Position numbers and translations under genes: made by a program. The notes below the pieces were generated by a model. That model made no database searches, was not told where the DNA came from, and saw nothing but the letters and a program-made list of their open reading frames with translations. A stretch of DNA of 64,000 nucleotides from Albugo candida (Eukaryota), in assembly GCA_040437565.1 (NCBI GenBank), contig JBDOQK010000026.1:124001-188000 (forward strand), in the 5' to 3' direction. How positions within the stretch are numbered: the stretch's first letter is position 1; each line of letters opens with the position of its first letter. Positions 1 to 64,000 of the stretch are shown in pieces.

Positions 1-861
1 ACGCGAATAATAAATTAGGGCAGCTGATGTGTATTTCTACGCAGAGTCGTTGCGTGGAAGAACACTCCTACCAGACGACTTCACTCAGGAAATCATACGC
101 CGAATTACTTTCATCATGTGGCACGTATATGATAAACACTCTAAGCCTTCCTGACTTAGTTGAGCCACAATGTGAGCAAACCACAGGTTCGTTTTGTAAG
201 TAATATCGACATCGACAGTATAAAAAGAAAAAAATCGTCTTGTATCAACCAGTGACGCGCGCTAGTTTGAGACGTTGATTTGCTACGGGCTCGCCAATGA
301 ATCGCTATAATTTAACGGGAGAATCTGATAGATCCGATGGTGTCGCCAGCTGTTTTATAGTGTTTTCATTCTATAAAGAAGCTATGTTCTTGAAAGATCG
401 CAAAATTTTGGGGTACGGTATTTCTTTCAGATCGAATCCATCAAAAATGACTNNNNNNNNNNNNNNNNNNNNNNNNNNNNNNNNNNNNNNNNNNNNNNNN
501 NNNNNNNNNNNNNNNNNNNNNNNNNNNNNNNNNNNNNNNNNNNNNNNNNNNNTACGGTATTTCTTTCAGATCGAATCCATCAAAAATGACTTGATATTTG
601 TAATAATCTCAATAAGTTGGCTTTCCAGTCTAAACGCTAGCAGAACTTTGTGACATCAATTATTTAATTTTAACATGTTTTTTAGTGTCTATTGATAGAT
701 ATTGGGTATTTTATACTATTGACTCTACACAGAAGCATCCATTTTGGTCTAATTTTATCTTTGTACATCAGCTATGGGTGATCTGAGTTGCCGTTTCTTC
801 CTTTCAAAACAGCAATTATTGTCTTGAATTAATCGACCGTGTGTTTTGGTGTGCCATTTCG

Positions 862-1856
862 CTACTTTTTTAATTTTCCACCGTGCGACCAACAGTAACC
901 GCCAACTTTGGGTCCTTTAGTACATCCCTCTCGTTTGCAAAGTCGTTTCCCTCCATGACTCCAACATAGACCGTTCTTTCGAGACNNNNNNNNNNNNNNN
1001 NNNNNNNNNNNNNNNNNNNNNNNNNNNNNNNNNNNNNNNNNNNNNNNNNNNNNNNNNNNNNNNNNNNNNNNNNNNNNNNNNNNNNACATCCCTCTCGTTT
1101 GCAAAGTCGTTTCCCTCCATGACTCCAACATAGACCGTTCTTTCGAGACGCATTGGAGCACCCATCCGTCTTGCACCGTTTTCCGCCACCGTGACTGATG
1201 CAAAGTCCTAAGCTAACAGCATGCTTGTTGCATTCGGGCATTGAACAGCGTAATCCACCACCGTGCGCGATGCAAAAGCCTCCTGCCTTAGCACGTTTGA
1301 TGCAGTCATTCATTCCACAGAGCTTGCCACTGCTCACCCGTTTTCGGGGTGTCAAATCGCCTATCAACGATGAACCACATGAGCTCGCAGTGCTTGCACT
1401 TGAATTGGAAATGCTTCGATGCAACGGAGATATTGCCAAATCCGCTAACGCTTCACATGCTACATGACCGTCCATCATACGATTCCGATGTCCAAATTCG
1501 GATGAGTAAACAAGCTTTTCATTACTTCTATAAAACTGTGACAATGAGACTGGTGTCGTCGACATGAGTTCGGCCCGTTTTATAATGCTTTGAATGGACG
1601 GTAGTCTGGCTTTCTTGTCCTTTGGAGATATGCTGGCTGCGGAATTGTTCTCTCCATTGAGTAGTTCGTGCAGTCTTAGTTGCCGTGGCGATGAATCAGA
1701 GTTGATCTCATTGTAATCTCTAAACGTTTTTGCTTGAGGAGTAATAAGACTTGGCAAACAACTGCGTCGATCAGAGATGCTTGTGTCATGCTGATTGCAA
1801 CGCTCTGGCAACCAGTGCGGACGTTCGATAGAAGCGAATGGTGGAAGTGGAAGCAT
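862..1856 (-). CDS. WRKY19-like C-x4-C...C-x2-H-GG repeat (putative zinc finger) protein, copy A
   Basis: C-terminal repeats CGMNDCIKRAKAGGFCIAHGGG, CSMPECNKHAVSLGLCISHGGG, CKTDGCSNASRKNGLCWSHGG, CKREGCTKGPKVGGYCWSHGG. ATG at 1856 (MLPLPPFAS) matches the paralog start. The gap at 986-1085 has duplicated flanks; TAG at 862-864. Confidence 0.8.
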
Positions 1857-2130
1857 TGTATTGATTGATTTGTTGTGCTTGTGTGCTGGGAGGCAAATTC
1901 GAAGATGAATGATCACCAGGAGGTGAGTAAAGCGTCTGGAATCATCTATGCACACGGTGCGAAGAAGCAGTGAGGGCAGAGTTGGTAAACATAACCTTTT
2001 GTACGCATCTACTTCAAATAAGCTTTTACAGATTTGCTTTTTCTTCTCATTGTAGAATCCTGTGAGGAAACCAACGGGATCATGGGCGATCAAGGAAAAG
2101 CAGGAGTAATGTGGGGGTGATACCTTGGTT

Positions 2131-2186
2131 TATATATAGAGCAATCGTGGGTCAGTAGGGTGTCGGACCACTGCACCGCCTTTTCC
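2131..2186 (-). promoter_or_regulatory. Conserved upstream motif plus TATA-like box of WRKY19-like copy A
   Basis: Minus strand AAAAGGCGGTGCAGTGGTCCGACACCC...CTCTATATATAAA matches AAAAGGCGCAGTGGTCCCGCACCCC...CTCTATAAAA upstream of copy B at a similar distance from the ATG. Confidence 0.5.
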
Positions 2187-4510
2187 AAGCAAGAAAGATT
2201 CTATAGATACTGGGCATGCAGTGATATATTCCCGTTTTGCTCTATAATAAGATCCACCGATATTACCATCTATACGCTTTTACCCACCGAGAGGGTTAAA
2301 CACCGACATCGTTGTCAGCGGAGTAATGCGTTACAAATATAGTAAAGTGATGTAATACGTCATACAACAGGTCACGACTTTTGCGCTTTATGTAATAAAT
2401 GTGCGCTTGAGCGTTTGATCGACACGTCGAGCGGCGATAGTTATAAAGACGATAGAGTACGATACGGTGATTTTATGACCGCAAGCGCGTATCACGAGTA
2501 TAATCATGTGTATAGCGGAGTTTAAAGTTGTACCAGTATTTTACCTCCCGCAAAAGCCAGTACAGTGCATATCTGATCGCTGGTAATATTTTGGGAGTCA
2601 AAGCATACGGTTCCGTTAATTTGAACGGATAGATTGCTGTAGCGTTTTTTCCAGATGAGTGAAAGGTATAGAAAAACCCAGTAGTTTGTATCTTTGCCGC
2701 ATGTCGCGAATACGACCTTGCAGTAAATTCATACCCGACCTGGCGTGCTTGAAGTATACGAGGGTATGAACAGACTAGAGCAAAAAAGTGGGTCGGATGA
2801 GCTGGTGCGCTTCTCCAATGTATATGTATGCAAGAATGCATTTGTGAGCACGTAACTTGCTCACAAATGAGCCAATAACCGGAGGACTATATCAAATTTT
2901 AATACTATTGGAAAGTTTTCTATATCACGTCATCATTCACATACTTTAAACAGGTACTCCAGGACGCAATTTGAGAAAAGCAAGCCAGATAATCGTTGAG
3001 CATACTTTTCCTACTGTCCTACTGTCCAATTGCGTAATTTTTGGCAATATTGTGGTGAGGATTGCTGCCTTCGCGTGCTATATATGAGACGTAAAATGCT
3101 ACTCGCGACGTGCGCTTGGAAATTCAATACTACAGAAGCTGATAGATGGCAATACTAGTCCACAAGTAAGCCGTCTTGGTGCAGCAAGTCGGCACGGAGC
3201 TGTTAATCTCTTTCCTCAGTCCTCGCGCAAAAGGCCAAGGTNNNNNNNNNNNNNNNNNNNNNNNNNNNNNNNNNNNNNNNNNNNNNNNNNNNNNNNNNNN
3301 NNNNNNNNNNNNNNNNNNNNNNNNNNNNNNNNNNNNNNNNNGCCAAGGTTTAAGCCACATACGATTATCCGGTTTTGAGAATTTTATCTAGCACCACAGA
3401 ATTTAAAGCACAAGGAGTCGCTTCCCAACTCTCTAATTATCGCAATGATGCTCCTTGAGCGACCAATTTGTTGGCGTAAAGCCTATTTTACGCGCCGAAT
3501 TCGGTATTGTAACTTCGTACAGCCTGCATTAGTCTTTGGAAGCTTGAATATGAAATCGAAACACACAGAGCACCTTAGATGAATTGCACCCCCCACTTCA
3601 AGTAGGTAAACAACCTGAAAGACGACATAGTAAGTTACGAATGTAAGTGCTGAATGCGTTCTGGCTCGTTAGTATCATTTCAATCATGAGCCTGTTTCTC
3701 AAACCACATACCCTCTCGAAAACCGATTCAGTATCAGCAAACTCTGTCTGCGATAGTACTAATCGGCAAATAAACAGCTCGATGTACTGTAAAAATCGAT
3801 ATAAGTGTAATGTAGAGCAAACGAGCAACGATGGTTTCGACGGCTTATTTAATGCCCCTTAAAGATTGATAGCTGTACTCGAAATATAATAAATGGATAC
3901 ACAAACTCAAAACCGTATTTAGACCAATTATATCCCGATCAGAATATAGATGTAGTAAACATACTAGATAACATAAAAAATATGACGAGAGTTACGTATC
4001 GATATGAGCATCTCAACAAAAAAATGTATTGTATTAGCCAATTCAAGCATAATTGATAGTTTAAGCAGCACACATTAGTTGGGGTCCTGAAGCCTCCAGC
4101 GAGACAGTAATTGCATCGATTAATTCNNNNNNNNNNNNNNNNNNNNNNNNNNNNNNNNNNNNNNNNNNNNNNNNNNNNNNNNNNNNNNNNNNNNNNNNNN
4201 NNNNNNNNNNNNNNNNNNNNNNNNNNTTCGACGGCTTATTTAATGCCCCTTAAAGATTGATAGCTGTACTCGAAATATAATAAATGGATACAGAAACTCA
4301 AAACCGTATTTAGACCAATTATATCCCGATCAGAATATAGATGTAGTAAACATACTAGATAACATAAAAGATATGACGAGAGTTACGTATCGATATGAGC
4401 ATCTCAACAAAAAAATGTATTGTATTAGCCAATTCAAGCATAATTGATAGTTTAAGCAGCACACATTAGTTGGGGTCCTGAAGCCTCCAGCGAGACAGTA
4501 ATTGCATCGA

Positions 4511-6505
4511 TTAATTCCTTTTGGACTGAGCGGCCAAAATCTCTTTGATGTCACCAAGACTCTGTACGAGCAAGTCAGCCAGTTGAGAAGCATCATCGCG
4601 ATAACTGGAGAGTTGGAACTTGGCCCCGGGCGCTTCAATTCCATACCCAATCCCATAACATTCATTATTTACGGGCCCAAAACTACCACTTTCAATGTTT
4701 GGACTGGAAAGTGTGCTCGTGGAGAGAATGATTTTATTCATGATTTCAGCTGATGGAAGTGTAAATATCTCGGGCAATGGAATATCTTGCAGCTCGGCCA
4801 TTTTTCGCAAAGCGAATAGATGACGATCGTGGCCCTGCCCCATGACAGCGTCTTTGGTAAGCTCGCCATGTCGATTGATCGCTGCACGTAAGGCTTGATG
4901 CTTTTCATGTGCACTCACTTGTCCATCCACCATTTTTTTAACAAAATCTGCTGCTTCATTCGTACAGCTTCGGAGGGTTTCTGTTCGACCATGTTTGTAA
5001 GCCGCCGTGCTGGCACTTTCATACGTCGATACAAATTTTTGATGCAATCGAAAATGAGCCAATTGAATTGCCATTTGCATAACTCCATCAGTGCCAATTT
5101 TGAACTGTGATATTTGTTTCTTTGTAATTGGTGAGAAGACACTCTCCACGTGAAGCTTTTCGACATGATGCTGGAATTGTGTTTTGGCCTTTTTCAGATC
5201 TTCTAGCAATTTGACGTTCAGATCATATTCTAGCGGTTCCATATTGCGAGTCAAAGCATTATTACTCTTGTCAACGACAACCGAGTATTGGATACTATCT
5301 TCATACAACTCATTCACATAACGCAAGACGGCAACACCATCACCCCATGAATGCTCGAAATTTACCGCAGCTTTGCCGTTGGAAGCAACAATTAGTTGAA
5401 AGCTCTTATCAAACCAGTGATTCGATCCATTTCCAATCAGGAACGTTCTCGATATATCTGCTTCAGTACGTGGACCATGATCTTCTAATGTGACAACAAA
5501 TAGAGCTGAATCAATTGTGTGCAATAATGTCTGATTTTTAGATGAAGTCTGTGCAAAATCTTTCCGAACACGAGCCCAAATATCGCGATCCAGAGTAGTG
5601 AACAGTCCAGCACCATCTTTTGTAACCTCATTCGCCGGTTGAGCGACAATCTGATTCAATTGGGCGAGAAGCGCCTCTTGACCAACAAAATTACCTGTCG
5701 TTTCATCAAGCACTTGGACCCGATAGAAATTACAATTTCGTTGCACGACAATGTGTTTCGAGTTGGTGAATGTCTGCAGTCGGTCTTTACCACTATCCTC
5801 TGGGATCCGTACCGAGGAAAACAAATGCTTGTATTGACTCATATCGAGTGGATATGCTCCCCAGGCTGCTGCTCCATACATTGCCCATCGTTCTGGAATG
5901 AGCTTACAATAATATTCAAAAGCAAAACGTTTGGTGAGATGTGGTTTTGTGTGGAACAGGTCGGGCTTCAAGCGTTCTGAATGCAATGTCTTATAGAATC
6001 GTACGGTCGATGTAATTAGAGAGGTTGCACGTTGCGTCCAAGAGTTTTTAAGAGGTACTGGGTCGTCTAGTAGAGTTAGTTGAGGATTGTAATTAATAAC
6101 TAAGGGACGACGGTCTTCCAAGTACAAGTCGAGCCACCATTCATTTATGTACGACGTGTGTGAGTTGGACGCATCTCGCTCGATGAGTGATTTTTGTAAA
6201 TGAGGACCGACTCCATTCTTGAAAGCGTGCACAGCGCGTTGAGTCTCCTTAAGTTCGGAAGACTTCACAACCGGCTCGACTGCGCGCAAGTATCGATTCA
6301 AAGTATCGTCTAATTCAGGTATCGGTAGCCGTAGTAAGGATTTTTGAAAACGGAACGTGGGAATAATGGTTTCATGCAAGAATTCTGACGCGATACCAGT
6401 GGAAGGTTTCGTACTAAACAAACGTTTCACTTTACTTGTGGGTACACGCACAGAGCGTGAGTAGCCTAGAGCCTGGAGAAAAGATATCGAACGAGTTCTC
6501 TGCAT
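4511..6505 (-). CDS. CPT2: Carnitine O-palmitoyltransferase 2 (choline/carnitine acyltransferase), mitochondrial
   Basis: 664-aa ORF with LLRLPIPELDDTLNRYL, WFDKSFQLIV, catalytic NFEHSWGDGVAVLRY, TYESASTAAYKHGRTET, MGQGHDRHL and LSTST; basic transit-peptide-like N-terminus. Confidence 0.93.
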   Translation of the reverse strand: MQRTRSISFLQALGYSRSVRVPTSKVKRLFSTKPSTGIASEFLHETIIPTFRFQKSLLRLPIPELDDTLNRYLRAVEPVVKSSELKETQRAVHAFKNGVGPHLQKSLIERDASNSHTSYINEWWLDLYLEDRRPLVINYNPQLTLLDDPVPLKNSWTQRATSLITSTVRFYKTLHSERLKPDLFHTKPHLTKRFAFEYYCKLIPERWAMYGAAAWGAYPLDMSQYKHLFSSVRIPEDSGKDRLQTFTNSKHIVVQRNCNFYRVQVLDETTGNFVGQEALLAQLNQIVAQPANEVTKDGAGLFTTLDRDIWARVRKDFAQTSSKNQTLLHTIDSALFVVTLEDHGPRTEADISRTFLIGNGSNHWFDKSFQLIVASNGKAAVNFEHSWGDGVAVLRYVNELYEDSIQYSVVVDKSNNALTRNMEPLEYDLNVKLLEDLKKAKTQFQHHVEKLHVESVFSPITKKQISQFKIGTDGVMQMAIQLAHFRLHQKFVSTYESASTAAYKHGRTETLRSCTNEAADFVKKMVDGQVSAHEKHQALRAAINRHGELTKDAVMGQGHDRHLFALRKMAELQDIPLPEIFTLPSAEIMNKIILSTSTLSSPNIESGSFGPVNNECYGIGYGIEAPGAKFQLSSYRDDASQLADLLVQSLGDIKEILAAQSKRN

Positions 6506-7277
6506 CGACCGACCTCTGGAAAAACGAATATATGGAATCAGATATTGACCGAAGCGTACTTATCAGAGGCTATGTCTCACAAAGCATGAAAACCTCCAAG
6601 TGATCAAGATGAGTACGTTTCATCGATGCGGAACATAGAGGGTGTATCGAACATCGCTCGGTAAGTCCATACTGCAGTAGAATCAACGTTGAGAGATTCG
6701 GCAACGGATGGGTACTCGTTGTTCTCAAAGTGAGTTAACATCTATGATATAATTTCTGTTTGGAAGAGTCGTATCCCTGACAAGCGACACGACTGACTCG
6801 ATCAAGTCGTTAGTGTTCTCGGCACCCTCATGTGTTTTGCAGCCACACGGTGAGAAGCTTCTGGTTTCACACAGCGGAATCATGCTCGTCATTTACGCCA
6901 AAATCTCGGCTTGAAGCACCTCAAAAACCACCTGTTTCTTTTCTGATCCCTTTTGGAAGTAATACTGCGTCCAGAGGGTAGACAGTCATCGCTTTGCTAG
7001 GCTCTGCTGATTGTGGGCATAATTGCAAATTGCTACATGCTTGTTGAGTTCTCATACGTTACATCTCTGGATTCTACTTCAACCCTTTTCTGTTGGTCGA
7101 AACTACAAAAACCTTATGGTCCACGTTCAGTCCACTGCGTTGTATTTCCCAACGTGGCACTCCTAACTTATACTATAACTATTAAGTAAAAACCAGTCGC
7201 TTTCGAATTATATTATAGAGTAGTAGGAGAGGAGTCGTAGCGAGTATATGATGTATCAAGTAATTGTTCCCTGCTCC

Positions 7278-7330
7278 AAAAAAGGCGCAGTGGTCCCGCA
7301 CCCCATCCAGGTAGCTATCCCTCTATAAAA
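7278..7330 (+). promoter_or_regulatory. Conserved upstream motif plus TATA-like box of WRKY19-like copy B
   Basis: AAAAGGCGCAGTGGTCCCGCACCCC followed by CTCTATAAAA; counterpart of 2131-2186. Confidence 0.5.
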
Positions 7331-7923
7331 GTAGAACATTGAAGGTAAGGATTTAATCCTTAATTTTACTTTTTACTTGTGATCTGAAAAGATGGGATAC
7401 AAGCCTATACAGCGAGAATAAATAGCTGTAAAAACCTCTTTGAAGTACACGCGGCATGAGGTTTCTGAGTGCCAAGTGTGCCCTCACTGCCTTTTCATCA
7501 CGTGCATTGATGCGGCCAGCAGTTTGTCCAGCTTGTGCTTATNNNNNNNNNNNNNNNNNNNNNNNNNNNNNNNNNNNNNNNNNNNNNNNNNNNNNNNNNN
7601 NNNNNNNNNNNNNNNNNNNNNNNNNNNNNNNNNNNNNNNNNNATCCCTCTATAAAAGTAGAACATTGAAGGTAAGGATTTAATCCTTAATTTTACTTTTT
7701 ACTTGTGATCTGAAAAGATGGGATACAAGCCTATACAGCGAGAATAAATAGCTGTAAAAACCTCTTTGAAGTACACGCGGCATGAGGTTTCTGAGTGCCA
7801 AGTGTGCCCTCACTGCCTTTTCATCACGTGCATTGATGCGGCCAGCAGTTTGTCCAGCTTGTGCTTATCAATCACTCATCAAATCGCCTCATACGACACA
7901 AGCACAACAAACCAATCAATACA

Positions 7924-8350
7924 ATGCTTCCACCATTCGCTTCTATCGAACGTCCGCACTGGTTGCCAGAGCGTTCCAATCAGCATGACACAAGCATCTC
8001 TGATCGACGCAGTTGTTTGCCAAGTCTCATTACTCCTCAAGCAAAAACGTTTAGAGATTACAATGAGATCAACTCTGTTTCATCGCCGCGGCAANNNNNN
8101 NNNNNNNNNNNNNNNNNNNNNNNNNNNNNNNNNNNNNNNNNNNNNNNNNNNNNNNNNNNNNNNNNNNNNNNNNNNNNNNNNNNNNNNNNNNNNNACGGAT
8201 GGGTGCCCCAACGCGTCTCGAAAGAACGGTCTATGTTGGAGTCATGGAGGGAAACGACTTTGCAAACGAGAGGGATGTACAAAAGGACCCAAAGTTGGCG
8301 GTTACTGTTGGTCGCACGGTGGAAAAGTGAAGATGAACAGCGCTCAATAG
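7924..8350 (+). CDS. WRKY19-like repeat protein, copy B (middle hidden in gap)
   Basis: MLPPFASIERPHWLPERSNQHDTS is nearly identical to copy A; after the 8095-8194 gap TDGCPNASRKNGLCWSHGGKRLCKREGCTKGPKVGGYCWSHGG runs to TAG at 8350. Confidence 0.75.
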
Positions 8351-8607
8351 ACAATTGCTCGGAAGTGAAGCTACGGGATTGAAGGATTTGAATCTGCGTT
8401 ATATGAAGACACCAGAGATAGTATCATTTTTAGTAGTGTGTCGTGTTTATATTTGAAAATAGATTGATTCTATCTGTAAAAACCTTTTGCATACAGCGCG
8501 CTGTTCGAGTGTTGGATTGGAAGTGCTGTTAGCGAATCATCGTCTGATTCTTGGAGTATCAACCAATGGGATTATTTCTAATAGCAGCTTAACTTTCTAG
8601 TTCATCA

Positions 8608-9532
8608 ATGGACAAGGTTGGCGGCTATCACTCCATTGCTCTACCCCTGCATAACAGCTTATATTATCGATTTATTTATGTGAAAAAACACGATGATAGA
8701 GCGAGTCATAGTGAAATTCACAATCAGTTGGCGTCGAATAGGACAGTCCACGTTGTAAACCTTCCATATCAAGCCGGAGACGATTGGATCAAAGAATGTT
8801 TTAGTAAAGTTGGAATGGTTCAATCCATTCATCGCAATACCGCACAAAATGACCCAGCTGTATCACATTCGGCAGAGGTTAATACAGATCAAGGCGCATG
8901 TTCGCTGATTAATTCTGCACACGTTGTTTTTCGATCGGAAAAAAGTGTTGCGACACTATTGTCGACATTCTTACTGGATCAATTGGCACCGCTGCCAACG
9001 AAATTAGGACTACAAGGTACGCTGTGCCGTCCTTTATAATAGAACGAGCAGCTCACATGATTGCAAACAGGTTACCTCGAGCAATACAGGCGCAAACGAC
9101 CTGGTTTGGAGGCAATTAAAGAATTCACTGATAAATATATGGCAGAGTTTGACGCAAGAGAAGCAGCGGTAGGTTTTTTCGATGGTATTACTACGATCTT
9201 TGGGTGACATGAAATATCATCAGGAAATTGCCGATCGAAAGACGATGCAGCATCAAATTGATGAAGATGGCTTCCAGACAGTTGTCAACCCCAAGAGAAA
9301 AATTCCCATGGACTTAGATCGATTACCGAAGAAACAAAAGTCGAAAGAACTTCAAGACTTTTATCGATTCCAACTAAGAGAGAAAAAGCGGAATCGTACG
9401 TTACATATCTTTATCATCACATCCTTTGCTTGATCTCGTATTGTAGAACTAAAATCATTACGAGAGCGATTCGAGGAAGACTGCCAACAAATAGAGAAAT
9501 TAAAGTGTGCCAATAAATTTCATCCTGAGTAA
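8608..9532 (+). CDS. RRP7: Ribosomal RNA-processing protein 7 (RRM + RRP7 C-terminal domain), 4 exons
   Basis: RRM-like RTVHVVNLP...AHVVF. Splicing GT-AG introns (about 9017-9070, 9169-9223, 9396-9446) gives DEDGFQTV...DFYRFQLREKKRNQLKSLRERFEED...KFHPE*. Confidence 0.88.
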
Positions 9533-10131
9533 CACTCGTGCTTTCATTGCATTTTACAAAGTTGGCTGAATGTTGCTCAAGATGGCGTCTGTATTGCACG
9601 TTAAGTGCGCACAGTATTGCGTAGCGTTCATTGTCTTCTATTTCAAATGTTGTATGGAGGAGCTAGGTCTCACTTGATATGATATGTACATGTTATAAAG
9701 CGTATTGTGGTAAAAGGATGGCATTCTAACCGAAAACATAGCTTGCGCACGTCTCATCGCCGCAATTATAATTCCAGCATAACCAATCATGTTGCGCGTT
9801 GGAATGCTTGACACTGATATAACATAATATGTTCTGATCTCATATTATCCTTCCATATATGATTACAAATTCAGGCTCTCTGTGAAAGACGTATGGAATC
9901 GATGAATCCCACTTTCGTGGACAAAGAGTGGACAATTTCCATCCTGCAATACAACGGTGACGTTGGCCATTGTATTTAAATGCATCATCTACTTTGATTT
10001 CCTTGCATGAGCGACGGTGTGCTCTAATCCTTGAGTTTCGTCCTGTCTTTTGAACCTGGCGGAACTTTACTCTATTGACGAAACTCATCCTCCATACACT
10101 AATTATGTTCACTCATTTACGAGTATACGCA

Positions 10132-11100
10132 ATGGCGCTTGGAGACTCTGATGAAGTATTTGGAGGCTTTTTTGGATTGAAGGATTGGATTTGGTGGATT
10201 TTTGTCGCTGGTACAAGTATACTCATTTTGGCAATATTCAGCTACTTTACATGCTGTTCCAGAGCTAGACGAACTTCGGGTCGCCCAATGCGCGATAGAC
10301 GGCCCAATGCACAGTATGCTAGAAGACTGGCGGACCAGTCAAATGATTGCAATGCCGTTGTCGAGCCATCAACACGGAGCAATCCAGAATCATACAGCAG
10401 ATCAAATGCTTCTCATGGGTTTGTATTTCCGGTCGCTCCTAATGACCAAGCACCATTTCAACGTGGTCATTCAAACAGGACGATAAGTATCAGCGGTCTT
10501 GAGGGAAGGACTTCCTTTCTTCCGATATTGGAGGACCGCATTGGGAAGAGAGAATCACACTCACTGACACGTGTCACCCAATTGGACTCGTCCAACACTT
10601 TTTACTCCTCCCAATATTCAGATGACTCACATTTCAGTCCCATCTCATCTCCACCCAACACATCTGATCCAGCTAGCAAGCGAAAGTCTACACGAAGTAG
10701 TTCGAAGCTCTCATTGCTAGGGAACGTCCATTGTGGGCTTACAACGACACTCGGAGATCGCATTAGCACGTTACGCGCTGCGTACTTTAATGGCACTCAC
10801 TCAACATGTCCAACAGAATTTTCTCGATCAGGTTCCAGATCTTTTGATGAAGAACTCAAAGCAGTTAAAGAGCTCACTTCATCACGAACAAAAGCCTTAG
10901 AATTGCTACTAGAAGAAGTGAGTGATTTTGAAAGTAAGCAACAAAGTGGATCGACAGCCACACCTTCTCCTGCAATTGGCGATTTTACCAACACGGTAAA
11001 TGGAAATAGAAAGCAACACCCAACGAATGTGGAGGCAGAACTTATAACAGTTGTTTCAAGTTACGACGAAGACTTGGATCACTTTGACATCATATTATGA
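10132..11100 (+). CDS. Hypothetical single-pass membrane protein with Ser-rich cytoplasmic tail
   Basis: Long ORF; hydrophobic WIWWIFVAGTSILILAIFSYF followed by TCCSRARR. Segment 11203-11612 is a gap-flank duplicate of its 3' end. Confidence 0.7.
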   Translation: MALGDSDEVFGGFFGLKDWIWWIFVAGTSILILAIFSYFTCCSRARRTSGRPMRDRRPNAQYARRLADQSNDCNAVVEPSTRSNPESYSRSNASHGFVFPVAPNDQAPFQRGHSNRTISISGLEGRTSFLPILEDRIGKRESHSLTRVTQLDSSNTFYSSQYSDDSHFSPISSPPNTSDPASKRKSTRSSSKLSLLGNVHCGLTTTLGDRISTLRAAYFNGTHSTCPTEFSRSGSRSFDEELKAVKELTSSRTKALELLLEEVSDFESKQQSGSTATPSPAIGDFTNTVNGNRKQHPTNVEAELITVVSSYDEDLDHFDIIL

Positions 11101-11626
11101 TTNNNNNNNNNNNNNNNNNNNNNNNNNNNNNNNNNNNNNNNNNNNNNNNNNNNNNNNNNNNNNNNNNNNNNNNNNNNNNNNNNNNNNNNNNNNNNNNNNN
11201 NNCACGAAGTAGTTCGAAGCTCTCATTGCTAGGGAACGTCCATTGTGGGCTTACAACGACACTCGGAGATCGCATTAGCACGTTACGCGCTGCGTACTTT
11301 AATGGCACTCACTCAACATGTCCAACAGAATTTTCTCGATCAGGTTCCAGATCTTTTGATGAAGAACTCAAAGCAGTTAAAGAGCTCACTTCATCACGAA
11401 CAAAAGCCTTAGAATTGCTACTAGAAGAAGTGAGTGATTTTGAAAGTAAGCAACAAAGTGGATCGACAGCCACACCTTCTCCTGCAATTGGCGATTTTAC
11501 CAACACGGTAAATGGAAATAGAAAGCAACACCCAACGAATGTGGAGGCAGAACTTATAACAGTTGTTTCAAGTTACGACGAAGACTTGGATCACTTTGAC
11601 ATCATATTATGATTATTGATAAAAAA

Positions 11627-12617
11627 TCACCACCACGAATTTTTAAAAGCTGATGCGGTTCTTCGCGAAATAGTTTGGTTGGTTGCGTTGGAATCGAGCA
11701 ACGTCGAGTCACAGCGAAGAGAGACTGCTTTGGGTGTGTATGATGCGATTTGACCTGCAAACTCAATCACTTGATTCAAGTATTGAGAAAATCCATGAAG
11801 ATCAATTGACAAAGATGGGACAGCCATCTACTCAGAGCTCTTCAATATTTCAGTAGAAATGTGAAATTAAATTGCACCGATTCTAGTATTTTTTGTGGAA
11901 GATCATTATATGTCGCTGGTCGTTTTGTTGGTGCTCCAATGCGATCCTTTTTATTGGCTAGGATGAGTTTGGGCATGGCTGCAAACTATCAAGACCCGTG
12001 ATAAGAGTCGGATACATTCAGATACATCATATTCAGATACATCATACCAGAGATTTATCGTTTGCGTGTTGAGAATAAGTAGCAGCAACCACTCCGCCAT
12101 TTGTTTGCTGTTCCGACGCAATCTCACTACAAACCCATCCGGATGATTGTGATGTATATGCATATAGACAAACTTACGTACCGCAACCAATCGCGAAGAT
12201 GTCGATAGGATTTAGTATTGCTCAAATCTTGTACCAATATGATACCTTGACGATACATTCATCTAGTTATCGTAGCGACCGTAATGTCTTCTCGACTGAC
12301 CATGAACACCATGGTAGAAGACCTTTCGGCTTTGCTTGTAAGTTGGATGGCCACTGACATCAACAAACTCTATAAAGTAATTGAAGTGCTCGCCCCGTTG
12401 ATTAGTGTGCGTATGCATCTATACAAAGTATGTACTATCAATGCACAGCTATCCTTGCAGTATTAATACGCACCAAGACGTGCTGCTCGCACCCCGTAGT
12501 CCAATGATGTGGATGCGCCATGACATCTTCACTCACGTTGCAGAGTTTTTTCAATAAAGTAGTCTTACCCGCTCCTGAGTCACCCACAACTAAAATGCGC
12601 ACACTCGGTATCTCCAT
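11627..12617 (-). CDS. RABL3: Rab-like protein 3 (atypical small GTPase), multi-exon
   Basis: MEIPSVRILVVGDSGAGKTTL (P-loop) and WTTGC; spliced exons read YFIEFVDVSGHPTYKQSRKVFYHGVHG and IILVQDLSNTKSYRHLRDWL, as in RABL3. The 3' exon structure is approximate. Confidence 0.82.
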
Positions 12618-13127
12618 ATTGATGCCAATTGGTTGTTTATAGTCTTGCCACATAAACAAGCCTCGATAGTAGCTTGCGTTCCATATAACAGTTACAAATG
12701 ATACCGCCACAAGCGCTGCTTATGGACATCGCATCACTAGTAGCAAGGAACAGTCTGCAGCAAATGGTATGAAAGCAGTCATTCCTCACATGTCGACTGC
12801 ATCACTAAGCTATCTAAAGGACGAAAAGGCGATTAATTGAGCGGCAGAGGCGAGTGAGCAGCAAATGACTCTAACTCGCCTTGTAGTGCCTGCTTCGATA
12901 TGCGCAGGGAACAAGTATTGCTTTGTGTCAAACACCATTCATGAAATTCGACGCTCTTGGTAGATGGCACTACTATTAAGTTGCTTGTTCTATCAACTTT
13001 TGTCAACATTCGATATTGCAGCCTATTACTGACAAAGTGATTGATTTTTCTAGCAATATTTCGATTTGTAATTAATTTTCTCAATCAATAATTCTGTCAA
13101 CAATCAATTTCTCTTCATTTCCACACT

Positions 13128-14634
13128 TTATCGCTCCCCGTGATTAATTTTCACTTCCCTCAAATCTCCTAAACGTGTGCTGCATATTATACCCCGAGAT
13201 CCTACACGAGCACTTGTTTCGGCGCGAAAATAACTTCCATTTGCCATTTTGATACGAAAAGTAACTACATATCACAAAACCACATTCAATAATCGATCAG
13301 CCACTTTTTTTGTGCAACCAAAAAGACCAGTCAACAAAAACTCACAAATGGTAAAGTCCCTCGGGCCTGATAACGCTTCAAAATGTCTCGAGACGTCCGG
13401 AAGATCACCCTATACGATCATTGCAAAATACGTTTCTTTTAATTTTGTGCGTTTCAATCAGCAAGAGACGTTTTACCGAGTGAACAAAGTCTAGGAAACT
13501 GCTGTGACCGATCACAATACTCTCCATTTCATAACCCAACAGTCGCGCGTAGGCAGTAGATCTGTATGTAAAAATGTATCCTGGGATTTCGGTACTCAGC
13601 AGTGCAATAAGATCGCAGCATTGCTCGCATAACTCCTGATATATATGTAATTGCTGTACTTCTTGTTTTAAGTTCTCCACAAATTCTTTTTTCCGTAAAC
13701 GGGATTTTCTAGAATGATCACGATTCCGCTCACGACTTTTTTCTTCTTTCAATAAAGCGGCCTTTTCTTCTTCCTTCATGACGGCGTATCGTTGATGTGC
13801 ATGGACATTATTCTTCAGCATTGCATTGAGTACTTCAGGTGAAAGTGTTTGTGACCCAAGCTCGTGCTGATGTAGCCAACGATGATGTGGATTATTGGTC
13901 GGACCGAATGGCTGAGATGGTGCAAGCAATCCATTCATTGCAGAGGTATTCGTATGGGGAGTGGAAAGCACTCCTGGCACATTGCCAGCCAGTCCTAAAT
14001 GTGCTATTTTGTTTTCGGTAGGGTGCTGTAATGTGAACAAATTACTGCTTGCCGTGACAGATGGCTGGTTGGGATTATATAATCCTCCGCTACCATTTAA
14101 TCCTGCAGAAGCGTATTCGACAGTGCTTGATTGACCGTATGTCGCCGTCGAGGCATTACTGTTTCCGAAAAGATTCGATGACGCTCCACCCAAACCACTT
14201 CCAATTCCAGCTGGTAATGTCATAGATGTTGCATTGTTCGACGAAGGTGTGTCACGAGGTCGACAAAGGCTTTCTAAGTATTGAGCATTGGCTTGTATTT
14301 TTGCCAATTCCGATGATGAAGGCTGATGCTCTGCTGATTGAGAATAATAAGGACCATTGTGTTCATTAGTACTTGGATGTACACCATTAGTGTCCAACGT
14401 GATTCCCATCAAAGCCGCATACTCTTCCACGGACTGAAAGTTCCCGGGTGTTTCCGCCGAGGCATTCGAGACGCCAGGTACCAGTGAAGCAGAAAAATGA
14501 CTGTGACTGCCGTTGGAGGAAATGTTTGCACGATGTGGAAAATCAGACACCATTTCCATGTCCAAAGCACCTAAATCTTCATCTTCTAAAGACATGTCGA
14601 CATCATTGGTCTGATTTGGTCTTCCAAAACTCAT
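13128..14634 (-). CDS. bZIP transcription factor with C-terminal PAS domain, 3 exons
   Basis: Basic region SRERNRDHSRKSRLRKKEFVENLKQEVQQL, then PAS-like DLIALLS..IFTYRSTAYARLLGYEMESIVIGHSSFLDFVH. Two downstream GT-AG introns extend it with GDLPDVSRHFEAL and TFRIKMANGSYFRAETSAR to TAA at 13128-13130. Confidence 0.82.
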
Positions 14635-15146
14635 CGTATCGATAATATTATTTCTCAGTGACAGGATAAGTAGTATTACTTATAATGCAGCAAGTTAAAA
14701 ATAGCAACAGTGTTGATTGCCCAAGAAAAAAAGAATGAGCTCAAATGTGGTACGTTAGCGGTGGGAAACAAAATATTATCACATGGATCCTAAGTGCGCC
14801 TTGGCAAGAACGTACTTTCGCGTTCATCCCTAACATATTCAACTCTTAACGGCCATCGGGTGATGCAATGGTCTTGAATTGGTATAGAGCACCGTGCGTC
14901 TTATCACGTAAGAAATATTTATTTCGGATACATTGCTCAAGATAAACCTCAGCCGTATAGAACGAAAATCATTCTGTAGATCTCGAAGCCGTCTCACTCT
15001 CTCGCACCCTCTAAGCAGCTGCTCAGAACCTTTAAAATAAACTGCTTATGATCTATCCAATTTCGTTCCAACCGTCACTATTCGTTAATTGTCAACACTT
15101 ATGCTACATATAGAATCACTCTTGTTCAAGTCGATCAATTGATTAA

Positions 15147-18100
15147 ATGATCCTCTTAGACTTTGAGGCTCTCCAAAACTTACCACGACAAGAGATTCTG
15201 CCAATTGACCAAATCCATTTGTATTCTGATGTTGGAGGGCATGCATCGGACTTCACAAAGAGCACAAGCTCCATGTCTTCATCCAGTCAGTCATTCGCAC
15301 TCCAGCCTAGAGTAGCTCGTCGGTACGAGTTTTATACGCCTACTTTATCTGAAGAGAGCTTGGACACCCGAGATGAAGCTTCTGTCTTTTCTCCAACTCA
15401 GGAGCAGCGGGTAGAGATTCCCCGTCGTCGGAGGTGATAAAACAATAAACTCTATATGCCTGTACACATCATCCATCAAACAATTTTGTTGCTTCGTAGG
15501 CAAAGGTTACGTACAATCAGCGCCGGCGAATTAGGTGTGATTATTGAGGACAAGGAGAATCATACGCCCCTGAAGTCGATTTTTTCACCTGAGTTCTCGT
15601 CCAAATTCGTGCTCAATTCGGAAGGTCGTGTGTGTGATGGACACACAAATCAACTAGTGAGCAAGGAAATGATACGAGCTCATGGTGAAGTAATTGTCGC
15701 AGCCTTGATTACTTACGTGCACACCCAAATGTTGCAGGAGTATCTTTTTGTTGAGCAGGTAATTCCAGCGCTTGACTATGATGTGGAGCGTGTGCCATTT
15801 ACTTCGTCTTGTGGAATTATGGAGTCGGTTATCAGCAATACCAAGATGATAGTTGGCTCTCAATTCAGCGACATGTCAGCTTCTATTTGCTCTACGACTG
15901 ATGGATTCCGTACAATGATTGACACCTCTGTCCCACGTTGTGTCTTTCATACATCAGCTGATTACAGTGTAGCCGAAAAGCTGCTTGTATTTGTTTGCAG
16001 CTCGCGAGGATTGAGTTGTGGAATCTGGAGTCGCTCGATCATGCTGAATGATGGAGTGAATACCGGCTCGATGATCCCTTATTTCCAACAAGCACTGGCA
16101 CTTGGGTATGGTGTCCTGGTCATGAATCCCAACATGAATGCACAAATGATGATTGATAAAAATGGAAACCATTCCAAAGTTGCTATTGAAGGTTCTTCGA
16201 CTCAGGAAGAACATGTGGAACACGTCTGTCAAAATTATATATTTCCATCAGCGGCACAAAAGATTCATTTTATTGCTTACGGTTATGGTGGGCAACTGGT
16301 AACTGATCTGATTAACAAATATTTTCACGAATTGAAAAATCGGCTAGGAAACGTGGCATTGATCGAATCAAATCACAAGATAGATGCAAAATGGTCTTCA
16401 TTTTCTCAGCGATTTTTCTCCGAGCATAGTATTTGCTGGCGACAGAGTCAGCATATGTTGATAAATTCTGTTTTATCACGAGGGAGTCATCCTTCAGATG
16501 GAAACGAAAGCGTGACCAGAGGGATACGGAATACGATAAATATCTCAGAAATGCTAGAGACTCGTGAGACTCGTCAATCTAAATTACAGAACGGGATTTT
16601 GTATCGAGGTCCTGCAGCTAATTCAGGTGGCTATCCAGCCACGAATGGTATGAACAGCATTGGATGTTTGTGCTTATCGGCTGGATCATCGGCAAAAAAT
16701 GGTGGCGTCATGAATCCAGCGTATACGACCCATATAGTGCGAGAAGCGGTTTTTGAGTTTTTGGCAGCTCCAAGTACGTACGAGTATGAGCATCAGATAT
16801 CTCGCAAAGTACGGTTGCGACGTCGTATTAGTGAGAAGATTGGGCTGAATGGGCCAGGCGAGCGCAAAAATGCTCGATCATCGCAATCAAATTCAGCGGC
16901 ATTTTTGGGTCTCAGCCAAAGAAAGTCGTGCACCGGAAATACAGATCAATCCATTGAGAGGATCGGCATCGATGATTTCGATTTATTGCATGTAGTTGGA
17001 CGGGGCGCGTTCGGAAAAGTAATGTTAGTTCGCCGAAAATCAGAATTTGTCCATAGCAGAGATACATCGATGAAGAAAAAAAGCAAATTCGGATTCCTGC
17101 AGACGCTCACGAATGGATTCACGGGTCAAGGTTTCGTTACAAAGGATTCGCAAGACAGATATCAGAAAAACGAGATGTCTGAAAACGGGCGCGTCTATGC
17201 GATGAAAGTGATACAAAAATCTGCTGTGTTCAAAAAAAGGCAAGTTGAACATACCAAGTCCGAACGTCGAATCTTGCAAAGCATAAATCACCCTTTCATT
17301 GTACAACTGCGATACGCGTTTCAAACGCGAACAAAGTTGTATTTTGTCATGGATTACTATCAAGGTGGCAGTCTGAATTTCCACCTGACAAGCTTAAAGG
17401 TATTCACCGAGGCCATGACCAGATTCTATGCCGCCCAATTGGTCCTTGCAATCTCTCATTTACACACATATAACATCGTGTATCGTGATTTGAAACCCGA
17501 CAATATTCTTATGGATGAGGAAGGATATCTGGCTTTGGCAGATTTTGGGTTATCTCAAGATCGTTATGATCCAAAAGGAGGTCTTCTCACATTCTGTGGC
17601 ACAGCAGAGTACATTGCACCTGAACTTATTCGTCGAATACCTTATGGAAAGTCTGTGGACTATTGGAGTTTGGGGATTCTCATTTTTGAGATGCTGGCTG
17701 GGTTCACACCATTTTTCCATTATAATCGGCAGCACAATTTCAGAAATATTCTAGACCTCCCATTACAATTTCCACCGACATTTTCCGATGACGTGAAATC
17801 TCTCTTGCGTGCTTTGCTCGTCAGAGACCCAAGCAAACGACTCGGTTCCGGGCAGTGTGGTGTTCAGGAGATCAAAGATTACGCGTTCTTCTCTAGTATT
17901 GACTGGGAGCAACTATACAAGCGCCAAATTCGAGCACCTTACCAACCACGTGTGCGCGAAATGGAGGATGTCTCAAATGTGCCTNNNNNNNNNNNNNNNN
18001 NNNNNNNNNNNNNNNNNNNNNNNNNNNNNNNNNNNNNNNNNNNNNNNNNNNNNNNNNNNNNNNNNNNNNNNNNNNNNNNNNNNNTGAGATGCTGGCTGGG

Positions 18101-18505
18101 TTCACACCATTTTTCCATTATAATCGGCAGCACAATTTCAGAAATATTCTAGACCTCCCATTACAATTTCCACCGACATTTTCCGATGACGTGAAATCTC
18201 TCTTGCGTGCTTTGCTCGTCAGAGACCCAAGCAAACGACTCGGTTCCGGGCAGTGTGGTGTTCAGGAGATCAAAGATTACGCGTTCTTCTCTAGTATTGA
18301 CTGGGAGCAACTATACAAGCGCCAAATTCGAGCACCTTACCAACCACGTGTGCGCGAAATGGAGGATGTCTCAAATGTGCCTGTTGTTTTCAAACACGAG
18401 GAAGCTAGGGATTCCGTATCGAGCGAGGTCGATGAAGCAAGCCATCAGGTGTTCGACGGTTTTACGTACATAGATCCGTGGCAATCGCAAGAAATAAGGG
18501 TGTGA
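15147..18505 (+). CDS. AGC-family Ser/Thr kinase with N-terminal FAM172/Arb2-like alpha/beta-hydrolase-fold domain
   Basis: Exon 1 15147-15433, intron to about 15499. FAM172-like motifs (GIWSRSIMLNDGVNTGSMIPYFQQALALGYGVLVMNPN, EEH, FIAYGYGG, VALIESNH) and kinase motifs GRGAFGKV, YAMK, YRDLKPDN, DFG, TFCGTAEYIAPE and C-terminal FDGFTY. The gap at 17985-18084 has duplicated flanks. Confidence 0.9.
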
Positions 18506-18531
18506 ATCCAGTCTATGTACTCAATAATCTT

Positions 18532-19583
18532 CTATTGCCAGTGTTTGGCCGGTTTCATATGAAAGTTCTCGTACAGTCGAAGTAAGTTTCGTTGGAGCAT
18601 TGCTACGGTCACTTTTCCAACAAGTGGAACGTACTTAACGCCTGGGATCTACGTAAGACCCATGAGCTCAGAGCCTTTTAGTACGAGAAAAAGTATTGGT
18701 GTACCTTGAGGAGGTTAGCTTCGTCCACATTCTTGTAAGAAGACACGTTGATTACAACCGTGTTTTCAGCAACCCAGTCAAGCGGTAACTTGTAGTCTTT
18801 TACGGGTACACCAGTTATGATTACGTGCGATTTTTTGCAAGCACTTTCATTCGTCTCCTGGGTCTGGTCATGTCAACGTAAGAAAATAGCCAAAATATTG
18901 ATAAAAAAACGTACTTGAATGAGTTTCCCACGGCGATACAAGTACAATGAGTCGACATCTATACTATACACATCCGCTCCGTCATTTGCGAGCATTGCAG
19001 CCAATGGTCGTCCGACAATGTCACTTCGGTTGATGACTGTAATATTTTTACCATTTAGATGGTCACCTTCTGGATTTGCCTTATCATATACACTTAAATA
19101 TTCCAAAATTTTAACAATTGCCAACGGTGTACACGGTAGTACACATTTCTGTGTCTTTTGGTCATCCATAAAACGAATATTACGATAAAGATTCCCTCGG
19201 TAGTACTGGCACAGCCCTTCAGCATCCTTTTTTATAGCAATAGAATCACGTAAGAAGTCATCCATAGTTCCTCCAAAAAACGATGGAAAGTTGCCGAAAC
19301 AAGGGTAGTACACGATGATACCGTGCACTTCTGGATCATCATTAGCAAGAGTCAATGCATCCATTAAATTATCTTTCTCAACCTCTCTTAGCTCATAGCG
19401 AATTCCACTGGCACAGCAAGTTTTGCCTGTCCAATCAGCATACTTTCTAGCAGCCTTGTCATCGTTTGCTAAGAATCCTACGAGCTTTGGCCCCTTTCCA
19501 TTCAGCTCCTTAGTAATGTAGGATCGAACAGCGTCATTAAACGGAGCAGCTATCAAACCAGCATCGATCTTTTCACCCATCAT
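18532..19583 (-). CDS. MTD1: NAD-dependent methylenetetrahydrofolate dehydrogenase (yeast MTD1 type), 3 exons
   Basis: GIIVYYP, LYRNIRFMD, LPCTPLAIVKILEYL, INRSDIVGRPLAAMLANDGADVYSID; last exon YVPLVGKVTVAMLQRNLLRL ends at TAG 18532-18534. Confidence 0.9.
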
Positions 19584-19656
19584 TAATTAACTACCAGTGG
19601 TTCTGTTATTGTGCCACAAACACGCACTTAAGAACTGTTAAGTATGTAGACATTGA

Positions 19657-20884
19657 TTATCTCTTTGCCAAGTCCTTGGCAGTTCGGTGCAGGTGCAGAC
19701 TCCAATCCATTTTCGTTTGCGTAACTATACACATATTTACTGTAAACGATTGAAAATTGGGTAGAAAATGGTACCTGGCATGATCCGACGCATCTCTTTC
19801 AATGTTTCGTGAGACATGTTGATGTACAATTCGTCCAAAGAGTTCTTTCAAGTGCAACATATAAGTGTGTGTAGCGGTAGGATGATGGCAGTCGATTACC
19901 TGAAGTGAGTCTTCTGCGTCTTTGATAACATGAACAACCTCTTCTCCGAGCTCAAGTGGCGTCTTATTGAGGGAAAGTGTCTGCTGTACCTTCTTGGTGT
20001 CTTGCAATTGCAAATTGCCATTTTCGTAATAGTGAACGTGCAAATTGATCTCACCAGACATCACATTCGGCTGAACTCCAACATCCACTTCCCATCGACT
20101 CTTCCATTGTCCACTCCTAATGATAATGAATTTACATGATATGCAGTATGCCAAAATGACGCATTTCCCACCAATAATTACGCAGGTTCACTCGCTCCGT
20201 ACACATCAAGATAAGGAGTTTTGATTCTTTAGCATATACAGCCGTGTTTGCTCTATGCAGTTGTAGCCTGAGCCAAAGGTATTCCCCATATATGCACCAT
20301 ACACATACTCATTCATGTACTCTCGAGCTTCGTAGTCCTGCAATGCATTCTCAATGGCAAGCCTGATAACGCTTAATTGGAATGGTTTTCTCCATTGACA
20401 TCAAACAAAACTCTGAACCTTTCATCGCGCAAAATGCCTGACGTATCAATTTTCAATTCTGCCGATGAAATTTCATTGAGCTCCTACGCGCATTGCTATT
20501 AGATATTTGAACGTACAATAAAGACACGAACCTGTGTGAAATGGTCGAATCCATACATAAGGTTTGTCCGTGGGTCAACATAGTGTTTCTCATCAATTTG
20601 ACTTTCTTGGCAGATCAGCAGCTGCGACATTGACTTAATATGAAAACTTTATACTGATATCGGAAGCATACTTTGTGATCCTGATTGGGAATAGCAACCG
20701 CAAAATAATTTGTATGATGGTAGTGCTCAAATAATGTCTTCAGATAATCACTCGAGAAGAATTGCTCAGGCAGCAGCTCTTTGAGCTCCTTCAGCACTTC
20801 ATGAGTTTGGCCAGGCGGGCTTGACAGTAGAAAATCCCTCAATATCAATCGAGCTTGATCCTCGGAAATGCTTGTGTTGATCAT
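19657..20884 (-). CDS. CAPZA: F-actin capping protein alpha subunit, multi-exon
   Basis: FLLSSPPGQTHEVLKEL at the N-terminus; SGQWKSRW, VHYYENGNLQL and VTQTKMDW in later exons. Confidence 0.9.
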
Positions 20885-20972
20885 TGCTTTGCGGTCACTC
20901 TATTCGAGGATATGTGATCCGCATCCTTATCTGATGTTACGCCGACATTATACATCTACTCGCGTGCCATAA

Positions 20973-23858
20973 ATGCGATCAAGTTTTGTGCAAGGTCGGG
21001 TCGCCTTACGCTCCACCTTTCGTGTTTCAAGATCTTTAATCGCATCACCCCAATGTGCTTTGCCAAGGGCACTTTACACGCGAGCTTTCTCTATAAGAAG
21101 CAGTATTTTTCAGTCGGTGAGTCGAGCTCCACGTTCATTTCTATCCAACCGTTCGATTGCGTGGTTCTCCTCCGCTGATAATGACCGCAATGATCCCAGC
21201 AAGAAACAACCGGATGAGTCAGTTCAAGATGAGGATGTGAGTGTCATTGAAGGCAATGCAGTGACATCCCTGCTTACAGAAGGAGATCAAAACACCGTTG
21301 TTTCTCATGTAGTAATTGTGCCTACACACAGACGTCCATTTTTTCCCGGAGTCATCTTTCCAATGACGATTTCGGATCCTCAACTACGGAATTCACTTGT
21401 TAGTCTTAAAAAGTCGGGACAGCACCATGTTGGTGTCTTTCTTCGGAAAAATGCATCGAATCCTATCTCAGAAGTGGACACGAGCAAAGACTCGAAATCT
21501 CACGAAGCAGCTTTACAAAATGGAATTCTTGGGTCAAGTCAGCATCAAGATGATGAATTAATTCGTGACTTGAGTGAAATTCATCACGTTGGGAGTTTGG
21601 CTCGTGTTGATAGTCTCATTCCTTTGGATGCAAATAATCTACAAGTTCTATTGGTGTCCCAACGTCGCATTATTATCGAGAGCTTGCTTGACTCAGACCT
21701 TCCGCTTCGTGTTAATATTGGATCACTTGAGGCACAAGAGTACGATGCCGAAAGTAAATTGGTCCGGGCATATTCGAACGAAATTGTGGCTACTTTGCGT
21801 GAAATTGTAAAGTTGAATCCGCTTTTCAAAGACCACATGCAGTTTTTTTCTCGGAGAATCGATATTCACAATCCATTTAAATTGGCTGACTTTGCCGCAT
21901 CCGTGACCACAGCAGATGGAGAAGATTTGCAGCTGGTAATGGAAGAAATGAATTGTGAGCTTCGCTTGAAAAAGTCGTTGGAACTAATTACAAAGGAACT
22001 GGAACTAAGCAAAGTGCAACAAGTTATCAAGGAGCAAGTCGAAGCCAAGATCTCCAAAAATCAGCGCCAATATCTATTAATGGAGCAACTCAAGGTGATA
22101 AAAAAGGAGCTTGGATTAGAAAAAGACGATAAAGAAGCGATGATACAAAAGTTCAGAGAGCGAATTGATGCATTTGAACCCGGATGGCTTCCTGAGGCAG
22201 CACAGGCCGCCATCGATGAAGAGATTCAAAAACTGGAGATGCTGGAAAAAAATTCATCAGAATTCAATGTGACGAGAAATTACTTAGAGTGGCTTACACA
22301 GCTTCCATGGGGCAAAGCTACTGTAGAAAACTTTGACATTCAAAAAGCCAAAAAAGTCTTGGATAATGATCACTATGGCTTGTCGGATATCAAAGAGCGT
22401 ATTCTGGAATTCATTGCTGTGTCAAAACTGAAAGAAAGTGTTCAGGGCAAGATTCTTTGCTTTGTAGGGCCACCAGGAGTGGGGAAAACGAGCATAGGAA
22501 AATCCATTGCTGAATGCCTGAATCGAGAATTTTATCGTTTTTCTGTGGGTGGACTAAGTGACGTGGCAGAAATCAAAGGTCATCGTCGTACTTATGTTGG
22601 GGCGATGCCTGGCAAAGTCATTCAATGTCTCAAGACTACCCAAAGCTCCAACCCTCTAATTTTGATTGATGAAATCGATAAACTCGGCAGAGGCTATCAA
22701 GGTGATCCAGCATCCGCATTATTGGAATTACTCGACCCATCACAAAATCAGCACTTTGTCGATCACTTTATGGATGTTCCAGTAGATTTATCTCGCATTC
22801 TCTTCATTTGTACTGCGAATGTGACCGACACCATCCCGGGGCCTCTTTTGGATCGAATGGAAGTACTGCGTCTGTCCGGATATGATGCACCCGAAAAACT
22901 ATCGATCGCAAGGGAATATCTTGTTCCAAAGGTGATGAAAAGAACAGGTCTTGACCAGTACAAAGGTGGATGCGACAAAGACACAGCATTTTGCCTGACT
23001 GATGATGCAATTCTGACACTTGTAAAGCAGTATTGCAGAGAGAGCGGATTGCGGAATCTAGAACAGCACATTGAGCGCATTTTCAGAAAAGTTGCACTCG
23101 AAATCGTGCAGGAACAAGAAAAAACTCAAAAGCAGGTTATCGATTTGACCGAGGAGAGCGACAAATATCGCATCACAGCCGAAAAGCTGTACAAGTATGT
23201 CGGTAAACCAGTGTATCAGTCGTACGTACAATGCCATGCTACTTCCCGTAAAGGTTGAACTAACCCGTGTTTCTATTGAAGCGATCGTATGTATGATACA
23301 ATGCCACCCGGTGTGGTTATGGGTCTAGCGTGGACTGCGATGGGTGGATCGTCATTGTATATTGAGACCACTGCAATCACTTTGGACAGTGAGAAAGCCG
23401 GATTGGTCACAACTGGTCAAATGGGGTCCGTGATGGAAGAAAGCACGAAAATCGCTCACACACACGCTAGGCACATGCTGCAAGAGCTAGACCCGACCAA
23501 TTCCTTTTTTAAACGCGCGGAGATCCATATGCATGTTCCTGAAGGAGCGACTCCTAAGGACGGACCGTCAGCAGGATGCACTATGGTAACTGCGTTGCTT
23601 TCTCTAGCCTTGAAGAAAGCAGTTCGCTCGGATCTAGCGATGACGGGAGAGGTATCTTTAACGGGTAAAGTGTTGCCTGTGGGTGGCATTAAGGAGAAAA
23701 CAATCGCTGCAAAAAATGCGGGTGTTTCCGTATTAGTGTTGCCGAAAGGTAATCAGCGTGACTTCGAAGAATTGGAAGAATATCTGCGGAAAGATTTAGA
23801 AGTCCATTTTGCTGACTCTTACGCAGATGTCTACAAAGTAGCTTTCACTGACCAATAA
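20973..23858 (+). CDS. LONP1: Mitochondrial Lon protease
   Basis: Transit peptide, Lon N domain, Walker [27 protein letters not shown]; intron about 23222-23281; protease domain with PKDGPSAG and GGIKEK. Confidence 0.96.
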
Positions 23859-23987
23859 AAAAACCAATGACGGGACGCAGCGTATAGGGGATTATAGGTA
23901 CAGTTTAGTGTTTTTTTTGCACCGAGTCAAAAAGTGAAAATTTGACTTTAGATCACGTGATCTGCTTCCTTTAGAATTTATTGGCTC

Positions 23988-24685
23988 ATGGTTTTACGTG
24001 CGGTGTGGAATGTCGCCAGCGCACTCTTATATCGGCGAGTGAATAAACAGAAAATTAAACCCGGACTAGGAATATTATATCCAGCTATATGGAAAGCACG
24101 CACCGGATTTCTCGATTGTGATATCAATTTGCATCTGAATAATGCCTCTTATTTATATAGCATGGAGCTGGCTCGATGGCACTTCTGCACGTAAGTCAAC
24201 TGGTAGATTATGAATACGAGTTTCGCTAATTTACGCTCAACAGAATCAATGGACTAACACAAACCGTTCTGAAAAACCGCTGCTTGTTTTTAGTGGCTTC
24301 ATCCTCAATCCGGTTCCGATATCCCATCCAGCCTTTTGGTGCATACGAAGTACACACTCAATTGGCACACTATGACGAACGATTTTCCTATTTTGTACAG
24401 CGATTTCATTGTCCGTCAACAGGAAAAATATTTGCAGAGGGCTTGTGTCGCATCATTATCAAGAAGCAAGGAAAAGACGTTCCGCCGGTTCAGCTCTGCG
24501 CCCAGATTGGAGTGGATCTTACTGCGATCAAAGCAGAGACGACTCCAGCCATTGTGCAAAAATTTTCTGACTGGGATAGAGTCTGTCAATCAGACATGGA
24601 AGACTTCAATCGACGGGAGATGGAAAATGCCTCCAAACGTAAGAAGAGATTTGTCGACATTTTCACTCGAAGCATCAACTTTTAA
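23988..24685 (+). CDS. Hotdog-fold thioesterase-like protein (THEM6/4HBT family), 2 exons
   Basis: DCDINLHLNNASYLYSMELARWHF motif; intron about 24191-24243; SSIRFRYPIQPFGAYEVHTQL. Confidence 0.82.
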
Positions 24686-24945
24686 CAACATTAGTGTAAT
24701 GTTTGCATGGAAAGAGCAGGGTTAGTGCATTTAAAAAGAAACACCATTTCATTGCTACTGATTGATTTTAATTCTAAGTGGTGAAATTCCAATTCAGTTA
24801 TTCCTCACAATATTGTCTTTCTAATCGCTTCACTAAGGGAAAAAATCCAGACTACCCTCCGACTTCTAGACCGTTTAAATAGCCATCAAGTGCCGTACCA
24901 TATAACACCGTCTGAAATTGTAGACACAAAACCCTGTGCTCGATA

Positions 24946-25503
24946 CTAAATAATTCGAGCTACTTTCGCAGGCACTACACGTGGATTTTCGGAGGTCAAT
25001 TTGCGCTTTGTAGCCAGCTTAAAATTGAATGTGCAATTGTGTTCTTCTGCGTAGCGATGGAGATTACAGAACTTAAATCCACAGTGACAGGTGACCGCCG
25101 TCAATCCAATCCGAGCCTTGCATTCCCAACATCGTCTTCTATTTTTTTGTATTGGAAAATTTGTATCAGGTGAGCCGCTTATTTCGATAGAAAAGACTTG
25201 ATGAGGCATAACTTTTGAGGCGGAATTTTGACTCAATTGCAAGCAATTTCTCCGGAAAATAGCAGCCGGGAGAGGCTCATTTGATAATCGATCCGTCAAG
25301 CCTTCAAGATTGTTTTCAATTGCCGATATTACTCCCATCGTCTCTTTCTTCGCTGAATGAGCGCAAGAGGAGCTAAGAGAAGCTCTTGATTCACCTGAAT
25401 TTGCTGATGAGAAAGGTGTAGTATTATCGTGTCCAAACGGAGTGGTCGACTTCGACTTCGAGGTAGAAGACGTTCCTGGTTCACTGGGTGCTGGAGGCGT
25501 CAT
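24946..25503 (-). CDS. AN1-type zinc finger protein
   Basis: C-terminal RCWECKARIGLTAVTCHCGFKFCNLHRYAEEHNCTFNFK...ENPRVVPAKV. Confidence 0.9.
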   Translation of the reverse strand: MTPPAPSEPGTSSTSKSKSTTPFGHDNTTPFSSANSGESRASLSSSCAHSAKKETMGVISAIENNLEGLTDRLSNEPLPAAIFRRNCLQLSQNSASKVMPHQVFSIEISGSPDTNFPIQKNRRRCWECKARIGLTAVTCHCGFKFCNLHRYAEEHNCTFNFKLATKRKLTSENPRVVPAKVARII

Positions 25504-26010
25504 CTTTGAGGCAAAATTGGAAATGTGTTCAAAAAAAAAACAGACTTTATATGATTCTATGTACCCTCTTCAATACAGGAAAAGAAATTGAAAAATGGAA
25601 ATTTTATTTCACTTTATAAAATGGTTATAACAGACGTATCATATGCATTCTGTCTGTTACTAAGGACGGGGTGGTTTGATTCGTTTTCGGAGTGTGATTA
25701 CGTTTACGCTGAGAAAACATAATCACTCTTTTCCTGCAGTTCGCGACTGCTCGAAAATTTCCTAGTATAACGCAAGCGGGCAACACAAAATCGTTACCGA
25801 GTGTCTCCAAAGTTGCACTTGGACTATACTCAATTGATTTACCCAAATATCGGAATATTGCTATCGATATAGTCGTGGGTTAAAAATTAGTTTTATCGAG
25901 CAGTCCGCTGAAATATATTTGGTAGACAGGGCGCCTAAACCCATCCATGCAATATTTATAACCAACATTCAAGTGGTCTTCTGTCAAATTGCTTCGTCAT
26001 GGTCCTTCGA

Positions 26011-28587
26011 TCATGTACACTCGATCACTTTTCCTATGTTCTTTCTGGCTAAATCGTTAGACTCCATGTTTCGAGAATTTATCAATTCAAACAAATGTTG
26101 TTCTTCTGTCGAGATGACATCTTCCGAAAGTCCACCGTATTCAACTGGAATGTTTTCCAAGGGAATTCGACTTTGTAAAGCTTCTAATATTTGCTTCTTG
26201 CCTCGAACGATGGTGACTTTTGTCTGCGTTACCTCATCCACCATTCCCTTTACTACATTCCAAATCATGCTAAACCAGGAAGGTACGTTGATGATGAAAA
26301 TATACGCACAGCGTTCAGGATAGTGCTTTTCCGTGATACTCGCAGCTTTGCGAACATACTCAATCGTTTCACCAGCAAAGTCACTGAATCCTATCCCTTG
26401 TACGTCCACCACAGATATACATTTTTTCATATCATCTTTCTCCACGACTTGCCACAGAAATTCAGTTACAAGCAAGTAATTATGCAAGAGATCGTCCAGC
26501 TGAATACCCGCACTTTTTAACGCTTTGAGGTTTATCTGACCGGGTTTCTCGTAATAAACAGGTTCTCCTTCCTTTCCTCGTTTGTGATAAAAATGTGGGT
26601 AATTTTGTTTGATGATTTCAAGGTACGGCCACGGACGCAGTAGGATCGAGTCCAGCTCCTCCTCTTTCCGCCAAGCCAAAGTCTGCTGATACCGTTCCAA
26701 CGCTCTTGCTGAATCACCCTTTGCTGCTATAACATAACGCTGTGGGGTTGACAGTGCAGATACGCCAGTGTGTTCGACCGATGGGTGAGATGTCGCACTG
26801 CCTAATACATCGGACTCGTCTTGGTTCGTGCTTTCCAAGCTCTGGTCCTCACATGGACGTTCAGACTTGTTTGCTTTTCTCGGTTTATCGGATGATGCTG
26901 TGTTCGATGTTGACCGTAACGCCAGCTTCTCTCGTGCGGTTTCCGAGATCAGTCGTTCAGGTTGAAATCGATAGTCAACCACAACAAGCTTCAGCGTACT
27001 ATTGGCTTGAGGTTCTTCTTCTTCGAGAGATGGGTGACCAAGTCGGGATGTCACCTGTGCAGGCATTCCAAAGAGGGACGACCAAGGATGATCCAAATGA
27101 ACTGCTGCATAAAAAGCAGGCAGTATCACTAGTATGAATACAAATATTTCTCGTCTCAAAAAAGTGTCCAGCCTTGAAGATTCTCCCATTGTGCTCAGTG
27201 AACCAAGTAGTACGTACGATAAGATGCAATATAGAGGGACAAAGACCTGGATCGGTATCAAACGGATAACTTTCACGCTCATATAAAACACGGACCTCCC
27301 AATTCCCTCTTTGACTTTGTGATTTCCTTTTATAATATCATCTTCATTGAACAGGGAAGATTTTGAAGTGGAAGGATCGAGCTGTGTCTGACGTCGGGGA
27401 CTGCGCAGTTTGTTTTGAGGTGAATCCTTCTCCACTAGCGAAAGTAGCTGTGGAGAAGGTTCACCGACAATTTTGAGTACGAGTTGACCAGGACCTTTCG
27501 ATAAGCTGTGGTGTATAATCGTCGCTTGATCCCAATTGATTCTTGAATTAACTTGGTTTGCTTGATTCGATTCGATGTGCGTAAGAAGGTATTCCTGTAA
27601 ACGATCTCTTGAGATGATGGCTTCCCACTGATTGGCCAAGCAAAGTACGATACGATTTTCATTGCTGTCAATGTCTACGCCCAAGGCCACTGCTCGTTTA
27701 AGGAACTGTTCATACGATGGCAAAACAATTTTCTGCGAGTATTCATATTGGGAAATAATTCTCTTTTGCATGCGTATCTGCTCAATTTTGGGACGATGTG
27801 GTGGAAGAATCGTAAATTTAAGCTCTGTACCTTTGCCATCGGAGCAGATATAGCCACCTGCGATTTGACTTGTATTTTTCTTGTAATTTGAAAGCTTCTT
27901 ATTGTACAAAGCAGTATGTCGACGTGATTCCAGAACAGCAATACTCACTTGATGATCACCATAAAAAACAGGGCTTTGTTTTACCTGAGTTGATTGATTA
28001 GATGCAGGTTGGGTTTCGGAGCTAGTTGCAGTACTAGTCGCCAAACCGGTTGCTTCTGATAAACTCGATAGCGAGTTTCTTCTCGAATCCTTTGCATAAG
28101 AGCAACGGTTGACCCGAAGAGATGCATTCACGTTATTTTTCACGATCTTCCCTTCTTTGTAAAATGCGACATACATTTCGCCAGAGCTTTGACGTGGACG
28201 TGGTCCAATGTAGCCTGTGATTCCACCAGTTTTATTGTTCCACACCCAGCCTCGTCGATTTACGAGAACGACCATATGCCCGTACTCCACAACATCTCCT
28301 ATTTCTCGCACATTCAGAGGGTCTAAGACCGTGAACTCGTCTTCCACAAACAAATGATCCAACTCGTCTCCCAGAGGTGGTACACACGATAATATTCCAT
28401 GTCGACCTTTTTTTTCATAATAACCGATTCCGAGTAACGAGCCCTTTGAGTCTGCTGTCGAGACTTTTGCAGCAATATTCGATCCGGAGAGATAAGATGA
28501 CGTAGCGTATAATCGGATTGTGCATCCATAACGCAGAATTGCGCTTTGATCATAGGTATCTTGCGATTCTGAAATCAGGAGCGCCAT
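26011..28587 (-). CDS. CRAL-TRIO/Sec14 lipid-binding protein with two predicted transmembrane helices and a large N-terminal domain
   Basis: C-terminal ALERYQQTLAWR, GEPVYYEKPG, HYPERCAYIFIINVPSWFSMIWNVVK, IPVEYGG; two central hydrophobic segments. Segment 28891-29220 duplicates the 5' end across a gap. Confidence 0.85.
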   Translation of the reverse strand: MALLISESQDTYDQSAILRYGCTIRLYATSSYLSGSNIAAKVSTADSKGSLLGIGYYEKKGRHGILSCVPPLGDELDHLFVEDEFTVLDPLNVREIGDVVEYGHMVVLVNRRGWVWNNKTGGITGYIGPRPRQSSGEMYVAFYKEGKIVKNNVNASLRVNRCSYAKDSRRNSLSSLSEATGLATSTATSSETQPASNQSTQVKQSPVFYGDHQVSIAVLESRRHTALYNKKLSNYKKNTSQIAGGYICSDGKGTELKFTILPPHRPKIEQIRMQKRIISQYEYSQKIVLPSYEQFLKRAVALGVDIDSNENRIVLCLANQWEAIISRDRLQEYLLTHIESNQANQVNSRINWDQATIIHHSLSKGPGQLVLKIVGEPSPQLLSLVEKDSPQNKLRSPRRQTQLDPSTSKSSLFNEDDIIKGNHKVKEGIGRSVFYMSVKVIRLIPIQVFVPLYCILSYVLLGSLSTMGESSRLDTFLRREIFVFILVILPAFYAAVHLDHPWSSLFGMPAQVTSRLGHPSLEEEEPQANSTLKLVVVDYRFQPERLISETAREKLALRSTSNTASSDKPRKANKSERPCEDQSLESTNQDESDVLGSATSHPSVEHTGVSALSTPQRYVIAAKGDSARALERYQQTLAWRKEEELDSILLRPWPYLEIIKQNYPHFYHKRGKEGEPVYYEKPGQINLKALKSAGIQLDDLLHNYLLVTEFLWQVVEKDDMKKCISVVDVQGIGFSDFAGETIEYVRKAASITEKHYPERCAYIFIINVPSWFSMIWNVVKGMVDEVTQTKVTIVRGKKQILEALQSRIPLENIPVEYGGLSEDVISTEEQHLFELINSRNMESNDLARKNIGKVIECT

Positions 28588-29337
28588 CTACAGCACAAAT
28601 GTTGATGAGACACGAAGGCTCTCTAGCACAAACAACGTACGGGGTTCCACTGCCACACCTGGACTTGCTTTATTGGTGGAAAATACGATAGCTTTCCCAC
28701 AGTACACACGTGTCAACGTGGATGACAGTCGACGGTGGCACGCACACACCAAATGGGTAGGGTGCACATAAAATGAAGGATGGGTTATTGNNNNNNNNNN
28801 NNNNNNNNNNNNNNNNNNNNNNNNNNNNNNNNNNNNNNNNNNNNNNNNNNNNNNNNNNNNNNNNNNNNNNNNNNNNNNNNNNNNNNNNNNAGACTTTTGC
28901 AGCAATATTCGATCCGGAGAGATAAGATGACGTAGCGTATAATCGGATTGTGCATCCATAACGCAGAATTGCGCTTTGATCATAGGTATCTTGCGATTCT
29001 GAAATCAGGAGCGCCATCTACAGCACAAATGTTGATGAGACACGAAGGCTCTCTAGCACAAACAACGTACGGGGTTCCACTGCCACACCTGGACTTGCTT
29101 TATTGGTGGAAAATACGATAGCTTTCCCACAGTACACACGTGTCAACGTGGATGACAGTCGACGGTGGCACGCACACACCAAATGGGTAGGGTGCACATA
29201 AAATGAAGGATGGGTTATTGGTGAAAAATCAGTATCATGTCAGTGAAGCACTAGCTCATCTATTTCTTATCTCTGCGTGCTGATGACAACACTTTCTAAT
29301 ATAAGGAAGAGCGCGATCGACGACGCTTGTACATGGC

Positions 29338-30747
29338 TTAATCCTTCTCTCGTAGATGAGACAGCTGCGGCAAAAACTTGCACGCAAATTTCTTTGAGTT
29401 TTGTTCAACTTTCTCGATCGCTTTTTCCAGGTTAATGAACAGCAACTCTTTCGTTTCTCCCTCCAGGATATGCTCACGGGTCGCAGACTTTGATATGTAC
29501 TCCAGGACCGATGCATGGGCTTTCAAAAGGTCGATAAAATCGATATCAGGGCTCTTTCCGGTCATATGTGAATGATATAAAAACGGGAAGTGGGCAAAAC
29601 GATGCCACTTTCCTCTCCTAAGGTCCAAAGGACGTCTCAGTGAAATAAATTCGCGATTGCCCGTCATTGACGCAGTCTCGACGGCTGCATCATTACTGCA
29701 GCCCCAATTTGGCTCGATTTTCGATTCGGAATATGAGTTTGAATTTGATTGTTGGGAATTTAAGGCTTGAATGATATATCCTTGCTGTATGACTCGCTCA
29801 TATCGACACTGACATTTCAGTTTAGGCCATGTGCCTTCGACTTCAAACCCATGCCCAGTCGTGTATACAAAGTAAAAAATATTCGGGCTTTCTCGGATCC
29901 ATATGTTTTCTTCGGCGGCACCTTTTGTCGACAAAGAATACAGGGCAGTATCTTGCTCAGAATTGCCTGGCCGTATCCACCTGTCCACAGCCAGTTTGAA
30001 TGTATCTAAAGAATCAACCTTCCACTGATCAAGGTGTGCATCAAAAGAAGCATTGCTACGTATAACTGTTCCCACTACAGATACAGCGGCACGAAGCAGG
30101 GCGACGACCGCAGATTGATAAGGATAAGCTGTGCTCGCCGTCAAAGTGCCATGCAGTGGGCTTTCGAGAAATGTAATCGACTCGATCCAATCACGTCCTC
30201 CATCATAAAAAGGATGCGTCTTGTCAACCATAGATTTTACTTCATCGCCACTGAGTACGGCACCGTAGGCTAGCAGGTGGGATAGCATCCGCACAGTTGA
30301 GCCACCCATACTGTGCCCTATGAAGTGAACTTTGTAAATGCTCCCAAAGGCATCTTTTTCTCCCCACTTCGGATAGAGTCCTTCATACTTTCTTCCCAGC
30401 TGGTTGTGCATATATTTATTCGCGTGACCTTGACCATAATCCACTTGGCCACCCTTTACCGCAGCATACAACTCACAAGCCCGATCCCAATTGCTCGAGA
30501 ATGGTCCTATATTCGCAACATACACTTCATGACCTGCCTTAGCAAGCATTTGTGCATAATCACCGTGTTCTTTCCCCCAATATGGATAATCTGGAAAAAC
30601 TTCGCGCTCCCATCCTATCAATCCATGGACCAATACGATTGGATAGGCGGGAATCTCGTTATATTGATGGTGTGCAATCGATTTGGAACCACTGACGAAC
30701 TTGTGGCTACAAAGAACTACCCACACAAAGCTGATCAACAGCGACAT
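29338..30747 (-). CDS. Secreted lipase, Bacillus/Staphylococcus (family I.5/I.6-like) type, paralog 1
   Basis: Signal peptide; PIVLVHG, GPFSSNWDRACELYA, VDYG, GHSMGG nucleophile, NDAAV acid and YHSH His region. Confidence 0.88.
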   Translation of the reverse strand: MSLLISFVWVVLCSHKFVSGSKSIAHHQYNEIPAYPIVLVHGLIGWEREVFPDYPYWGKEHGDYAQMLAKAGHEVYVANIGPFSSNWDRACELYAAVKGGQVDYGQGHANKYMHNQLGRKYEGLYPKWGEKDAFGSIYKVHFIGHSMGGSTVRMLSHLLAYGAVLSGDEVKSMVDKTHPFYDGGRDWIESITFLESPLHGTLTASTAYPYQSAVVALLRAAVSVVGTVIRSNASFDAHLDQWKVDSLDTFKLAVDRWIRPGNSEQDTALYSLSTKGAAEENIWIRESPNIFYFVYTTGHGFEVEGTWPKLKCQCRYERVIQQGYIIQALNSQQSNSNSYSESKIEPNWGCSNDAAVETASMTGNREFISLRRPLDLRRGKWHRFAHFPFLYHSHMTGKSPDIDFIDLLKAHASVLEYISKSATREHILEGETKELLFINLEKAIEKVEQNSKKFACKFLPQLSHLREKD

Positions 30748-32721
30748 CTACCGGAAATCGTGAATTATGAAATATGTGTCATATAATACAAGTCAAATAG
30801 ACGATCAGACATGACGAGTACAACTAAACACCAATGTTAAAAGAGTGCCAGTTTATGATGATGTGGTTGGTGGGTAATGGAATCTCAACAATCGATTGTT
30901 GCTATTTAGCTAACAATTAAACCAAAGAGGACTTTTTTATGCATCCAAGAGCATCATCATAACCCTTCTACTTTAATTTATTTATCAACGATACCTCGAA
31001 AGTTTTCCGGTTTTTAGAAAAGATATAAAATTTGATCTCCAACATAAGATCAGGGAGTGAATAATCATGAATGGATGCGTCAGCGTGTTTCTGTCAATAC
31101 TTGATTGCTAACAAATAGAGTATGACAAGAGCAAGAACTTGTCAACTTGAATAATACTGGTCCGCTGAACGGACCACCTGACTGATAAAAAACAAAATAA
31201 TTTATTCGGTGCTGCAGTGTCTAGCCGTTGCCCGACATCAAAACGGGTAACTGTGCATAATTGCCTCATGTTCAAATTGTAGTGATTTTAGCTAATACAT
31301 CTAATTATTCCCGAGGCCAGGGAGTCATTTGTCGTAGCGCAGGCAGATGGGTCTCGTCGATACCTTTTCAATGAATCACCCCATACCCAAAATATTCCTG
31401 CGCGTACCATAAACTGATGCTTGATTGCAAAACGTTTTAAAATCGAATAATTGATTCGGTCTACTGTAACTAATCCTTCTTCCGTTTGATACAACGTAAT
31501 CCGCATAACTGGGAAAAATATTTGGATCAGTGCATTCATGATAAAGATTCCTTATTGAACGATTGGTTACTGGGAGCCTCGATACTCAAAGAATCACGAT
31601 GTGAATACCTCTGTGACATTATTGCACCTGCAATTTTCGACCTGACTTGCACGGGCTCAAATACTTAATTCTTTGTTGGCTTCAAACATTAGATGATTAT
31701 AGGAATGAATTGCATGATTGAAAGGCTTCCAATCCAATCGTTTTAATCGTTGCGACTTGGTGCAACATTGAAGTTCGATATAATGCTGCATCGATACACA
31801 TTACCTTGGCATTTGTCACAGGTGAGTACTATACACTCTGGCTCACAGACTAACAACACTTTTTCAGCCATCCTTTGGTGAGTGTGCTAATGGAAAAGAC
31901 AAGAAAACATGCTTCAACTGGCACCTTACAGTATCAAGCACGTGAAAGCACTGTGGCATGAAGAAATTGCGTTTCGATTGACGAGAATAGAATTTCTTTT
32001 TTATATCTCTACGAGAACTGCTTGCTACTGTTTGGAGTAGGAAAACAGCACTTCTTTAAAAGCAGAGGAGGTCATGAACGATTAATAAGGTATTCCGGTT
32101 GAATTCTTCTTAAAATCAGTCAATCGGTAGGCTCGGCTACGCTACCGTGTTGAATACTGTTTGGGTACTATCGCAAGCTTTCCTATAGATTCAATGTCGG
32201 AAGGTGTTCAGGACGTTTTACATTGCGAGGATTTGATGATATCTCCTTTGGGAGCTTTATGCACCTTCCGTTGGAGCTAATCCCGGCGCGAAGATTTTGT
32301 AACGACTTCAAACAAGAAACGAATCTGCCACATGAGGGAAATGCAACCGAAGGCAAGTTTATAGGAAGAGAAAGATAGCGAGCATTCATAATAAACGCAC
32401 TTCTACATTTGCCACTTATCATCGGTTAATTTATTCTCTACGCTTCTGATGTCTAATATTCACAGCCCACTTTGTGAGTTCTTCCAAGGAACAGCATGCA
32501 GTATTGAAACGAGTTTTGTAAGGCTGCATGCTCAGAGCGTTATTTCTCATATATGAAATAAGACGACGCACAAAATTAACGCGTAAGATATTGGTGTGAT
32601 CGCAGTGAATTTGTATTATATTTATAATAAAGCACTAGATCCGTCTACTGCCTGCTTCTATGCTAAAACCGCACACATTCTGATCCAGTAAGTCTAGCTA
32701 TGGATATGCGGTGTGAAAAGA

Positions 32722-34206
32722 TTACTTTTCATACTGTTCAACAGCCGACCGCGGTAGAAACTTACAAACAAATTTAGCTGATTCTTTTTTGACTTGATCG
32801 ATCGCTTCTATCAGTTGAAGAATGACTTCCTTACCTTCGATCGCTTGTTTTGGTTGAAGATTGACTTTCTTACCTTCGATCGCTTGTTTCGGTTGAAGAT
32901 TGATTTCATTACCTTCGACCGCAACCAGCGGCAAGTTGTACAGTAGCCATGAGTGGGCTTTCAGAAGGTTGATGGGATTAACATCACGGCACCTTCCGGT
33001 CATATGTGCATGATATAAGAACGGGAAATGAGCAAAATAGTACCACTTTCCTCGCTCAAGCTTCAGAGATTCTTTAAGCTCGGTAACTACGTGATCACCC
33101 GCCATTGACTTTGTCTCCACGAGTCCATCATTACTACAGCCCCATTTTCCTCCAGCTTCCGAGCCTGAACTTGTTGGCGATTTTGATGTTGATGTCGATT
33201 TCGCTTTGGATTTTAATTCTGAATTTTGAGGTTTCAAACAGCAAAATAGACTCGCCTGCAATATGACTCGCTCGGGGCATTTCATTTTGGACCAGATGCC
33301 TTTCATTTCAATATCATGCCCAGTTGTGTACAAGAAATAATAAACTTCCTTGCTTTCCTTGATCCATTCGTTCTCTTTTGCGGCACCTTTCGTCGTCAAA
33401 GAGTAAAAGGCTGTATCTTTATAGGAATTCCCTGGCAGCGCCCACCTCCTCAAGGCCTTTTTAAAAGTACCCCATGAATTGATTTTCCACTGGTCAAGAT
33501 GCAAATCAATGGAAGGCTTCCTAAAAAGTGTCTTATATAAAGATGCACTGGCACGAATGATGGGGATTAGCACTGCTTGTACAGGATAGAGCTTGTTCGA
33601 CAACACAGTACCATGCAATGGGCTCTCCAGAAATGTAATAGACTCGATCCAATCGCGTCCTCCAGCGTAAAACGGATGCGTATTCTCTACCATTGAGCTT
33701 ATTCCGCCTTTACTGCCTTTGGCACCAAAAGCCAGCAGGTGGGATAGCATCCGCACAGTCGGGCCACCCATACTGTGCGCGATAAAGTGAACTTTCTTAA
33801 TCTTTCCTGGCTCTTCTTCTCCCCACTGTGGATAGAGTCCTTTATACGTCCGTCCCAGCTGTTTGTGTTTGAATTTCCTCGCGTGACCCTGACCATAATC
33901 CACTTGTCCACCCTTCACCACAGCATACAACTCACATGCCCGATCCCAATTGCTCGAGAGTGGACCTATTGTAGCAGTATGCACTTCATAACCTGCTTCT
34001 TTAAGCGAGCTTTCGTAATCATGGTGTTCTTTCCCCCAATATTTGTACGTCGGAAAAGTTTCCCGATCCCATCCTAGTAATCCATGGACCAATATGATTG
34101 GGAATTTCTGGTCGTCGCTATTCAGGTCACGTACAGGCGACCCGGAAGCACTCAGGAAGGGATGGCTGCAAAATGCTACCCGCGCAAAGAAGATACACAG
34201 TCGCAT
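32722..34206 (-). CDS. Secreted lipase, family I.5/I.6-like, paralog 2
   Basis: ATG at 34206 (MRLCIFF..., signal peptide); PIILVHG, SSNWDRACELY, AHSMGG, NDGLV, YHAH. Confidence 0.88.
   Translation of the reverse strand: MRLCIFFARVAFCSHPFLSASGSPVRDLNSDDQKFPIILVHGLLGWDRETFPTYKYWGKEHHDYESSLKEAGYEVHTATIGPLSSNWDRACELYAVVKGGQVDYGQGHARKFKHKQLGRTYKGLYPQWGEEEPGKIKKVHFIAHSMGGPTVRMLSHLLAFGAKGSKGGISSMVENTHPFYAGGRDWIESITFLESPLHGTVLSNKLYPVQAVLIPIIRASASLYKTLFRKPSIDLHLDQWKINSWGTFKKALRRWALPGNSYKDTAFYSLTTKGAAKENEWIKESKEVYYFLYTTGHDIEMKGIWSKMKCPERVILQASLFCCLKPQNSELKSKAKSTSTSKSPTSSGSEAGGKWGCSNDGLVETKSMAGDHVVTELKESLKLERGKWYYFAHFPFLYHAHMTGRCRDVNPINLLKAHSWLLYNLPLVAVEGNEINLQPKQAIEGKKVNLQPKQAIEGKEVILQLIEAIDQVKKESAKFVCKFLPRSAVEQYEK
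32831..32917 (-). repeat. 39-bp coding tandem repeat (NLQPKQAIEGK[K/E]V) in lipase 2
   Basis: ttaccttcgatcgcttgtttYggttgaagattga occurs twice at a 39-bp period, plus a partial third copy. Confidence 0.85.
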
Positions 34207-34501
34207 CTGCCAGGAAATTTGAGAATGTGGCTGGATTGGACACGTCCGCAGGTGCAATCAGACGTCAGGATGACAACTAGACACCAATGTTTAAGAAGCT
34301 GCCACTTTGTAATGATGTATTGGTGGTATTGGAATCAAACACTGTATTTTTGCGATTTGTTGGAGAATTCAAGTAAGAGGGCTTTTCTATGCAGTAAATC
34401 ATGCTAGAACGTCATGTTGTCTACCGATTTTAATGGAGCTGATCACGACACTTCGAAAACTTGCTGGATTTATAGAAAATATAACTTTTAAGGGATTATA
34501 C

Positions 34502-35238
34502 GGGTATTGATATCCCGACAACTTTTTTTTAAACTACATTTATTTTTAATTTAGATTACGTCATGCCTACTTAAATTATACTCCACACTTTTTCTTGGAA
34601 GTTTACATTTTCAACAAGTAGAAGTCATTTACGTCTAAGGCTAATATTCTAGTAATATAGGTACCTTCAACTGAGCTAAACACTCCTCATTAATAGACGA
34701 TTCATTGCCGGTTATTCGTTGTTGAGCTATGATGCGTCGTAAAGACTTAACAATTATTATGTACCAACGCCGGAAATAAAATGTATCAGGAAAATTATCT
34801 ATTTACTAGAGCTTGTCCTGGATCTGGGCCAGCCAAAGTTGTATTCCTCACAGGCGGCGCGGTGGTGCCAATTTGCATCTACCTGAGCTTATTTGCATCT
34901 GAACAAGCTTGCCAATGATTGCTTTGTACATGCAAAGGTGTTATCTCTCTTCAAGTTGCTATTATAGAGTAGAATGTATCAAAAGAAAATTGCGAGATGT
35001 ATTAGCCAATCACAGTTGAAACATCAGTCTATTAGCCAATCAAAAATAATAATCTCGATTAAGGTTGTTGGAGCAACAATTTAGGGTGTGTATGGATGTA
35101 ATTAGTTAGCAATGTAAAATTATGTATGTAGTATTAAAAAAAGAAGTAGCTGTGAGAGTAATAATTCAACTAGGCATGCTGTAATTTAAAAATAAAGTTG
35201 TCGGGATATTCAAAAAAGTTGTCGGGATATCAATACCC
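34502..35238. mobile_element. Non-autonomous DNA transposon (MITE-like), 737 bp, 8-bp target-site duplication
   Basis: Perfect terminal inverted repeats GGGTATTGATATCCCGACAACTTTTTT / AAAAAAGTTGTCGGGATATCAATACCC, imperfect to about 90 bp; flanked by GATTATAC at 34494-34501 and 35239-35246; AT-rich, no ORF. Confidence 0.9.
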
Positions 35239-35246
35239 GATTATAC

Positions 35247-35493
35247 AATCCCTAACTTAAATGAGAACACCGGTATCACCACACCCCCCAAAATCCCAAG
35301 TCAATGGGAAACGGTATCGCCACACTCGCTGAACATTAACATTAATTGAATCAGGAAACCGGTATCGCTACACGCCCTAAAATCCTCTCAATCGAATCGA
35401 ACGCCCTGAGTACTAAAAATGCTGTGTAGTCCACGCATCAACATGCAAAATAAAGCAACGCAGTTCCATCTTCATCGAGCCGAGTTTCCAACA
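35247..35493 (-). repeat. Putative 3' LTR of the Copia element
   Basis: On the minus strand the purine tract GGAGGAG directly precedes TGTTGG at 35493; contains three CGGTATCRCYACAC subrepeats. The distal end is uncertain. Confidence 0.55.
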
Positions 35494-38142
35494 CTCCTCC
35501 ATGGGGGACCGCAGTCATTTACCTCCCTCTGAACACCTTCATTCATTTTCCATCAGGCCAGTCAAGGTTCTCAGCTCCTCCAAGCGTGGTGCCGCGAGTG
35601 CTTTCGTCATTAAGTGCACAGGCACACTACGACTTTCGAGGTATCAGAAGTTACGAATTTAATTTGCACGTCAACATGCTTCGACTTCGCTGACGAACCA
35701 TCTCCTCCTAGCTGCTTCAGTGCCGCCTGATTATCCACATACAGAATCATAGGTTCTTTGCAATTCATACCAACCTCACGAAGCAATTCGCGTATTCCAA
35801 TCATTTGTACGACCACAACAGAGGCCGCGGTAAACTCTGCTTACATAGTGGATAGTGACACACCGCCTTGTTTTTCACTGGCAATCCATCAACAGTGATC
35901 TAACCACCCGTTACCGATTTCTATCCGTTCTGTCTGCAGCAAAATCAGCATCGCTGTAACCGACAATTTGCACTTCATCACATTCAGTACTTTCGCCAAT
36001 CATTTTCAGCCGCATTTTTTTCGTACCTTGTAGATATATCGCAACTCTTTTAGCCAGTTTGTAATCCCCCAGGTTGGTGGATGACTTTTTGTCTGAAGAC
36101 TCGGTGCACCGCGTAAGATATATCCGGTCTGCTGCGTCTTGAAAACCAGAGCAAGCTTCCCACCTGGGACTGAAAGCTCTTAATAGTGGCAGTACCGTCC
36201 CGGTTTTTTCCTGGTAATTTCACATCCTCCTCTTCACAGTTGTTGACTTCGTCGCTGATGGGAGTACGAACGCCGCATGACTCCTTCAAACCATTATCCC
36301 GTAGCATTACGAATAGAAACTTCTTGGTCAATGTTGTACCCATCATCACCGTCATAACTTATGCGCATTCCCAAAAACTTGTGGACGATGCCTAGATCCT
36401 TGATAGCCAGTTCCTGAAGTCCCAAAAAAATACATACGAGATGTAACTTTGTTGCCGTCACAAGAAGATCGTCAACGTATACTCCCACAACTACGACAAT
36501 TTCATTCGTGCGTTTCCAATACACACACGTGTCCGTAAGGCACTGTGTGAAATTCAAATTCTCCACTTTCTTGTGTAGCAGCTCGCTCCACAAACGTCCT
36601 GCTTGTTTAAGTCCATACAGCGCCTTATGCAATTCCTACGCGAGGTCGTTTGCTTTGGCCGCACGCAGGCTTTCCACTAGTTCACGTTTTATCTTCATAA
36701 CTTGGGGTATGCGAAGAAAAAATTTAAATCGGGTTCTTTCTTTGCTTTCACATACGCATTCGATGTGTCTCCGTGCTTTGCTGGTGCACGCCATTTTCTA
36801 GCCAGAGCAAGTATGAGCTTAACACTGGACATTTCCATGACCGCAGCAATAGTGATGTTGTAATCACGGCCAAAAACTTCTTCGTTTTCACAGGTTACCA
36901 GCCTGGCCTTGTAACGCTCCAGGTCACCGTTTGCATCTTTGTTGGTTTTATAAACCCACTTGGAATGAAGACTGTGAGCATCCTTCGCCAATCGTACCAC
37001 ATTCCAGACATCGTTTTCTTCTAGCGCTTGAAGTTCTTCATCCATGGCCTTTCCCACCCACTTTTTTGCGTACTGCGAATCGCTACATCGTAGTTTATTG
37101 GGTCCGACTCATGTACGGTGTACACAACCCCCGCTGTTGTCTCTTCGATAGACCCCTCTTGAGAATTTAACCCATTTTCCCAATGTGCTGATCGGTTCAC
37201 CGGCCTTTCTCGAGTCCAGTTAGATTTTTCTTTGTTTCGTCTCGCTCGCGCCCGATTTCTGTAGCATTTTCTTTGTCTTGTGCAAAACTTTGTTAAATTT
37301 GATCATTCTGTTCAGCATTCAAACTTCCGATGTTCTTGACGTGTTGTGTCGTTACAACAACTCGTTTCTTCTGTAAGTAGATGTGATATCCCTTTGTGGA
37401 TTCACCAATACCAATGATTAATCTGCGTTGACCCCTCTCCGCGAAGTTTTTCTTTTTTAGATCTTGGAAGGCCGTACACGGAGAGCCAAAACTCACAATC
37501 ACACCAATAGTGGGTGCTTTCTTCGTCAGCAATGGTAACGGAGAAACTTTGTCAGTATAAGCGTTTGTGGGTGAGCGGTTGAGCACGTAAGCCGCATAAT
37601 GAACCGCATCACCCCAAAAAGTCAACGGCAGTCCACCGGAGAATATCATATCATGCATCTGGCCATGTTCATGATCGTGCGATGCATTCCTTCAGCCTTA
37701 CCATTACTCGCTTGATTTTCGGCCTCGCTTCGCTGTCGAGCCACGCCTTGGTTCTTGCAGAACAAGTCAATATTTTCATACTCTCCACCCGAATCGGTGC
37801 GTAGGATGTGAATCCTGCAATCGAATCATTTTTCGAAATACACCAGGAATTGTTCGAATTGTTTTGGTGCCACATCCTTCGTCTTGAACCGATCTCTAGG
37901 AGTCATTGGTCCCTTCGAGTCAGAGCTCACGACTCAGCCAATTCGCGATCGGTGAGTGCTCACCCGACTCTTATTTCGATTGACGGTTCTTCGGCTGCTT
38001 TCTTTGGGCACATATGATGCAATTCGGACGTCTGCGATCCGTTAATCCAATTCCTGATGCAGAGTCCTTTGCCAGTCTCTCAATGGTGTCGTAATTTATA
38101 TGTCCAAGTCGTCGATTTTCATCGAAGACTTGGACATATAAA
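35247..38142 (-). mobile_element. Degenerate Ty1/Copia LTR retrotransposon (integrase-RT-RNase H), frameshifted
   Basis: HRRLGH/CIICAQ zinc-finger region, integrase (FWGDAVHYAAYVLNRSPT), RT (KWVYK...RYKARLV, KALYGLKQAGRLW, VYVDDLLV), RNase H (VDNQAAL...KHVDV); INT lies upstream of RT as in Copia. Confidence 0.92.
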
Positions 38143-38242
38143 NNNNNNNNNNNNNNNNNNNNNNNNNNNNNNNNNNNNNNNNNNNNNNNNNNNNNNNNNN
38201 NNNNNNNNNNNNNNNNNNNNNNNNNNNNNNNNNNNNNNNNNN

Positions 38243-38306
38243 CTTTTTTTTTCTAAATTTTTAAATAAATATCGTTGTTTTATATTTTGTTTTCTTTTTT
38301 TTGCAT
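38243..38306 (-). pseudogene. rps14: Mitochondrial-type rps14 5' fragment
   Basis: Very AT-rich; reads MQKK(R)KQNIKQRYLFKNLEKK if one A is added in a homopolymer; lies directly downstream of trnA as in oomycete mtDNA. Confidence 0.55.
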
Positions 38307-38317
38307 TTTAAAATACA

Positions 38318-38390
38318 TGGAGATAATAGGATTTGAACCTATACTATATATTTGCAAAACATATTTTCTACCTAATTAAAATATACCCCC
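38318..38390 (-). tRNA. trnA: tRNA-Ala(UGC), mitochondrial type (NUMT or chimeric contig)
   Basis: 73 nt; acceptor stem GGGGGTA/TATCTCC with the G3:U70 Ala identity pair, TGC anticodon, GTTCAAAT T-loop; very AT-rich. Confidence 0.85.
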
Positions 38391-38391
38391 A

Positions 38392-38450
38392 TAAATGTAT
38401 TGGGATTCGAACCCCAAGACCATTGGATTAAAAGTCCAGTGCTCTAACCT
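38392..38450 (-). tRNA. trnK: 5'-truncated tRNA-Lys(UUU), mitochondrial type
   Basis: AGGTTAGAGCA-CTGGA-CTTTTAA-TCCAA...GGGGTTCGAATCCC; the 5' acceptor strand is missing at the 38450 junction. Confidence 0.75.
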
Positions 38451-39000
38451 AGTAGCGACCGTGGTACCATTGAGTTAAATAACATGTTCTACATGTGGAC
38501 GAAGGTAGCTTCCCAAAGGATCGATCGTCATAAGAAGTAATATTGAGAGAGGATCGCCTAGTTTGAATCCAAGTTGTGGGGTAATGGACGGTGTGAATTT
38601 CCTTNNNNNNNNNNNNNNNNNNNNNNNNNNNNNNNNNNNNNNNNNNNNNNNNNNNNNNNNNNNNNNNNNNNNNNNNNNNNNNNNNNNNNNNNNNNNNNNN
38701 NNNNAGTAGCGACCGTGGTACCATTGAGTTAAATAACATGTTCTACATGTGGACGAAGGTAGCTTCCCAAAGGATCGATCGTCATAAGAAGTAATATTGA
38801 GAGAGGATCGCCTAGTTTGAATCCAAGTTGTGGGGTAATGGACGGTGTGAATTTCCTTTAAACACCAACTTCACCTTCGTGTTGGTGTACAGAACACGAG
38901 ACCAGAGAATTCAAACTCTTCCAGCGCCTAATTTTTGCTAAACACGAAACATGTACGTCCAATTGACTCGACCACAACCTTTCTCAACGTCGTGCCTGGA
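38451..39000 (-). mobile_element. Degenerate non-LTR (L1-like) reverse transcriptase fragment
   Basis: Minus strand reads DVEKGCGRVNWTYMFRV*QKLG...W..VLYTNT and GFKLGDPLSILLLMTIDPLGSYLR, matching LINE RT motifs DxEKAxDxVxW and GxxQGDPLS; contains in-frame stops. Confidence 0.7.
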
Positions 39001-39271
39001 TCTTAACAAGGAAAACTCAGTCTTGGATAAAAACCCTTTGATAATAAATGCACTACGTAGTAAAGATAAGGAAGCATACAATTATCCGGCCCTTGTCCCA
39101 TAGTCCTACGATTGTGCTTAACATGGTTACACATTCCCCGTCTTTTCGTTTGGCACTTCTCCATTTTATCANNNNNNNNNNNNNNNNNNNNNNNNNNNNN
39201 NNNNNNNNNNNNNNNNNNNNNNNNNNNNNNNNNNNNNNNNNNNNNNNNNNNNNNNNNNNNNNNNNNNNNNN

Positions 39272-42071
39272 GCTGCTAATTATGCCAGCCAATCAGGTCA
39301 CTTGTATACTTTTATACACAAGCTCATTTTCATACGCTGTTTTTGTTTGTATTGTTTTAGCGTAGGTACGTTTTTCCCCCTGAAATCTATATATGGTAGG
39401 TTAATAGTGGATACGCTGAGGAGTTGGATGTTAGGAAGGTGGCTATGTTAGACTTTGGAGGAAAGAGGACAGTAGTAGAAGCGATTATATTAAGCCTTTT
39501 TTTCTCATTGGCCGTGTGCTCTCACAACCAGCCATGCTAAACCTAATCTGAAAGTGGGCGACCGATGGCGGTTTTGAACAACGGTCCACCCGGAACCGAA
39601 ATCAACAGGCTGTTGCAGTTGAGAATCTTCGATGGGATGATGTTCAACTATTGCGAGATATTGACTTCGGCTCTGTGCATTGACGGGGCACGCTGCAGAT
39701 GAACGTCGGTGTCCCGCTTGATGACAAGCACCGCACGTCGGCGCCTTCCTCTTCCTGGGAGGCATTCCCTCCACGTATTCAATTTGAGAAGTTTCTCGTC
39801 GCGTCGAGGTTTTGTTGCTCGTTCCGCTTGGTCTTCCTCTCGTTGGAGCAACCTCGTCTCTTCGAGGACTTGTGGTGTTTGCATATTTAAAAAGCGTTAG
39901 TACCCATTAAAATATCAAAAGAAAAAAAATAATCGCCCAGAAATACCTGTGATATCTCTTCCAGATCGTCCAAGACTACCTCTTTCTGGTGTCGAGGTAG
40001 GCTGCTGAAATTTTCGCGCAATTTCAAAAGGACTTGCAAAGCATCATCTGGGTGGCCTACAACTGGAGGTCGTACTGAAGGGAGTTGATGAAGGTGCCAA
40101 TGAACATCAAAATCGCTCAATTCAAGCCTCCCTCCCGCTTGCGATGATCTGCCGCAACTGATGCTCGCAAGGTATCCCACAGAGGGTAGAAAAAGTAAAA
40201 GAGCATGGCTTCGCGCTGGTTGCCAATGAACATCGAGCTTTTTCCAGCTGTCATTGCGAAACTTAAGTGATTGGAAATAACACTTAGGAAGAAAGTAATA
40301 ATACAAACTAACCTGTTCAAAGACTTTCCGAAGGGTGTAATATGAGATCTTCCGGTTGATATGTTGAAAAATGTCACCGCGTGGGGTTGGCTGCGCGAAA
40401 GGTATGATTTTCATTTGCTGCGTCGCCACTTCTGTGATGAATTCGATCTAAAAGCTTCTTGTCGACTAAACTATCCACTCGCAATACCCAAACAGATTTT
40501 CCATGATGCTTGCGATGAACTCTTTCACGACATTGTGGGCACCTTCTCCGCGTGAAGTGACTGTGTGACCGAAGTGCCGAATCGAATTCGTCCATGCTCG
40601 AACGAATTTCTCCTTGTGGATATCGATCCACGTCTTGGCTAGATACTCCACAGATTCCGTGTAGCGTTCTGTCCATATGAGCTGGAACATTTCCCAATTT
40701 TCATTGAACTCCGCGATCGTGTTCGAGTGGACCAGCCGAACAACAAGGAATACCTTAGAATATGAATGAAAATTACTGATCACAAACAACAAATGGCAAG
40801 TTACCTATCTCCAATCCTTCGAAAATGCTTTCCACTCATCATTCTTTCCAGTAAAATGGATCTTGCATTTGGCGACGATTTTTTTCTCAATATGCCAAAT
40901 GCAAAGCAGGATAGTTGCCAAATGAAAAGTTCTCCGCAAAGCGTTCATGAGAGCAAGCTCTCGGTCAATAACGAATACTTTCGGTTGATGGTCGGCGTGA
41001 AAAAGCCGTCGTAAAAAGTTGATGGCGGTAACATAGGAGTCAGCATTCTCGTTCTTCATGAAAACGAAGGCCGCCGAAAACGTGGAATTTAGTATGGTAA
41101 TTCCAACAACGTGGAGCAAAAAAAATCTCGTCTTGCTTGCTTTATAGGTGCAATCTAGCAACAAGATGTCATAGTTCTTCCTTAAGAGTTCCGCATTCTT
41201 TGGATGAGAGAAGAACAAATGTGTGGGTGCACCCATCGGAATCTTTCTCGATATTTATTTCGAACCCAAAGTCCGTGAAGGTTTCGAACAGCATATCCAT
41301 TGAAGTTCGTCCATCGAGTCTCCTGATTGCATTCTTTTGCTTCAAATTCCAGAGCTTTCGCTTAGTGAGTTGCAATTGCTGGCCTTGCTCTAGCATGATG
41401 GTTTGAACCTACCTAGCTTTCAAATCGGACTGACAGAGTCCAGCAATTTTTTCCTCTTGAGACTCCGAGATGCGAGTGTGAATGGGATGAGCGGTCCTGG
41501 CGGTGGAAGATTCGTGGTTATGCTCGTTGCATGTAATTGTAAAGGACCAGGTGCCGTCTGTAATTTGGAGAAGATCGTTAATGAGAACGTTGAATTCTCG
41601 GTGAACTCATTCGACCATGATGCGTGGCTTTTCCTTTCGACTCCTGCCCAACTCTTTTGAAAGGACAGTCAATGAGTGCACTGCCTTTCGCCTTCCGAAA
41701 CCTTTTTTCTTGGACAAGTCCGTGACGGTTTCGATCGACGCCTCCACGATCGCATTTGTAGTGAACAACTTGTCGTCCCTCTCGTTGCCTGTATGAGGAC
41801 TTGGTGACGATTCCATAGCCATTTGCAGCAGCTACCACATTCATATGTTCTTCCATGGTCTTCCGCGCGGTGAATTGCTTGTTCTGCTGCTTCTCCATGT
41901 CCGTGCCTGGTGAGAGTGTTGCGGATATCTAGAGAATGAGCTTGTGTATAAAAGTATACAAGTGACCTGATTGGCCGGCATAATTAGCAACAATTCAATT
42001 GTGTGAGCTGTGATTGGTTAAATTAAGTGTTTGTGGCCGTAGTAGTGTTGTCTGTGGCCATAGCGGCTCCC
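39272..42071 (-). mobile_element. Mutator-like element (MULE) with FAR1/MULE transposase pseudogene and long TIRs
   Basis: 39275-39326 is the reverse complement of about 41935-41987 (GCTAATTATGCC.GCCAATCAGGTCACTTGTATAC). The right TIR probably runs to GGCTCCC at 42071; the left outer TIR lies in the gap. Transposase motifs YKCDRGG..CPF, LLLDCTYK, VIDRELALMNAL..LLCIWHI, TSRGEGAH and CGACHQAGH are spread over several frames. Confidence 0.9.
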
Positions 42072-45049
42072 TTCATGTATATGACAGAAGTTCCTTCGTT
42101 CTTTAACTTCCTTTGGATCATCACGGGAGCTACTTCGTGCCGGAGATCATGGCCATAAATGTTTCGCGGTTATATATATCTGAGAAGCCTTTAACAATTC
42201 GGATACTTCACAGCAGTGCAAACAAACTTCGTTGTAGTTCTGCATGTCTGCGAAAGACAAATTGCACAACGAAGAAACAGCTATGTTGTGAGGGAAAGCT
42301 TTATAACGCCTTTTGTCACTTGGCACCACACGAAACGGACGGTTACTGTTTCGGTTGTACTCGATTATTGCTTGTCGTCGCTTTCCATCGTTGATATTAT
42401 AATGCGCAATGTGTATATCCATTCGTGTACATCCTTGATACATATTTTTCATATCCCATTCTGCGATATTACGGTACCGTATCTTACAGAGATGAAAAGG
42501 AAAACGTTTCGATCTTGAGAACGTTTCTTATTGTGTCTGCAATGGCATGGTAAAGACGAGTAAGCAAGGAATAATCATGGATCAAAACGACAGAATTGGA
42601 TCTTGAAGATTGTGCTGGGCGTATGAATTATCTGGTACCTACCTTACATTACAGGGATTGTTGTGTTTCGGTTTTGGGTTCACTCCACCTTGGATTTCAT
42701 CCAAGAAAGCTCGAATTGCCGCCAGATTCAATTCTCTTCGGAATGATCGTTGCGAAAACGAGCCACCGCGCCAAAATCTACGATCTTGCTACAAATGGTA
42801 GCGACTCCAGATAAGAAGTATCATGCTGATATGTGCAGGCTCTGTTTGCACTGCGTGACTTTGGAATGCTGCATTAGGGGAGATGAGTGGAATCATGAAA
42901 CTCAATGCGATACCTATCACGACATCTGTTGAGGAGATGATAATACGGGATAAATGGCTCTATTCCTCTTGTGATGCTGTTTGCGTAAATTTTTACGAAT
43001 AAGTAATCTGGTAATACACCAAGAATGTCTTGGAGATGCGCAAAAGTAAGGCGATGTAATGTTGCAAAATTGTACACAAATAAGGTCAATCACGATAATG
43101 AATCATAGCATGCTTTCGAAGCTATTTAATTGAGGTCCCAGGAGGCTTGGGCAACGCCATCAGTTCCCATCGTCTATTTTGGTGATTTCTGGGCTAGGTG
43201 CAATTTATATACGGGCTTTGTAAAATACCCTACGAATGCCCAACTTTCTCGACAGCTTTGTAATCATTGCATTTATGCGTCGATGATAGTGATCCGTGCA
43301 TCATTGAAAAGCGAAGACCTTAGTAATCTGAATGAATGTTCTGATCTTTAAGCTATCACGCAAATGTCTTCGCACTCGGACCCCAAGTAGTCGATATCAC
43401 TTTATTGAAAAGTAAAATTGCATGTATTCACCAAGGTTATGTTCTACAGTAATAGAGGCACAAGTCTATGTATCGAAAGTAGGTCTTCGAGAATTCAGGC
43501 GCCATTATGACATATTGGAATGAAGGGAGGAATGTGTAGTTTAATGTCAATCACGTAGAGAAAGATAGTCACCAAGGATGCGTTATCAGAAGTGATATTT
43601 TGGTCTTTCGCGGGAATGCATGCAGTAACATACCTTCAGTCTGGCTCAATCAGTAAATAAATATATCACTACTATGATACTGCGCATCTGAGATGAAGCT
43701 TGTAAGTCTCGAGCTGATGAAAGGCCAATGAGGCAACGTCAATGCTGTCCATTTAAGTCGTTTCCAATTCGAGCCTTTTCAAGTTATACGATGCAAGAGC
43801 GACAAAGAGAACCGCATAGTACCTCCTACCCGATCTTCTTCCATATTTGACGATTCAGCGTGGAAGCTTCGAGAAACTTCAGCAAGGATGTTCTTGGAGC
43901 TATTCGATTACCTCCTATAAATACTTTATCTCATCAAACTTGATCACTTACTCTCTTACATTGAATTGGAAGCCTCTTCTGCTTATTGAGCTTTCGAATC
44001 TAGCGCTCATATTAGACTGAGTGCATGCACAAGTATACTGAGTGGATCTTTTCCAGTCAATATTGCGTTGCTTTGAAGGGCACTGACCTGACCATAAGAG
44101 GATTGAAAGAGATCTGGGTCCTAACTGAGATGACCTGCTAATTGTATGGAGCCTACGATTCTTTTTTGGCTGGTGGAAGACGCGTCGCGGTTCAACAAAC
44201 GCAGAGTTTGATAAGCCGCATGACGTCTAGTGCAGCCGCTCACGAAACATTTTATTTCACAACATGGTGCACTGAAGATGGCCCACGAACTCTTTCACGC
44301 AAATCGACTTGCTGAAGTCGAGCATCGAGGCGACTCAAACTTTACTAAACAAACTCTAGCGCGTGAGCTTTCCTGTACATATCCACGGGACTTGACGCTG
44401 AGTTGAAGATTGTAAACACGAAGACAGCCTGTTGTGGAGTTGCAAATGTGACCATAGCAGCTTCACGGATAAACTGATAACATTGAGTAAGATTACACAT
44501 ATCACACGGCTCCAGTCGATCGCGTATGAGAGAAAAGAATGGGTTGCTTGGCAAGCACTTCATCATGGACGCGAACTTGCATTTACGACGCGTATCGGTA
44601 GCTTCATCGGAGGATCGACAAGAAAGAAAGCATGCGATGAAGCGAGCTCAAAATGATTCGGCAGGTAATCGATTTGCGCCTGATGATGCTATGATGATAA
44701 CTAATTACAAGTCACTCGCAATAAGGAAGAAGTATCTCACAAAGTCACGATACTGAGCTGTAACGAATCACGTTTTAACTTTTTAGAATAGAAGGAGAGA
44801 TAAATTGTTCGTTCTTGGTCGTCGAAGTTACTGATGGTGCGTATGGCTTTTGACGTACGGGATTCTCATCCCGAATGTAACTTAAATTTTGTCAAATGGG
44901 ATTTTTGATGGCGACTTTGTCGACGGTACAGAAGAAAGCTGAAGAGTACAGCTCATGAAGTCAGTTGAAGCACTTACTGACTGGCAGAGTGGTTTTGTTT
45001 CGACCATAGCTTTGAGCGATTTCATTGCGATACAAACGTTTCATTGCGT

Positions 45050-46549
45050 ATGCAAACTTTGACGTGTTATAATTCTTCGATTTTGGGTGCGTTGGGATGG
45101 ATCCACCGTCAGATTGAGAAAATACCCAAACATGGGGATTTATACATTCCTATCGATTCACAATTAAAGCGAGCCTATCAAATACTCATCCGGATGGAAA
45201 AACAGCAAATAACCCATACTTTAGCGCCAAAAGATCAAGAAATTGCTCAATGCGCCTATTTCAATTGCGTGCAACAATTCAAAACAGTCTTACTCCAGAT
45301 TCGTTCCTTATTAGACCGATATCGCGGCACTAAGACAAAAAATTACTTGCGTAGCGTTTTATGTCCAAGGAAAAAGCTTGAGGAAGAGACGGATGTGTTC
45401 CTTATCGAATTGAAAAAACTTTTTAAAAAAATAAGTATCGTGAATGAGTATTACCACGGTGAGGAATGCGTTCAATGTTCCTTCCGCAACGTTTACGGAG
45501 CACGTTTTTGCGGCTACTGTGACAAGCACCTAAATGAATTTCATCCACCAGAGCAAAATCAGATCGTTTCCATCGCTCAAGAAACCAATCTTACGAAGGA
45601 AAGTATTCAAGAATCTACAAGTCCAATCTTGTGGATGAGGACAAGACTCCAATTATTGCAAACATCCTTTCCTTCCGATCAAGGTCGATCGCGGTGGCCC
45701 ATACTCAAACAATTGCACTCTAGAATCCCTCATATGGCATTTGAGTTTGTAAAGGAGAATGGACTCTATATCTTCACAAAAATCATCCATCAGTTGGTGG
45801 ACGAAGATGCCATTTTCGCGCTAGAAATCTTACAATATATCATTTGTTCGAGCGATTACTGGATGGACGATCAAGTTTTGGTGGTACAAACGGTGATATG
45901 TATGTGTTTGGACCTCGGAATTCATCGTGAGAGAGCTCAAGAGCGGATTAAGGCCTTGGGAATGCTCCGCGCCGTTTTGGAAAGATGTGAGATCACCTTT
46001 CTCGTTTTCGAATCGATCATTCAAAATAATGGGGTTGATGCATTATTGCGTCTACTAAAGCATGAATGCGTCCAGGATGTGCGTCGTCAAGTATATGATA
46101 TTTTGTATCTAATGGCTTCCTTACCCTCGTCGATGAATCCAATCATTTCCGGAAAAGAGACGAAACATTTTGGAGTCATCGATGCAGAGCTTCCAGATGG
46201 AACATCATCTCTAAGTTTATTGCAGAAGCTACGAACTGGTGACGAGCAAGACAAGCTCGAAGCTTTAAGACTTCTCCAGCAGCATGCCCGTGCGATAGCG
46301 TACGATTTGATTGTTCTATACGCCGGAATCACGCAGCTACTCGATTGTATTCAATTAGAATCCGATAAGGTCCGAGTAAAAGCGGTGGCGGTTCTCCTCG
46401 CATTGAGTGGAAAAGACTCGTTTTACAGGGAAAAATTGCTCGCAGCCGATGCGATAGCTGTTGTACTGGATATGATCACGAGAAATGTGGCTCCTTCCAT
46501 GTATCGCGTGTGCCATGCTTTCGTACTTACGATGCTCAACATGTCCTGA
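45050..46549 (+). CDS. Armadillo-repeat protein with zinc ribbon and N-terminal helical domain
   Basis: About 500-aa ORF; CVQC-x10-CGYC ribbon; ARM-like IIQNNGVDALLRLLK, AGITQLLDCI...VRVKAVAVLLALS, LLAADAIAVVLDMI. Confidence 0.7.
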   Translation: MQTLTCYNSSILGALGWIHRQIEKIPKHGDLYIPIDSQLKRAYQILIRMEKQQITHTLAPKDQEIAQCAYFNCVQQFKTVLLQIRSLLDRYRGTKTKNYLRSVLCPRKKLEEETDVFLIELKKLFKKISIVNEYYHGEECVQCSFRNVYGARFCGYCDKHLNEFHPPEQNQIVSIAQETNLTKESIQESTSPILWMRTRLQLLQTSFPSDQGRSRWPILKQLHSRIPHMAFEFVKENGLYIFTKIIHQLVDEDAIFALEILQYIICSSDYWMDDQVLVVQTVICMCLDLGIHRERAQERIKALGMLRAVLERCEITFLVFESIIQNNGVDALLRLLKHECVQDVRRQVYDILYLMASLPSSMNPIISGKETKHFGVIDAELPDGTSSLSLLQKLRTGDEQDKLEALRLLQQHARAIAYDLIVLYAGITQLLDCIQLESDKVRVKAVAVLLALSGKDSFYREKLLAADAIAVVLDMITRNVAPSMYRVCHAFVLTMLNMS

Positions 46550-46568
46550 CAATTATATGGTGTCAGTC

Positions 46569-48203
46569 TTAGGTTGGGCAAGATACATATTTTGGTGGTG
46601 TCAAGATCGACTCGGTTGACCCAAAATCGCGTGTCGAGTGCTCAACTTTGTCAATATCTAGGCAGCTCAGTTTGGAATTGAAAAGAATGAATCGTGGGAG
46701 CTTCTTCGTATCTATAGGCTGATTTTGTTTGTCTTCCTTCCATTTCCATCGTCCTATTGCCTCGTGACACGATGGACAATTAAGCTTGCCCGAGCTTGTC
46801 GAATCTACTTGGCAAAGGAGCCACGGAAGAGGTGCAATCTGTATGGATCCATCGCATTCAGCTGAAAACGGTTTGCCGTCCCGGAACGTTGCGTTCATCA
46901 GCATAGACTCAGCAGCGGAAAGCTCCGCCATTGTCCCTGAACACTGTGTATATTGGTTCCCTGTGTCACTAAATAAAGACATTTGTTCCTGCCATACCCG
47001 TTGATTTTTGGCCAGTGAAAGACGCAGATTGGGGTCGGGTTGAGATTTTTCCGCCTTTGGCTTGCAGCGTTCCCAAACAAGCTGGAGGCGTTTCGTTATT
47101 GATTGTGATGCAATTTGCTTTTTTTTCAAGATATGAGGTGTGGATATCACTTTCTCGGAGATAAATGGACTGAATGGATGGAGATTCTGTGAAGCGGATT
47201 TGTGTAGTTGCACCTTACTATGAACATTGGAATCATTTACAAAACCCGAGACTCGTAACCCACGGTCAGTATCGAGCGTTCGAAATACGTGCTTTTCCTT
47301 AACCGGGTTCGGAACTTTCTGCGAATTCTTCATGGCGGTGCGTAACTCTTCGGACGCAGTATTGACTACGGAACTCGAAGATACGAGCGGTGTATGACAT
47401 CCTCTGCATGTAAATAGTGTCGCCATAGACCGAAGTGCTGGTATAATGAGTGTGCTGTGTTTTGCGCTTTCTAATTGCGGTATACATAACTCAAAATGCG
47501 TTGGAACCTTTCCATCAATGCGACCGCTTTGGTCGAGAAAATGAGGACCTCTTGCCGTCGACGCCTTTCCTTTGAACTCCTTTATGCATGATGACCTCTT
47601 CGTGGCTTCAAGCTGGTGTTGTAGCATCACTTGATTAGCACGCATCGTATTTAACTTTGCAGCTTCCAAACATCGTAATTGATACTGAAATCCATCGTTT
47701 ATTGCAATGACATTTCGCATGAGTGACAACTTTTCCAAAGATTGTGAAAAACTCAGCTGAAAATCCGTCATCAAGAAAGCCATTAAAAGCGCAGGTGATC
47801 GAGATCTACCGCCGGTGCTATACAAACAGGCGGAAAAAAACGATGAGCATACTGTCAACGAATGAAAAGGGAAAGAAGATTTATCTTACCAGTGGACAAA
47901 AACATTTCCATTCGGATCGGACAGTGCTTGCCGCAAAAATTCCAAAGCAACCGGAAGACAACTTAGCAGGTGTGCATCCGACCGATCTCGTAGCTGTAAT
48001 GTGAGATATGTAAATTTACCCGGATATGCCGGTTTGTGTCCTGCCGCATTCAAAATATGTGTTATTTTACGGTTCTGTAATGCATCCAGATTGTAAGCGC
48101 CATGTATAGATCCTAGATAAACTCGATCGACAATTGCGACTGGCTCGCTATCTTGTACGATAGAGTCTTCCAGTCTCAAGGAAGGAAGCTTTTTCAGACT
48201 CAT
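46569..48203 (-). CDS. Dual-specificity phosphatase, DUSP12/YVH1-like, 2 exons
   Basis: VYLGS...ITHILNAAG; removing the intron at about 47820-47889 yields active site VFVHCTGGRSRS; C-terminal zinc-binding motifs FTCRGCHTPL and GKLNCPSCHEAIGRWKW. Confidence 0.85.
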
Positions 48204-48575
48204 TTAAGTACTCAAATTCAAAAGTGCCTGGACTCTCCTAGAACACGGACGTCGTATATTAATAGCGACATTTATTTAGAATCGGCAGTCTTATTCAGTT
48301 TGTTGAGACAATATGTGGTGAAGCTCAAATATTCCGAAGATTGGTAAAGTCGTATGTTAGCAAATATAAATCCATCAAAGTTGTAGCTATAAAGTAATAA
48401 ATTAAAAACTCCTCTTCTCGCGATAATGAGAGGATGGAACGTTTACAGTTCAGTGCTCCTCTATGATTGTGCCGTAGGTATGGCGATACCCTGATGAATC
48501 ATAAAGAGTACTATCCGCAGAATATTTAGCGCTGTCGTGCCTAACACATTACGTATGTAGCCCTCGGAGGAGCTC

Positions 48576-49808
48576 TCAGCATAGAACGTGACCCAACGTG
48601 ACGTTCAGGTAGGTCAGATGGTCCACGATGCTGTTGCAACCTAGCGGGAAGCATGCGTTTGAGCAAGTCTTGTCTTCACCATCAATAGGGCTACAGACAC
48701 GATGTGATTGGAAATATCTGTCATAAAAAACCTGCAAGAAAAAGAGGTTAGGACACGCCCTACCAGTATTGCAAAAAGTCGCAAACCTCGACAGCCGAAT
48801 GCCGAAAGTTCAAATAAGTTGGCGGTAAGTGCGGAACAATGTCATGGTTATGTGTCACTCTATACAAGTTCGGCACATTTTTTTGCATCAGTTCGGCAAA
48901 CGCGAAATTTCCTACCCTCGGCTGACCGAAAGTATAGACTGCTTGCACATTTAGAGCTCGTAGCACACTCAGCTCGANNNNNNNNNNNNNNNNNNNNNNN
49001 NNNNNNNNNNNNNNNNNNNNNNNNNNNNNNNNNNNNNNNNNNNNNNNNNNNNNNNNNNNNNNNNNNNNNNNNNNNNNTTATGTGTCACTCTATACAAGTT
49101 CGGCACATTTTTTTGCATCAGTTCGGCAAACGCGAAATTTCCTACCCTCGGCTGACCGAAAGTATAGACTGCTTGCACATTTAGAGCTCGTAGCACACTC
49201 AGCTCGAATGCACAAATCAAGGCAACTGCACCACCCATGGAATGCCCGGTCACCAATATTATCGCTTCTTTGTGCTCTTTACGAATGTCTTGGACACTTG
49301 CCACAACTTGCTTTGCAACTTCTTGATACAATCGGTAGAAACCTTCATGAACAAGTACATTGGGAAGATTCTTGTACTCTTTTTTCTGCACAAATGTAAA
49401 ATCATCAATCCAATTTTGTATGTCAATGCTTCCACGGTAGGAAATAATGATTGCGTCATGATGTGATGAGTATCCAACAATTCCCTGAAAGTCGTTTTTT
49501 GGATCGACAACAACTTTTCTGCTTTGTAGTGGCGCTACGAGAAAACATGGTAAGCAATTCCACTGCAAAATCGTTGATGCTGAGCAGTATGAGGCTGAGG
49601 TGATACGAGCCAGGTAGAATGCAAGACTTTCATTGTAGCGATCAGTTGTTGTTTGCCTCCAATCAATTTTCGCCGCACTTTCATCTCCAAACGAGTACCA
49701 AACGCTAGGTGACTCTTCATTGTTTACCGGCGAAATTTTAAAGCAATGAGCTTGTAGAGAAATCAGCAATAAAGCATGCGATACGAAGAATGCAAAATGC
49801 GAGAACAT
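48576..49808 (-). CDS. Secreted class 3 (fungal-type) lipase
   Basis: Signal peptide; SASYC, ISYRGS, VHEGF, VTGHSMGG, YTFGQPRVGN, HNHDIVPHLPP. After an intron the last exon reads VFYDR...GEDKTCS...SIVDHLTYL...C* (TGA at 48576-48578). The gap has duplicated flanks. Confidence 0.9.
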
Positions 49809-49849
49809 TATTGACGAAAAACCGACAAAACTGCCGACTAGAAATACGA

Positions 49850-50003
49850 TACTATACTATCCTATCCTATCCTNNNNNNNNNNNNNNNNNNNNNNNNNNN
49901 NNNNNNNNNNNNNNNNNNNNNNNNNNNNNNNNNNNNNNNNNNNNNNNNNNNNNNNNNNNNNNNNNNNNNNNNNACGATACTATACTATCCTATCCTATCC
50001 TAT
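49850..50003 (+). repeat. (CTATC)n pentanucleotide microsatellite at a gap
   Basis: ctatcctatcctatcct on both sides of the gap. Confidence 0.7.
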
Positions 50004-50356
50004 AACTCCGCTATATGTAGCTACGCTCGACTCATTATATCATTGACTCATTTTTGACTTATACTATCTATGCTCGGCACTAGCGTGTACTCGGGGATAA
50101 AATTTCTTCCGCCGCAATTGGCGCAATCGTAGTCTACATTTATGTAAGCAAAAAATCACCTCGTAGCAACTTTATCGAGCGTATCAACCAAAAGACATGA
50201 AATTTCTCAGCATTTCTGGGAATGTTTGAATGGTTGAGCCTTAGTGCTACAGTGAGCCGAGGCTTGACCAAATCGACTTTATTCCACGTGCAGCTTGAAC
50301 AATACAAAGGTGGGCTGATTTGTTTATCATCTTTTACAGACAGGCATATCCGTGTC

Positions 50357-51247
50357 TCATCTGATAACTTTTCTAATAAGGGCATGAACTTTTTGATTTT
50401 CGCTCCTCGGGCCATCCGAAGAAGAACAAGAAGGCAAATATCGATAAACGATAGCTTTTGTTTTCTTCTGAAGTTCATTTATCTCTGATGTAGCTCAGAA
50501 AGAAGTTTTTCGGATATGCCTCATCTAAATTTTTATGCAAGCTTTTGATTATTGCAGCGTGTCTTTTTAGCAGCGGAAAGACGTCAAGATCGGGATGCGC
50601 ACCAGCGACATAGCCATGATAGAAATCATCAAAGTGCGCGAAAATGTGCAACGTACTGCCCCTTTTGAGGTTGAGGGTGGGCCCGAACACGTGTTTAAAG
50701 TAATTCAAACCCAGCATTGACTTCCGCTCAACGACGCCATCGTTTCCTTGGTAATGCGGTAATGGCGTATCTGATGAATCGATGCCGTTATTTGTCCAAT
50801 CGTTAATCACTTTCTGAGATGCAGTGAGAATTCCATTGAATAAACATGTCAAAGATTGAGCCATGTTCTCAGGCTTCCTTTCATGCCCAGTTGTGTATGC
50901 AAAAAGAAGACTAGTATCGACATTTCTGACCCAATTGTTCTCTTCTGTGGCACCGTAAGTTGTCAAGGAGTAGCTTGCACTATCTACANNNNNNNNNNNN
51001 NNNNNNNNNNNNNNNNNNNNNNNNNNNNNNNNNNNNNNNNNNNNNNNNNNNNNNNNNNNNNNNNNNNNNNNNNNNNNNNNNNNNNNNNCCAGTAGATGTA
51101 GCTAGCAGAAAATTTACGCCCCCATCCTCCGAAGCCATGCACGAGTACAATTGGAGTCTGGATAGACCAACGTCTATTATTCTTTAAAACAACCAGCGCG
51201 TGATGGTCACAAAGGATGATGCATACGATCACTAACTCACACAACAT
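50357..51247 (-). pseudogene. Secreted lipase, family I.5/I.6-like, paralog 3 (core in gap; C-terminal frameshift)
   Basis: MLCELVIV...TPIVLVHGFGGWG before the gap; SYSLTTYGA, GNDGVVE and FYHGY after it. A 2-nt deletion relative to paralog 4 gives TGA at 50475, while the homologous tail continues in another frame to 50357. Confidence 0.7.
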
Positions 51248-51948
51248 TGTTGTAGACGAAAAGCTCACTGTCGGGAAAAAAGCAATATGGTACGAGCGAC
51301 CATGCTCACTGGTTTATTTGTTGACTTGATTTGGAGATGTGCGCAAATGCATCAATCACCGTGCCCCTTTTGTCGAAAGATGAAGTATGTGTATTGCGCA
51401 CCTGCAGAATAATTTGTGGTCAAGTATCGCTGGGCGACTGTTGTGCTTGAGTTTGTGGCAAGAAAGTGTCGTTGTTTGAACAGCCTTTCAGTACCTCGAT
51501 GCTCGTNNNNNNNNNNNNNNNNNNNNNNNNNNNNNNNNNNNNNNNNNNNNNNNNNNNNNNNNNNNNNNNNNNNNNNNNNNNNNNNNNNNNNNNNNNNNNN
51601 NNNNNNACCGTGCCCCTTTTGTCGAAAGATGAAGTATGTGTATTGCGCACCTGCAGAATAATTTGTGGTCAAGTATCGCTGGGCGACTGTTGTGCTTGAG
51701 TTTGTGGCAAGAAAGTGTCGTTGTTTGAACAGCCTTTCAGTACCTCGATGCTCGTTAATGATAGTGGTTTCGAGATTGTACTCTCGCGTGTTGATTTGCT
51801 GACACAACCATGATGAGTACCTTTCCTTCGTGCCCACTTTCAAATGAATATCACTGTTTCTTAGCATGGCAATCACTTCAGAGTCTCATGCTCCCATTTC
51901 CGAACGCGCTATCGCATCTCTGATACTGCTAGCAACGAATCGCTTGTC

Positions 51949-51998
51949 ACATGGTCATCGTACTGCCCTCGAGACATGGTCATCGTACTGCCCTCAAG
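51949..51998 (+). repeat. 25-bp tandem duplication
   Basis: acatggtcatcgtactgccctcgag followed by acatggtcatcgtactgccctcaag. Confidence 0.9.
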
Positions 51999-52383
51999 AT
52001 GTCGCATATCTACCGTATACATGAAGTTTTGGTCTGAAATAATAAGCTTGATTGAATTGAACGCCCATATATTTACGGTAAATCAAAATTATAGAAAGGC
52101 TATTGAAGCGTGAACACCTTACCACAACACCAGTACAAGAACTGCACACGAATCGACAACCATAAATTATCGTGCACGTGCGCATAATACACATGTATCT
52201 GGAAAAAGTGCGCACGTTCGGATAAAATTAGTCGCACTTCAACAAAGGCACGATGCACTGTACTTTGCATTGTGTGCTTATGAGCAACTAATTCCATGTG
52301 CGGAGCGTGGTTGTAGGACTATAGGTGCTACCATAATGAGTCATCGAATAAGCATGTCGTAATCTATGACACGATACGAGGTT

Positions 52384-53535
52384 TCAGGAATTGACCTTAC
52401 TAAAGTCATACATCGTTGCAGGGATCTGCTCAATTTCTTGAACAAGCGTGACTTGCAATTCCCTCTGGTTATAACTGAGAATATCTGTCATAAACACCTG
52501 CAACAAAAAGATGTTAGGACACGCCCTATCAGTATTGCAAAAAGTCGCGAACCTCGACAGCCGAATGCCGATAGTTCAAATAAGTTGGCGGTAAGTGCGG
52601 AACAATGTCATGGTTATGTGTCACTCTAAACAAGTTCGGCACATTTTTTTGCATCAGTTCGGCAAACGCGAAATTTCCTGCCCTCGGGTGACCGAAAGTA
52701 TAGACTGCTTGCACATATAAAGCTCGTAACATACTCAGCTCGATTGCACAAATCAAGGCAACTGCGCCGCCCATGGAATGCCCGCTCACCAAAATCATCG
52801 CTACTTCGTGCTCTTTACGAATGTCTTGGACACTTGCCACAACTTGCTTTGCAACTTCTTGATACAATCGGTANNNNNNNNNNNNNNNNNNNNNNNNNNN
52901 NNNNNNNNNNNNNNNNNNNNNNNNNNNNNNNNNNNNNNNNNNNNNNNNNNNNNNNNNNNNNNNNNNNNNNNNNACTCAGCTCGATTGCACAAATCAAGGC
53001 AACTGCGCCGCCCATGGAATGCCCGCTCACCAAAATCATCGCTACTTCGTGCTCTTTACGAATGTCTTGGACACTTGCCACAACTTGCTTTGCAACTTCT
53101 TGATACAATCGGTAAAAAACTTCATGAACAAGTGCATTGGGAAGATTCTTGTACTCTTTTTTCTGCACAAATGTAAAATCATCAATCCAATTTTGTATGT
53201 CAATGCTTCCACGGTAGGAAATAATGTTTGCGTCATGATGTGATGAGTATCTAACAATTCCCTGAAAGTCGTTTTTTGGATCGACAACAACTTTTCTGCT
53301 TTGAAGTGGCGCTACGAGAAAACACGGTAAGCAATTTCACAGCAAACTCGTGATGCTGAGCAGTATGAGGTTGAGGTGATGCGAGCCAGGTAGAATCCAA
53401 GACATTCAGTGTAGCGTTAAGATGCTGTCTGATTCCAATCACTTCTCTCATCTCCAATCGGATACCACACCCTAACTGACTGCCCAATGTTTACCGGTGA
53501 TTTTCCAAAGCAATTAGCTCGCATTGCGAGAACAT
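52384..53535 (-). pseudogene. Class 3 lipase pseudogene with last exon fused to an ATG101 3' fragment
   Basis: Close paralog of 48576-49808 with the signal peptide deleted and a 1-nt deletion near 53350. Last exon reads VFMTDIL-SYNQRELQVTLVQEIEQIPATMYDF, matching the ATG101 tail. Confidence 0.8.
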
Positions 53536-53975
53536 AAACGTATGGCATTTCTATGACGAAAGCGATCGAACTGGCGATTAAAGCGTCCTGTACTACACTA
53601 TATCATAGCATAGCTCCGTTAGGTTAAACACGTGTTGAGATGAGCCACTTCAAACTTATGACTATCAATCTGATCATTTCGTACACAGACTTTTATGGTG
53701 GAATTTTGCGCGTATCAAGGACAAAATCCTGCCCGCTGTCAGCGTGTTCTGGTGTATGTCTAGTTTAGGTTCAGCCCTAATGCTACGGCGATCCAAGGCT
53801 CGATCAGATCGGCTATAAATCAAGATGAAGTAATTAAGCAACAGCCTTAGCTGATTCTCCTGTTAGTCTTCACTTTTTAAACCTCGTTCTGCTGCTCAGG
53901 GATTTCTCTAAAGATGAAATCTTGACTTCTACTTTTCCCTGGTATGTACATCCTGTCATTTGATGACTTTCCTGA

Positions 53976-55385
53976 TCAGCGCACGGAGTTTTCGGATTCC
54001 GCTGCCCGGTCATCCGAGCTAGAATGAGAAGGGAAATATCGATGAACGATACTTCCTGATTTCTTCTGAAGTTCGTTTATGTCACGATCAAGGTATTTAA
54101 GGTGTTTTTTTGATAGCGTCTCACCTAAATCATTATTCAGGCTTCTGAGTATTGCGGCATGTCTTCTTAGCAACGGAAGGACGTCAAGTTCAGGATGCCC
54201 ACCCATGATATAGCCATGATAAAAATTATCAAAGTGAGCAAAGATATGCAAGGTCCCACCTCGGCTGAGGTCGAGGGTGGGCCCGAACACGCGTTTGTAT
54301 ATTTCCAGGCCCAACATTGACTTCTTTTCAACAACGCCATCATTTCCTTGGCATGGCAATAATGTCGTCGTGTCTGATTGATCGATGCCGTGATTCGTGG
54401 ACTTCTTCAAACCATTAATCAACTTCTGAGACACAGTGAGTACTTCGTTACGTAAACATGTCAAAGAGTGAGCCATGTTCTCAGCCTCCCTTTCATGCCC
54501 AGTTGTGTATGCAAAATGGAGAATCGTATCGACATTTTTGACCCAATTGTTCTCTTCTTTGGCACCCGTAGTTGTCAAAGAGTAGCTTGCAGTATCTGGA
54601 AAAGGTGCTTTCAATGAGATAATATTCACAACACCCTGCAAGAAACGTATAACGCTATATTTCAAGCCTTCCCACGCATCGATACTCCACTGGTCCATAT
54701 GTGTATCTAAAGGATGGCCAGTGAAGGGGGAGAGAAGTTCGCCAAATTTTAAAGCGGGATATGCGATAAATTGAAGAAGTTGCAATTTATCTGCAAGTAT
54801 GAGTCCAGTGAGTGGACTCTCCAAAAAGGTTATTGAATCAATCCAATCTTTTCCCCCAGAATAAAATGGATGCGATTTATCGACCATTGCTTCCATCGGT
54901 GTACTCTTGACACCGTGATATAAAAGGTGAGCTAGCATTCGAATGGTTGGACCGCCCATACTGTGACCAATAAAGTGTACTTTGTTGACCTTCCCGTTGA
55001 TTGTTTCTCCCCATTCTTTAAAAAGCCCTTCTTCGTGTTGCCGTCCATCTTGTTTGTGTTTGTGTTTGTTTGCGTGACCCCTTCCATAATCAACTCGACC
55101 TCCTTTCACTACCGCAAACAGTTCACACGCTCGGTCCCAGTTGCTAGAGAACGGACCAATTTCTGCACTCAAAACTCTAAATCCTTCTTCTTTAAGTTTT
55201 TGCGCATAATCACCATGATGTCTCCCCCAGTAGGGATTATTCGGAAAAAATTCACGTCTCCACCCTCCAAAGCCATGAACCAGTACGATTGGGGTTTGGA
55301 CAGATAAGCGTTCTTCTCTTGAAAGAACAGCCAGGGCCGGATGAATACAAAGGATGACCCATACGATCAGGATCGCACACGGCAT
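53976..55385 (-). CDS. Secreted lipase, family I.5/I.6-like, paralog 4
   Basis: MPCAILIVWVILCIHPALA signal peptide; TPIVLVHG, SSNWDRACEL, GHSMGG, GNDGVV, FYHGY. Confidence 0.88.
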   Translation of the reverse strand: MPCAILIVWVILCIHPALAVLSREERLSVQTPIVLVHGFGGWRREFFPNNPYWGRHHGDYAQKLKEEGFRVLSAEIGPFSSNWDRACELFAVVKGGRVDYGRGHANKHKHKQDGRQHEEGLFKEWGETINGKVNKVHFIGHSMGGPTIRMLAHLLYHGVKSTPMEAMVDKSHPFYSGGKDWIDSITFLESPLTGLILADKLQLLQFIAYPALKFGELLSPFTGHPLDTHMDQWSIDAWEGLKYSVIRFLQGVVNIISLKAPFPDTASYSLTTTGAKEENNWVKNVDTILHFAYTTGHEREAENMAHSLTCLRNEVLTVSQKLINGLKKSTNHGIDQSDTTTLLPCQGNDGVVEKKSMLGLEIYKRVFGPTLDLSRGGTLHIFAHFDNFYHGYIMGGHPELDVLPLLRRHAAILRSLNNDLGETLSKKHLKYLDRDINELQKKSGSIVHRYFPSHSSSDDRAAESENSVR

Positions 55386-56070
55386 TGCTGTAGAGATGAT
55401 TCTCGATGTCGCGATGTGACAGCAGCACACCCTGTACGCAAGTGCTTGCTGGCTTGGGTACGCTAATATATCAATTTACGTGCACCTTTTACTTTAGAAA
55501 CATGCGTGTAATGAGCGCGTACAAAATATCGTGTGGTTGTGCATCGCTGCGTTGCTCTCGAGCTTACGTTTGTGTGTCAAGGGTTTCCAAGTTTCTGTAC
55601 CCTACCGTCGATGCATCGTGATAAAAGTGGTCTCGAAATTGTACTCTTGCATTTTCATACATTTGCGCAAATATCATCCTAGTTCAGTATAGCTACCGCA
55701 TTTAGATAATTATGGGCCTTAAATAGAGACGATTCGATTTTGGAAACTAATATTTGCGATAAATAGAAACCACAGAAAGGCTACACAGACATGGACACCT
55801 TTTTTCCACAAACGCAAGCACAAGACCTACATAGCGATGCACAACCATAAATTATTCTGCCGTACGCATTACAGGCATATATTTCTAACAAAAGGTCCAC
55901 ACATACGGATGAATTAGCCACACTTCAACGAAGCAACATTGCACTGAAGAGAAGCATTGTGTGCTAATGAGCAACTTATTTCACTTGGGGAAAGTGGTCG
56001 TAGGAGTATGCGTACTACCATAATGAGTTATCTGAGAAGCACGTCGCAATTGGTGAGACGACATGAATAC

Positions 56071-56740
56071 TCATAGATTAGAACTGACCTCAAAGTCATA
56101 CATCGTTACAGGGATCTGCTCAATTTTCTGTACAAGGGTGATAATTTGTAATAAGCAATTTTGCACTTGCGATCCCGTCTGGTTATAACTGGTGTTCAGA
56201 TCCTTCGCATGATCTACATACATCTGTGTGAACTTGCAATCCAATAATCGCGAGTTACTTACCGAGCGAATCGACCGAACATGTGTATTGCTCAACACGC
56301 ATGGGCAAGATCCACTCTTCGAAAATTAACTTTTCTTCGTTGGACATGAGCCCAAACAGTGCTTTCTTCACTTTCCGCTCCAAAAAAGTCACCTTTATGT
56401 ACCCAAAACAAGCTTTCTGAATCACACCAGTCCTTGAGGTTGCTACTATTGGTGCGGTTGCAAGTGCAAGCTGAACCCTTTTTTCAAATGATCGAACAGC
56501 AAATTCCACTTTACGAGTAACGTCACCCACGCCACAGAGCGCATACGTGATGGAAGGCAATGAAGAACAAGTGCATTCGCTCGGTCGAACAGGTCCAGGC
56601 GCTCTTGTGAACAAAATTGTATGCAACAAAGCGCTTGCAACGTCATTTATCAGATCCTGACAGAGGTGAACTTCTTCTAGTGTATGTTTTTGCCAGCATT
56701 CAGATGCAGCACGACTTGGTATCGAAGACTGTAAGCTCAT
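56071..56740 (-). CDS. ATG101: Autophagy-related protein 101, 2 exons
   Basis: LLHTILFTRAPGPVRP, VTFLERKVKKALFG and FEEWILP; intron about 56224-56260; tail EQIPVTMYDFEV. Confidence 0.82.
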
Positions 56741-56766
56741 AAAGAAAGTCTAGCTGAACTGAATTT

Positions 56767-59700
56767 ATGTGTGTCATCCACACAATATTGCATGAGAAAA
56801 TGTCGGACGAGGCGATGATCGACTCGAAGCGCTTATGGCGAATTCTACAGCGTAGACCGACTTTATTTGAGAATTCAGAGACCAATGACCAGAGATCTGA
56901 TACAATAACATTAAAAGTATGGGCTTGGGTGGAAAATGACTCCTCTCTTATTTCTGCCGCACAGGAATTGTATGATCAAATTATGGTACGACCACCTCAC
57001 ATCTGGACAGCAACGACAAGTTCGAATGTACCAGCGCTTGCAACAACAAATTTAACGGAACCGGGCGTGACCTGGGGGATTGTCTCTGTGGTTGCTGCGC
57101 GTCTGGCTGATGAAGGGAAACACCACGTTGAAGGCTGTCAGAACCTTTTACCGTGGCATCTGCATGAAGTTCTGATCGATGCAAATTTAAGTCTCAGCAC
57201 ATTTCTGCAATACTTTTGTAGCTTATTCGACAGATTCGTGCTAGATCCTTGTTTGCGAGAGACTGTGACAAATATGAGGGAGCAGTTTATATTAGTGACA
57301 CTACTTTATGGCAAGTATGAATTCTTCTGGTCTCTGATGACAGAAAATGGTCCATCTAAGGGTGACAAAGATCAGGGAAGACAAGACCTTCTATTCAACG
57401 CTGGATGGCTAATATTCCTAATTGCCAAACGTAAGGCGAGTGTAGAGTATACTGGATTGGGACAGCTTTATCTGTTGCTAGTTGCTAGCGTCCATCTGGT
57501 GATTACAAAACTTTGCAATCCTTCAGTGGAAGCAGAAGTGGTAGCCGCGTTAAGCTCGTTGGGAACATGTTCAGCCGAACGTGATAAGATGTCAGCTCAC
57601 ACAACCAAAGGCTCCTCAAAGAGCCAAAACTCCCGTGTTGATAACGAGCTTGCCGGAGCACAAACAGGGAAAGACGTTATGGCATGCTTGTGTGCCTCAC
57701 CAAAAGTGGACGTTCAGTCCGTTGAGCGAGCATCTCAGCAGTTGGAATTTATTGTTTTGGAGCTTAAATCGCAAGATTTTTTAAGCCCTCCCAAGTCAGA
57801 ACTGGACGCGTTGAATCCTATACTAGCGGTGTTCGACAATCAAGTATTAGCAGAAAACGTGTCCAGCTTGTCCGACCTCTATAAGAAAACGTACTTGAGC
57901 AAAGCAAGTGCATTGGACGAGCGATTTTACCTTGATGCACTCGCACGTGCTGTTATCTTGCCGAGAAGATCCTCTTCAAAAGCAGAAACAATTACTGAGG
58001 GTGCCGTCACGCGAAACGTCAAAATGGTAGATTGTCAGTGGGAGTCTCCTCGACAGGTGCGAGGTCCGGCCCGATCAGGTCGACCACCAACGTCACCGAT
58101 GCCTTCGGTAGCCTCACAGGGGCATGGATGGTTTTCTCCTCCTCCAGTTTCCAACCGAACAGGTAGTTCTACGGCTGGAGCTAGGTCTGATACGATATTT
58201 TCGTCGCCGCTACACCCAGCTCAGACACCAATAACGGCGGCTGTGGAGATAAACAACTGGATTCGTACGAGCTTGTCAAATTCGTACCATACAGGCAATC
58301 CAGCTTTCGAACGTTTACATTACTACTTTGGAGCTTCTTCTACGGATACTAATACTTCAAGCGGTCCAAGTGCTCACATTGCAGAAATACTGGAGGCTTT
58401 GATTGGAAAGCTTTTCGATGCAAGGAAAAGTCAATGGACAAGCTCCCGACGAAGGTCGATCGATCTCACTCGATCTTTAGAAAGACTATCTCCTTCCAGA
58501 AAACAACGCAGATTGAATACAGGCGATTCTTCCAGCATCGTTTCAGAAGACTCATCGCAATCCTATACTGATCAGAATTATTGTGAAGTGGATGGAAGCT
58601 TGCTCAAAACAAAAGAGTATGCGAAAACGCTATTCTATCACGTGCTTCAGTCCATGCTTATTTCGGAAGAAGCTCGACTTGGGACATGTGATTTTACTTG
58701 GCTGCTGCGTAATCACGTATTTCTCTCCGCAGTGTTTGCCTGCAGTCTCGAAGTCATCTTAAAAGCACATAGCTTGATCACATTATCTTTTCCATTTCTG
58801 CTGGAACATTTGGAAGTCAATGTTTTCGATTTCGGATTGTTACTCGAAATTTTTGTGAAACATGTTCCCAAGCGACTACCGTGTGCGTTAAAACGTCATT
58901 TGCGAGACATTGAGCAGATGATCATGGCCTCTTTGGCTTGGGAGTCGAGGTCGGGGTTATACGCAGCCTTGGCATCTGTAAGCCACAACATCGAAGAAAC
59001 TCAAGCAAATTGCGATCGTGGTCAATCAGTACATATGACTGATGCCTCTTGTCTATCTTCCGCATTGGTTATGCCCATTGCTTCTGCAGAAGATATCGAA
59101 GGAAAGCGTTCCGGTGCTACGTCTCGACATGTCACCGTAACATCCCACGGATTACATGTTTTTTTCCGCAAAGTGTTTGCACTGGCAGCTTCTCGGATAT
59201 ATCGGCTTGGTACGATGCTGGGATTGGATCCAAAGATATTGAATCAAGTTTGGACGGCTGTGAAAGAGTGCTTGACCTACCATCACGAGCTGGTGAAAGA
59301 TCGCCATGTGGACCATATCATTTTGTGCAGTTTGTATGGAGTTTGCAAAGTCAATCTGATCAAGCCTGAAGTAACTTTTCGACGTGTCATTGACGTGTAC
59401 AAAAAACTTCAAACTCCTCATTGGGCTATTCATCGACCGGGTACCATTGGAAGTACCGCAAGCGACATGATCCGTCACATACGACTTGTGGACGCATCGG
59501 CCTTTAGTAACTCGTCCGCAGCACCTCGAGAGTCTGTACCACGAGGCGACATCATCAAATTTTACAATAAATGCTTTATAACAACGATGAAGGTATTCCT
59601 GTTGCAATTCCAACTGCAGGACAAGNNNNNNNNNNNNNNNNNNNNNNNNNNNNNNNNNNNNNNNNNNNNNNNNNNNNNNNNNNNNNNNNNNNNNNNNNNN

Positions 59701-60781
59701 NNNNNNNNNNNNNNNNNNNNNNNNNATCCGTCACATACGACTTGTGGACGCATCGGCCTTTAGTAACTCGTCCGCAGCACCTCGAGAGTCTGTACCACGA
59801 GGCGACATCATCAAATTTTACAATAAATGCTTTATAACAACGATGAAGGTATTCCTGTTGCAATTCCAACTGCAGGACAAGCAGGACAAGATGGCGGATG
59901 CGGTCATAAAGGATCATTCGGTATCACTGATCCGAACAGCTGACAAAGATGGATCGCGCGATTCAGCGTCCACATGCGATGCAGACGTGGTTGCGGACGC
60001 TGCAGCAACAGCGGTACAAATGGTCATGCTTGGAAAAGTCACCACTACAGATTCTACAGATAGGCGAAAGCTTACAACTCCAGGATCACCAGAGCAAAAC
60101 CACGCATTTAAGACGGCGAATATCGAAGCTCTACCAGTCTCAGTCCAGCATTCGTCACCTCAGCGCGTACCGGCCNNNNNNNNNNNNNNNNNNNNNNNNN
60201 NNNNNNNNNNNNNNNNNNNNNNNNNNNNNNNNNNNNNNNNNNNNNNNNNNNNNNNNNNNNNNNNNNNNNNNNNNNATGGATCGCGCGATTCAGCGTCCAC
60301 ATGCGATGCAGACGTGGTTGCGGACGCTGCAGCAACAGCGGTACAAATGGTCATGCTTGGAAAAGTCACCACTACAGATTCTACAGATAGGCGAAAGCTT
60401 ACAACTCCAGGATCACCAGAGCAAAACCACGCATTTAAGACGGCGAATATCGAAGCTCTACCAGTCTCAGTCCAGCATTCGTCACCTCAGCGCGTACCGG
60501 CCTCCAACGTATACATGTCGCCTTTGCAGCAAAGCAGACTACATCATCATCGAAATCGTATGACTCCCCGATCACACGCTCTATACGCGTTTGGTGAGAG
60601 CCCGTCTAGGGTACGTTTCCCGTGATCATCAGCACCTGTTTTGCTTGATTCTCTATGGGTGTGATTTTGATTCAAACTCCCTGTTTTATTCTATTTGTAG
60701 GATTTGGCACTTATCAACCGCGCTGTCAATCCAGTAGTTCAGACTGGTTCCAAAAAAGTTTCGACCATCAGAGAGATCTAA
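56767..60781 (+). CDS. RBR: Retinoblastoma-related (pocket) protein
   Basis: RB_A (TPITAAVEINNWI, LFYHVLQSML..EEARL, FACSLEVIL), RB_B (FFRKVFALAASRI, DRHVDHIILCSLYGVCKV, DIIKFYN), NVYMSPL, MTPRS..YAFGESPSR|DLALIN; intron 60611-60700. Two gaps have duplicated flanks; the start may be 56800. Confidence 0.93.
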
Positions 60782-61465
60782 ATGGCCGTTAAACGGGAAA
60801 TGTACTGTCCAACTCACTCTATACGTTTCCGAATTTTCGGAACCTGAAACCGCTACCTACGCCTAGGTGAAACTGATGATCAAGTTGTCCAATCAACATA
60901 TAGCTGAGGTACACGAGTGTGGAATGTCGTGAGTAGGGCAATTTGGCTTGTTCTTTTGTAAAGATGAGCTTATGGCTATCCTCATGTCACTTTCATATTC
61001 AGGATACTAGCATTTAGATTCGAAAGCTTTGTATATCAAACCAAGTAATTACTGTCGCTGATGTGAATCTGAGTAATCCACGTATAAGCTGGACCAAAGA
61101 AAGGGCTATCATTGATTCGAAAGTAACTCGATTACAGGGATACGCTTATTCTTTGTAGCATATCAATTGAAGCGTTTTTCATCACTGAAATTTGCCCCAG
61201 CTCCAAATAACACTAAGTCACTTGCCTAAACGCCACCTAGTCAACAAACTATCACTCAGCTCGGCAACCGGAACTTATTGTACAAACGAATCTATTATTT
61301 TCGCAAGTTGTACTTTTACTGCCTAACGTCAAGTTGTATCCACTCTGTAATCCTCTTAAATTGTAATCGCATCGGCCCTGATTGCGTACAGGACTCTTAA
61401 CCGATCGCATACGTTCGCAAGTTTACTATAAATATTCTAATCAATATTTGGAGCGTGATATCACT

Positions 61466-64000
61466 ATGGCGCATATCATGGATGCAAGAATGATGATGAA
61501 TGTGCGTTCCGTTCATTCATCGAGTTTCAATTCGACTGAAGAATCGGACAATTCTCCGAAACTAATCAATGAATTTGACCAATCACGACCGAATGAAAAG
61601 GAGCTGAAGAAGCGTCCATCGTCTAAGACCTTAGTACAGACAGAAGAATTCAATACTGAAGCTTCAAACGCGTCCAAGTCCGACGAACCACACAAAGGCC
61701 GTAGTAGGTCGCGACGTTCAGGTCATGAACGAGTGCCTTTAAAGGAGACGAAGGCCAACTTGTCAACACCTAATCTGATTGATTTGAAGGCAATGTCCGC
61801 TGAAGTGATTGAATGGGAGGGGTATCTTTATCGGCAACGCAAATTGGTAAAAAGCTGGACGCCGCGTTATGTAACCCTGAAGAATAGAACTGTTGCATTC
61901 TACAAGTCCAAAGCACATGCAATTGCTAAAAGCCCAGTCCGAGGAAAATGGGACATTCGAGAGGTTTCAAGCTCGGTTCCGTCGACTGGATTTGGTGGAC
62001 TGAAATTGCAGCCTGAAACCAATGGATTCACTTTACTTGCCACAGACGACACAACATTACATCTGATTGCATCTTCGTCTTTGGAAAAGTCGATGTGGGT
62101 TCATCATATCAAGCTCGCATTGTCTCGGGTACATCTTAACCGAAAAATAGCGAGAAGTAGAAGAGGTGGTCACACGATTCGACGAACTCAATCAGGTGAT
62201 GATCGAGATAATTCGTCTCTTTTGGACACGACGCTTGACACAGTTGATACTGGCACTCCGAAGAGCTCCAAAAGTGGTGCTAGCGATGACAGAGACCCAT
62301 TTTGCACAACTCTGTCAAATCGATACTTGATCAAGATGATCAACTTACTAAGTGTGACCTGTACCGATGAAATTTCTGAACATTTACCTTCAGCCTTTCG
62401 GCAGCTCAGTAAGGACGTCGAGCTCTTATTTGATATCGAAACCACGGAGGTGAAGCATCCATCATGTATTTTCAAGGGTGTTTATCACGGAAGAGAAGGA
62501 TTTGCACATTTTGTCTGGTTATATCAGAGCAAATACGTACTCGCAAAGGACATGCTTGCCAAGCCGTCACACAAAACCGAAAAAAATGGCGAGTTTCACA
62601 GTTATGTGCTTCCGGATCAGCGGCTGATGAATAACACCTCCGGATCTAAGACCAACGGAAACATAATCCTTCAACTTACATTCACACCGGCCCGTCGGAT
62701 CAATCGAGTCGTGTTCTCGTTCCGGCGAATGCATACGAGCCCTTGTCGACGTCGCCCGAGCGTGAAGAGTATCTCAGTATTTCCGTTGGTACTGGCCGAA
62801 CACCCGCCTTGTTTTCATCAAGCCTACTTGTCCAAGCGATCGTTGGCATTGACATTCTCGGACTTTGATGTAGTGGGAGTTCTAGGGCAAGGAGGGTTCG
62901 GAACTGTCATTCTGGTTCGATTACATCACAGTCCAGAGGAACTATTTGCAATCAAAATCATTGATAAGCACTTGGGGGCTGAGACCGCATTGAAGGAACG
63001 TCGCATATTGAACGGAGTTCATCATCCGTTTTTAGTCTGCCTTCGATTCGCCTTTCAGACGCAAACAAAATTGTACTTGGGAATGGATTACTACAAAGGT
63101 GGAAACTTGTACCTGCATATGCACAGTTCTCACACAGGAGACCCTAATTTGATCACAGGTGGTGGATCACGTTTCTCAGTGGAACGAGCGAGATTTTATG
63201 CTGCTGAAGTTGCTATCGCGCTATCTTATTTGCATTCTTGTGGTATTATTTATCGCGATTTGAAGCCCGATAACGTTATGCTGGACAAAACCGGTCATAT
63301 CCGATTGATCGATTTTGGACTATCAAAGCAATTGCAGTATGAGAACAATCATTACGCACCGACAGGAACACTAGCGGGATCTCCAGCCTACATTGCACCA
63401 GAACAGCTTCTCACGCAAAAACCACGCTACGGAATGGAAGCAGATTGGTGGAGCTACGGAATTCTACTGTACGAAATGTTGACTGGCTCCACACCGTTTG
63501 CAGACAACAACATATCAACCATGTATCGCAAGATTCAATCAGCTCAAATCGTGTATGACTGTCATCCAAAAATGGACCCACTCGCTGTAGATCTGCTTCA
63601 GAATTTGCTTGTACGGGACCCAACAAAGCGGATAAAGATTGCAGAAATTAAAGCGCACCCTTTTTTCAGTCCAATAGATTGGGAACGGCTAGAGATGAAA
63701 GATGTTGATGCTCCTTTCGTCCCTTCAGCTAAACAGCTAATGGATAATGTGCATGCTCATTTCCGCAATATGAATGTGGTAGGAACTCTAGGGGACCGAA
63801 ATCAGCATGCTGGTCGCTCTAAACCAAATAACGCTGGATTATTTCCCAAGAAACCAAGCGGTGCAAATGATTTTTGTCATTTTGATGAATTCAGCTTCAG
63901 CTATGACACAGAACGTGATTCCGCTATCAGTGTCAATATGGCCGACAACGGATGGCTAATGAATCAGCTCCGCCATGGAGCAGAATTACGCGGGATACTT
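61466..64000 (+). CDS. PH-domain AGC kinase (PKB/Akt-like) with inserted NTF2/SnoaL-like segment; runs past the window end
   Basis: Open frame from ATG 61466 to the end, absent from the ORF track. PH motif WEGYLYRQRKLVKSWTPRYVTLK...EKSMWVHHI; kinase motifs LGQGGFGTV, FAIK, YRDLKPDN, DFG, TLAGSPAYIAPE; AGC tail FDEFSF. Confidence 0.9.
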   Translation, partial: MAHIMDARMMMNVRSVHSSSFNSTEESDNSPKLINEFDQSRPNEKELKKRPSSKTLVQTEEFNTEASNASKSDEPHKGRSRSRRSGHERVPLKETKANLSTPNLIDLKAMSAEVIEWEGYLYRQRKLVKSWTPRYVTLKNRTVAFYKSKAHAIAKSPVRGKWDIREVSSSVPSTGFGGLKLQPETNGFTLLATDDTTLHLIASSSLEKSMWVHHIKLALSRVHLNRKIARSRRGGHTIRRTQSGDDRDNSSLLDTTLDTVDTGTPKSSKSGASDDRDPFCTTLSNRYLIKMINLLSVTCTDEISEHLPSAFRQLSKDVELLFDIETTEVKHPSCIFKGVYHGREGFAHFVWLYQSKYVLAKDMLAKPSHKTEKNGEFHSYVLPDQRLMNNTSGSKTNGNIILQLTFTPARRINRVVFSFRRMHTSPCRRRPSVKSISVFPLVLAEHPPCFHQAYLSKRSLALTFSDFDVVGVLGQGGFGTVILVRLHHSPEELFAIKIIDKHLGAETALKERRILNGVHHPFLVCLRFAFQTQTKLYLGMDYYKGGNLYLHMHSSHTGDPNLITGGGSRFSVERARFYAAEVAIALSYLHSCGIIYRDLKPDNVMLDKTGHIRLIDFGLSKQLQYENNHYAPTGTLAGSPAYIAPEQLLTQKPRYGMEADWWSYGILLYEMLTGSTPFADNNISTMYRKIQSAQIVYDCHPKMDPLAVDLLQNLLVRDPTKRIKIAEIKAHPFFSPIDWERLEMKDVDAPFVPSAKQLMDNVHAHFRNMNVVGTLGDRNQHAGRSKPNNAGLFPKKPSGANDFCHFDEFSFSYDTERDSAISVNMADNGWLMNQLRHGAELRGIL

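Follow-up and report, generated by a model that had tools for sequence, protein, structure and literature searches.

A predicted Arb2-type pseudo-hydrolase fused to an AGC kinase in Albugo candida

The window analyzed here, a stretch of 64,000 nucleotides of Albugo candida DNA, contains a locus in which a hydrolase-like domain of the FAM172/Arb2 type precedes an AGC kinase. This raises the questions of whether both halves belong to one protein, whether the first half could still be an enzyme, and what such a module would do for a kinase. The combination of an Arb2 domain and an AGC kinase was published in 2010 for Phytophthora infestans PITG_06776, with orthologues in other oomycetes and a FYVE-bearing paralogue (Judelson and Ah-Fong, PMC3019232). 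That paper describes the domain combination only, with neither triad analysis nor function, glosses the Arb2 domain as "chromatin association," and looked without success for orthologues in diatoms, apicomplexans, and ciliates. A preliminary description of the Albugo locus, made from the sequence, had stated that no protein of this architecture had been characterized; this holds for function, as literature searches found no functional study of an Arb2-AGC kinase, but the architecture itself was already in print.

Gene model and assembly gap

The Arb2-AGC kinase gene was located at 15147..18505 of the forward strand, on which all its features lie, as a single gene with one intron. Exon 1 (15147..15433) codes for a low-complexity N-terminus that is predicted to be disordered (pLDDT about 31 over residues 1-122 of the full-length AlphaFold2 model). 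It contains two in-frame starts, ATG 15147 for a 964-aa form and ATG 15273 for a 922-aa form, and public A. candida proteins agree with both (P0306, 964 aa, starting with MILLDF; P0004, 922 aa, starting with MSSSSQ). The gene thus begins upstream of position 15600, where the preliminary description had placed its start. The 66-nt intron (15434..15499) has GT..AG ends, and its removal joins AG to G in an Arg codon and keeps the frame. These exact 66 nt are absent from the contigs of three of four public runs (X1, X2, and X8; two studies; tentatively taken as RNA) and retained in X12. The first part of exon 2 (15500..17984) is a single open frame comprising the Arb2 domain, a linker, and most of the kinase.

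In the window, the open stretch of this frame is limited to 15456-17984 (P0001, 828 aa, without a stop codon). It is followed by an assembly artefact outside the gene (17985..18382), consisting of 100 N (17985-18084) and an exact 298-nt copy (18085-18382) of 17687-17984. An uninterrupted frame had been proposed for 15600..18505; the portion from the Arb2 domain to most of the kinase is indeed open, but this gap and duplication inside the kinase shift the last 40 codons, including those of the hydrophobic motif, to another frame of the window. Since contigs of all four public runs pass from 17984 straight into the sequence at 18383, the frame break is an artefact of scaffolding. The last part of exon 2 (18383..18505) codes for the AGC C-terminal tail and ends in a TGA stop codon (18503-18505). 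Together, the coding parts (287, 2485, and 123 nt) give 964 codons plus the stop, which is the length of P0306, a protein identical to the product of this gene model.

The window comes from a draft assembly and contains 19 N-gaps, 13 of them with duplicated flanks. In such an assembly, the fusion could be a mis-join of two adjacent genes or an assembly error, and one public model of the gene (P0305) is visibly wrong; a 97-aa artefactual duplication is present in one public model. Yet both domains lie inside the stop-free stretch 15456-17984 with no gap separating them, the same domain order occurs in dozens of species with independent assemblies, and contigs of all four runs cover 15000-17984 unbroken and collinear, three of them carrying the spliced intron. 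An artefactual fusion is consequently extremely improbable. As the runs are only presumed to be RNA, and their contigs measure 7.5-14.9 kb, this continuity across both domains is no proof of a single transcript. The Albugo locus is one gene, with one transcript-compatible frame, that fuses an Arb2 domain to an AGC kinase.

The Arb2 domain, the linker, and the kinase

The N-terminal half contains an Arb2 (FAM172-type) alpha/beta-hydrolase-like domain (15588..16799), as determined by Pfam, AlphaFold2, and structure comparison. The match to Pfam PF22749 reached 97.1 bits (cut-off 26.8; E 1.4e-27), far beyond chance. Every FAM172A/ARB2A motif that had been listed initially was present, in order, and in one open frame with the kinase: FVLNSEGR (15606-15629), GIWSRS (16020-16037), VMNPN (16119-16133), EEH (16206-16214), LSAG (16674-16685), and VFEFL (16749-16763). 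BLASTP against a "FAM172A homolog" (P0157) gave 33% identity over 150 aa (E 2e-28), a sponge "ARB2A-like" protein was matched at E 1.7e-49, and a representative library yielded 862 relatives at E<=1e-3, among them proteins named ARB2A-like and FAM172A homolog. Unlike that search, one restricted to shorter proteins returned three matches, all of them oomycete fragments, and did not reach FAM172A. A Protein Atlas feature search recovered only FAM172/Arb2 clusters.

The AlphaFold2 model of the domain (pLDDT 79, pTM 0.78) was compared with solved structures. The three top Foldseek matches were Hda1 and Clr3, and VIA-align likewise ranked the Arb2 domains of Clr3 (5ikk, Z 19.1, 226 aligned residues) and Hda1 (5j8j, Z 17.2, 220 residues) first, with further Hda1 matches at Z 16.6 and 16.3 and generic hydrolases at no more than 14.7. 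This relationship was found by fold comparison only, a PDB sequence search with the N-terminal half giving no matches at E<=10. The domain contains two disordered insertions (residues 101-132 and 335-384 of P0001). Outside the catalytic positions, it keeps residues that are invariant or nearly so in an alignment of 97 sequences (G174, W176, R178, N209, H238, S393, and G395). A homodimer prediction for the domain returned a score of 0.00 with "no answer," which counts neither for nor against a dimer. These results established that a genuine domain of the FAM172/Arb2 family occupies the N-terminal half.

The catalytic positions were examined column by column in the alignment of 97 sequences. The nucleophile elbow reads AYGYGG (16275..16292), with Gly at the position of the family Ser; AHSYGG, given initially as the family elbow, is the majority consensus of the alignment, and FAM172A-like members read AHS[YF]GG. 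The loss of Ser that had been described is accompanied by replacement of the two other positions: the acid of the family TDSVH is Glu in (A)LIESNH (16359..16376), and the catalytic His (family SAGxxxHExTS) is Pro in NPAYT (16713..16727), the spacing to the next VF helix being unchanged. Ser-Asp-His was found in none of 78 kinase-linked Arb2 domains vs 82 of 141 domains without a kinase link, in a sample biased toward the best matches to the Albugo query, with some near-duplicates and with truncated models scored as "no kinase." Glu occupied the acid position in 76 of the 78 kinase-linked domains, and 35 kinase-linked sequences had Gly-Glu-Pro; Asp-Glu-Pro was among the few variants. Because all three triad positions are replaced, the prediction that the Albugo domain is a pseudo-hydrolase is supported. 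Strictly, loss of the canonical triad leaves room for other chemistry or for binding of a ligand in the pocket. The conserved Glu, together with the Ser and His near it in IES[SN]H, might allow noncanonical hydrolysis and so a bifunctional hydrolase-kinase. This seems very unlikely, as the orthologues of Albugo type (the 35 Gly-Glu-Pro sequences) have Gly at the elbow and Pro at the His position, and we know of no alpha/beta hydrolase that works without an elbow nucleophile. A 2018 PNAS paper on FAM172A reportedly discusses an esterase-like G-x-S-x-G motif.

The kinase catalytic domain (16968..17984; Pfam Pkinase, E 3e-63) contains all the motifs of an AGC kinase: GRGAFG, YAMKV (Lys), SERRIL (Glu), YRDLKPDN, DFG, the activation-loop TFCGT (17589-17603), and APE. 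Between strands beta2 and beta3, the kinase has an insertion of about 47 aa that is specific to the lineage (17040-17195). The C-terminal tail, beyond the N-gap, carries a turn-motif-like DSVSS (18410-18424) and the hydrophobic motif FDGFTY (18452-18469), of which F906, F909, and Y911 are invariant across 17 sequences, and its Pfam Pkinase_C match is weak (16.5 bits, under the cut-off of 20.9). The AGC kinase thus proved complete, with intact catalytic and hydrophobic motifs, as had been claimed. In a PDB sequence search, the best matches were the N-terminal kinase of RSK1 (2.3e-85), AKT2 (2e-82), SGK1 (4.3e-82), and yeast PKA (3.6e-81); judged by its sequence, the kinase belongs with the RSK/AKT/SGK-like AGC kinases, the scores for RSK, AKT, SGK, and PKA being too close for a subfamily assignment. 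In the full-length AlphaFold2 model (pLDDT 72, pTM 0.56), both domains were confident. The linker between them (16800..16967) holds the basic patch RKVRLRRR (16803-16826), which had been described as resembling a nuclear localization signal (NLS). The patch is present, but it is an Albugo feature without conservation among orthologues (columns 763-830 of the alignment), and the model places it in a helix (residues 522-542) that is followed by a disordered stretch.

Distribution and relatives of the fusion

All of the top 30 homologue matches carry PF22749 and PF00069; they belong to Albugo, Phytophthora, Bremia, Peronospora, Plasmopara, Pythium, and Globisporangium, and Achlya, Thraustotheca, and Aphanomyces appear among the lower-ranking matches. 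Most of the Phytophthora, Bremia, Pythium, and Globisporangium proteins showed 49-53% identity at 96-100% query cover, and the Arb2 domain is strongly conserved, with about 50% identity between Albugo and Phytophthora. The signature AYGYGG / IES[SN]H / [SN]PA[YF]T, in a collinear Arb2-linker-AGC kinase arrangement without FYVE, is present in the Albugo protein and common to 35 kinase-linked sequences. By sequence likeness, the Albugo gene is therefore orthologous to the Arb2-AGC kinase that was first reported from oomycetes as PITG_06776. It is probably important, because it is conserved from Albugo to the Saprolegniales. P. sojae PsYPK1, a characterized AGC kinase whose long N-terminus is labelled "unknown function," was considered as an orthologue and rejected: the P. 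infestans orthologue given for it is XP_002900048.1, vs XP_002898881.1 (P0009) for the Arb2 kinase, and its authors detected no known domain. Outside oomycetes, the fusion occurs in Nannochloropsis oceanica; a profile search seeded with distant kinase-linked members returned only Nannochloropsis-like sequences and generic kinases, with no further named taxon bearing the fusion.

An Arb2-FYVE-AGC paralogue (PITG_01365; P. sojae PsZFPK4 = 360424, which is named without study in the relevant part of PMC10381902; and P0041 in A. candida itself) combines an Arb2 domain from the same clade with an AGC kinase that is a near relative of the Albugo one. It differs in having a FYVE finger with the canonical RRHHCR between both domains, and in retaining Ser at the elbow (GYSYGG); it may retain the His as well, a point on which two alignments disagree. 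In a midpoint-rooted Arb2 tree from the biased sample described above, all 78 kinase-linked Arb2 domains grouped together in a single 123-tip clade (support 0.956), apart from FAM172A-like proteins. Other fusion partners in this clade were FYVE, PH, C2, and RhoGAP, and relatives showed the architectures PHx3-Arb2-kinase, Arb2-C2-FYVE-kinase, and Arb2-RhoGAP, as well as a PH-rich protein of 2041 aa.

These relationships bear on the role that had been proposed for the domain, in which a dead Arb2 module would link the kinase to the silencing machinery, as in fission-yeast Arb2, Hda1/Clr3, and FAM172A, with nuclear phosphorylation of RNAi or chromatin factors by the kinase as the outcome. The domain does belong to the Arb2 family, the portions of the literature describing its relatives report that FAM172A binds AGO2 directly (PMC10205598) and that the Hda1 Arb2 domain binds histones (PMC5036196), and the 2010 gloss points in the same direction. 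However, the basic patch is not conserved, and the AGO2-binding residue of FAM172A lies, according to the section of PMC10205598 concerned, within that protein's own NLS loop, whose Albugo counterpart was not located. Moreover, the Arb2 clade is separate from the FAM172A-like Ser-Asp-His proteins, its other partners are lipid-binding and GTPase-signalling domains, and Pfam detected no HDAC domain in the Albugo protein. The proposed link to Argonaute or chromatin rested on the domain name, and we regard it as quite unlikely.

It could also be that the pocket, although not hydrolyzing, still binds a small molecule (a lipid, an acyl ester, or similar) whose occupancy allosterically releases or inhibits the kinase. 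The oxyanion-region motif GIWSR is retained in the alpha/beta-hydrolase fold together with the family-invariant His of EEH, the sister paralogue combines its Ser with a canonical FYVE finger, and the closest generic structural neighbours of the domain are lipases and esterases. The lipase matches, however, reflect no more than the common fold, and solved Arb2 domains are presented as protein-interaction modules in the pertinent parts of PMC11878206 and PMC5036196, which makes a ligand sensor a doubtful proposal. A wider scenario, which we put forward just as tentatively, would make the kinase-linked clade an invention of stramenopiles as a whole (oomycetes, Nannochloropsis, and environmental sequences), with a hydrolase-fold module in the PH/PX regulatory slot of AKT/SGK. 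The clade would exist in two states, one fully dead as in the Albugo gene and one linked to FYVE that keeps Ser and perhaps His. On PI3P membranes, the FYVE form might act as a genuine hydrolase-kinase or as a kinase gated by a ligand, and the dead form might be a descendant serving as decoy or sensor, with a pocket or surface that continues to recognize the ligand or partner of the FYVE form. Were Argonaute this partner, the dead form would constitute a direct kinase input into RNA silencing.

Proposed role and comparison with known systems

The interpretation that we favor, with a probability of roughly 0.55, is that the Arb2 domain serves an SGK/AKT/RSK-like kinase as a noncatalytic module for regulation or docking, more probably in membrane or phosphoinositide signalling than in RNA silencing. 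The kinase would be active and switched on in the AGC manner, by phosphorylation of the activation loop (a PDK1-type Thr) and of the hydrophobic motif F-x-x-F-T-Y. The dead Arb2 domain would dock a partner or a second copy of itself and thereby set the place and time of kinase action; its slot would be the one that PH occupies in AKT and PX in SGK3. Homodimerization is reported, in the parts concerned, for the Hda1 Arb2 domain (PMC5036196) and for FAM172A (PMC10205598), and absence of the triad for HDAC Arb2 domains (PMC11878206). Because its closest Arb2 relatives are joined to FYVE, PH, C2, and RhoGAP, membrane or phosphoinositide signalling would be the likelier pathway; this context is suggested by paralogues and relatives, the Albugo protein itself having no FYVE, PH, or C2 domain. 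P. sojae PsYPK1, a different AGC kinase, may offer an analogy, since its long N-terminal region is described as binding G-alpha and setting nuclear vs cytoplasmic location (PMC7010300, in the part on this region).

Major pathogens of crops and fish are found among the oomycetes, whose kinases are candidates for selective drug targeting where they carry accessory domains specific to the lineage. Beyond the 2010 report, this analysis adds that none of the three triad positions is preserved in the Arb2 domain of the orthologue group, whereas the FYVE paralogue keeps Ser; that the kinase-linked Arb2 domains all group in a single clade, to which FAM172A does not belong; that the fusion exists outside oomycetes, in N. 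oceanica; and that the partners found in the clade argue for membrane signalling vs the chromatin role implied by the domain name.

Among known systems, the closest is the PITG_06776 type, in which an N-terminal Arb2 domain likewise precedes an AGC kinase. The P. infestans protein P0009 shows 52% identity to the Albugo query at 96% coverage and also has AYGYGG, IESSH, SPAYT, and the hydrophobic motif; being the only FYVE-less Arb2-AGC match of P. infestans T30-4, it probably corresponds to PITG_06776. The Albugo protein differs from this type in its longer disordered insertions, including the beta2-beta3 kinase insert, and in its own basic patch. FAM172A/ARB2A and stand-alone Arb2 proteins belong to the same Pfam family and fold, with motifs in the same order, but the FAM172A-like proteins keep Ser-Asp-His, have no kinase, and lie outside the kinase-linked clade. 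In FAM172A, a bipartite NLS/CK2 loop mediates AGO2 import (PMC10205598), and no counterpart was identified in the Albugo protein. The Arb2 domains of Saccharomyces cerevisiae Hda1 and Schizosaccharomyces pombe Clr3, the best structural matches, likewise lack the triad and are portrayed in the sources cited above as dimerization or binding modules; they share 13-14% identity with the Albugo domain and lie C-terminal to an HDAC domain, in contrast to the position N-terminal to a kinase in Albugo. Finally, AKT, SGK3, and RSK resemble the Albugo protein in the kinase (E 1e-82 to 1e-85), the activation-loop Thr, the hydrophobic motif, and the presence of an N-terminal regulatory domain, which is a PH or PX domain in AKT and SGK3 and would be a pseudo-enzyme of alpha/beta-hydrolase fold in Albugo.

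Gene structure and an assembly artefact

The gene spans window positions 15147-18505 on the forward strand of a gapped draft assembly (G+C content in the window about 42%) and codes for a disordered N-terminus, an Arb2 domain, a linker and an AGC kinase. Proteins encoded in the window match those of Albugo candida at 99-100% identity, which assigns the DNA to this white-rust oomycete and not to Phytophthora. A stop-free frame extends from 15456 to 17984 (+), and its translation from 15501 yields the 828-aa protein P0001. An ORF ending in ...PRRRR lies upstream (15147-15437, +), and the two are separated by a 66-nt intron (15434-15499, +; GT at 15434, AG at 15498-15499), the removal of which keeps the frame. 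Contigs from four public runs, whose library type was guessed to be RNA, were aligned to 15000-17984. Exactly these 66 nt, with their GT..AG ends, were absent from the contigs of three runs (two studies); the contig of the fourth, from a more divergent strain, retained them.

A run of 100 N interrupts the gene at 17985-18084 and is directly followed by an exact 298-nt copy (18085-18382) of positions 17687-17984; the final 40 codons and the TGA stop (18503-18505) occupy 18383-18505 (+). In the contigs of all four runs, position 17984 was joined straight to the letters found at 18383, and therefore the gap and the duplication inside the gene are a scaffolding artefact. The true coding sequence is 15147-15433, 15500-17984 and 18383-18505 (+), comprising 964 codons; it agrees with P0306, a public A. 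candida protein of 964 aa and the correct public form of the gene. Two other public models exist: P0004 (922 aa) starts at an in-frame ATG at 15273, and P0305 (976 aa) starts within the intron (MPVHIIHQ...) and reads over the gap, taking the stretch from GT (17970) through the N run to AG (18088) as an intron, so that 97 aa of the kinase C-lobe are spuriously repeated.

Exact copies (28-412 nt) of the preceding sequence followed 13 of the 19 100-N gaps in the window, and one more gap was followed by a partial copy. The cause is systematic: during scaffolding, contig ends that overlap were linked through a gap of fixed size, an artefact that will corrupt every gene that crosses a gap. Regarding neighbouring genes, a 409-aa ORF at 13405-14634 (-) showed a weak match to the bZIP basic region (PF00170, 25.2 bits against a cut-off of 27.6) and is probably an oomycete bZIP transcription factor. 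Downstream, fragments of a methylenetetrahydrofolate dehydrogenase/cyclohydrolase (18873-19583, -; PF00763, PF02882) and of an F-actin capping protein alpha subunit (19657-20154, -; PF01267) look like exons of intron-containing genes.

The Arb2 domain and its catalytic positions

The motifs from which a preliminary description had recognized a FAM172/Arb2 domain were all found in P0001, in the same order and at the same positions, and Pfam, HMMER, BLASTP and comparison of an AlphaFold2 model agreed on this assignment for the N-terminal half. Pfam assigned Arb2 (PF22749) with 97.1 bits, the cut-off being 26.8. When the 433-aa N-terminal part served as query in an exhaustive HMMER search, 862 relatives were recovered at E<=1e-3, among them a sponge "cotranscriptional regulator ARB2A-like" (E 1.7e-49), a mollusc "FAM172A homolog", and Capsaspora and fungal Arb2 proteins; in pairwise BLASTP, 150 aa aligned with the mollusc protein at 33% identity (E 2e-28). 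The Arb2 core was modelled confidently from a 97-sequence alignment (pLDDT 79, pTM 0.78), with disorder at residues 1-15, 101-132 and 335-384. Among solved structures it came closest to Arb2 domains, that of Clr3 with Z 19.1 over 226 residues and that of Hda1 with Z 17.2, 16.6 and 16.3; no generic alpha/beta hydrolase exceeded 14.7.

In the 97-sequence alignment the majority consensus is AHSYGG ... TDSVH ... SAGxxxHExTS, which places Ser, Asp and His on the elements usual for an alpha/beta hydrolase. In the A. candida protein these positions are Gly (AYGYGG), Glu (LIESNH) and Pro (NPAYT), the spacing from this Pro to the next VF helix being identical to that of the family. A local profile matched 244 of 303 proteins, and after partial matches were left out, 219 Arb2 domains with a profile coverage of 70% or more entered a census, in which relatives of the query are over-represented and some near-duplicates occur. 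None of its 78 kinase-linked domains carried Ser-Asp-His, 76 having Glu at the acid position and 19 keeping Ser, while the triad was present in 82 of the 141 domains without a detected kinase. Gly-Glu-Pro was the main reading in the orthologue group of the gene (35 kinase-linked sequences). Since the triad is replaced at all three positions and no kinase-linked domain in the census has it, the Arb2 domain is well supported as a predicted pseudo-hydrolase. The preliminary description had predicted a catalytically dead domain from the Ser-to-Gly change alone; the Glu and Pro replacements go further. Invariant family residues outside the triad (G174, W176, R178, N209, H238, S393 and G395, query numbering) are kept, and Albugo and Phytophthora share about 50% identity in the domain; both observations speak for a non-catalytic role that is conserved.

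The kinase domain and the kinase-linked Arb2 family

The kinase domain (Pkinase, E 3e-63 in Pfam) is complete, as had been proposed, with every catalytic motif intact and, in addition, the activation-loop motif TFCGT and the hydrophobic motif FDGFTY. Its closest solved relatives were the N-terminal kinases of RSK1 and RSK2 (2.3e-85), AKT2 (2e-82), SGK1 (4.3e-82) and PKA (about 4e-81), scores that are too near each other for a subfamily name. Between strands beta2 and beta3 the kinase has about 47 additional aa (17040-17195), rich in basic, Ser/Thr and Gly residues and predicted to be disordered. This insertion is lineage-specific: it reaches its greatest length in Albugo, is shorter in Phytophthora and does not occur in Saprolegniales.

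In a first homologue search, PF22749 and PF00069 occurred together in all of the top 30 matches, from Peronosporales, Pythiales and Albugo, and Saprolegniales followed with lower scores; both domains were found in nine of 34 long representatives scanned. The architecture, of which the preliminary description named no characterised example, had been published: the 2010 P. infestans kinome paper describes Arb2 as a novel kinase accessory domain in two AGC proteins, displays the FYVE protein PITG_01365, and reports no orthologue in diatoms, apicomplexans or ciliates (PMC3019232). Arb2-AGC kinase fusions beyond oomycetes, from the eustigmatophyte Nannochloropsis oceanica (P0218, P0274) and others (P0187, P0190, P0204, P0213, P0232), extend that statement. 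One of the nine representatives with both domains comes from N. oceanica and is collinear with the A. candida protein across Arb2 and kinase, at 33% identity in 760 columns (E 2e-105); the non-oomycete fusions have the elbow GYGNGA and lack the triad, and one environmental sequence carries three PH domains in front.

A paralogous group contains a FYVE finger with the canonical, PI3P-binding RRHHCR motif between Arb2 and kinase (A. candida P0041, 883 aa; P. sojae PHYSODRAFT_360424; relatives including P0046 and P0068). In contrast to the Gly of the gene under study, the elbow Ser is kept in this paralogue (GYSYGG); the acid position holds Glu, and a His lies close to the catalytic position, its exact placement differing between two alignments. 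The P0041 type could be an active hydrolase-kinase. PITG_01365 was used in 2023 to name five P. sojae FYVE kinases; PsZFPK4 (360424), the Arb2-FYVE paralogue, is among those named, and PsZFPK1 is the only one studied (PMC10381902). No functional study of the Arb2-kinase was found in full-text searches on Arb2 kinases and FYVE AGC kinases in oomycetes and Phytophthora. The gene is the Albugo orthologue of a known, functionally uncharacterised kind of Arb2-AGC kinase. Modestly new are that the triad is lost completely here while the FYVE paralogue retains the Ser, that the kinase-linked Arb2 domains form a single clade, that this kind of kinase occurs in Nannochloropsis, and that an artefact of assembly and annotation affects the gene.

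Possible role of the Arb2 domain

The tree of the 219 Arb2 domains (FastTree, 297 columns, LG+gamma, midpoint root) placed all 78 kinase-linked domains in one clade of 123 tips (support 0.956). Fragments or other multidomain signalling proteins make up the other 43 tips; a PH-rich giant with two Arb2 matches (P0130, Aphanomyces astaci, 2041 aa) and an Arb2-RhoGAP protein (P0198, P. cactorum, 797 aa) fall in this clade, and further relatives have the architectures Arb2-C2-FYVE-kinase and PHx3-Arb2-kinase. The partner domains in this clade, FYVE, PH, C2 and RhoGAP, point to membrane or phosphoinositide signalling as the pathway; the A. candida product itself has none of these domains. The preliminary description had instead proposed that the dead Arb2 module links the kinase to Argonaute and chromatin silencing. 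This received no specific support and is very unlikely: the basic patch RKVRLRRR is Albugo-specific and predicted to lie in a helix where the Arb2 domain ends, and the domain falls outside the FAM172A-like clade. What stands of that interpretation is a dead Arb2 domain on a kinase, without the silencing link or the novelty of the architecture.

In the protein, a flexible linker connects the dead but strongly conserved Arb2 fold to an AGC kinase that is intact and has both of the customary activating phosphorylation sites, as predicted from its motifs. The Arb2 domain probably serves as a regulatory or docking module of the kinase. Reported precedents for non-catalytic Arb2 function are the Arb2 domain of Hda1, which homodimerizes and binds histones (PMC5036196), FAM172A, which homodimerizes and binds AGO2 (PMC10205598), and HDAC Arb2 domains lacking the triad (PMC11878206). 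An analogy for an N-terminal region acting as regulator is provided by PsYPK1, a different oomycete AGC kinase, whose long N-terminal region is described as binding G-alpha and setting nuclear versus cytoplasmic location (PMC7010300).
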